This document shows, piece after piece, positions 1 to 64,000 of a DNA stretch of 64,000 bases. The notes below the pieces were generated by a model, which searched no databases, was not told where the DNA came from, and saw nothing but the letters and a program-made list of their open reading frames with translations. The translations under genes were made by a program, and so were the position numbers. The stretch is from the NCBI GenBank assembly GCA_009914755.4, contig CP068257.2, positions 14,336,001-14,400,000 on the forward strand, read 5' to 3'. Each line of letters starts with the position of its first letter. Position 1 is the stretch's first letter. The DNA is from the human T2T-CHM13v2.0 reference genome, Homo sapiens.

Positions 1-409
1 GAAAGGTGAATAGGAGTATGACTAGACAGAAGATAGTAGGGATGACAAGTTTTTTTTTGGGGGGCTCAGTCCAAGTTGGTCTGGTGTCTGGAATGAGACT
101 GGGGCCTAATAAAAAGGAGCGTCTATACAGGAGCTCAAATGGGCTGTACCTTGTAGCATTCTGAGGACAGGCCTGAATTCTGAGAAGGGCAAGTGGTAAA
201 AGTATTGTCCAGTCTCTTTTAATTGATGGCTGAGCATGGTGAGGTGTGTTTTAAAAAGACCATTAGTTTACTGAATACTAAGAACCTGAGAAACTACTTG
301 GGTGATTTGACTAATAAAGGCCGGTCTGCTATCGGACTGTATAGAGGTGGGAAGGCCAAACTGAGGAATTATGTCTGACAGAAGGGAAGAAATGACCGTG
401 GTGGCCTTC

Positions 410-646
410 TCAGACCCTGTGGGAAAGGCCTCTACCTATCCAGTGAAAGTGTCTACCTAGACCAAGAGGTATTTTAGTTTCCTGACTCAGGGCATGTTGA
501 GTAAAGCTAATTTGCCAGTCCTGGGCAGGGGCAAATCCCCGAGCTTGATGTGTAGGGAAGGGAGGGGGCCTGAATAATCCCTGAAGAGTAGTAGAATAGC
601 AGATAGAACACTGAGAAGTTATTTCCTTGAGGATAGATTTACACAA
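410..646 (-). pseudogene. Remnant of the integrase N-terminal/catalytic-core entry, part of ERV pol. Not an intact gene.
   Basis: The ORF translation …PAQDWQISFTQHALSQETKIPLGLG… matches the gammaretroviral IN motif (P)GxHWEIDFTE. Confidence 0.6.
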
Positions 647-1453
647 TGGAAAGGAAATGAGAGGTTATAAGAGGCGGGCTAGTGGCTTGTACTATAGCAT
701 AGCCTACCTTTGCTGGTGTGTGGCAATTAGGCCTGGTGGAACTGCCATCAATAAACCAAGTGTGATCAGGGTGAGGAACAGGAAAGAAGGAAATATGGGA
801 AAATGGGGGTGAATGTCAGATGTATCAGAGAGATACAGTCAGGAGGGTCAGGTGTGGTATCAGGAATAATGTGGGAGGCTGGATTGAAGTCTGGGCCAGG
901 AACAATGGTAATTGTGGGAGACTCAACAAAGAGTGAGTACAGCTGAAGGAGTCGGGGAGCAGAAAGTATATGTGTGAGGTGTGAGGAAGAAAACAGATTT
1001 TGGAAGTTATGAGAACTGTAGAGAGTGAGTTGAGCATAGTTTGTGATTTTGAGGGACTCTAAAAGTATTAGGGCAGCGGCGGCTGCCGCACGCAGACTTG
1101 AGGGCTAGGCTAAAACAGTAAGGTCAAGTTGTTTGGATAAAAAGGCTACAGGGCACGGTCCCAGTCCTTGTGTAAGAGTTCTGACTGCATAGCCCTGCAC
1201 TTCGGCTGTGGGTAATGAAAAGGGTTGGGATGAGTCAGGGAGAGCTGGGGTGGGGGCAGTCTCTAAAGCTGTCTTCAAGGAATGGAAAGAGAAGTGGGGA
1301 AAGGAATTAGGATCTATGGGGTCAGCTAGGTTTCCTTTTGTGAGTTTATATAATGGTTTTGTTAGGATGGCAAAACCAGATATCTAAAGTATCCAACCAC
1401 GCCTAGGAAGGAAAGGAGTTGTTGTTTTTTAGAAGGTGTTGGGGTTTGAGAGA

Positions 1454-2019
1454 TCAGTGGGACATGATCGGCAGGGAGAGCACGTGTGTTTTTATGAGAA
1501 TTATGCTGAGATAGGTAACAGATAAGGAAGAAATTTGGGCTTGACTGAAGTAATGGGAGCTGTCTGTGAAGCCTTGTGGCAGTACAGCCCAGGTAATTTG
1601 CTGAGCCTGATGGGTGTCAGGGTCAGTCCAAGTGAAAGCGAAGAGAGGCTGGGATGAAGGGTGCAAAGGAATAGTAAAGAAAGCATGTTTGAGATCCAGA
1701 ACAGAATAATGGGTTGTGGAGGGAGGTATTGAGGATAGGAGAGTATATGGGTTTGGCACCATTGGGTGGATAGGCAAAACAATTTGGTTGATAAGTTGCA
1801 GATCCTGAACTAACCTGTAAGCCTTGTCTGGATTTAGAACAGTAAAATAGGGGAATTGTAAGGGGAGTTTACAGGCTTTAAAAGGCCATGCTGTAGCAGG
1901 CGAGTGATAACAGTCTTTAATCCTTTTAAAGCATGGTGTGGGATGGGATATTGGTATTGAGTGGGGTAAGGGTGATTAGGTTTTAATGGGATGGTAAGGG
2001 GTGCATCATTTGTCACCAA
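1454..2019 (-). pseudogene. Remnant of the reverse transcriptase fingers/palm region of ERV pol. Frameshifted; YXDD box not intact.
   Basis: ORFs 1834..2019 (PLKPNHPYPTQYQYPIPHHALKGLKTVITRLLQHGLLKPVNSPYNSPILL) and 1454..1777 (VLDLKHAFFTIPLHPSSQPLFAFTW…QITWAVLPQGFTDSSHYFSQA) are classic gamma-like RT blocks. Confidence 0.8.
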
Positions 2020-2207
2020 GGAGGGAGTAGAGGTGTCCTATACTTATGGGTTAAGGTGGGGAGATAGAAGGGGATGATGTGAAGGAGGCTTTGAACTGGG
2101 GGAAAAGGCAGCAATGAGGTGTGGCTGTAGCCCAGGAATAGTCAGGGAAGCAGATAATTTAGTTGAAGTGTCTCGGCCTAATAAGGGAACTGGGCAGGTG
2201 GGGATAA

Positions 2208-2396
2208 TTAAAAGGAGTGCTTAAAAGAGTATTGTCTAAGTTGGCACCAAAGTTGGGGAGTTTTAAGAGGTTTAGAAGCCTGGCCGTCAATACCTACAAC
2301 AGTTATGGAGGCAAGGGAAACAGGCCCTTGAAAAGAAGGTAATGTGGAGTGGGTAGCCTCCGTATTGATTAAGAAGGGGACGGACTTACCTTCCAC
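2208..2396 (-). pseudogene. Remnant of the retroviral aspartic protease.
   Basis: ORF contains LINTEATHSTL, aligning to the LLDTGAxxSVL active-site loop with D->E/N degeneration. Confidence 0.6.
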
Positions 2397-2609
2397 TGTG
2401 AGAGTTACCTAGAGCATCTGTGATGGTCCTGTAGGCTTCTGAGGCAATCAGGCAGTGTCAGTCTTCAGCTGCTAAGCTGAGAAGATCAGGGAAGGAGTCA
2501 GTCAGAGAGCCTTGGGCCAGAGTTCCAGGGGCTCTGGAAGTGGCTGCCAGGTGAGTTGAACAGTCTGATTTTCAGTGGGGTCCTGCACAGATGGGACACA
2601 GCTTGGGAG

Positions 2610-2700
2610 GAATCCTGGGCTGTGGGCATTCCTTGGCCCAGTGGCCAGATTTCTGGCACTTGTAGCAAGCTCCTGGGGGAGGAGGTTCTGGAGGAACCCC
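2610..2700 (-). other. gag nucleocapsid CCHC zinc knuckle (CX2CX4HX4C) followed by a second Cys-His box. Coordinates are approximate.
   Basis: The reverse complement of ~2618-2700 reads CYKCQKSGHWAKECPQPRIPPKLCPICAGPHW. This lies in a different frame from the listed ORF, consistent with frameshifts. Confidence 0.65.
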
Positions 2701-3699
2701 TGGAAGCTGTGGTTCAGGCGTTTGGAGTTCTTGTGTGCTGGAGATGTGGCTGGGGTTTGTCTCACAGTGGAGGCAAGGAATTACAACTCAGAAATACATT
2801 GCTACTTGGCTGCCTCTACTCTATTATTGTACACCTTGAAGGGAGGTTAATTAACTCTTGTTGTGGGGTTTGAGGGCTGGAATTTAATTTTTGGAGTTTT
2901 ATTTAATGTCGGGAGCAGATTGGGTAATAAAATGTGTATTAAGAATAAGACGGCCTTTTGACCTTTTAGGGTCTAGGGCTGTAAAGTGTCTCAGGGTTGC
3001 TGCCAAACGAGTCATGAACTGGGCTGGATTTTTATATTTTATGAAAAAGAGCCTAAATGCTATCTGATTTGGGATAAAGAAAAAGGAGCATTAACCTTGA
3101 CTATGCCTTTAGCTCCAGCCACCTTCTTAAGAGGAAATTGCTGGGCAGGTCGGGGAGGGCTAGTCTCGGAACGAAACTGTAAGCCAGACCGGTGTGAGGA
3201 GGGGAGGTGATAAAAGGATTATAGGGTAGGGGAGCGGAGGCTGAGGAAGAATTGGGACCTAGCTCAGCCTGGCGAGGAGCAGCCTGGGGAGGAGGGGAGA
3301 GGTCAGATGGGTCTGTAGAAAAGGAAGACTGGAAAGAGGAAAGACTCAGCGACGCTTGGGGTTGGGACTGAGGGGACAGATGGGAGGGAAAGAAGGAAAA
3401 TTTGGACAAGTTGCATTGGGAACAGAGACTAGGGAGGGACCCATGTGTAAAAGAATGCCTGGACATCAGGCACCTCAGACCAGACCGTTTGCCTATTTTA
3501 TGACAAGAATTATTTAGATCTTATAGGATGGAAAAATCAAAAATGCCATTTTCTGGCTATTTGGAACCACTGTCGAGTTTGTACTGGGGTCAGGCAGCAT
3601 TGCAGAAGAAAATAAGGCGTTTAGGTTTTAGGTCAGGTGTGAGTTGAAGAGGTTTTAAGTCTTTGAGAACACAGGCTAAGGGAGAAGGAGGAATGGAGG

Positions 3700-3960
3700 G
3701 TGGAAGGTTGCCTATAGTGAAGAAGGCAAGTCCAGAGAAAAGAGAGGGTAGAGACATGGAGAGAAGGGGTGGGAGGTGCTTGCCCCCCAGGAAAGTGGAG
3801 AAGGGGTAGAGACATGGAGAGAAAGGGTTGAGGGGTTCTTGCACCCTAGAAAAGCGGTACTTGCCGCAAAGGGTGAAGGACCAAGGCAGGCGTCCCGGCG
3901 TGGTCAGACACCTTTGAAATGTGGGTGAATGATCAGGCAGGCATCCCTGCGTGATTAAAC
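3700..3960. repeat. Tandem sub-repeats in the ERV pre-gag leader: two ~55-bp units of the form ggtagagacatggagagaa(g/a)gggt…gg, then a duplicated caggcaggc(g/a)tccc(g/t)gcgtg motif. CpGs are retained.
   Basis: Direct repeat units visible at 3741-3795 and 3803-3855, and again at 3885-3950. Confidence 0.7.
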
Positions 3961-4294
3961 ACAAAGGAAAGACTGTCTTCCCGAGTCTGTGAATGGTGCT
4001 GGAGTTTTGGGTCCACAGATAAAACGCATCTCCTGTCTTTACGAGAAAAGGAAAGAAACTGAAATTAAGAGAAGGGAGAGATTGAAGTGTGGCGCCAAGA
4101 TTGAAAGGAGAAAGAGATTGAGGGATAGTGAGAGAGGATGGAGAAGAGAGTAAAAAGAGGCCACTTACCTGATTTAAAATTGGTGTGATGTTCCTTGGAC
4201 TGGTTGGTCTGAGGACCCGAGGTCATAGGTGGATCTTTCTCATGGAGCAAAGAGCAGGAGGACAGGGGATTGATCTCCCAAGGGAGGTCCCCCA

Positions 4295-4312
4295 ATCCGA
4301 GTGACAGCAGCA
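4295..4312 (-). other. Primer-binding site: an 18-mer complementary to the tRNA-His 3' end, degenerate (about 3 mismatches).
   Basis: Minus strand reads TGCTGCTGTCACTCGGAT against canonical TGGTGCCGTGACTCGGAT, immediately 3' of the LTR end (…cacacggacacgagtgaaa). Confidence 0.6.
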
Positions 4313-4314
4313 AA

Positions 4315-5171
4315 TTTCACTCGTGTCCGTGTGAAGAGACCACCAAGCAGGCTTTGTGTGAGCAACAAGGCTGTTTATTTCACCTGGGTGCAGACGGGCT
4401 GAGTCTGAAAAGAAAGTCAGCCAAGGGAGATAGGGATGGGGCCATTTAATAAGATTTGGGTAGGTAAAGGAAAATTACAGTCAAAGGAGGTTGTTCTCTG
4501 GGGGGCAGGGGTGGGGGTCACAGGGTGCTCAGTGGGGGAGATTTTTGAGCCAGGATGAGCCAGGAGAAGGAATTTCACAAGGTAATGTCATCAGTTAAGG
4601 CAAGGACTGGCCATTTTCACTTGTTTTGTGGTGGAATGTCATCACTTAAGGCAGGAACAGGCCATTTAAGTTTCACTTTTTTTTGTGATTCTTCAATTAC
4701 GTCAGGCCATTTGCATGTATACGTGCAGGTTACAGGGGATATGATGGCTTAGCTTGGGCTCAGAGGCCGGACACTTTTGTATAAAGCTTATTTTTCTGAG
4801 GAGTGGTGAAGATTGTAATGATGGTCCCTTCTTGTACTCTTCCCCAGTTTTGCATGACAATTGGCTAGCAAATTTGTCAATATGGTGCAATTAGTCTTGA
4901 TCCTCATGAACAAATAAATGAGAAATAAAAAAGAATATTGAAATATAAATCCATAGACCATGCAAAACTGAGAACTATGGCCCATCCAGTGAGAGACCTA
5001 GATGCTACAGGACAGATGACAGTAGCTACCTAGTTGAGGGAAACTTCTATTCTGTGGAAAGAAAGTAAGAGTAGCCTTTAGGTGCCCAGTGATATTAATC
5101 CTAATCTGCCAATTACCAGTGACATGACCTTGAGAAAGACCCCCAAGTTTTCTGGATCTTCATTACATAAA
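4315..5171 (-). mobile_element. LTR12-type (ERV9) 5' LTR. R-U5 sits next to the PBS, the TATA-like box at ~4445-4460 is mutated (tattaaa), and U3 contains tandem sub-repeats. The distal boundary is uncertain and could be as early as ~4800.
   Basis: The reverse complement of 4316-4560 closely matches the remembered LTR12 3' portion: …ccttctcctggctcatcctggctcaaaaa…cccccactgagcac…ctttgactgtaattttcctttacctacccaaatc(c)tat(a)aaa(c)ggcccc…ctcagcccg(c)ctgcacccaggtgaaataaacagcc…gctcacacaaagcctg(t)ttggtggtctcttcacacggac. The minus-strand copy begins TG right after an A17 run at 5172-5190. Confidence 0.7.
4555..4752. repeat. LTR12 U3 tandem sub-repeats: about 2.5 copies of a ~50-bp unit, atgtcatca(g/c)ttaaggca(a)gga…ggccatttt…
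   Basis: Direct repeats at 4588-4637 and 4638-4690 plus a partial third. Variable-number U3 sub-repeats are a hallmark of ERV9 LTRs (established knowledge). Confidence 0.7.
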
Positions 5172-6371
5172 TGGCAAAAAAAAAAAAAAAAAGGATTTCT
5201 CAGATGACATTTCATTATAACACTCTGTGAATGGTTTTTATTAATTATATTCTTATAAGGTTTGTATATTTTGGTTTATAAGGAAAGATCTCATTTTTAT
5301 GTTATGCAATTAACCTAAGGAAATACATAAAGAAAGGAAGACACAGCCATAAACAGTTCTGAAGGGTCATTTCTGTACGTGTCTCTTCTGGATTCTTTAT
5401 AGATATATTTAAGAGAACAAAAAGAAAAGATCAAGAAGAAAACAAAGACCAATGTTATTTAGTTACACATCTTTCAGTGTCAAAGAATTATTTGACATCT
5501 TGAAGATATTTTTCGCTAGGATTCTTGATTGGTCAGAGAATGTTGTTAAATACAAGATTTTTCTGGGAAAAGAATGACTTTTATGATAATCAATGTTCTT
5601 TGTTCAATTCCTGGACAAAAATCTTAGCCCTTCAATAACGGGCTTTTCTAATTCTGTTTTGTAATTGCAGTAAAGCGTCTTGGAGGATTTATCTCTAGTG
5701 ATACAGGCCAGCAGTATGTGGCCTTTTCTTGAACCCGTCAGAACTGTGACTTTTCTTTGAACTCTTGGCTGCTTGGTGCTACTGACCTTGTTGCTCATTT
5801 ATAACTTGGGTGCCATTTATCACTCCCAGACTTACAGATATTGTTGTGGAAAGAGACTGAATGCAATCATTCATGCCATTGCCTCTTTCTGGTGGTGCCT
5901 TCCAGCTTCCTTCCTTACAGGATAACTGATAGGGAGAGATTAGTGACAAAGCTGTAATTCTATTGAGGGATTGTGATGTAACTGTATCATAAACCATGAA
6001 GTGAGACTCCAGAGATTTGAGATCACCAGAATGCTGAGATTAAGTTACAGCAGCCACAGTCAATCTCTGTCAATATGTGTTTTGTGAGGGTTTGTAATCT
6101 GCCTGTAAAATACTAGCTACCTGTAGAAAATTCCTCTTTTTATAGTATTGACTTTATATAATTTCTGCAATTTCAGAGCTTAAAAGAAATATTGATTTTT
6201 ATTTTTACAAATACATACAGACATTTTAAAGACCATTAAGAAAGCTTGCTCTGAGTTGGTAATGTATGTTTTAATTCTGTGAAACTTTTTGTTGGTTTCT
6301 CATATGCCACTTGAAATATTTAGGTTTTAATATTTTGAAATGAAATCTTTTATGTATGTATAAAATTTTAA

Positions 6372-6570
6372 AAACTAATTTATTGAGGTGAAATCTACAT
6401 AATAAACGATTTTAAAGTAACAATTTAATGGCATTTCATGCATTCACAATGTAGTAGAACCATCACCCCATCTAGCTCCTAAACATTTCCATCACCCCAA
6501 GTTAAAACCTTGTACCCATTCAGCAGTTTCTTCCCACTTGTCCCTCTTCCTCATCCCATGTGTGAAATTT
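6372..6570 (-). mobile_element. Old L1 (L1M/L1P-type) 3'-end fragment.
   Basis: The reverse complement resembles the ancient L1 3' UTR end (…ggtgaattgtatggtatgtgaattatatctcaataaagctgtt). Ours reads …atgtagatttcacctcaataaattagttttt plus the upstream …catcaccccaag…gtacccatt… block. Confidence 0.45.
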
Positions 6571-9500
6571 TCAAATTAAAAATAAATGAATTGACTTGAT
6601 ATTTTCTTTACTTAACACTTAAAAGGAATTAAAGACATTATGTTTGATTAATCGTTTCAGTAAACTTATGCCTCTAGCCACATTTTCATAAGCCATTTGT
6701 GGGGTGGGGCTTGACCAAGTAATACAAGTCTTTGGAGGTTTTAATAGATATGATGTATTACCTTTGCCAAAGAAACTGGAGATGCTAATATAAACAGATT
6801 TCCTTACTGGAGGATTTTTTGTAGAAACCTTTCATGTGTCAATGAACTCTCCTTCTCTCAAGTCTACAGCCACAGTGTACAGCACTTCCTGAATTAATTG
6901 CCTCTTTTTTCTGGAGTATTCTGAGTCTACTGCTAAGACTCATTCAATGTAAAAAAAAAATAATAATAATCTAGGCCTAATTATGATATTGTTGGAGGAT
7001 AGTACCAGGAAATAGGAGCTTTTTACTAAAGGGATTTAAGAAATCTGAATCTGACTTTTAAAACTAGTATTCACATTATATTCTTTGTTAAAAAGAGCAA
7101 AAGTCCTGAGATACAGGGTTTCTGAAATTTCATCTAGTAAATTAAAATAGTGGTTAATATTTTGTTTTTTTAATTTTGTTTTATATTATTTTATTTTATT
7201 TTTAGAGATAGGGTCTTGCGTGGTTGTGGTTAACATTTAAAAAACTTTCATACATTATCTACATTTCTATCAGTAACCCTGAAAGCCAGGATTATTGTCC
7301 CAACTTTATGGATGGATAAACTGAAGTGCATGAGTAAATTAACTAACTACATCAAAATATCTTCCTCTAGGGTTAAATGATTTGCCCAATATCCATCCCA
7401 CAGTTCTAAATGGTGGAGTAATGATGTGGATTCAGATGCCTGTGCCTCCAAATCCTGCAGTCTTTCTTTGTACCCTGCAGCACTGCTGTGTAAGCATGAG
7501 TTTGGACTCTAGTTTTCTGGGACTTCGTTTTCATATTTATAAAAATGAAGAAACTGAATCTTCTCTAAGGTCTCTTCCAGGTTTGAAATTATATCACTTA
7601 AACCCTGTACTATTTCCTAGTCTGTTTAGAGGCTTTAGAGAAAAAAAAAAATTCATATATCAAGAATCCCAAGATCTCAATAAAAAGGTTAAACTACATT
7701 CTTGAATAAGTGAACAATTACAACAGCTGACCTTTATGTAAACCTCCCAGAACTCAGAGTGAATTATAGAATCAAAGGAGGAATTCTGCTCCATTTTTAT
7801 AAATATAGTTAAGACCAACATAAATACATGACTTGGCTTAAACACTAGGAATTCTTAGACATAGGTTGAACTTGCAAAGAAGGTATGTGTGTGTTAGCCT
7901 CTGCCTGGCCATCCTTTATCAGATAAAGAGTTAATACTGGAGCCTAGGCCTGTGTTCAGGTGGGAGGGGAATATTAATATAAATCTACCACCTTTAGAAC
8001 AGCACAGTTGTTATTTTATTAGAGGAAAAGGTGAGAGTGAATAGATGTGGTCAAATGGATTTTGTTATTTTTTCCTTTCCTACCAATAAAATATATATTT
8101 TTTCTGTTTATAAAGACCAGGCTTTTTTCCTCTTTTTTAAAAAACCTACATCTCAATTCCCAAATTTTCCTTCTTTCTGATTGTGGTAAACCCTGTTAAA
8201 ATCACTGTATCATATACATATTACCACCTATGAAAAAGATTTTATAGCTTTATTTTCTGTGGTTTGTATTATTTATTCCTATGGAACTATGAAATACTTT
8301 TTGTGTGCTTTGGAAAATTTCAAATCTCATACTAAATACGGTTCTCAAACTATATATCTCCCTTTTCTTCATCTTTTACCCTGATATTCTGCTATCACCT
8401 CTCAGCCTTGTTCTATATTTCAAATTGTGGTTAAGTGAACTCCTTAGGCTATAAAGTAAAAGTTTTGTTCTCGCTTCATTTTCGTAAGAAGGACTCCTCT
8501 CCATTATTGAATGAGGAAGCTGAAAACAGGAATTCTGCCTAGGGGAGAGTTATCTGGTAATTAAATTTGCTGTAGGTTATCTGGATCATGAAAGGAAAGG
8601 GAATAAACCCTCAGCAGATTCTATTGTTTTCAATATTTATGGCTACTAAAAACAACAGACTGCTTTTGAAGACCCAAGTGGGCTTTAACTTCACATGTGA
8701 CTTTTATAATTATGAAGAGAATCATATTAAAAAAAATGGAAACTTCATAACTTTTCCCCAAATCCATTCTTAATCTTTTGATATTTAGCATTTGCTTTTG
8801 AGGCAATTGTCTTTTCTTCAGTAGTTAACTAGAGTAAGCCAGCTAAATTTTTCACTGCCAGTTTCTGTCCATAAAATAAAAACAGTCCTCCAAAATCACT
8901 TTCAAGAACTTTATGAACTCTCACATCTTCTTCATAATTTGTAATTTCACTTAGCAATCAATTTCCACTGTCAGATTTTTACAACTCCTGAGGAGAAACT
9001 GATAGACAGGTTCCATTAGGTGGTTGATATGATGAGCAGGAATGGAAGTTAGCATGAGGTGGAAAGGAAAGTTTCAGTGAAGTCTAATTGGTTAAGACAT
9101 AATATTTATGTTGAATTTATTTGTATGATGTGGCTTCATGACAGTGGTGGGCCAGAAAATAAATATACAGGTGTCACAGACCACTTTAAACACCATAGCC
9201 TTCTGGAAAAATAATTTTATGCACTATAGTTTGTTCTTTGTATTTGAACGTTTTTCTCCTAATAAAATTGATTTTCTTCTTAGATGTATCACCACCATCC
9301 AGATTAAGCATTTGATTCCATTTGTAAGCCTACCCACATTTATCCCTTGTCCATCCACAAAGAGAGAGACATGAGAAGTGAGTATAGAGTTAGCGTCACC
9401 TATAACTAGCTCTCCTAATATATCCCAGACAGCTTACTAACCATAGAATAGGTCAAATTCTTCCTATAGATAATCTTGGATATTGACCCTCCTGTCAATG

Positions 9501-11140
9501 GACAAGCGGCTGCTCAACAGCACCTGGAGGTCTATGAAATCCTCTTAGGAACATGTGGCTTGTTCTGACACAGCAAACAGATCTATGCAAGGACTCATAA
9601 AATCTGACTGATTTATCCTAGGCAAACACTAGGATATTGCCCCCTCTGGTCCATTCTATGTGGTGGGGGCACATAACAGGCTATTCTTGCTTTTCATCAG
9701 CGATGTTCATGGAAATTGTCATGACTTATTTCATTGTCAAAAAGATTGATTTTTCCCATAGGAACAACTGTAATAGGTGGTAGATGTTGTATTTCTGACC
9801 AAGGAAGGGAAAAGCATACAACTATAAAAGTCTGCAATAATTTAAACTAGCAAAATTGTGCTCAAATCCATAGACTGGGGAGGAATGCATTAAACATACC
9901 AGTTATATAAATAAAATTTTGTTATAAATTTGATATAGAAGTATAGTTGTGATAAACACTTAACTAAATGACTGTTTTATTTGCTTTCTTAGAAATTAGA
10001 ATGTTTTTGAAATGATTTGTTTTTTTTCATCTAGCTTTACAAGCTATCCAGGAAAACTGAGTCAATGTCTTATTTTTTCTTTCTACATATTTTTCTGAAG
10101 CAAGCAGATATGTTTTGCAAAAATAATTTACAGGTTGTATTTTATTTTATTATTTTTATTTTTGCCAAGCCTGTGTATCATTATGTATTGAGTGAGACTT
10201 CCAAGAGTGTCAAAATTGAATAGTTAGTGGTGAAATTTACCAAACGCAGTTAGCTGATGGACCCTGAGGGCCTCAAATAAAAATATCCAAGGAAAACCTC
10301 TTGAAGCGAACTTTTGTGTTTCTTCATGATGGATGTGTTCTTTGAGTATGGCATGTTCAGGTTTCCAGAGCCCTGTCTGAAGATGAGGAGACTTAAAGAG
10401 GCTACCAGGTTAATCCCTCCCTGTAGGCCTTGGCATTTCTTTCTCAGACCTCCTCGCAGTTGAGCATGTTGGCACCATCTCAATGCCTACTTCCTTCCCA
10501 CCTCAGGCTGGATTAGAGAGGATTCTCTGTGATAGACACTCATGAGCCACAGACATTCTTCTCTTCTGGTCCTTCACTGCCATACCTCTTTCTAACGCAG
10601 AAACATGTGTTCCTTGTCTAGGCCAAGAATCTGGCTTATTCAGTCAAATGTATGCATTCTAAAGAAAGAATTGGTACACAGTAAATGAAGTGGGAAGTGT
10701 GAGTTAGCTTCAGAGATCATTTTACATGTTAAGCACTGAAGCATGGAAAGAATGAATGTGAACTTAGAAGCCTGCGTGAAGGATAGGACACTAGCCTAGA
10801 ACTCAGGAAAGGTGTGCTACGGATGGTTCTGCCACTTATTTGCTGTGTATATTTGAGAAAGTGTTTAAGCTCACTGCATTGCAGTTTCTTAGCTGTAAAG
10901 AGAACCAACTTTAACATTCCCGATTGTATGTTTATAAATGAGGTTTGCCTTTATTCCTTTCTGCTATATCGGAACTAGCAAATACCAAACATACAGACCA
11001 AATAAATACATAGGAATATTCAATTAACATGCTCATCTTAACTAACTTATAAAATTCTATCTTGTTTATATCTAGTTGTATTAATCAGGGTTCTCCAGAG
11101 AAACAGAGCTAAAAAAGTTCAGAGAAACAGACCCAATAAA

Positions 11141-11560
11141 TCATACATAATGTGATTAATATTAATATATAAAAAATCATATAACATATCATGATATATA
11201 TTAATATATTTTATTATATATTTATATATCATTATATATTACTATATAATAAATCATAGTATATGTAATAAAAAATTATATATTATGTATTATATAATAT
11301 AGTATATATTATAAATCATATAATATATGTAATTATACATATAGAGTATAGATGTTAATATATGATATATATACTGTATATAATTATATACATACTATGT
11401 ACATACTCTATATTATAATTATATATAGTATATATGTTTATATATGATATTATATCATAATATATACCAAATATGATACTACATAAATACTATACATTAT
11501 TGTAGTATAGAGTATATATAATATATATATCATAATATATACTATATGATTTATTATAAG
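11141..11560. repeat. ~420 bp TA-rich complex low-complexity block, (TA)n/(TATAA)n-like, rich in short palindromes.
   Basis: Almost pure A/T, with recurring tatata, atataat and tatgat motifs. Confidence 0.9.
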
Positions 11561-12660
11561 GAATTGGCTTAGATTGTGGAGGCTGAGAAGTCCCAAGGTA
11601 TGCAATCATCAAGCTGGAGACCCAGGAATAAAGATGGTATAGTTCTCATCCAAAGGCCAACAAGCTCAACACTCAAGAAGAGCCCATGTTTCAGGTTGAG
11701 TCTGAAGGCAGGAAATGACCAATGTTTCAGCTCAAGCAGTCAGGCAGGAGCAATTCCCTCTTACTCACAGAAAGGTCAGCCTTTTTGTTTATTCAGGCCC
11801 TCAATGGGTCAGATGAGGGTCACCCATACTGGGGAGGGTGACCTGCTCTCCTTAGTCTACTGATTCAAATGTGAATCTTGTTTAAGAACGCCTTCAGAGA
11901 CACACCCAGAATAATGTGCCACCAAATGTTTGTGTACCCTGTGGCTCAGCCAAGTTGATGCATAAAATTAACAACTCACTACTCAGAAACGGAGATATGT
12001 AGGAGGTATGTATTTGTCTCTAAGCTTTGGGGTTAGCTACTGCTGTTTATTTTCCAAGGGGCTTTAAAGATGTTTGAGAAACTAAGAACACTAGAATCAT
12101 ATGGCTCATCCCAAAAGCTCATCCAACTCAGGAGCCTCCAACTTTCATAGGACCATTCATGTGGGGGGGGTGGCAGCATTTTTCTTTGATGTGTGTCACA
12201 AAGAGTAGAGATTGAAATTCAAAGGTACGACTTCCTTTTGATAAGGCTCTCTCATCTATGAAGTCATCTACAGTTTTCTTGAAACTCTTTACTTTCATCT
12301 CTATTACCTTTCAGGGGTTTCAAGCTGATGAAGTCCATTGAGTAGAAGTATGCATTCATTTTCCAAAAAATGTTTTCTTCAAGTTTCAAGGACATGCTTC
12401 CTTTTTGGCTCATCCTAGATTTGAAAATGAATATGTCCTTCATGTTTATGTATTCTTCTCATGATCTGTACTTTTACAAATGAAAAATCTTAAATTGCCT
12501 TTATTCTATTTTCATCTAGAACTTTGTCTTCATATGGATTACTTCAATTGCCCTTGTGTTATAATAACTACAATTGCTACTGGATATGAATAGGTGAAAA
12601 TAGGAAAATGGGGATACTGGATAACTAATGGGAAGAGAAAGATGGTGATGTCTTTTTGTC

Positions 12661-12965
<305 letters not shown>

Positions 12966-14019
12966 TTTGAACTTTTGCACAAGTTCTTGCCCACAATCTT
13001 CCTTACCTTGTAAATACTGAGTTACTTTCTCAAAAGTCAGCTCCAATATTCACCTGTCTTATGAAGCCTTCCTTCATCTTCCACAGGCACAGATTTCCTT
13101 TTCACTTTTCTATAGAATAAATGCATATTTATTATGATGCAAAAGATAGTTCAATTGCAATTCGTTATGATTTGAGTCTCATTCTACCCATTGTAATTAC
13201 TATAGTGTTTTTGAGATAAGACTAAGGGGAAATTATTACAGCTGCAATTTGAAAATACTTTTTGGAATGTTTTGATACAACACATAAGAAATTATAGATT
13301 CTTGATTGAAACGTATATTTTAAAAAGTGAAACAAATTTACAGAAAAATTAATTGAGCATGAAACAAAAGCAAAAAAGGTCAGGAATAAATTTAATTAGT
13401 TTTTTTAATAATGAGAAGCAAATTGCATCAAAACATGTTTAAGTCATAACTAAACTAATAAGTCATGAAGAGAGAGATTTATTTTTTCAGGGTAATAGAA
13501 CTTGAATGCTAGAGTATTATTAGATAATCAAATTAGCAGAAAGGAATGAGTCATCTGAACCCATGGAAAAAGACTTAAATTTATTGCTGATTAAATGTGA
13601 TTATTGACTTTAATGAGGATAACATGAAACTCCTAATGACATCAAAGCAATGAAGAGATCTATGACAAACAGGCTAATAAGTGTTGTCAACTCAGCATGT
13701 TAACTAAGTCAACTTAGTTTCATACTCATATACTGTGACATTTGGCAACTCAGTCGACGTGCAGGAGGAACATTTGCAATACCTGAAATCTTATTTATAT
13801 GAAAGAAACTCGATAACTTTGCCAAATTGGAGAACAATCACAAAAATTTTCATAACTACCAATAAGTTGTGAAGATGAAAGTTTCCTAAACTATCAATAA
13901 TTTTTAAGTTTCAAATATTATGCTAAAGAAAAGACGGAGTTTGTTGATATTGTGATATTTTCAGCTTTTTAAATTTCAAAATTTTTATGATTTTTTATTC
14001 TAAATATTCATATACATGA

Positions 14020-14358
<339 letters not shown>

Positions 14359-16290
14359 ATATTCTCTTTCTCAAAGAAGGTCTTTTAAACTGAGTAAGTT
14401 TCAGGCCCAACAAAACTTGGACCAAACTGCAGAACACACTTTGCAGATATTAGTAAGCATTTATTTTATTTATTTTGTAGTCTGTTAATTCCTTATAGAA
14501 GGAAACCAGGATGTTTATCTTTAAAACCTTTGGGCATAGCACAGTGCGTGATATGCTATAGTGGAAATTGCTTAGTAAATGATTATAGGATGCATAAGTA
14601 TCTAACAGACCATGAGATATAAGAAACCCTCTCAGGGAGGTTCTGAGTCCCCTCTTTTACTAGCAAAATGCTTGAACTATTCAGATGAAAACTATTATAT
14701 GATAGCAATTTATCATTTCAGAAAATTTGGAAAGTACTACTTTGAGTAGTCCAACTATCCAGTGAAAGCATAGCATCATTTGGCTTAGAAAAAATGTTTT
14801 CAAAGGTGTCTGATTCCATCTTTCCCTAATTGTGATTTAAAACACAAAATTTATCCCAAAAGTAATGATGACCATTTTGAATGTCAAAAGAAATTTCTAT
14901 CAGAAAAAGCCTTACACTTTAACTTTCTTTCAACTTTGAGTGCAAATTATAAGTAAAATGAACTCCAGTCAGATCTTCATTTAACTTAAGAGTATGTTTA
15001 GAGGTAGCTATTATTAGTGCTATAATTGATTTTTCTCCCTTTTGAATATATCTGGAGCATATAATTGGATGGATCAATACTTTTAGTTATGGAAAGTTAA
15101 GGAACAAAACATGAACTAAAGACTCTGACTCTTGTTTCAATAAAGATGTGATACTTTCATTTTCAAAGAGAAGAACAGTCATACTGTGAATAAATTTAGT
15201 TTATTCTGTTGCAAGTAAGTTTTAGGAAAGGAATGATGATAAACTCAAATATGTTTGAGCTTCGTTATTTTAACAGAATGATCATATTTTATACTGCAAT
15301 GAGTAATAAAATATGAATTTTTGTTGTAGATGTATAAATAAACTAAATGTGTGACTTTTCTTGTCATTTTCTTAAGATTAGACATATAAATAAAATGAAG
15401 ATTCTTTGAAATTTGTCATGTACAAAGTTATGTCTTTTTATTTTCTTTAAATACTGTGATTTAGAGTATGCAGTAAAATGATGTTTCATAATAGGTATTT
15501 TGTAGTTTGTTTCTCATTTTAAAAAATATGAAAATAAAATCCTAAAATGAGAAATTCAGGTGAAGGCTTTAGGGTAGGTTCTCATTTACTTGTGCAGACT
15601 TTAATATGCTTCTGCCCTTAAGTGAGACTGCTAATTTCCTAATGGTCCTATAGAGGATATGATGCCTTTTGCAGTTCCCCAAGGAACATCAGAGAGAAGA
15701 AGAAAAAAATACTGCTTGGGTTTCAAGATTGAAGAGTGAAAAATCTAAAAAAGCTCTCAATAGCCTACTGTAGAAATAATCCCCAGTGGTTCAAACTGCT
15801 TAGCTAGATGTAAAAAAATAAACATTCTCTTTCCCAGCATGCCTGCCACCCTGCAAATTATTTTATACAAGTCTCACTCATTTGGTCGGTAAATATTTAT
15901 TGAATAACTAACTCTGTGAGTGCCAGGCATCATGGCATATTATCATGAGGATATGAAGAAACAGATTAAAAACTTAACTTGCTCTTGATAAACCCTTGGT
16001 CTAATTTGAGAAAATAGATTATGAAAAATGGTCATGTTTTCAGCAAGTATAGAGTGCTGTGGGAGCAAGGTGGGGCAAGGGACTATTAGAATCATAGAAT
16101 TCTAGAACTGGAAGGGGGTTTAGAGATTATTAACCCACATTTGGACACACATTTTTTAAAAAAGATTAAAGAATCAGTGCAGTCAAAGGTGAAACTTTTC
16201 ATTGATTTAGTCAACGAACAATTTCTGAGTAATATGTGCCCAGCATTGTTCTAGATGCTGGGGTTAAGACGGTTAAAAACAACAGCAAAG

Positions 16291-16714
<424 letters not shown>

Positions 16715-17700
16715 TTAAAAATGAAGATCATGAAATGCACCAGGTTGTAGATGTTTTTACATCTGTGTCTCCGCACAACAGAAGAAAAAGCATGACCACT
16801 GATTCACTGAAATATCTGCAAAGTAGCAAGTGCGGCTCATTTAATTTCAAAAGATAACCAAATAAATAACATTTATTTTCATTATAGTAGATTTCAAGAT
16901 ATTTGCTGAATCCTTGCAGATCAGAGAAGAGTATTTCTAAAGAAGTAATAGGCAAGTAAAAAGTCAAATCTTCTGGAAAACTATTTTACAGTAGGGAAAT
17001 TAAATGGAAAGCTCTTTATTTGGAAGACTAATTAGAATAAAGGAGCACTATACCTGTGTTATAAATGGACTCTCTTATGGAAAAGTTTTTGTAATTCTAT
17101 ATAATACTATAATTGTATGGAGTATATGAGGTATATTTGTATAGAGTATACATTTGTATACAATAAATTTGTATAGAGTATACAATGTGTAAAATGCATA
17201 GTGGTACTATAATTGGTTAAGGATTAGCTACACTTCGGAGGAGATCTAGTTTACAAAATGACCAGATTTTGTCATTAATCCTTTTTATAGAAGTGCTAAA
17301 ACCTGGGCTCAAACACAAAACTTGACCTCCAACTCTGAAACCTTTGCTCTGCAGAATTGTTGGCTCATCTCAGTAAGTGGTAGTTGAGTACACAGGAACT
17401 TACAAATAATTATGAAAACCCTTAACTTCTCAGAGTTGCTGAACAAAATGGGATTCTTAACTCCTCTACATTTGTGAATAAAAAAATTCTTCATATTATG
17501 CAAAAATTAATATGCCATAATTTTAAAAATCATAAGGGTACGTTGGCTTTCATCAGCCTGTAGCTTGCACATAGTTTATGAATCTAGCAAAGGTCATGTT
17601 TAATCTGTGGAGTTGCTAGTTTTCATACATGTGGGAGGGAAATATTCAAAGGTGTTTGAATCATTCAAACTCTAGAGATCAATTCTGACTATTTTCTGGA

Positions 17701-17890
17701 ATGTTTTTTCTTCTTCTAGTTGAGTTTTTCTTCTCCTTGGAAATATCCATTTCACAAGGGCATTTTTTTTTCTCTATAATGTTCAACTATTCCTTTCTTT
17801 TTCCGTTCTCTTCTCCATTTCCTTTTTATTCTCTATTTCTCCGTTTTTGTGGGGAGAATATTTTATCCCTGCTGTTTTCTGTTATGCATT
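17701..17890. repeat. ~190 bp polypyrimidine (T/C-rich) tract on the plus strand.
   Basis: ttttttcttcttctagttgagtttttcttctcc…ttcctttctttttccgttctcttctccatttcctttttattctctatttctccgttttt. The 63-aa ORF across it is low-complexity and spurious. Confidence 0.8.
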
Positions 17891-20711
17891 GAGGTTCACA
17901 CTGTAATAGTATGTGGCAAAATCAATTAACTGGTACTAAAACAGCTTTTTAAAAATGAAATAGAAGGGAAATAGGAGGATAATACCAGATTATCTACTGT
18001 ATGTAATAAGAACAGACATTTTTTAAATGAAACATTATGAATCTGTTGTGTGTGTGTTTATATATATGATACTAAATGAATTTTTTACTGGGAGTCATAG
18101 TAAAAAGTTAAAAAACCACTGGATTAATGAGTGTTAAGGACTTGATAAAATTGTACAGAATTATTTCAAGTAACATATTTTAAAAACTGAACAGAGCATA
18201 AGCCATAAGCCAGGGCTTATGACTGTTTTCCCTATGGTGATTATTTGTTTTAAAATTTTTGTGGTAGCAGAATTTGGCCCTGTTAACATTTACTATAATG
18301 TTCATTCATATTAAATATATTCAGGTTGGAATGGATTTACTTCACAGAACAATCTGGCCCTCAGGAAAAAGGTGAAATGAGGGGAATTTTTTTTTTTTTT
18401 AAATATTCATACCCAGGATCCCAGACAGCTTTCTCTTTTGGGATTTGCCTTACGCCTTCCTATCCAGTATACTCTTCCACATAAGATTTATCTTAAAAGT
18501 CATTTTCCTCAAGAAACATTTTCTTACCAATAATTCATGTACCAACTTACTAATAACACACTTAACATAAAAAGGACAGATGTGGTCTTCTATTAATAAA
18601 ATGAGAGACTTGCCTGCTCTTGTTTTGGGATTAAATGTTTTATTATTTCTTTTTTTTCAATCATTCTTTTACAGTAATTGTGTGGGAACAAAAGTGATAA
18701 TGATTTGTAAAATTCTTATTTATATTTAAGAAATCCATTTCAGAGTTCTGTCTGAAGTAAAAAGAGTAAAAGCTCCACATGCCAAATAATTACTTGGTTA
18801 TTTTTAAGCTAGTATAGAGATTAATCAAGAAGTTACTGGGAACTTACTGTTTGAAATTTATAGATGTGTATTCCCCATTTGCCCTGGTCGACCATTCCCA
18901 TTCGCTACCAACCTTATAAATCCTTTGAATATGTACTCGCAATGAATAAACATAATGAATTATTACTCTGGGGGTACTCAAAAAATTTTGTTGGGAAAAT
19001 GGACTTCTTGTGCCAAGACTCAATCAGTGTTAGCAGAAACCACAGAGAGACACAGAATATTTGAGTTTAAATGGCCTCAGAGATCTTAACTTAGGGATTT
19101 GGACTTTGTGACCAACAGCTCACAGGTTCAGGGCCTATCCACGGCCATGGACTCAGAGGAAGAGTGGTCCTCAAACCCAGGACTTCTGAGTTCAGTTAAG
19201 GACTAGTTCTAATAACAGTTGTTTCAGATCTCCCGAAATACTCTCAAACAGGCTGTGATAATGTACCCCCAAGATAAGAGCACAGCCAGGTGTGGCTAGC
19301 CACAAACACAACTATGTAGACAAATATTCTACCACGAAAGTTTATACAAATGTGCACATACTTAATGGTGTTTCTAGATACTTTCAATTACATAAGATTA
19401 GCTAAATCTTAGATGCCAGGAAAGTGGATTGTAATTTTTTTCTGACTTAGTGAACCCCCAGACACATGACTGCGTAACTCTGTGAGTGTGTATACGCAGC
19501 ACCCATTGGTAACTTAACCTCCTGGTGTTGAGAAAGAACAGGCAGAAAATGGGTCATCTCCCTTTATTGCAAGATGATACTTATTAGGTATAGTACTTAA
19601 AATGGAACATCCATTTTAATGAGTGTCTAATCCTGATAATCTTGTAATATGTGATGCTCTTAAACTTGTGCTGGATCATGTTACACCAAATTAAATTTTT
19701 AACTGGTTCAGTATACTTTTAAAAGTATATTTAATTCATACTTTACCTTCTACCTATTTTTCAGTTGCTATATTCTCACTCTCTCTTGATTTCGGGGAAC
19801 CAAAACATATTTGTATGATTTTCTGAATCTCTAATAAACTCTACTTTGGGCGAACACATCTATCAAAAGAGATGCCCTTTCAAGATTGTATTGACTTGCA
19901 ACTATCTGTAGCAAGCTTTGTTTGTAAATCATCACTAACCTTTTTCATGTTTTAATTTTTTATGAACTGTTTTTAGTGTCCCTCTAGGATTTCAAATATT
20001 GCAGGAGAACAAATGAGTTATGATGTGATTCTCCGGGCTAAGAAACAAAACATACTTTTCAAGGTTCTGTCTAAAGTGTACTCTTAAGCCAAATCGTAAG
20101 AACCTGAGTCTTTTAAAAATGTTTCCAAAACTAAGTACTCACAAAATGTGCTGTACTTGTCCTATCTTAGCACTTGTCACACTTTATTGTACAGGTTTCA
20201 TAATAGTGAGTGTCTTGTAAGAAACTTTACAACCTATGACCTTACCAGGAGCATGTTTTTCCACTCTACCATTTGCACCTAATATAATACCAAGCACATT
20301 ACAGGTATAAGACAAATGTTTTTAGGTTAATGAGAAGTGGTTTGACTGTTGATAAGATTTTACTTAATATTGTGTGTATTGTTTGTGACATAACCATTAT
20401 TTGAGAAGCAGCATATTTAGTAATTAAAGACAATAACAATATACGTGCATTTTTTTAGATTTCTTATTGCATTACTTAAAAAGCTCTGAAAATATATGGT
20501 GTCCAAAGCACATAGCTAGCTCTACTATCAGGTGGATCACTGCTCAACAAATACCCTGAATAGGTAAGATCTTCTAGGACCCTTACTGATACCAGTGGGA
20601 CATGCACTTAAGAATACATACAACATTGATTTCATATATGGTATTCAAATTTACATCTCTAAAAATGAAAATATATTTTCTTACTACTTAATGTTAAAAT
20701 TTATGGTAGAT

Positions 20712-21064
20712 AAAAAGGAACGAGATCATGTGCTTTGCAGGGATATGGATGAAGCTGGAAGGCATCATCCCCAGCCAACTAACACAGGAAGAGAAAACCA
20801 AACACCGCATGTTCTCACTTATAAGTGGGAGCTGAACAATGAGAACACATGGACACAGGGAGGGGAGCAACACACACTGGGGCCTGTCAGAGGGAAGTAG
20901 GAGAGGGAGAGCATCAGGATAAATATCTAATGCATGTGAGGCTTAATACCTTGATGTTGGGTTGACAGGTGCAGCAAACCACCATGATACACGTTCACCT
21001 ATGTAACAAACCTGCGTGTGCAGAAGTACGTGTGTCCCAGAACTTAAAATTAAAAAATAAAAAA
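20712..21064 (+). mobile_element. L1 (L1PA/L1PB-type) extreme 3'-end fragment, flanked by a 13-14 bp TSD aatttatggtaga at 20696-20710 and 21065-21078.
   Basis: …aaaaaggaacgagatcatgtgctttgcagggatatggatgaagctggaa…aaccaaacaccgcatgttctcact…ggacacag…aacaaacctgc…gaacttaaaattaaaaaataaaaaaaaa matches the end of L1 ORF2 and the 3' UTR. Perfect direct repeats flank it. Confidence 0.85.
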
Positions 21065-21976
21065 AAATTTATGGTAGAACATGTGTGTAATTTTCAAATG
21101 AGCATAATATATTGGGGAAATGATTTTTTTTGACAAATATGTGATTTAAAAAAATTGAATATTACTGTTTACAAGACCATCATTAATATATATCCAGAAT
21201 ACTATGACGATGCAAAATATTGAATGATGGTTCAGGAACATGTTTACTCTTCATTGACATAAGTGCAGATGATGTAAACAATGCACTGTAAATATGCACA
21301 TATTTTAAACTACCATTTGAGATCACATTATAGGAAAATTCTGGAAGTTACAAGCAAATGACAGATAAATAGAAACCAAATAGAATTGAGGAACTTGAAA
21401 CACAGGTGAAGTAGAAAGCCAATGAAAAAGTGAAATTGCCTAGCAAAACTGCAAAAAAACTACTCAGACTGGCATTAACAAGAGCTTGGCTAGAGTAGTC
21501 TATGAGGTTGTTGGCAGGATAGTTTATCGCTAAGCTGCAAAGCTGGGCCAGTCAGAATGGCCAGTTGGGATGTGATGGTGAGCAGTATCATCAACAATGG
21601 AAGCTAGAAATAGGAGAATATTATCTTCAAGTAGTGAAGGGAAATAATTGTTCATCTAGAACTTTCTGTCTCCAAGCCTTTAAAAAAGAAGGACAAACTC
21701 AAGATTTTTGCAGAAAAATAAATATAGTGGGCATTTCTCATCAGCAAACCCACATAAAAAATGAAATGACTTCAAAGGAAGTCTGAGATGCAAGAAGATA
21801 TGGTGAGCAAATAAAATAGACACATGTTTGTAACCGTAAGGAAACATTTACCAGGTAAAAGAATTACAACATTTTAAAACTAATGGGATAAAAATCAAGA
21901 AAAATAAATGTGAAAGAAGAGAATATAAATTGAGAAATGACTGATGAGATGAAAGCTTTCTGAGTTCCTTTCATTA

Positions 21977-22303
<327 letters not shown>

Positions 22304-24120
22304 TTAACTTTAATATGTAAGTGAAACATCATGTTAAATTTTATAAGAAAACAGCTAATAGAACAGAAACAATGTTTATATACCAAAGCATAAAGAGAAA
22401 AAAAAAAACCTTGGATTTTCAATGAAGTGATTTAATAACTATTTAGTTAAAGATGCAAAATTAAAGTACTGACAGTAGAGGGCAGGGTATCCCTGATGCT
22501 GTGCTGATAATTTCTTGAAATTGCAGAGTATCTCATGTTATCCCTAAAGTCATATATTTCATGTATTGAGCCAGATATTAAAGATTTTATGTTTAAAAAA
22601 TACTGATAACACAATTTACTTTTTATTAAAAACAGAGATCTTGATATGATCTGTGTAATATGAAGACCTAGCTTCTAGACAGGAAATGGTATATTTATTT
22701 TCATTCTCTGGATTTAGAAAATTTATTGAGTTTTGCTGATACATTTTGAGAGTCATTTTTTTTTTGCATTGAAAACAATTTTGAAGTCTCTTGGTTAAAA
22801 AAGAAAAAAGAAAAAAAGTAACTATACAACAGGATAGTGACCATCCCAATATCCAATCTCTAAATAATGGCCAATATTATTTCTGGATGTGATTCTTTAG
22901 CTATATGCTTTCCGATCCTATAAATAACTTTTAAAATCCTTCTTTGATTCTGAATCCCTTACAACATCTTTGTGGTTTAGTGCAGACAAAACTGGATCTT
23001 ATATCCTGTTTTAAGCAACTGTGTTAACATATACGAAACACTCAAATGCTTGTTTCTTTGTGAATAAATAAGATGTTTTATGTTGCCGCCCTCTTTATGT
23101 TAATTATTCTAATTAAATTGTCAAAGTACAGAGTGTAACTGGACTTTAACATTTTATTAATTAGTCACTTAGGAGAGCCTAGGTTATTCTGCTATTAGTC
23201 ACTGATATTTAAGTCACTTGTTATTACTGGATAACACTGATATCATTGATACTTAAGTGACTTAAAATACCAGTGACTTACAGCAACAATATTTTATTTC
23301 TCATTCTGCTACACGGTCCTCTGGGTTGATCCTAGTGTGATTCCACGTTGTCTTCACTCTGGACTCCAGCTCATGGAGCAGTGTTTCTCTGCAATATTCT
23401 AATCTCATAGAACAGGAGTAAAAAGAAAGTGCCAGACTACATAGTGGCTCTTAAAATTTCTGTTTGCTGGTGACATGTGTCACTTCTGCCCACTTTTCAC
23501 AAGTCATACGACCAAGGCTGATATTAGTCAGTGAGGGAGTATAATCCTTCCTGAAAGCTGGGCTGTAAACACTTGCCAAAAGTAACGCCATCTACTACAG
23601 TATCTTTATGATATTTCTGAGAAATCGAGCCAAAATTTTAGTCAACCGGTTGGTGTAAACTACTTATACAGATGTTCTGTACATATTATTATTGTTTAGT
23701 CTTCAGTCCCTGAGGATTCTGACGAAAGTGCTCTAGGAATCTAGTACATTAAGTCCTGACTTAATACTGTTAATAGGCTCTTGGAAACTGACTGAGTGAA
23801 AAGATGAATGAATGGGGAAACCAATCTTCCCACAGGCTACTTGGTATAAACAAGAGTTAAGTTCCTACAGCATATTTTGATCACAAAAACATCAGCAAAC
23901 TTCTAACTAAAGACTAAAACACTTCTAATTTTAAATATTATAATAAATGTGAGCAATGTATACATTTAAGAAAGAGTGATAAAAACAAGTAAGACAATTA
24001 TTTACCCATTTATTTCAGTTCAGGGTTGTGGGTGTCCAAAACCTATGCAGACAGCTTAGAGCACAAGACAGGAACCAACCCTAGACGGGATGCCATCCCA
24101 TCAAAGGGCACACTGACATA

Positions 24121-24144
24121 AACACACACACACACACACACGCA
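24121..24144. repeat. (AC)n microsatellite, about 10 units.
   Basis: acacacacacacacacacacgc. Confidence 0.9.
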
Positions 24145-24388
24145 GACTGGGACCATGTAGGCATCCCAATTCACCCAACATGCACAGCGTTGAGGCGTGG
24201 GAGAACACTGGAGAACGGGGAGAAAACTCATGCAGACATGAGGAGAACGTGCGAACTCCATTCAGACAGTGGCCCCAGCTGGGAATCAGTTTTCTTCTCA
24301 TCAACATTATAACAACATGATTTTATTTGAGGACCTGCTGTGGACTGTATATTTTATTTAGGAATGACTATATCTTATGTTGGTGATT

Positions 24389-24688
<300 letters not shown>

Positions 24689-25862
24689 TATGTTGGTGAT
24701 TATTAATGGTAAGGAAAAATTTTAGAAGGTCCTGAAAAATGAAATAATGCTATGATAATGAGTTTACTTTGCTTTTTCACAAGGATGGGATGGCAAAGAG
24801 AGCTCCTGGTCTCTCCTTCATTCTGTTTCTGGTGGAAGGGATTATAGATCTATGAAGGAGAGAGGGAACAAAGAAAACAAAGATTTTTTTTCCTTGTTAG
24901 AATCAACTGTAGGTCTTAGAAGACTACTTTCGTGAATATAGTGTTTTAAATTTACAAAATAATTTATGATTTTTTTTCATAAAACTTTTAGACTAAGGCT
25001 GGTAAGCTAACAGGTGATATGATTGCCATTTTCCTGTGGAGGATTCAGATTTAGAAATAATTAGCTCAGGTAATGAATATTGTAAAGACTGAGAATTTAA
25101 ATTTTGTGACTTTTTTTTTCTTTTACCCATAGATTATGTAGCTTTTCAATTATTGTAGAAGTCTTAACGTTATCTTTAGTCATGCTGTGTTCCTAGATGT
25201 GACTCTCAAATAAATTCTGGTGAAAACTATTATTTAAAAAATGAAATGACTGACCTAACATATTGATTATTTTTCAACTCTGCTTTATAACTGTAAGAAA
25301 AACTAGATATGACTAAAATATCTTTCCCTAATATTTGAATTTTAAACAACTTAAAGCATGTATAGCTATCTTGTCCATTATTATTATACTTGTGAGACAA
25401 ATTTGCAAAGTAACAATATTTTTGAAATTAAGAAAAAATATAGATCATAGGACTTGTTAAACTAGATATTTCTGTATTAAAAAGAGCTCAAAGTCAGCTC
25501 CTTTTTTCCCCTTTCATTTTAGAAGGCTGAATACTGATCAAATTTCAGGTCTACAGATATACTCTGAAATAAGGTTATTAAATTCACATCCTGCTAGGGG
25601 AGCTACCTACCTTGTTTATGCCCCCTGGGCATCCAGATTTTTTTGTTCACTAAATCATGACAAGTAACAATTCACATTACCTAATCAGTTTCTTTAGAAT
25701 AGGACCATATAGACAGCCAAAATAATATTTGAGAATTAGTGAGCCTGCCCACACTGTAGAAAGAGAACCGTATTTATTTTATTTTCTCTTATTGTATGGC
25801 AGTTTAATTATTAAAGGCATGGTATTGAGTTTGAATCTTGGTTTATTGCCTTTTAGATCAGG

Positions 25863-25979
25863 GGTTGGCAGACCATAGTCTGCCAACCAATTATTGGTTG
25901 GTCAGTCATTTCATTTTTTAAATAATAGTTTTCATTTTAAATAATGAAAACTATTATTTAAAAAATGAAATGACTGACC
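25863..25979. repeat. Cluster of three palindromes. There is an 11-bp-arm inverted repeat (ggttggcagac cata gtctgccaacc). There is a near-palindrome (ccaaccaattattggttgg). There is also a perfect 37-bp-arm inverted repeat with a 6-bp spacer: ggtcagtcatttcattttttaaataatagttttcatt | ttaaat | aatgaaaactattatttaaaaaatgaaatgactgacc.
   Basis: Arm complementarity checked by hand, base by base. The right arm belongs to a 45-bp segment (25945-25989) identical to 25221-25265. Confidence 0.9.
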
Positions 25980-27104
25980 TAACATATTGGCCCCACCAAT
26001 GATTTTCGCAACACAGCTGTGTTTTTTGTGTAAGTATTGTCTATAGATGCATTTTCTCTATGCAGCAACAGAGTTGAGCAGTTGTGATGGAGACCTTAAG
26101 GCTGGCAAGGCCAAAATATTCACTCTCTGGCCTTTCAAGAAAAAATTTACTGATCCCTATTCTAGGCGGATGACTTTGCCCAAGTTATTTAAGTTTCTTT
26201 GCCTCATCTTCTAATTATAAAATGCTAATGATAGTCTCTACTAAGTTGGGTTTGTGTGAAGATTAAATGATTTACTTTATACAAAAAATTAGCATAGTGA
26301 TAGATTGGAAATAAGTGCATCATAAAGACTAGTTATTGATGAAACTATCATCTTATCAAGAAATATAGACTGGCATGTATTTCCTTGTCACTGGAGGAAA
26401 TATAAGGAACTGGTAAAAGCTCTTATAAGAGAATGAATCTTTGGTGATATTTCATCAAGAATCTGGATTCTTTTGTGCTGAATCTCTTTTCTGGGTTCCA
26501 CGGAATTCTAGCCTCTTGCAAGCCTGCTCTGGAGTGCCCCTTCTTGTAGCAGGCCCTTTCTTGTTATCTGTGGGGCTATCTCCATGTCTACATCTGGAAT
26601 TGCTCAAAGGTCACTGAAGTATTGAAACTTTATTAATGGATTTGTTCCCCTCCAAATTGCTTTCCACAATGCCTGCAGCCAGGAGCTTATAGCTGGGGCA
26701 TGGCTTTTCTGTCTGATTTTGGAGACCTCACTGCTTTGCCCTTTATTTACCTTCTCAGTGAGGAACAAAAAGGTTTCATTCTGTTTGCTATTAGACATGA
26801 AGAGTTTTCATGAGTTAACAAGTTCTTTATTGGGCAAATGTATTTCAGTCCAGCATGTTTAAACATTACAGATGGGAGCAAATTTTAGGGCTTTCTGATT
26901 TACAATACTATGTTCAATATCAGGTAAATTGCAAAATATGTGAAGACTTATTTCTTTAGCTTTGTGATTGCCAATATTCTTAAGATTGTTTTTCAGATTA
27001 CAAGTAAAATATGTAAATTTTAGAAATTTTAACAAATATAGAGAAAGAAAAGTCTGCTTTAAGCCTTTTCCTCAATTGTGGCACTTTCTGTCTTGTGTTC
27101 TCTT

Positions 27105-27134
27105 CACACACACACACAGACACACACACACACA
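27105..27134. repeat. (CA)n microsatellite, interrupted.
   Basis: cacacacacacagacacacacacacac. Confidence 0.9.
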
Positions 27135-27686
27135 ATTGTACTTTATATAGTAATATATCATATCATTGATATGCTTTATTGTGTCTTGTATCATGTTTAA
27201 CTTGATACAGTCCCAGGCATAGTTTCCTATATGATTAATTTTTGCAACATAGGATTTCAGTCTGTAGAAGTACCACAATTTATTTAAACAGTTCATATTC
27301 CAAACTTAGGAAGAGAGTAAATTGTTACAACTTTTCTAAAGGTTAATCTGTTAATATAATGTGAAATTTTTAATTTAGAGTCTCTTAGACATAGAAAATT
27401 GCATTTCTAGGAATTTATCCTAGGGAAACTAATAGGAAAACCTCACCTAAATACAGGTATTGAAATGCTCACATTAGAGTGTATAAGAGTGAAAATAGTT
27501 TTGTGGGCTCAATGTCCACGAGTAGAAGATTGTGTAACTACTTTATGGTGCACGCTTCCAATGGAATGCAGTCTGGTTAAAAGTGAAGGAGTTCATTTTT
27601 CTTTATGTACATTAAAATGCTTTATGCTGTTTTAAGTGAAATAGAGCAAATGAAATGAAAAGAATAGTTTAACAGATCTTAGTTTG

Positions 27687-27689
<3 letters not shown>

Positions 27690-27719
<30 letters not shown>
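27690..27719. repeat. (AC)n microsatellite, about 14 units.
   Basis: acacacacacacacacacacacacacacat. Confidence 0.9.
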
Positions 27720-27721
<2 letters not shown>

Positions 27722-47311: not shown

Positions 47312-47612
47312 TTCAGTGGCTCACATCTGTAATCCCAGTACTTTGGGAAGCCAAGGTGGGAGGATTGCTTGAGGCCAGGAATTTGAGACCAGCCTGGGCA
47401 ACACAGGAAGACACTGTCTCTACAAAAATCTTTTTAAAAAATATCCAGGCATGGTGGCTCATGCCTGTAGTCCCAGCTACTAGGGAGGCTGAGGCAGGAG
47501 GATCACTTGAGTCCAAGAGTTTGAGGCTGTAGTGAGCTATGACTGTACCAATACACTCCAGCCCTGGTGGAAAAGTGAGACCCTGTCTTTAAAAAATTAA
47601 ATAAAATAAACA
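47312..47612 (+). mobile_element. Alu (older, AluJ-like), slightly 5'-truncated.
   Basis: agtggctcacatctgtaatcccagtactttgggaagccaaggtgggaggattgcttgaggccaggaatttgagaccagcctgggcaacacagg…. Diverged from consensus. Confidence 0.9.
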
Positions 47613-50010
47613 GAGCAGGAATGCCAACTGTGCTAGTTCCAAACCTAGGTCTTAAGAGGTCTTGCAGCTTCTGCTCTGATTCTTGGGCTCCTTCCAGCTA
47701 GAGGTTCAGAACTCATTTGCCCCTGTCACTCCAGCTGATTGTCAGCCAATTGCAGAAGCAGGGCTGCCTTCGTGATTGACACGTGATACAAGTGCACAAG
47801 TGAGCCCAGCATGACCAGAACCACTCAGTTAAAACTATAATAATAAATTGTTGTCATTTTATTTAAGTTTTGAAGTGGTTTTCACAGCAAAACCAACTGA
47901 TACAACCTATTTGGCCAAAAAGAATAAATATATTTAAGCCTTATAATTTGTATTGATGAGTTGTTTCCCAAAACCGTGGTAAAAAATTGCCCTATCAATA
48001 GTTTTGCTGCCTTCATCAGCCAGGCTTATATCATTGTAAATTTTTGCTAGTTTGATAAAAGATAATTAGTATTTTGTTTTAATTTTAAGTGCAACATTTT
48101 AAAACCCAGTTTCTTCTTACCCCAATGAAATAGTTACTAATTTGATGTCATTTCATTAAAACAAGTCACATTTTGCTGTGAATCTTTTTCCAAATTATTT
48201 TCCTAGAATTAATATAATATTTGTCAGGTTTATTTCCTCTTAGAAGATATAGAGATTGCAGCACAGATTTTAATTTTTAATTTGCTAAATAATTCTTTAT
48301 AAAGTCTAAGTTGTGACCCTTTTCCCAGATATTTTTAATTCAATAACTATCAAATTTATGAAAATGAAGTTGGTTTTATTAAAGTTTCTACTGACATCAT
48401 CTTACTGCATTGGATGTTGATCTCAGTGATTGCGACTATTCTAAGTTGTTAAAAGCCATGTAATCATTATTGGCTCACAAGCAAGCAAATGAGGTAATTG
48501 TATTCAAATTGGAAAATTTGCTTCTAGGTAAAGTGTATGCACAGAAAATATAGACAAAGTATTGGCCATTATACTTGACAGACTTTGAAGTGTTGCCATC
48601 ACCCAATGAGTTTTCATTGCATACAGAATGAAAGAAAAATTACATCATTTATGTTGTCTTTGGCCGTAGGTAACAGAAAACCCACTTAAACAGCACTAAA
48701 TTATGAGACTCATTGGTTGGACTGATGGTTAACCAATTCATATCTGGATAGGAAGAGTAGTTTTTAAAAACTTGAAATACTTTTTCACTGATTGCTAAAA
48801 AAAAAAAAGAATAATAGTAACTTCAATAAGTAGTAAAATTAATAAAAAGAAATTAGTAAATAAAATTGCACCTGCTGCCTGTGGCCACAAGAACTCAGTG
48901 ATATATATTAATAAAATTTATTTAGCTTATGGTTTTATGAGATTCAGGTATTTTCGTGTGAGCTCAGCTAATCTCAGCTGGGTTTGTTTCTGTGGCTGCT
49001 GTTAGATACATGCCAGCTAAGGTGTCTTTCCTGATTTGGCTGGCCTTGCTCACATATGTTGGGGCTGGCACTGGCTTTGATAACTGGAGTAATTCAACTC
49101 TGCTCCACCTGTCTCACCTTGTAGAAAGTTAGTCCAAGTATGTTCTCATAGTAAAGGCAGAGGAGCAAGCACATGCCTAGTCATACATGTGTTTTTCAAG
49201 CCTCTGCTTGGACACGCTTACTAATATTCCATTTGTCAGGTCACTTTGTGGGTCCCAGAGACAAAGTGGATGGCACTGCAAAGGTACATGCCCCAAACAC
49301 ACAGATGAATGGAGTGGTGAAGTGGTAAGATCATTGATAACAATCAAGCTACAATAAACTTACTGATTCAAGTGAATTGTCATAGGATGCTATTGATAAA
49401 TAGTCCTCTACTTGGAATGAGATCCAAAACATTAGCAGTTCCACTCACCTGGTGTAATCATGTCATGGTAAGAAGCATATGCATTCTCTAAAAAGTGTTC
49501 TATGTTTTAGGAGAATCAACATTTTCATCATCCTTTAGTTAAACAAGCGCCATTGTTTGGAACTACACATACTCATAGGAATTTATTGGGATAATTGAGA
49601 GTTTGAATAGCAATAGATGCCTATGTAATAAACATGAATCTTTAGAATTTGTGAGAGCACAGCAAAAATATAATGAAATAAAATAATAAACTGCCTACTG
49701 GGCCATCTTCTGATGCTAGGTAAAAATCAGAAAGTGGAATATGTTTTGATAATGTCAAGAATTAATATAAAATATAACAAATCATTTTCATTTATTGAAT
49801 AAAAACAATTATTTCAACAAATGTATAAGTAGCTTACCATTGCTTTTAAGCATTAAAATTGCTTAAACTTTGTGTCAATAATAGATGAAAGTGCTTAACA
49901 CATGTATTTCATTAGTATGTTGATCATGTTCCATTAAAGCTCATAGTTGTAATGAGGAAAATTTGCAAACATCAAACAGGGAAAATTGGCAAACATCAAA
50001 GAGGAAAATT

Positions 50011-50160
50011 GGCCTCGCATGGTGGTATGCATCTGTAGTCCTGGAGGCTGAGGCAGTAGGACCACTTGAGCCCAAGGGTTCAGTGCACTGTGATCGCACC
50101 TGTGAATAGCCACTATACTCCAGCCTGGGCAACATAGCAAGCCCCTGTCTTTAAATTAAA
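50011..50160 (+). mobile_element. Alu right-arm/FRAM-like monomer fragment, ~150 bp.
   Basis: ggcctcgcatggtggtatgcatctgtagtcctggaggctgaggcagtaggaccacttgagcccaagggttcagtgcactgtgatcgcacctg…ccagcctgggcaacatagcaagcccctgtct. Confidence 0.7.
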
Positions 50161-51869
50161 AAGAATAAAGAAGGGGTGGATCATCAATCCTTTCAATTCA
50201 AATGAAATTGAAATTATCAATTCCATTTCATATATCACATCAATCACTTTCACATAATAACGCATTTGAAATAATATCAGCTTTCAAACCTTTTTTAAAG
50301 AATATCAATAAAGAATATAAAAATTTAGAAAGTACCATCCAAACTTCATTTTACATTAGAAATACTCAAGCATTTCTAGATATAAAATATTAATAGTGCA
50401 TAACAAAATAATATTATGTGCATATTATTATAGTCCAGATTTATGTATGACTCACTTGGAAACATACTTTTGGAAACAGTTTATGAAACTTTCCCACTTT
50501 TGGAAAAATGTGTGTATAAAGACTAGAATTTCAATTATCACTGATGAAGCTTCAATTATTTCACGTAAAAGTGATTAATAATTCACTTAAAATGTGAAAT
50601 TCAAGACTGAAAATAGTTTTATGTCTTCTTATTCATCATGGAACTAGAAGAAATACCAGAAATAATAATATATCAATCTTTATTTTCTTTATTCAAGACA
50701 AGTAATTGGCAAATATTTGCATAAAAATCTTATGATATATTTTCATGTAGTTGTGTTAACAAAATCTGAAGGACAGGTTGGAGTTTAGGCTAAACTGTCA
50801 TAAAAGTTTTTGGATATTTTTATTTAGTACCACATTGTTATATTCAATTATTTCTGGGTGAGGTGATAGAAGATGTAAATAAAATTAAATTCCTTTCTTG
50901 ATGGATTTTATACTATTATCATATATTAGATAAACATTAGAATTAAATGATATACTAACTGGCTGGGGGAATTGACCTAATGAAAATTGAGTCATATACC
51001 TCTATTTATAGCCTGATTCACTAGAATAGCAAACACAGTTTGGAAATTTTATCAAATGTTGAATATTCAATAGAAATTGTGAAGTGGAAATAATTAAGAA
51101 ATTGGAAAGTGGACTTTTAAAAAAAGATTTGGGTTTAAATTATTATAGTTTTATAGCTTTCACTACTTTAACTTGAAAAATTTTTGTTAAAGCTGGCAGA
51201 TTAATGCATGATAAAAGTGATTAAGCTTATAAAACTAAATAATGCTGTGAAAGAGAAGATGTAGAAATAAAGGCATATGATTTAACAGTTGAGGCAAAAT
51301 AGTTATAATAAAAAGACTGTTACATACACTTAAATTACGTAAAACTGATATCACAAATGAAATATTTAATAAATTTTATGACCTTTCAATTTATTGGATC
51401 CTGACATTTTTCCAAGTAATATTAGGTAGATTTATAGTTTTAAGATTAACATACCAATAAAATTAGGCTAAGTAATTAAATATGATATTCTAATAAATAT
51501 CTTATGAATTAGTAGTACATGAATTTAATATGTAAAAATCAGAGTATTATAAAAACTAGAAACATTTTGGATATAATTTTTGGTAGTTTACCAGACATGT
51601 AGAGAAGATCCAGTATAATTAATTACATTTTGTGTGTGAAGAAAAATTCCCTACCTGTTTAGACTATATTACATAATAACTAACATTTTTATGAGGAATT
51701 TTTGGAAGGAGTTGATATAGTTTCTTATGTCAAATCATGACTCAAAAAGAGACATTATTTAGCTAGAGGCAGTCACATCAAAGAAAAGATCATAACACTC
51801 TAAACATCAAGAAGCAATTTAGAAGTTATTAGAATGATTTGATGAGTGATATGTACTGTAAGTTATCTA

Positions 51870-52280
<411 letters not shown>

Positions 52281-52289
52281 TTAATATCA

Positions 52290-52995
52290 CTCAGCTTATT
52301 GGCCCCTGTACCTGGAGTCCAGAGACAGGAAGGGACTTGGGGCAGGCTCAAGCCGGCATTTCCACCTGTTTCTCTCTAACCCCTTTGGTTCCGCTCTTCT
52401 CCGTACGGACTTAGTTCTTTAGCAGAAGAGTTCCATATTGGTGGCAAAATGGTTGAAGCAATCCCAGGGGTCATCCTTATGTCATGACGAGCAAAGAAAG
52501 ATTATCTCCTAGCAGCTTTCTGTCCAGAGCAGTTAAACTTCATCCCCATAACTTTGCAAGAAACCGTCGCATCTTGCATCTTGTTCCAGACTGAATCGTG
52601 TGCATGTTCTAAATCTTGTCTCTGTGGTCAAGGAATATCACACACAGTCTGGTATAGGCTGATTTCTTGAACAACTCCTTGCTCAGTCGATGGTATGCTC
52701 CCAGGCCTGACAGGTGCAGCCCTGAAGTCTAGGTGATGCAATGAAAGGGGAGTTGAGTCTGGCCTCTGGTCACATCCAGGGCAAACACCCTGAGTTAACA
52801 TGCAATACCTACTGTGGCCCACTATCAGCCTGAACTTCTAGCTGCAACCCTTGCTGCTATATTGCCTGCACGTTAAACCCCGAATCACTCTGAACCAAGT
52901 ATTGTTCACTGAATCAACACAGTAGAATAAAGCCTGTAAACCCCTTTTTCTTCATCACCTCAATCTGGAATGTTTTCTACTTCCAGTGCATCAAA
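52290..52995. other. Unclassified ~700-bp segment, relatively GC-rich and retaining CpGs, with an internal AATAAA. Possibly an LTR or other retro-derived insert; family not recognised.
   Basis: Multiple CpGs (ccgtacgg, accgtcgcat, tcagtcgatgg, gcacgtt, ccccgaatc), which is unusual for this AT-rich window. Contains aataaagcctgtaaacccc. No Alu, L1 or MaLR hallmark. Confidence 0.3.
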
Positions 52996-55902
52996 ATCCT
53001 ATTGCCCCCTTTTGTCACAAAGTTGACTTTCTTTGTGATCTGAGACTGTATGACATAAAACAACAGATTGACCCTTTAGTTACAAAAAGTTAAGTAATTC
53101 ATTATTCATTGTCTTGGAAAGAGTGAAGATCATTTGAATCTGCAAGGATGGTATGAAATTGCTTGGTTTATTAATGTAAATTGAATTGAGATTTAATTTT
53201 GGTTGTTTCCTTGAGAAAGCAGAAAAATGGTTTTCCTACTAAATGAGTATTTCCTACTAAGTGAGGGAAATTTAGATTGGATCACGTGTGCCTAACATGG
53301 GCTGTTAAATGAGGAACACCTAGAGCTTTGAGAAATATACTGTGAAATGTTAGGATTTTTTTTTTTTTTTTTGAAATTTCACTTGACCGAGATATGGGGC
53401 CTGGGGAGAGTATAAGGAAAGGGCTGTGTCCTCTCCTAGAATGAATTAACTAGGAGTGGGTCACGGAGCTGTTTCTGGACATAGTGCAGTCCATGTTATT
53501 GTCTGATATTCAGATTATTCACAGTAATTTTTTTTAATTAATAACCTTCTTAACTATATATAATTTTTTATCCTTTCCTTCCTATACACACAACACCTAA
53601 TATGGTGTTCCACTTTTCCTTTTCCCCATATAATTGGACAAAACCACGTTGCCTCTGATTCTTCAATATTGGGTGAAATTCAGTCCTCCAATTTTACTCC
53701 AGGTTTGGAAGGACGAGAGACAGGAATCCAGTTTCAAGGGACTAAATGCAGGGCCGACCAAAGCCTCGGAGGCCCTCCCTCTATTAAGTATCTTCTCTGT
53801 TACCCAGTTCTCCAGCAGTTAACTGGTTAACTTGTTAAGATGTAAATCTAAAAGAATCCCTGGGAAAATGGAACAGTGGGAATCTAGGGTTCTAAAATTT
53901 GTATTAGCAAAGGGTCTAAAACTCCTTTGTTTACATTGTCTTAATTATTAAAGAATCCAATAGCATTAAACAGCTTGAGAGAATGTTTGCCCAGGGGAAG
54001 TCTATATTTTTGGCAAGCAATAAAATGTTGAATATAAATGAAAGCTATCCTGAATCCTGGCATATGTGTCTCTACTATGTTATTTGCTTCCAGATTTTTT
54101 CCAAATGGATACTTTTAAACATATTTATCAGAATACTAAACTTATGCATCTCATTTTTTAAATATGTCTTAAAATTTTCCCCTTAGTTGCTAGGGTCTTC
54201 ATAATTATTATTAAATATAATCAATTTTCCAAGAAACACTCTCCAGTTTTGTACTGCCTAAACAACCTTGCATTGTGATCTTTTCTCCTTTTGAATGTAT
54301 TTTCTTGGACTACATTTCCAGAAATAGAATTACTGAATAAATGGTTTGGAAATATTTACAGCTCATAATATGAAATGCCAAAGTTTTTCAAAAAAGAGTT
54401 TAAAACAATTTCTATCTCATAATATAGTATGTATATCAGTTTTGGTTATACTCCACTATTATGCATTACATTTAATTATACTTTCTTTAGTCTTTGTATT
54501 TTACTGTCCCACTTCCAGACTCAAAGAAGATCATAGCCTCCTGGAGAACTAGGAGAGTGTATTTATTACTTTTGTATTTATTTACTTCTCTATAACATTA
54601 GAACAAGGACTAACACATACTAAGTAAACATTAAATGTTTGTTGCATTGATTTGAATTAATCACGGGAATTCTTTTTGCAGTTACAGTAACTGCCAAATT
54701 ACTTCATGTTTTGGTGAATTACTTTATTATGATTTTAGCTTTTTTTCATTAACTGAGACTCGTGTTCCTCTTTTTAGTGCTTTTTTGTTTTTAATGAAAT
54801 GCTTCATGATTTTCTGTGTCATCCTTAAAAGAGGACATGTTTATTTTCTCTGGATTGTGCCAATTTTAAGATATTTTCTGCCAAAGCATGCATCATTTAA
54901 TTTAATTTTACTCTTTCAGTAAGCAATTATATGACTGAGTTTACAGTTAGTATTTGAGATACAATTGAGGTTAAACATTTTTAATGTGTGTTTATTAAAA
55001 TGATATTCTTTATTTAGTGAGTTGTTTGCTCTTGAGTTTGCCCATTTGAATCTGGAGTTTTATTTGTAAAATAATTATAATTAAATTTTAAACTTTTCCT
55101 ATTACATTTTGCTCTAGATGTTTTTTAGCTTTTTTCAATTTTTGTTTATGGCTAAAATTCAGAAATTTCAAAATTTTATAGTCTCATTTGTTTTGAGGGG
55201 AGCAGATACCTCTTTCTCTTAGATAGTTCAAAGGTTATTGACTACTACTTAGCACTGCCACAATAGGCTAAATGTCCAGTTTTATTCTATTTGAGGCATT
55301 CTGGATATTATTAATGCTTTGTATCATGATATATTGCACTTTTAGAGTGTATTTAGGGATGGGATATTATTAGTTTGAGTAGTCCGCTTAGATTTTTTTT
55401 AAACTGGGAAAACAATTATCTATTCATATATTAATTAAAAACATTTTATTTTGATGTATGGGTCAGTTTTTAGTTTTTTCTACTTTTCAATATGATGTAA
55501 TATGTTGATTTTTGTACCATACTCTTTCACCTATTGATTGTTCAGCATATATTTTAATATTTGCTAAGCCTAGTTTCTCCCTTGTTTGAGACTATTCTGA
55601 AATATTTTTTATTAATTAATTATCCAAATAAAATTTGTCACCTGAAGGCTATAGTCCAAAAAAGAGCTTATAATTTTATTTGGGATTTTATTAAACGTTC
55701 ATATTACTTTGGGAAGGTCCAAAATTATATATGACTGTTTTTCCATCCAGGAGCATGATTATGTGTTTCTACTTATTAGAGAATAAATTTCTTTCCAATA
55801 AAGCTTTATAATTTTTGTAAAGTATGTCCTATATCTCTCATCTATGTTTTCAAGTTAAGATTGCCACTTTAATTACTATTGTGATGAGATACTTTTTAAA
55901 TT

Positions 55903-56209
55903 TTTTTTTATTTTTTTGAGACAGCATCTCACTCTGTCACCCAGGCTAGAGTTCAGTGGCAGATGTCTGCTCACTGCACCCCCACCTCCCCAGTTCAAGT
56001 GATTCTCATGCCTCAGCCTCCCGAGTAGCTGGAATTACAGTCACGTACCAACCCACCATGCCCACCTATTATTTATTTATTTATTTATTTTAGTAGACAG
56101 GGTTTTATCAGGTTGGCCAGGCTGGTCTCAAACTCCTGACCTCAAGTGATCCACCTGTCTCAGCCTCCCAATGTGTTGGGATTACAGATGTGAGCCACAG
56201 CACAAGGCC
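55903..56209 (-). mobile_element. Alu (AluS/J-like) with an expanded (TTTA)n in the middle linker. First of a head-to-tail tandem pair.
   Basis: (t)ngagacagcatctcactctgtcacccaggctagagttcagtgg…cctattatttatttatttatttattttagtagacagggtttt…gtgagccacagcacaaggcc. Confidence 0.9.
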
Positions 56210-56210
56210 T

Positions 56211-56503
<293 letters not shown>

Positions 56504-58568
56504 CTGAGTGTTATTATTATTTTTTTAGTGTTATATTGTTATCCTGTCTCATTCATATATTTGATTACATGTAATAGCTCGATTTCTTGAAAATGATATG
56601 CATCTTCTTTTCCTGTAGGTATAAAATTTCCTTTCAGTATATGTTAACAGTTGCTTCAGGGTAGACACTATCATGACAAGTTATCATGAGAATGTCCTTC
56701 CATTGAACAATTGTGGGATTTTTGAGCTAAATTTGCTAGGTCATAATAGATTAGCCTATCATTCTATTCAATCTCATATACCATTTTTTAAAGATCTGCA
56801 ATGAAGCAGAAGGCAAAGTAGCTACAATGAAGTTAGAGGTTTGCTCAAATATTTCATGGCCTTAAGCCAAAATGCTTATGGGAACTCTGTCTGCTGCGGC
56901 AATGCCTACTGACTTCTTGCATTTCCTGAAGGGTGGTTAGAAAGGGATGCCCATCATTTCTTGTGGGTTGGTCAGATTTCCCAACACTTCCTACCTGATG
57001 TAGGTGTCTGGGTATGGTTGGGGTTTGGAGGAATGTTCTCATGATCTAACAGTCAGACTTTCACTTATTTCCCTTTGTGCCATCCAGCTTCTTGTCTTTT
57101 TTTTATCAGCGGTTTCTCTATGCTATGGCACAGCTTATCTAGAACTCTCAAAGCTGAAAAAATTTTGTTGCACAGACTAAAACAGGAAGCTGGGGTTCGA
57201 ATACTTTTGTTTCAGACTTTTTAAAGCAATCTTCCTGTTTTATGCCTTCACCTCCCCACATCCCTACTCCCTGTCCTCTGGAGATAGTGGTTACGTTCGA
57301 TTCCTGAGCCTTTCTGGAGTTTTATGGCACAAATGGACTTATTTATCCTGGCTTCTTTCCAAGAATTCACTTACCTATCTGTTACTATTATTCTATCCAT
57401 AAGTCAGCTTTCAAAATTTTATTGGTCTCATTAGAGTGCTTTTGTTTTCTCATCTTATTTGTCCTTGTAGGCTAATGATTTTATTTTTTTAAACTATCTG
57501 AGTGTCATTTTAGTCAGGTTTGGGGAGGGAGCAGAGGTGCACATGTCTGCCATGTTTTTTAGGAAGTCTCTGTCATGATATATTTTTATACTGTCTGCAG
57601 TGGACAGAGCCAATGAACTCCCTGGCATCAGTTTTTCTGTACTCATTGTTAACAAGACATCAGATTACCAACTATGTGATTTTGGAGGAGTAAGCTGTTA
57701 TTAACCCAAACTAATCATCATCATTGTAGGCGAAGAAGGTGAAATGTTTTCCAGCTCTTGGCTTTATTTTTCCTTGTGGAGGGACCTCAGGTGGAATAAT
57801 GCTCCCCACTTCTCACTCAGTCCTCCTTAAGGAAAAGGAATGACATCTGATTATGAGGTAGAAAAATAAAGTAAGTGTTCTCCAGTCAGTCCCATTTCTT
57901 CTTATTAGGTTTTCTCCCCTCTGCAAGGCAGCTTGGAATAAACTCAGTGGTACAGGCTTTGTCTCGATGAGGGTCTCCAGACATCTATAGTTGAAAAGTG
58001 AGCAAATTCATTTGGCCACGAGCTAAACCATGTTTCCTATCCAGCCAGTCAGTAAAAAGGCTTACATCTCCATAGGTCCATCCCCTGTGTTTTATTTTTC
58101 ACTTGTTTCTAAACTTGGGCAGGAAAGAAAAAGCTATTATATATCTACTTTCATCTCCACCCTTGAAACAAATAAACAAAACCCAGACCAGCAAGTTAAT
58201 CCTATTCCTCATGCAGCAATATTTGGTTTAACAGTGGACATGGAGTCTGGGTCTAAGCCATTAGTGCTTAACATTCCTCTGACAATGGCGATCGGTTCAG
58301 GGTTGGGCAGCATCTATGTTGCTTCTGCAAAGTAAAGACCATGACTTTCCTTTGATTTTTTAAACATCAAAACATGTTTATTCTTTCTCTGGATGGTTTT
58401 GTGAGAAGCCATTATACTGGGAAAAACTGCAGCAATTTTGCACCCATGACAAACCCAGCAAGCACATGAAGGACAAATTCTCCTTGGAGGAAGAGCAGAG
58501 GATGGAGACAGAACCCGGATAGAATTCCATGTGAAGTCTACACTACTCCTAGACTTTTCATTTGTGTG

Positions 58569-58946
58569 GTGTATTAGTCTGTTCTATGCTGTTAATAAAG
58601 ACACATCCAAGACTGGGCAGTTTATAACGGAAAGAGGTTTAATTAACTCACAGCTCTGCAGGGCTGGGGCAGCCTCAGGAAACTTACAATCATGGTGGAA
58701 AGGGAAGCAAACATGTCCTTCTTCACATGGTGGCAGCAAGGAGAAGAATGAGGGCCCAGCAAAGGGGGAAGCCCTGTATAAAACCATCATCTCTCATGAG
58801 AACTAATTCACTATCACAAGAACAAGACAGGGGAAACCACCCCCATGATTCAATTTTCTCTACCTGGTCCCTCCCGCAACATGTGGGGATTATGAGAACT
58901 ACAATTCAAGATGAGATTTGGGTGGGGACACAGCCAAACAATATCA
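58569..58946 (-). mobile_element. THE1-like MaLR solo LTR, ~380 bp.
   Basis: The plus strand is the reverse complement of the THE1 consensus as I remember it. It starts tgtattagtctgttct(a)tgctg(t)taataaagaca(c)a(t)cc(a)agactggg… and ends …ggattatgagaactacaattcaagatgagatttgggtggggacacagccaaac(a)atatca, the reverse complement of TGATATGGTTTGGCTGTGTCCCCACCCAAATCTCATCTTGAATTGTA…. Confidence 0.8.
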
Positions 58947-59045
58947 TGTGGGTTAACACATTTCTTTCTATGTTTAAACTCACTTGAAGTGGGTTTCTTA
59001 CCATTAAGAGCATCTAATCACTGCATTATTGAGTTTGCTTTTCTA

Positions 59046-59290
59046 GGATTTCTGTAAAATTGTCACATTTTAATTACAAATGAGTTTCCAAACAGTGTTT
59101 CTCAGAACATAAGCGTTATGCCTAGTCTGCTCAAGCAAAATCTCTGCTCTTGGGTTCAGATTTACTTTCACAAGTCAAAATTGGTTTCATCCTGGATTAA
59201 GTTCACCTAGCCTTAAGACAGGATACATGGTAGGCCACATGGCATGAATGGCAACAACGAATCAGAGGAATTAGGAGACTTACTTCATTG
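59046..59290 (+). repeat. Arm A of a long imperfect inverted repeat; partner at 59620-59867.
   Basis: See arm B. Sequence ggatttctgtaaaattgtcacattttaattacaaatgagtttccaaacagtgtttctcagaacataagcgttatgcctagtctgctcaagcaaaatctctgctcttgggttcag…ggcaacaacgaatcagaggaattaggagacttacttcattg. Confidence 0.85.
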
Positions 59291-59619
59291 CTAAAATGGA
59301 CATAGTCTCAGGAGATGAGACAAGATGAGCATGAGCCACCTCAGTTCATGGAAGCTGCATGCTCTGGTGGCCCTGTCAGCTTTTACACCTTGTAAGATTC
59401 ATAACATTCTCCTCATATTCACATGACTGGCCCTCATTCTCCAGTACAGTAGAATTTCACTGATACTTGTTACTCAGTAAACAATTTCAGCAATGAGGAT
59501 CAAATGTATGGTCTGGAATGTAGTAACAACAGATGAATTCTCTATAATCTAGGGTCTAGTCTGCTCCTGTGACTCCTTTAATTAATATGCAAGAAAGATT
59601 TTAAGAATACCAAATCCTA

Positions 59620-59867
59620 TCAATGAAGTAAGTCTCTTAATTCCTCTGATTTGTTGTTGCCATTCATGCAATGTGGCCTATCATGTATCCTGTCTTAAAG
59701 CTAAGTAAACTTAGTCCAGGCTGAAACCTATTTTGACTTGTAAAAGTCAATCTGAACTCAAGAGCAGAGACTCTGTTTGAGCAGACTAGGCATGGCACTA
59801 ATGTTCTGGGAAACACTGATCGGAAACTCAACTTGTAAGTAAAAATGTAACAAGTCTACAAAAATCC
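59620..59867 (-). repeat. Arm B of the long inverted repeat. Its reverse complement aligns to 59046-59290 over ~245 bp. By eye, identity is roughly 85% in the central ~190 bp and lower at the distal end.
   Basis: The reverse complement of 59620-59867 reads ggatttttgtagacttgttacatttttacttacaagttgagtttccgatcagtgtttcccagaacattagtgccatgcctagtctgctcaaacagagtctctgctcttgagttcag…ggcaacaacaaatcagaggaattaagagacttacttcattga. It is collinear with arm A. Confidence 0.85.
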
Positions 59868-60229
59868 TAGAAAAGCTAACCCAAATCCTCAGCTATCTCT
59901 GAGGCTAACGGTTAAATTATGGACCTACTTTTAACTCTATTCTAAATTAGTATCCTGTGAATATGGACAACAAGAACAATAATATATGTCAGTTATTTAA
60001 GTGACACCAATTAAAGTGCTTTGCATATTATTGTGTAATAAATAATTTGGCTGGCCTTTTTTCCCAGTTCCCGGGAGTTATCTTTTAAAGCCTTAGAATT
60101 CCCTGAGTGACAGGAGAGTTTTTGCTATTCATAGTATGTTCTGATAGGTTATGCCAATGAGGCGACTCATGGTGAGCTCATAGATAGTTTATGCTAACAA
60201 GATGACTCAGGATGGTGTTGACCAATCCA

Positions 60230-60830
60230 GAGAGACTAACCATGTTTTTAGAGGGTTGGAACTTCGAACCATGTGATATTAGCCTGACCTCCAGGGAGGG
60301 GAGTAGGAACTGGAGATCAAGTTCAATCACATGGCCAGTAATTCAATATATCATGCCCACAAAATAGAACTCCAATAAAAACTTAGACACTGAAGCTCAT
60401 ATGAGTTTCCTTGGGTAACAATGTGTATTGTTACACAACAATGATTGAAAGGTGATGTGTCCTGACTCTGCAGGGAGAGAGGACATCAGAAGCTACACAT
60501 TTGGGACCTTCTCAGGCTTCACCCTATGCACCTCTTTTTGCTGATCCTGATTTGTATTATTTGTGCTATAATAACACTGTAATTATATGTATAGGACTTT
60601 CCTGAATTCTCTGTCACTGTCAGTCTATTAAATGATTGAGCATGAAGAGAGAGTAGGAACCCCTGAGTATTTAGCTTGTTGGTCAGAAGTGCTGGTGGCC
60701 TTGGAACTCATAAGCTTGTGGCTAGTTTCTGAGGTGAGTGAGAGGTCTTGTGAAGGACTGTGCCCTCAGCCTGTGAAGTCTGCCTAACTCTGGCTAGTCC
60801 ATCGCAAGTCACTGCACACGTATTAATTCA
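60230..60830 (+). mobile_element. Probable ancient LTR-class interspersed repeat (ERVL/MaLR-like). Family not determined.
   Basis: Phrases typical of old mammalian LTR consensi: …caatcacatggccagtaattcaatatatcatgcccacaaaatagaactccaataaaaac… and …ggtcagaagtgctggtggccttggaactcataagcttgtggctagtttctgaggtgagtgagaggtcttgtgaaggactgtgccctcagcctgtgaagtctg…. Recognition is by resemblance only. Confidence 0.35.
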
Positions 60831-61563
60831 ATCAGCTCTATGGTGTGAGTATTTTATTACTCTCATCTTACATACATAGATTAATAAAGATTCATAAATA
60901 ACATTGATAAATTGCTGAATAGTACATTTCATCTCTTCGTTTTATAGGTTATATAATAAATTTATTTTCATATTCTCTCAGAATTTTTACAACAAAAGAA
61001 TTATCTGATTTTTTTCCTTATGTGTCTTTTAGAAATTTAAGTTGTATTGCTGAGTACATTTTACTTCCTTTGGTAGAAACATTTTTATCTTACTTTAAGT
61101 TCTGGGATATCACTTCCTTTTTTAATTTGCTGTGTAATTTTTTCTAAGTCCAAAATTGTTTGGAAGATTTCAAAGGAATACAGTGGAATACATTTAAAGG
61201 CTGCCAGACCTCAATTCAAAAGCTAATGATTATGTTAAACCAATTTACAATTCTTTGGAGCTTCAATTTCCTCATTTCTGAAAATAGAGATAATTATACA
61301 TATATAGAATAATGCTATGAAGAGGTACGAGATAACATATGTAATAAATCCGGAAAATATATTAGGTCAATTTCCCCTTTAGATTCAAACAGCCTCAGGG
61401 TAAGGGCAAGCAATCTACATATTTTTATTAGTATAATTCTTTTAGGGATGATAAAGTTATAGAAAGACATTCACTCTTCTTTCTTCTCTTCCTTGGGGGT
61501 TAATTTTTCAGTGTTTGATATAATCTCAGAGCAGTGTATGTCAGCGTATGGGGATGGGGCAGG

Positions 61564-61581
61564 GGAGAGAGAGAGAGAGAA
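61564..61581. repeat. (GA)9 microsatellite.
   Basis: gagagagagagagagaga. Confidence 0.9.
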
Positions 61582-64000
61582 CTCTTATTTTAAAATAATT
61601 TCCTAACAAGAGAGCTTTTGTAAATACCAGCCTAAATTGTTATTAATGAGACTTTCTTATTTCCAAAAGCCTTCTGAAGAATGTTGTGGTGGTCATGGAT
61701 TCACAGGTCTCCATTTATAGAAAGCAGAGCTAACTAAGGCACGCAAAATGTGTTGCCATGTTTAGGATGAGGCCACACTTCCTATGTGTTGCTCCCAGCC
61801 AATGACTGAGCACAACAAGTCTACTAAGTCAGTCAGCTTCCCTGGAGAAAGGGGACTCTTTGATGGCCATTTTGCTTGAATTCTCCATTCTTAATCTGTG
61901 GTTGCTTTTTTCTCTTTTAGCTTACTATGGAAATGGAAAAGAACTGCTGCTTTGAAAGTTGATATTTAAGTAATTGGGAAAAATTTGAGAACATTTATCT
62001 TTGAAATCCTTTGAAACTATATTATCTAAGGATTTAGTGTTTTTATTTTTGTCAGTAAGTAAGGTCTATGTTTATGTTTTGGTGGGGAAATGCAGTAACA
62101 AGCAGACAGAAAATAACCCTTAATATTCCTCATTCTGAGTTACTGGCACAAGTAAATATTTCACATGCCATCCCTTTCATATAGATATATTAATTTGTGA
62201 GCTATATTAATTCTTGTTATGGTTAACATGACCCTATTTTCTCACCACTTCTGTCAAATTAATAAATATACCTGAAATTTAAATATTGTTCCCTCTATGT
62301 ATTACAGGTTTTTCCCATGATAGTGGGGTTGGAGGGTAAAAATAACCTGTCCTTATCTTTTAGCTAACCCAGGCACAACAGGAATACAACCTTTTACTAC
62401 AGATGTGGGATTGTTCATGTCATCTACTAATGCAAGGTACACAGCTTTTTGACGGCGTTGTTCTAAAAGCAGCTATTTCTATAGCTTTAAATTACATGCT
62501 TAAATTTATATTTTGCAACCTATTAATGTCAGAAGTAAGATAGTATTAATTTCCTCTACGGAATTCTAGATAATTAGCACACTTATATTTCCTCTTATCT
62601 TCCCCTCCTTCCTTCAATGTCATAAATTTTGTTAACATGCTTTAAAATTTGTGCCTCAGTTCGTCTAATTAAAATTATTATTTACCAACTGACTTTTATA
62701 TAGCATATGTCATTCAGTTATGTGAATATTGGCATTTTATATTATAATCATTTTAAATTTTTACCTTTAAAAATTAATTCAATACCTGGTTGCCACTGTA
62801 AATATTTCTTTTTATCACATGGTGAGGCAGACATAAAACATAAGGCATAAGAAATAGGTCATAGCTATTGAGAAGTATCTGCAATAAGTAGTTGATAAGG
62901 GGAACAGAGCTATGGGACCAGGCATGGGGTATATTAGAATTCTCCAAAGAAACAAACAAATAGGAGATACATATATTGAGAGATTTATTATGGGAATTGG
63001 TTCCTGTGATTGCATAGTCCAAGAAATCTCCAAAACTGTTGTTTGCAAGCTGGAGACCAGGAAAGCAGTGGTATAATTCAATCTCACACCAAAAGGCCAA
63101 GAACCAGGGGAGCAGATGGTATAAATCCCAGTTACAGTATGAAGGCCTGACAACCAGGTGGAGAGAAGTGGATGCTGGTGTAAATCCTGGAGTCTGAATT
63201 CCCAAAAACCAGGAGATTCAATGTCGGAGTTTAGGAGAAGATATATGTCCTAGTTCAAGGAGTGACAGGGAGAGAAAGAAAGAAAAAATAGAGAGAGAAT
63301 TCACCCATCTTCTGCCTTTTGTTCTAGTTAGGTCCTCAACAAATTGGATGATGTCTGGCTACATTGGAGAGAGTGGATTCTCTTTACTCGGTGCTAATGC
63401 TAAGCCCTTCCACAAACATCCTAACAGACTGACCCAAGAATAATGTCTTAGCCGTTACTTGAGCATCCCTCAGTGCAGTCTGAAAGATGTGTACCCCCTC
63501 CACACCTGCCAAACCCTTGGAAGGTTGGTGGGAAGGCTGGATGACTGTCTCTCCCAGGTCCTATGTAACATTCTTGTTTTATTCCTCCGAGTTTGTGAGG
63601 GGTATTAGCGGAATTTGATAAAATTATCTCCACTTATTTACCATAAAATTAAAGTACGTTCTTGCGAAAAGGAGTTGTGTTGCAGCTTATGTTTTGTCAG
63701 TTGGATTCAAATTGTGTTGTATCCGATAATTTTTTTTTAAGTTTGTGACATGTGGTTTTAATATTATACTTTCCTAAATCCAGGATTGAAGGAGTTTCCC
63801 TTTCTCTTCTAGCTTCTATTTGATCTTTTTGGTTCATTTTTAGCGTAGAGTTTGTAAGTCGGGTTCTTACATTTCTCTTATTCCCAGAATTTCATTTCAT
63901 GAATTGCGTGGACAACTTTCTGAAACTTTTGTAGCATGACATGTCTGGATAATGACTTAACTTACCTCAAATATCTTATTGGTGTTCTTATTTTATAATG

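What the first reader, a model, noticed from the sequence alone, without database searches (positions are those of the whole stretch)
25221..25989. Perfect 37-bp-arm palindrome fused to a 45-bp direct duplication from 720 bp upstream
25900-25936 and 25943-25979 are exact reverse complements with a 6-bp spacer. The right arm and the following 8 bp (25945-25989) are identical to 25221-25265, copied in direct orientation about 720 bp downstream. Two smaller palindromes, with 11-bp and ~9-bp arms, sit immediately upstream at 25863-25908. Perfect arm identity implies either a very recent event or strong homogenisation. The arrangement fits template switching or fork-stalling repair (FoSTeS/MMBIR-type) that produced an inverted and a direct duplication of the same 45-mer. 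Perfect AT-rich palindromes are cruciform-prone and can be polymorphic or unstable, as with PATRR-type breakpoints.
Basis: seen in the sequence. Interest (0 to 1): 0.55.

Follow-up and report, generated by a model that had tools for sequence, protein, structure and literature searches.

The report
Template-switch hairpin inside an old transposon
A perfect 37-bp-arm hairpin and a 45-bp copy 724 bp upstream are real, but they look like ordinary scars of DNA-copying errors (template switching) inside an ancient, dead MER58-type transposon in human DNA, not a new mobile element or a PATRR-like fragile site.

Summary
Arms 25900-25936 and 25943-25979 are exact reverse complements with a 6-nt spacer. 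25945-25989 is identical to 25221-25265. Two smaller perfect hairpins (11- and 9-nt arms) abut on the left.

The window is human. The hairpins lie inside a roughly 26%-diverged hAT-type MITE (MER58-like, 25859-26159, 8-bp target duplication). I defined the family empirically from 39 copies in host-contaminated metagenome contigs plus an intact copy at 28930-29169. No family member has a perfect hairpin arm longer than 10 nt, so the structure is private to this copy.

The left arm fits the family consensus in register and restores a full-length element (p<0.001 against composition-matched random arms). Most likely the left arm is native MITE sequence, the right arm is an inverted copy made by replication or repair template switching, and the upstream 45-mer is a secondary templated copy. 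The opposite direction is not excluded: the upstream copy as source of a 93-bp insertion flanked by TATTGG.

Zero mismatches over 82 nt only bounds the age to under about 18-37 My. At 80 bp the palindrome is far below PATRR size. Orthologues and population data could not be reached. This is an ordinary, if multi-step, example of a known mutational process.

The parts
25851..25858 (.). Left 8-bp target-site duplication of the host MITE (TTTTAGAT)
   Evidence: Matches 26160-26167 TTCTAGGC at 5/8, with all three differences transitions. Family flanks show the hAT target preference TCTAGA.
25859..26159 (+). Host element: old hAT-type MITE (MER58-like), 301 bp now and about 230 bp without the inserted block
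   Evidence: nhmmer with an HMM of 39 family copies hits 25852-25891 (HMM 9-48, E=0.004) and 26008-26168 (HMM 87-248, E=6.5e-25). Identity to the empirical 223-bp consensus is about 74-77%.
25863..25888 (.). Small perfect palindrome P1: GGTTGGCAGAC cata GTCTGCCAACC. The left arm is part of the MITE terminal repeat.
   Evidence: The right arm occupies the place of consensus GCCCGTGGGCC and matches it at only 5/11 by my own count against the consensus, versus about 74% for the element.
25883..25901 (.). Small perfect palindrome P2: CCAACCAAT t ATTGGTTGG. It overlaps P1 by 6 nt and the large palindrome by 2 nt.
25900..25936 (+). Left arm of the large palindrome; most likely native MITE sequence (consensus positions about 35-71) in its native place and orientation
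   Evidence: Keeping it and removing 25937-26007 gives a 230-bp element scoring 69/58.5/77 against the consensus, like the intact neighbour copy (74/69/76). Random GC-matched 37-mers in its place reach that score in 1/1500, 0/1500 and 0/1500 trials. Against the single intact copy the test is weaker: p=0.025-0.26.
25937..25942 (.). 6-nt spacer TTAAAT (hairpin loop)
   Evidence: Origin not established. The 11-mer TTTTAAATAAT (25935-25945) repeats 25916-25926, but the same 11-mer also occurs at 62748-62758 and an overlapping 11-mer at 32649-32659.
25943..25979 (+). Right arm: exact reverse complement of the left arm; inferred inverted copy
   Evidence: 37/37 complementary. The minus-strand reading of 25943-26007 is collinear with consensus 25-71, p_emp=0.001.
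25980..25994 (+). 15 nt beyond the right arm (TAACATATTGGCCCC); possibly the inverted copy of the ancestral left flank. The first 10 nt are shared with the upstream 45-mer.
   Evidence: Substituting its reverse complement for the present left flank raises the fit to consensus from 69 to 77 and from 77 to 83, p=0.02-0.03 against random 15-mers. Suggestive only.
25995..26007 (+). 13 nt (ACCAATGATTTTC) with no identified template
   Evidence: No other match in the window at up to 3 mismatches, and none by blastn-short. TTTTC (26003-26007) repeats 25929-25933 and is a possible return microhomology.
25221..25265 (+). Upstream 45-mer, identical to 25945-25989; inferred secondary templated insertion copied from the right arm and its flank (or the source, under the rival model)
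   Evidence: 45/45 identity with abrupt ends. Flanks are unrelated to the MITE (no hit) and to the flanks of the other copies (best p=0.08).
25945..25989 (+). Twin of the upstream 45-mer (35 nt of the right arm plus 10 nt of flank)
25892..25897 (+). TATTGG, repeated directly at 25985-25990. The pair brackets a 93-bp block and is the junction microhomology under the rival model.
   Evidence: Read directly from the sequence.

Best explanation
This is a scar of short-range template switching during DNA replication or break repair, inside one old copy of a MER58-type hAT MITE in human DNA.

Shown:
- The MITE (25859-26159) is ancient, about 26% diverged from its consensus, with a decayed 8-bp target duplication.
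- It carries 71-74 extra nt where relatives have none.
- The palindrome is private to this copy.

Inferred order of events:
(1) The left arm (25900-25936) is the MITE's own internal sequence.
(2) A nascent strand left its template just after this segment and copied it backwards from the complementary strand. That made the inverted right arm (25943-25979, probably originally about 52 nt, to 25994). About 13 untraceable nt were added, and synthesis returned to the MITE at 26008.
(3) Further small switches of the quasi-palindrome-correction type made the two perfect mini-hairpins in the left flank and broke the outer symmetry.
(4) A 45-nt piece of the right arm plus flank was used as template for an insertion 724 bp upstream (25221-25265).

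These steps may belong to one multi-switch episode or to several. The hairpin has no demonstrated function. The stated confidence refers to this specific direction and order. The mechanism class alone I hold at about 0.85.
For: - Repeats are real and non-random.
- The host MITE is defined empirically. There are 72 contigs with the family motif, a 223-bp consensus from 39 of them with hAT-type TCTAGA flanks, and split HMM hits at 25852-25891 and 26008-26168, plus an intact copy at 28930-29169.
- The palindrome is private: the longest perfect hairpin arm in the 39 relatives is 10 nt or less (median 6), the intact neighbour has 6, and this copy has 37.
- The left arm looks native. Reconstruction R2 scores 69/58.5/77 against 52/48.5/49 for R1 and 74/69/76 for the intact copy. 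Random GC-matched arms equal R2 in 1/1500 trials or fewer. The 45-mer alone against the consensus gives p=0.004-0.014. R1's supposedly native 17 nt fit no better than random filler.
- Copy edges are sharp, with no residual flank homology.
- Literature: template switching creates perfect hairpins in one step, and tens of thousands of such events occurred on the primate lineage. Reported fragments are 28 to 83 nt, multi-switch cases are noted (PMC10710096), and events are enriched at AT-rich/poly(dA:dT) sequence (PMC7954356).
Against: - 13-18 nt (25990/25995-26007) and the 6-nt spacer have no identified template.
- This order needs at least two break or switch sites (the MITE and 25220/25221), whereas the rival needs one.
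- The consensus was built from copies fished with a 20-mer that lies inside the tested segment. Against the one unselected copy the test is weak (p=0.025-0.26).
- No orthologue or second assembly of the locus could be obtained, so the ancestral state is inferred, not observed.
Confidence: 0.55

Rival explanations
1. Same mechanism, opposite direction. The upstream 45-mer (25221-25265) is native. One complex event inserted 93 bp (25898-25990) into the MITE at TATTGG. The insert consists of TT, then the reverse complement of upstream positions 25221-25255, then a 10-nt centre, then a direct copy of 25221-25265, with return through the TATTG(G) microhomology.
For: Every inserted base can be given a template, with a short overlap at each junction: ATTGG (5 nt), GG (2), TTTCA (5), T or AAT (1-3), TATTGG (5-6). 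This is read. Only one break site is needed. The insertion point lies in the MITE's own quasi-palindrome GGGCCAAATCTGGCCC (consensus). Both arms end at the same source base.
Against: The inserted arm would have to resemble, by chance and in register, exactly the consensus segment the MITE would otherwise lack (1/1500 or fewer; p=0.004-0.014 for the 45-mer alone). It also requires an independent deletion of about 16 nt in the MITE. The 17 nt it treats as native fit the consensus no better than random sequence. Both arms share 2 nt (TT/AA) that are absent from the upstream context, so one arm must still have been copied from the other.
Confidence: 0.27
2. The 80-90-bp palindrome is itself a small multi-copy MITE (TIR ggtcagtcatttc...) that inserted into the MER58 element, with a solo half-copy upstream.
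For: Palindromic MITEs of this size exist in humans (for example MADE1; from my own knowledge). The structure is AT-rich and symmetric.
Against: - No further copy exists in the 64-kb window or in 182 kb of mostly mammalian contigs.
- Exact 28-34-mers are absent from three public collections, and the single 22-mer hit is a chance match in a bacterial MAG with no extension. The power of these scans is low.
- There is no target-site duplication at the arm ends.
- The arm ends differ (TTGG against TTAGG) while the interior is perfect, the reverse of what terminal repeats show.
- The upstream copy shares 10 nt beyond the symmetric arm.
- The arm aligns to internal MER58 sequence.
Confidence: 0.04
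3. The three copies are old and are kept identical by ongoing gene conversion or hairpin-directed correction.
For: There is perfect identity inside an otherwise 26%-diverged element. Quasi-palindrome correction is a known process (PMC5453318).
Against: Identity ends abruptly, and the flanks show no residual similarity, so there is no older, longer homology to sustain conversion. Tracts of 35-45 nt are far below the homology length normally needed for mammalian homologous recombination (from my own knowledge). Perfect identity over 82 nt needs no homogenisation for up to about 18-37 My.
Confidence: 0.03
4. It is an assembly or sequencing artefact (a fold-back chimera) at an AT-rich site.
For: Fold-back artefacts exist in some library types. 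I could not obtain an independent assembly of this locus.
Against: An 80-bp hairpin is easily spanned by any read type. The structure includes a separate 45-bp copy 724 bp away and two chained mini-hairpins, which a single chimeric read would not produce. Elsewhere the window agrees verbatim with independent human-derived contigs (131-aa ORF).
Confidence: 0.03
5. The hairpin is a functional, selected element, such as a young microRNA or hairpin-RNA gene.
For: Template-switch-born hairpins have given rise to at least 18 human miRNA genes (PMC10710096). A relaxed Rfam search gives hairpin-type hits.
Against: All Rfam hits are far below gathering scores (best is mir-944 at 49.5 against 100), occur on both strands, and span unrelated plant and animal families, so they are generic hairpin matches. 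No hit passed at gathering threshold. A 37-bp perfect stem is atypical for pre-miRNAs (from my own knowledge). There is no expression or conservation evidence.
Confidence: 0.03

Closest known systems
Short-range template-switch mutations (Ripley quasi-palindrome correction; four-point model of Loytynoja & Goldman, PMC5453318; Walker et al., PMC7954356; Monttinen et al., PMC10710096)
   Same: A reverse-complement copy of adjacent sequence creates a perfect hairpin in one step. The fragment length (37-52 nt) lies within the reported range (28 to 83 nt). The setting is AT-rich and poly(dA:dT). Clustered changes make small inverted repeats perfect.
   Different: A single switch-and-return does not explain everything. 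There are three chained hairpins, 13-18 untemplated nt, and a direct 45-nt copy 724 bp away. The four-point model explicitly does not cover multi-switch or longer-range events.
FoSTeS / MMBIR complex rearrangements
   Same: Serial template switches with short junction homologies give mixed direct and inverted duplications of nearby sequence.
   Different: The scale differs: tens of bp here, against kb-Mb copy-number changes in the described disease cases. The junction microhomologies depend on which reconstruction is assumed.
Palindromic AT-rich repeats (PATRR11, 17, 22, 8)
   Same: An AT-rich (about 22% GC), near-perfect palindrome predicted to form a hairpin or cruciform.
   Different: This one is 80 bp with a 6-nt spacer, against about 190-600 bp (PMC1851657). 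No evidence of breakage or translocation exists. It belongs to a size class with about 180,000 members in the human genome (PMC7999016).
MER58 (DNA/hAT-Charlie) non-autonomous elements
   Same: The host element has CAGGGG...CCCCTG-type termini, an 8-bp target duplication at a TCTAGA-like site, and a length of about 223 bp. It gives significant HMM matches to 39 relatives.
   Different: The palindrome and the upstream 45-mer are not part of the family architecture. The name MER58 is my recollection. The family itself was defined empirically here, without Dfam or Repbase.

Membership tests
hAT-type MITE family (MER58-like), host element | Significant sequence match to family members over the element | tested here: met
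   nhmmer E=6.5e-25 (26008-26168) and E=0.004 (25852-25891). Identity to the empirical consensus is 74-77%.
hAT-type MITE family (MER58-like), host element | Terminal inverted repeats CAGGGG.../...CCCCTG and an 8-bp target-site duplication | tested here: met
   CAGGGGTTGGCAGAC at 25859 and the decayed end ...GATCCCTA at 26159. The duplication is TTTTAGAT / TTCTAGGC, 5/8 identical with 3 transitions.
hAT-type MITE family (MER58-like), host element | Identity with the curated MER58 consensus (Dfam/Repbase) | not testable with these tools
   No repeat library is available. The name comes from memory. PMC3088541 lists MER58A as DNA/hAT-Charlie.
Template-switch mutation (four-point model) | A fragment that is the exact reverse complement of nearby sequence on the same locus | tested here: met
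   37/37 complementary arms 6 nt apart.
Template-switch mutation (four-point model) | One switch-and-return explains the whole difference from the ancestral sequence | tested here: not met
   34 of the 71 inserted nt are not the reverse complement of the present upstream sequence. Extra hairpins and a distant direct copy also exist.
Template-switch mutation (four-point model) | Ancestral state without the repeat seen in an outgroup | not testable with these tools
   No primate genomes are available. All attempts to reach other copies of the locus failed.
FoSTeS/MMBIR | Microhomology at each breakpoint junction | tested here: inconclusive
   TATTGG (6 nt) brackets a 93-bp block and TTTTC (5 nt) brackets a 74-bp block. 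Which pair is a true junction depends on the reconstruction.
PATRR | Palindrome of several hundred bp (about 190-600 bp), nearly spacer-free | tested here: not met
   80 bp in total with a 6-nt spacer, compared with the sizes in PMC1851657.
PATRR | Recurrent translocation breakpoint or size polymorphism in the population | not testable with these tools
   No population or breakpoint data are available.
Autonomous palindromic MITE with these arms as TIRs | Multiple dispersed copies | tested here: not met
   There are only the three linked copies in the window. There are none in 182 kb of fetched contigs or in exact-match scans. Power is low without a human genome search.
Autonomous palindromic MITE with these arms as TIRs | Target-site duplication flanking the terminal repeats | tested here: not met
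   The flanks of the arms are TT and TA. The arm ends diverge (TTGG against TTAGG).
Known RNA families (miRNA precursors) | Score at or above the Rfam gathering threshold | tested here: not met
   No hit at gathering threshold. The best relaxed hit is mir-944 at 49.5 bits against 100, on both strands.

The most novel reading that the evidence does not exclude
The locus records a multi-step cascade in which one template-switch-born hairpin provoked further switches nearby: two chained mini-hairpins and a 45-nt templated copy 724 bp away. If so, new hairpins would seed local mutational hotspots. The 37-bp perfect stem, if it lies in a transcribed intron, might also be processed into small RNAs as a very young hairpin-RNA locus, possibly polymorphic in humans.
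Probability: 0.06. Interest if true: 0.45.

Novelty: new member of a known kind. Interest (0 to 1): 0.22.

Why it matters
It matters little for function. It is a clear worked example of how perfect hairpins arise de novo inside decayed transposons by template switching, and of a multi-switch case that the standard four-point model does not capture. It also shows that perfect identity over a few dozen bases says little about age. If primate alignments confirm the order of events, the locus could serve as a test case for tools that aim to detect multi-step or longer-range template-switch mutations.

Tried and rejected
1. My first model took the upstream 45-mer as source of a 93-bp insertion flanked by TATTGG. 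I downgraded it after the consensus-fit tests and kept it as the main rival.

2. I considered that the upstream 45-mer sits in a second, inverted, degenerate MER58 copy, which would imply ectopic repair between two MITEs. nhmmer finds no family signal there, and flank comparisons are null.

3. I tested for older, longer homology among the three copies. None is significant (best p=0.08).

4. I looked for a template for 25980-26007 or 25990-26007 elsewhere in the window and found none.

5. I considered the 11-nt centre repeat as evidence of re-copying. The same or an overlapping 11-mer recurs by chance at two other loci, so I did not use it.

6. I took the reverse-complement match of the right flank to consensus 23-36 as evidence of direction. 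It is confounded by the consensus's own internal palindrome GGGCCAAATCTGGCCC, and it is informative only once the left arm is assumed native (p=0.02-0.03).

7. I tried to reach independent or orthologous copies of the locus:
   - Exact-pattern scans of metagenome, genome and viral collections for the flank and the core gave 0 hits, apart from one chance 22-mer hit.
   - Six exact ORF look-ups near the site gave none on record.
   - One homology search with all reading-frame segments of 24996-26614 concatenated gave 0 hits.
   - The only success was a 131-aa ORF 4.6 kb away, found in four short human-derived contigs.

8. One literature search (MER58 / hAT / MITE) was badly posed and returned mite biology.

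9. A Pfam scan of two minus-strand ORFs in the G-skewed first 4 kb gave no hits.
Full report
**Observation.** 25900-25936 and 25943-25979 are exact reverse complements (37/37) separated by TTAAAT. 25945-25989 is identical to 25221-25265 (45/45). The inverted copy shares exactly 35 nt with the upstream copy. The 35-nt core occurs three times in the window and nowhere else, against 0 expected in shuffles. Two corrections apply: the 45-mer twin begins 2 nt inside the right arm and extends 10 nt (not 8) beyond it.

The two small palindromes are perfect. They lie at 25863-25873/25878-25888 (11-nt arms) and 25883-25891/25893-25901 (9-nt arms). They are chained: the first overlaps the second by 6 nt, and the second overlaps the large palindrome by 2 nt. 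The 64 kb holds only about seven other perfect hairpins with arms of at least 9 nt, and simulated sequence gives 0.13 per window with arms of at least 11 nt. Three in 117 bp is therefore not chance. As single-stranded DNA the region folds at -52.9 kcal/mol, z = -14.

**Context.** The window is human. A full Alu lies at 24400-24690. A 131-aa ORF at 30515-30910 is found verbatim in four contigs from human-associated samples. The palindromes lie just inside a hAT-type MITE. It starts with CAGGGGTTGGCAGAC at 25859 and ends with the decayed ...GATCCCTA at 26159. It is flanked by TTTTAGAT and TTCTAGGC, which match at 5/8 with three transitions.

I recognised the element from memory as MER58-like, and treated that as a lead rather than a test. 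A 20-mer I recalled from that family retrieved 72 metagenome contigs, most of them short and low-coverage. About 50 of them carry clear relatives. Thirty-nine gave an empirical 223-bp consensus, CAGGGG...CCCCTG, with the hAT target preference TCTAGA on both flanks. An HMM of these copies finds an intact copy at 28930-29169 (E=2e-35). It also finds the element at the finding split in two: 25852-25891 (HMM 9-48) and 26008-26168 (HMM 87-248). That leaves 116 nt where the family has 38. MER58A is listed as DNA/hAT-Charlie in carnivore introns (PMC3088541), which fits an old eutherian family.

**Is the palindrome a family feature or a transposon of its own?** It is neither. The longest perfect hairpin arm in the 39 relatives is 10 nt (median 6), the intact neighbour has 6, and this copy has 37. 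The 45-mer and the 95-bp palindrome have no match in the 182 kb of fetched contigs. Exact 28-34-mers are absent from the viral, genome and metagenome collections. A 22-mer gave one hit, in a Bdellovibrionales MAG, where identity stops exactly at the searched 22 nt, so it is a chance match. These scans have low power for human DNA.

The anatomy also argues against a transposon. The arms have no target duplication. Their outer ends differ while the interior is perfect. The upstream copy shares 10 nt beyond the symmetric arm.

**Which copy is the source?** My first reconstruction (R1) took the upstream 45-mer as native and removed a 93-bp block (25898-25990) bracketed by TATTGG. A global alignment to the consensus preferred a different arrangement, so I compared models formally. 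Keeping the left arm and removing 25937-26007 (R2) gives a 230-bp element. R2 scores 69/58.5/77 under three gap schemes, R1 scores 52/48.5/49, and the intact neighbour copy scores 74/69/76.

The 45-mer alone matches the consensus segment that the split element lacks, with p=0.004-0.014 under composition-matched nulls. When random GC-matched 37-mers are placed where the left arm sits, they reach the real score in 1/1500, 0/1500 and 0/1500 trials (z=3.5-4.3). R1's supposedly native 17 nt do no better than random filler.

The consensus came from copies selected with a motif that lies inside this segment. I therefore repeated the test against the unselected intact copy. The effect has the same sign but is weaker: p=0.044, 0.26 and 0.025.

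The flanks of the three copies share no significant residual similarity, and the upstream copy lies in sequence with no family signal. Together this favours the left arm as native MITE sequence, the right arm as its inverted copy, and the upstream 45-mer as a later or concurrent templated copy of the right arm plus 10 nt of flank.

Substituting the reverse complement of the 15 nt beyond the right arm for the present left flank improves the fit to consensus (69 to 77 and 77 to 83; p=0.02-0.03). This suggests the inverted copy originally spanned about 52 nt, and that the left flank was then remodelled by the events that made the two small perfect hairpins. The right arm of the first small hairpin matches the consensus at only 5/11 positions (my own count).

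**What stays unexplained.** The 13-18 nt before the MITE resumes (25990/25995-26007) and the 6-nt spacer have no template in the window. The rival order has real merits. It treats the upstream copy as the source and posits one 93-bp insertion at TATTGG. It accounts for every inserted base with a short overlap at each junction and needs only one break. I therefore give the favoured order 0.55 and the rival 0.27. Both are the same mechanism.

**Mechanism and known parallels.** Template switching during replication or repair copies nearby sequence in reverse complement and creates perfect hairpins in a single event (PMC5453318). On the primate lineage to human, 53,666 putative events were found in genic regions. 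Of these, 31,007 formed new stems. Reported fragments are 28 to 83 nt long, and cases needing multiple switches were noted as outside the model (PMC10710096). Events are enriched at AT-rich and poly(dA:dT) sequence (PMC7954356), as here. The present case is a multi-step example with an additional direct copy 724 bp away. It resembles FoSTeS/MMBIR in logic but is orders of magnitude smaller.

**Age and stability.** There are no differences over 37 + 45 compared positions, and none of those positions is CpG. At 0.5-1.0e-9 substitutions per site per year, this gives a 95% upper bound of 18-37 My. The event is much younger than the MITE, whose Jukes-Cantor distance from consensus is about 0.3. It need not be human-specific, polymorphic or homogenised.

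PATRRs are about 190-600 bp (PMC1851657), and this palindrome is 80 bp with a 6-nt spacer. The human genome contains about 180,000 near-perfect palindromes longer than 40 bp and only 718 longer than 200 bp (PMC7999016). Nothing here suggests unusual fragility.

**Function.** Rfam at gathering thresholds finds nothing at the site. A relaxed search gives only generic hairpin matches on both strands to unrelated miRNA families, all far below their thresholds. There is no evidence of function.

**Limits.** No orthologue, second assembly or population data could be reached. The direction, age, polymorphism and artefact questions therefore rest on inference from one sequence. They can be settled quickly with primate alignments, a Dfam search and pangenome data.

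**Verdict.** The direction is probably reversed, and the recency and PATRR implications are not supported. This is an ordinary but neatly legible instance of a known mutational process, and its interest is low.

Noticed in passing
window 28930-29169 (+): An intact second copy of the same hAT MITE family (nhmmer E=2e-35) lies 3 kb downstream in the same orientation. I used it as an unselected comparator.
   Followed up: yes
L001-L072 (metagenome contigs): A 20-mer typical of a mammalian MITE retrieved 72 'metagenome' contigs. About 50 carry clear copies of the element at low coverage. Host (mammalian) DNA is therefore present in these metagenome assemblies, and ORFs called on it enter protein collections.
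   Followed up: partly
window 30515-30910 (-); L074-L077: A 131-aa ORF in non-coding-looking human DNA is recorded verbatim as a 'gene' in four contigs, including human gut and bile metagenomes. These are probably spurious gene calls on host contamination.
   Followed up: partly
window 54788-54889 (-): A U6 snRNA match above the Rfam gathering score (50.5 against 44 bits, full length). It is a U6 gene copy or pseudogene.
   Followed up: no
window 1-4000: A GC-richer stretch (0.46-0.49) has strong G over C skew (+0.36 to +0.42). It carries Pro/Ser-rich ORFs of 121 and 124 aa on the minus strand. I suspected a retroelement, but Pfam gave no hit.
   Followed up: partly
window 11194-11558 and 28500-28704: AT-rich micro- and minisatellite arrays. 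The second includes 3.5 copies of a 34-bp unit at 97% identity.
   Followed up: no
window 39010-39036, 42462-42483, 19597-19619: Other perfect short palindromes (12-nt arms with a 3-nt spacer; 11-nt arms with no spacer; 10-nt arms with a 3-nt spacer). They may be further small template-switch products.
   Followed up: no
window 24043-24261, 27072-27296, 27679-27873: ORF translations with runs of CVCVCV indicate (TG)n/(CA)n microsatellites flanking the region.
   Followed up: no
L073 4791-4812: There is an exact 22-nt match of the repeat core in a Bdellovibrionales MAG, with no identity beyond the searched 22-mer. It shows that AT-rich 22-mers can hit by chance in a 596-Gb collection.
   Followed up: yes

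What the first reader, a model, noticed from the sequence alone, without database searches (positions are those of the whole stretch)
59046..59867. ~250-bp inverted repeat pair with ~330-bp loop: long-hairpin or foldback structure
Arms 59046-59290 and 59620-59867 are reverse complements over about 245 bp. I checked collinearity by hand and estimate identity at roughly 85% in the core. The ~330-bp spacer between them is not itself palindromic. Nothing comparable occurs elsewhere in the window, and the arms are not Alu, L1 or MaLR sequence. Three explanations are possible. It could be a non-autonomous DNA transposon or foldback element with unusually long TIRs. It could be an ancient local inverted duplication. 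If transcribed, it could be a long hairpin RNA that yields endo-siRNA or miRNA-like small RNAs, or acts as an A-to-I editing substrate. Long inverted repeats of this kind also promote replication-dependent instability.
Basis: seen in the sequence. Interest (0 to 1): 0.6.

Follow-up and report, generated by a model that had tools for sequence, protein, structure and literature searches.

The report
Old local inverted duplication, long hairpin
A 260-base stretch of primate non-coding DNA was copied backwards and inserted about 325 bases downstream roughly 30-45 million years ago, leaving a large but ordinary inverted repeat with no sign of being a transposon or a functional RNA gene.

Summary
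The inverted repeat is real. The arms are 59029-59293 and 59618-59884, 87% identical with two 1-nt indels, and the spacer is 324 nt. As RNA it folds at -442 (+ strand) or -459 (- strand) kcal/mol, z about -30.

It does not look like a transposon. No target-site duplication flanks the whole structure, the ends fit no transposon superfamily I recall, and there are no coding remnants. An exact 9-bp direct repeat, CCAAATCCT, brackets the right arm only (59610-59618 and 59881-59889; P about 0.003-0.005). This points to the right arm (59619-59880) being a reverse-complement copy of 59033-59292, inserted with a 9-bp target duplication and 1-4 nt of junction microhomology.

The arm differences look neutral: 21 transitions, 11 transversions, and no bias that would preserve base pairing. 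They amount to about 5.6% per arm at non-CpG sites, which matches AluS elements in the same window.

There is no Rfam match. An inverted AluY pair in the same window forms a stronger hairpin, so the structure is not unique there.

With a 324-nt spacer and 13% divergence, cruciform-driven instability is unlikely.

I could not test genome copy number, orthologues or expression, because no eukaryotic database was reachable.

Verdict: an ordinary, probably neutral, ancient local inverted duplication. Interest is low.

The parts
59029..59293 (+). Left arm of the inverted repeat, inferred to be the ancestral source segment (core source 59033-59292).
   Evidence: Alignment to the reverse complement of 59618-59884 gives 87% identity. 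No flanking direct repeat above background: best exact match 5 bp, approximate score 0.
59294..59617 (.). Spacer (loop) of 324 nt. It is not palindromic and is inferred to be ancestral sequence lying between the source and the insertion point.
   Evidence: No internal inverted repeat. No similarity elsewhere in the window. It folds alone at only -79.7 kcal/mol. No CpG remains.
59618..59884 (-). Right arm of the inverted repeat, the reverse complement of the left arm.
   Evidence: blastn E = 1.5e-90.
59619..59880 (-). Inferred inserted segment of 262 nt: a reverse-complement copy of 59033-59292, lying between the two copies of CCAAATCCT.
   Evidence: Its position relative to the 9-bp direct repeats. 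Arm homology ends within 1 nt (inner end) and 4 nt (outer end) of these boundaries.
59610..59618 (+). Direct repeat copy 1, CCAAATCCT: the target-site duplication or return-point duplication just upstream of the inserted arm.
   Evidence: Exact 9/9 match to 59881-59889. P = 0.0048 with wide slack and 0.0027 with +/-6 nt slack, against random 267-nt segments of the window.
59881..59889 (+). Direct repeat copy 2, CCAAATCCT. Its first 4 nt (CCAA) overlap the outer end of arm homology, which counts as 3-4 nt of junction microhomology.
   Evidence: The mismatch at 59032/59881 is a transition.

Best explanation
This is a relic of a single local rearrangement, not a mobile element and not a gene.

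[quoted passage not shown] The event duplicated 9 bp of the target (CCAAATCCT) and used 1 nt (T) of microhomology at the entry junction and 3-4 nt (CCAA) at the exit junction.

The likely route is a templated inverted insertion. Either a 3' end from a stalled fork or a break folded back (or switched to the complementary strand) at the inner end of the left arm, copied about 260 nt, and rejoined or returned 9 nt upstream of where it left. Or the copy filled a break with 9-nt staggered ends.

The two arms have since drifted apart neutrally to 87% identity. That dates the event to about the time of AluS amplification, roughly 30-45 million years ago, in an anthropoid or catarrhine ancestor.

Today the DNA would give a roughly 265-bp imperfect double-stranded RNA hairpin if it happens to lie in a transcript. 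In that case it would behave like the ubiquitous inverted Alu pairs, for example as an ADAR editing substrate. Nothing indicates a selected function.

What is shown: the anatomy, the 9-bp repeat, the substitution spectrum and the relative age. What is inferred: which arm is the copy, the pathway, the single-copy status and the neutrality.
For: - Arms and spacer are as described.
- An exact 9-bp direct repeat flanks the right arm only (P = 0.0048; P = 0.0027). The left arm and the whole structure have only background-level flanking repeats (5 bp and 4 bp; score 0).
- Arm homology stops 1 nt and 4 nt beyond the segment bounded by the repeats, which amounts to short junction microhomology.
- The differences look neutral: 21 transitions to 11 transversions, and only 3 of 32 at CpG sites. 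K2P distance is 0.133. G:U-compatible changes number 9 on the + transcript and 12 on the - transcript, with 11 compatible with neither.
- Per-arm non-CpG divergence is about 5.6%.
- No other copy of the arm, loop or flanks exists in the 64 kb.
- There is no Pfam family at or above its curated cut-off in any frame. No homologue of any ORF of 28 aa or more was found in 5.8 billion protein clusters.
- No relative turned up in the metagenome, GTDB or IMG/VR scans.
- Local template switching that creates reverse-complement copies and new hairpins is an established mutational process in primates (PMC5453318, PMC10710096).
- Inverted duplicates are abundant in the human genome: 4.3 million were catalogued (PMC5398296).
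Against: - Genome-wide copy number could not be measured, so an uncatalogued or unrecognised repeat family is not excluded.
- No outgroup or orthologous sequence was available to show the empty site or to prove which arm is the copy.
- The 9-bp repeat is significant only at about the 0.3-0.5% level, and 4 of its 9 bases overlap arm homology.
- In the four-point template-switch model the event would be of type 3-2-4-1, with the return point upstream of the departure point. That class was not observed among short human-chimp template switches (PMC5453318). A simple single-fork switch is therefore not a perfect fit, and the pathway remains open.
- The copied tract of about 260 nt and the 326-nt distance are much larger than typical short template-switch events.
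- Gene conversion between the arms would make the date too young.
Confidence: 0.65

Rival explanations
1. It is a non-autonomous DNA transposon or foldback element about 856 bp long with TIRs of about 265 bp. Alternatively, it is two copies of one unrecognised interspersed repeat that inserted head-to-head.
For: A long perfect-register inverted repeat around an unrelated core is the anatomy of long-TIR elements. Arm divergence dates it near the end of DNA-transposon activity in primates, about 37-40 million years ago (Pace and Feschotte 2007, from memory). Copy number could not be tested, and one 64-kb window would only be expected to hold a second copy of a very abundant family. A 9-bp duplication is the TSD length of Mutator-like elements.
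Against: There is no TSD around the whole structure: the best exact match is 4 bp and the approximate score is 0. The 9-bp repeat brackets one arm, not the element. The termini (TTGAGTTTGC... / ...GCTAACCCAA) lack the CAG/TAG (hAT), CAGT plus TA (Tc1/mariner) and CCC...GGG plus TTAA (piggyBac) signatures, judged by inspection against superfamily features recalled from memory. MER6, a human MITE of matching length (865 bp), has only 24-bp TIRs and a TA TSD (PMC6887750). All long-TIR (MuDR-type) families I know of in human are far older than 13% arm divergence allows (from memory). There are no transposase remnants. For the two-insertions version, the left arm has no TSD and neither arm has a poly(A) tail, TIRs or TG...CA ends.
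Confidence: 0.2
2. Whatever its origin, the locus is maintained as a functional long-hairpin RNA gene. It could be a source of endo-siRNA or miRNA-like RNAs, or a selected dsRNA or ADAR-binding element.
For: The predicted hairpins are very stable on both strands: -442 / -459 kcal/mol, with uninterrupted helices of up to 49 bp on the + strand and 32 bp on the - strand. A fraction of intergenic inverted duplicates in human is expressed and structurally stable (7.8% expressed; PMC5398296). Template-switch events are documented sources of new miRNA hairpins (PMC10710096).
Against: No Rfam family matches: only two hits at E = 4-9, far below gathering scores and outside or at the edge of the arms. 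The arm differences show no strand-specific bias towards G:U-compatible changes, and 11 of 32 break pairing on both strands. The transition-to-transversion ratio and the divergence equal those of neutral Alus of the same age. Inverted Alu pairs in the same window form even stronger hairpins without being genes. Expression is unknown.
Confidence: 0.05
3. The right arm is an L1-mediated retrocopy of a local antisense transcript that happened to land next to its source.
For: The insertion is flanked by a 9-bp direct repeat, which is within the usual 7-20 bp range of L1 target-site duplications (range from memory).
Against: There is no poly(A) or poly(T) tract at either end of 59619-59880, and no TT/AAAA-like endonuclease site at the repeat (sequence). 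Landing 326 nt from the source would be a remarkable coincidence for a process acting in trans.
Confidence: 0.03

Closest known systems
Template-switch mutations and templated inverted insertions (four-point model of Loytynoja and Goldman 2017, PMC5453318; de novo hairpins and miRNAs from template switching, PMC10710096; 'serial replication slippage in trans', FoSTeS/MMBIR; pol-theta snap-back insertions, the last from memory)
   Same: [quoted passage not shown] This creates a new inverted repeat or hairpin with a spacer of unchanged ancestral sequence and short microhomology at the junctions.
   Different: The copied tract (about 260 nt) and the distance (about 326 nt) are roughly ten times larger than typical short template switches. 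The 9-bp duplication implies a return upstream of the departure point (order 3-2-4-1), a class not observed among short human-chimp events. A break-repair route with staggered ends fits at least as well.
Intergenic 'inverted duplicates' catalogued in vertebrate genomes (Chen et al. 2017, PMC5398296)
   Same: It falls inside their definition (arms 10-10,000 nt, spacer 0-1,000 nt). It belongs to their longest class (arms over 36 nt, the top quintile), as far as I could tell in non-repetitive sequence, and is predicted to be structurally stable.
   Different: Its arms are much longer than the typical member: the 80th percentile of arm length is 36 nt. Whether it is in their expressed subset is unknown.
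Inverted Alu pairs (IR-Alus)
   Same: They match in arm length (about 280 nt), identity (about 85-90%) and spacer of a few hundred nt. They would have the same expected behaviour as dsRNA if transcribed, and the same low fragility at this spacing. An example lies in this window at 45678-46707.
   Different: IR-Alus arise from two independent retrotranspositions of a million-copy family. Here the arms match no repeat in the window, and one arm appears to be a direct local copy of the other.
Long-TIR DNA transposons, MITEs and foldback elements
   Same: Two long inverted arms around an unrelated core, with a total length in the MITE range.
   Different: There is no TSD around the whole unit, no superfamily-typical termini and no evidence of multiple copies. 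The flanking direct repeat surrounds one arm only.

Membership tests
DNA transposon with terminal inverted repeats (MITE / foldback / MULE) | Target-site duplication directly flanking the outer ends of both TIRs | tested here: not met
   The best exact direct repeat around 59029/59884 is 4 bp, and the approximate score is 0, at or below the median of random segments.
DNA transposon with terminal inverted repeats (MITE / foldback / MULE) | Superfamily-typical terminal nucleotides (hAT YARNG; Tc1/mariner CAGT plus TA; piggyBac CCC..GGG plus TTAA) | tested here: not met
   The ends read TTGAGTTTGC... and ...GCTAACCCAA, and the flanks are ...GCATTA and ATCCTC.... Signatures were compared from memory.
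DNA transposon with terminal inverted repeats (MITE / foldback / MULE) | Multiple dispersed copies with the same ends in the genome | not testable with these tools
   No eukaryotic genome or Dfam was available. There is no second copy in the 64-kb window. Prokaryote-centred collections gave 0 true hits, but there was no positive control for human content.
DNA transposon with terminal inverted repeats (MITE / foldback / MULE) | Transposase coding remnant (autonomous members only) | tested here: not met
   Six-frame Pfam scan: nothing at or above the curated cut-offs. Search of 5.8 billion protein clusters: no hit. Non-autonomous elements do not need this feature.
Templated inverted duplication / template-switch product | One arm is a reverse-complement copy of adjacent sequence, with the intervening spacer unaltered | tested here: met
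   Arms are 87% identical in reverse complement and the spacer is unrelated.
Templated inverted duplication / template-switch product | Microhomology and/or short duplication at the junctions of the inserted copy only | tested here: met
   The 9-bp CCAAATCCT repeat brackets 59619-59880. There is 1 nt of homology at the entry junction and 3-4 nt at the exit junction.
Templated inverted duplication / template-switch product | Switch-point order seen in short template switches (return point not upstream of the departure point) | tested here: not met
   The inferred order is 3-2-4-1. Types with point 4 before point 1 were not observed by Loytynoja and Goldman.
Templated inverted duplication / template-switch product | Empty site (ancestral state without the copy) in an outgroup species | not testable with these tools
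   No primate or mammalian genomes were accessible.
miRNA / structured RNA gene | Match to a curated RNA family | tested here: not met
   Rfam 15 at gathering thresholds gives only U6 at 54788-54889. At E <= 10 over 58800-60100 there are two chance-level hits.
miRNA / structured RNA gene | Substitutions biased to preserve pairing | tested here: not met
   9 (+ strand) and 12 (- strand) G:U-compatible changes, with 11 that disrupt pairing on both strands. This compares only the two arms of one genome. No cross-species covariation was possible.
miRNA / structured RNA gene | Transcription and processing into small RNAs | not testable with these tools
   No expression data were available.
Inverted pair of independently inserted retroelements (IR-Alu type) | Each arm is a member of a dispersed family with its own TSD and poly(A) tail or LTR ends | tested here: not met
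   The arms match none of the 14 Alus, the L1 fragment, the LTRs or the HERV in the window, nor a MIR consensus. There is no poly(A) tail and no TG..CA ends, and the left arm has no TSD.

The most novel reading that the evidence does not exclude
A single templated inversion event about 30-45 million years ago created, in one step, a 265-bp hairpin from unique DNA that is transcribed in some tissue. It would then act as a non-Alu long dsRNA, as a source of endo-siRNAs or as an ADAR1/MDA5-relevant self-dsRNA. That would make it a large-scale counterpart of the template-switch-born miRNA hairpins. It would also be an example of the '4 before 1' switch class that short-event surveys did not find.
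Probability: 0.06. Interest if true: 0.5.

Novelty: new member of a known kind. Interest (0 to 1): 0.18.

Why it matters
It matters little in itself. Inverted duplicates number in the millions in the human genome, and inverted Alu pairs of the same size and strength are common, one of them in this same window.

The locus is a clean, datable example of a large (about 260 nt) templated inverted insertion, with a preserved 9-bp target duplication and junction microhomology. It could serve as a textbook case of how long hairpins arise from unique DNA in one step.

If it lies in a transcript, it would be a non-Alu dsRNA worth a look in editing and innate-immunity datasets.

Tried and rejected
1. 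MIR SINE. By eye, parts of the arm resembled the MIR core. The arms scored no better than shuffles. Rejected.

2. Searching for relatives or orthologues outside the window.
- Exact 20-24-mers conserved between the arms gave 0 hits in metagenome, GTDB genome and IMG/VR contigs.
None of these extends beyond 31 nt of similarity, so they are chance matches.
- These collections are prokaryote- and virus-centred, and I ran no positive control for human content. The negative result is therefore weak.

3. Concatenated stop-to-stop ORFs (577 aa, all frames) against 5.8 billion protein clusters. The aim was to fish for spurious ORFs on human or primate contigs and for any TE protein. No hit at E <= 0.01.

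4. Pfam on all six frames. The only hits are sub-threshold: TTC3_DZIP3_dom (E = 0.007) and PHD (E = 0.07), on the motif LLIPLI(R/C)CCHSC(H/N)VAYHVSCL. The motif is present in both arms because of the duplication. I treated these as chance, given the lack of any homologue.

5. Rfam, at gathering thresholds and at E <= 10. Nothing relevant.

6. A 20-nt direct repeat at 58534 and 59852 (85% identical). Judged to be a chance match.

7. L1-mediated retrocopy. Rejected for lack of an A-tail and of an endonuclease site.

8. Identifying the host gene, in order to fetch orthologous introns. No convincing exon was found among 106 ORFs of 70 aa or more, so this route was abandoned.

9. Pace and Feschotte 2007 is not held in the library. 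It is cited from memory and through PMC6887750.

Full report
**Observation**

The inverted repeat is real and slightly larger than reported.
- The repeat finder gives a 213-nt core (59081-59293 / 59618-59830, 89% complementary) plus a 43-nt outer block.
- A gapped alignment joins these into arms 59029-59293 and 59618-59884, with 233 matches, 32 mismatches and two 1-nt indels (87.3%). The spacer is 324 nt.
- Within the window the match has E = 1.5e-90.
- As RNA, the 856-nt unit folds into one long hairpin on either strand. MFE is -441.9 kcal/mol (+ strand) and -459.0 (- strand), against about -206 and -211 for dinucleotide shuffles, so z = -32 and -28.
- The stem alone contributes -364 / -377 kcal/mol, with 237-244 of 265 positions paired. 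The loop alone gives -80.
- The spacer has no palindrome of its own.

One side claim fails. Comparable inverted repeats do occur in the window, made by inverted Alu pairs. The AluY pair 45678-45959 / 46427-46707 has arms of about 280 nt at about 89% complementarity with a 467-nt spacer. It folds at -673 kcal/mol, which is stronger than the finding.

**Context**

The window is primate DNA.
- It holds 14 Alus and an L1 ORF2 fragment at 34329-36121.
- It holds a retroviral gag-pol on the minus strand at 1 to about 4500 (RVT_1, E = 8.6e-11).
- It holds a U6-like copy at 54788-54889.
- Just left of the repeat lies a solo LTR (58570-58946, TG...CA ends) with a perfect 5-bp TSD, TGTGG. From my recollection of the consensus it is a THE1/MST-type MaLR.

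Neither the arms, the loop nor the roughly 80-nt and 200-nt flanks resemble anything else in the 64 kb.

**Is it a transposon?**

A TIR element should carry a target-site duplication just outside both arms. The best exact direct repeat there is 4 bp, and an approximate-match score is 0, at or below the median for random segments.

The termini (TTGAGTTTGC... / ...GCTAACCCAA) show none of the hAT, Tc1/mariner or piggyBac signatures. This rests on inspection against signatures recalled from memory.

MER6, a human MITE of matching length (865 bp), has 24-bp TIRs and a TA TSD (PMC6887750).

All six reading frames give nothing at or above Pfam's curated cut-offs. A concatenate of every stop-to-stop ORF of 28 aa or more found no homologue among 5.8 billion protein clusters.

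**What the sequence shows instead**

An exact 9-bp direct repeat, CCAAATCCT, lies at 59610-59618 and 59881-59889. It brackets the right arm alone. Random 267-nt segments of the window reach this level in 0.48% of trials with generous slack and 0.27% with +/-6 nt slack. The left arm has only background-level flanking repeats.

Arm homology ends 1 nt (T at 59618) and 4 nt (CCAA at 59881-59884, against the reverse complement of TTGA at 59029-59032) beyond the segment bounded by the repeats. The one mismatch there is a transition. This amounts to short junction microhomology.

The simplest reading is that 59619-59880 is a reverse-complement copy of 59033-59292. It was inserted into ...GAATACCAAATCCT|CAGCTATC... 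with a 9-bp duplication of the target.

**Mechanism**

A reverse-complement copy of adjacent sequence with microhomology is the signature of template switching or templated repair (PMC5453318, PMC10710096).

In the four-point notation the event would be 3-2-4-1. Types in which point 4 precedes point 1 were not seen among short human-chimp events, because the return would require reopening the new duplex. In addition, the 260-nt tract and 326-nt distance are about ten times the usual scale.

I therefore leave two routes open.
- Fold-back, snap-back or inter-strand copying from a 3' end, followed by microhomology-mediated rejoining.
- A break with 9-nt staggered ends that was filled in.

An L1-mediated retrocopy is unlikely. 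There is no A-tail and no endonuclease-type site.

**Age and selection**

The 32 differences are 21 transitions and 11 transversions, and only 3 fall at CpG sites. K2P distance is 0.133.

Per-arm non-CpG divergence is about 5.6%. So the duplication is about as old as AluS elements, roughly 30-45 million years by the conventional Alu chronology (also from memory). Gene conversion between the arms would bias this estimate young.

Changes compatible with G:U pairing are equally frequent for the two possible transcripts (9 and 12), and 11 changes break pairing on both. There is no sign of selection to keep an RNA helix.

Rfam has no match at the locus.

**Consequences**

In double-stranded DNA, IR-driven recombination drops about 40-fold when the spacer grows from 12 to 20 bp, and it falls exponentially with divergence. 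Widely spaced, diverged repeats matter only within long single-stranded regions (PMC10164571). With a 324-nt spacer and 87% identity, this repeat is not expected to be a cruciform hotspot.

If it lies within a transcript, it would be a long imperfect dsRNA like the inverted Alu pairs. Inverted duplicates are catalogued in the millions in human, and 7.8% of the intergenic ones are expressed. The 80th percentile of arm length is 36 nt, so this one is in the long tail but of a known kind (PMC5398296).

**Limits**

No tool here reaches eukaryotic genomes or Dfam.
- Scans of metagenome, GTDB and IMG/VR contigs with arm 17- to 24-mers returned nothing, or only chance seeds of 31 nt or less.
- I ran no positive control for human content in those collections.
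- Copy number, orthologues, the empty site and expression therefore remain untested. That is why confidence in the duplication model is about 0.65, with about 0.2 left for an unrecognised repeat family.

**Verdict**

The structure is an ordinary, probably neutral, ancient local inverted duplication, a new member of a known kind, and of low interest.

Noticed in passing
window 45678-46707: An inverted AluY pair (45678-45959 on the minus strand, 46427-46707 on the plus strand) with arms of about 280 nt, about 89% complementarity and a 467-nt spacer. RNA fold of 45660-46725 gives -673 kcal/mol, a stronger hairpin than the finding. Further inverted Alu pairs lie at 14052-14358/16290-16595 and 43461-43695/45659-45831.
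   Followed up: partly
window 58565-58951: A solo LTR at 58570-58946 (TG...CA ends, reverse orientation) with a perfect 5-bp target-site duplication, TGTGG, at 58565-58569 and 58947-58951. By my recollection of the consensus it is a THE1/MST-type MaLR. It lies 82 nt left of the inverted repeat.
   Followed up: partly
window 1-4500: Endogenous retrovirus gag-pol on the minus strand. There is a CCHC zinc-knuckle ORF at 2575-2787 and a reverse-transcriptase ORF at 1457-1975 (Pfam RVT_1, E = 8.6e-11). This accounts for the strong GC skew (+0.36 to +0.42) and higher GC content of the first 4 kb.
   Followed up: partly
window 54788-54889 (-): A full-length U6 snRNA-like sequence (Rfam RF00026, 50.5 bits against a gathering score of 44). 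It is probably one of the many U6 retropseudogenes.
   Followed up: no
window 59206-59307 (-) and 59586-59705 (+): Both arms encode, in one frame, ...NEVSLLIPLI(R/C)CCHSC(H/N)VAYHVSCLKA..., which gives sub-threshold Pfam hits to TTC3_DZIP3_dom (E = 0.007) and PHD (E = 0.07). No homologue was found in the 5.8-billion-cluster protein search, so I treated this as chance.
   Followed up: partly
window 34329-36121 (-): An L1 ORF2 C-terminal fragment, with open stretches of 393, 134 and 76 aa.
   Followed up: no
window 11157-11558 and 28500-28705: Long degenerate AT/TA-rich microsatellite blocks. The second contains a 34-nt unit repeated 3.5 times at 97% identity. AT-rich tracts of this kind can themselves form hairpins.
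   Followed up: no
window 60050-60830: The sequence to the right of the repeat resembles an old MLT1-type MaLR LTR, from memory of the consensus only. This was not verified.
   Followed up: no
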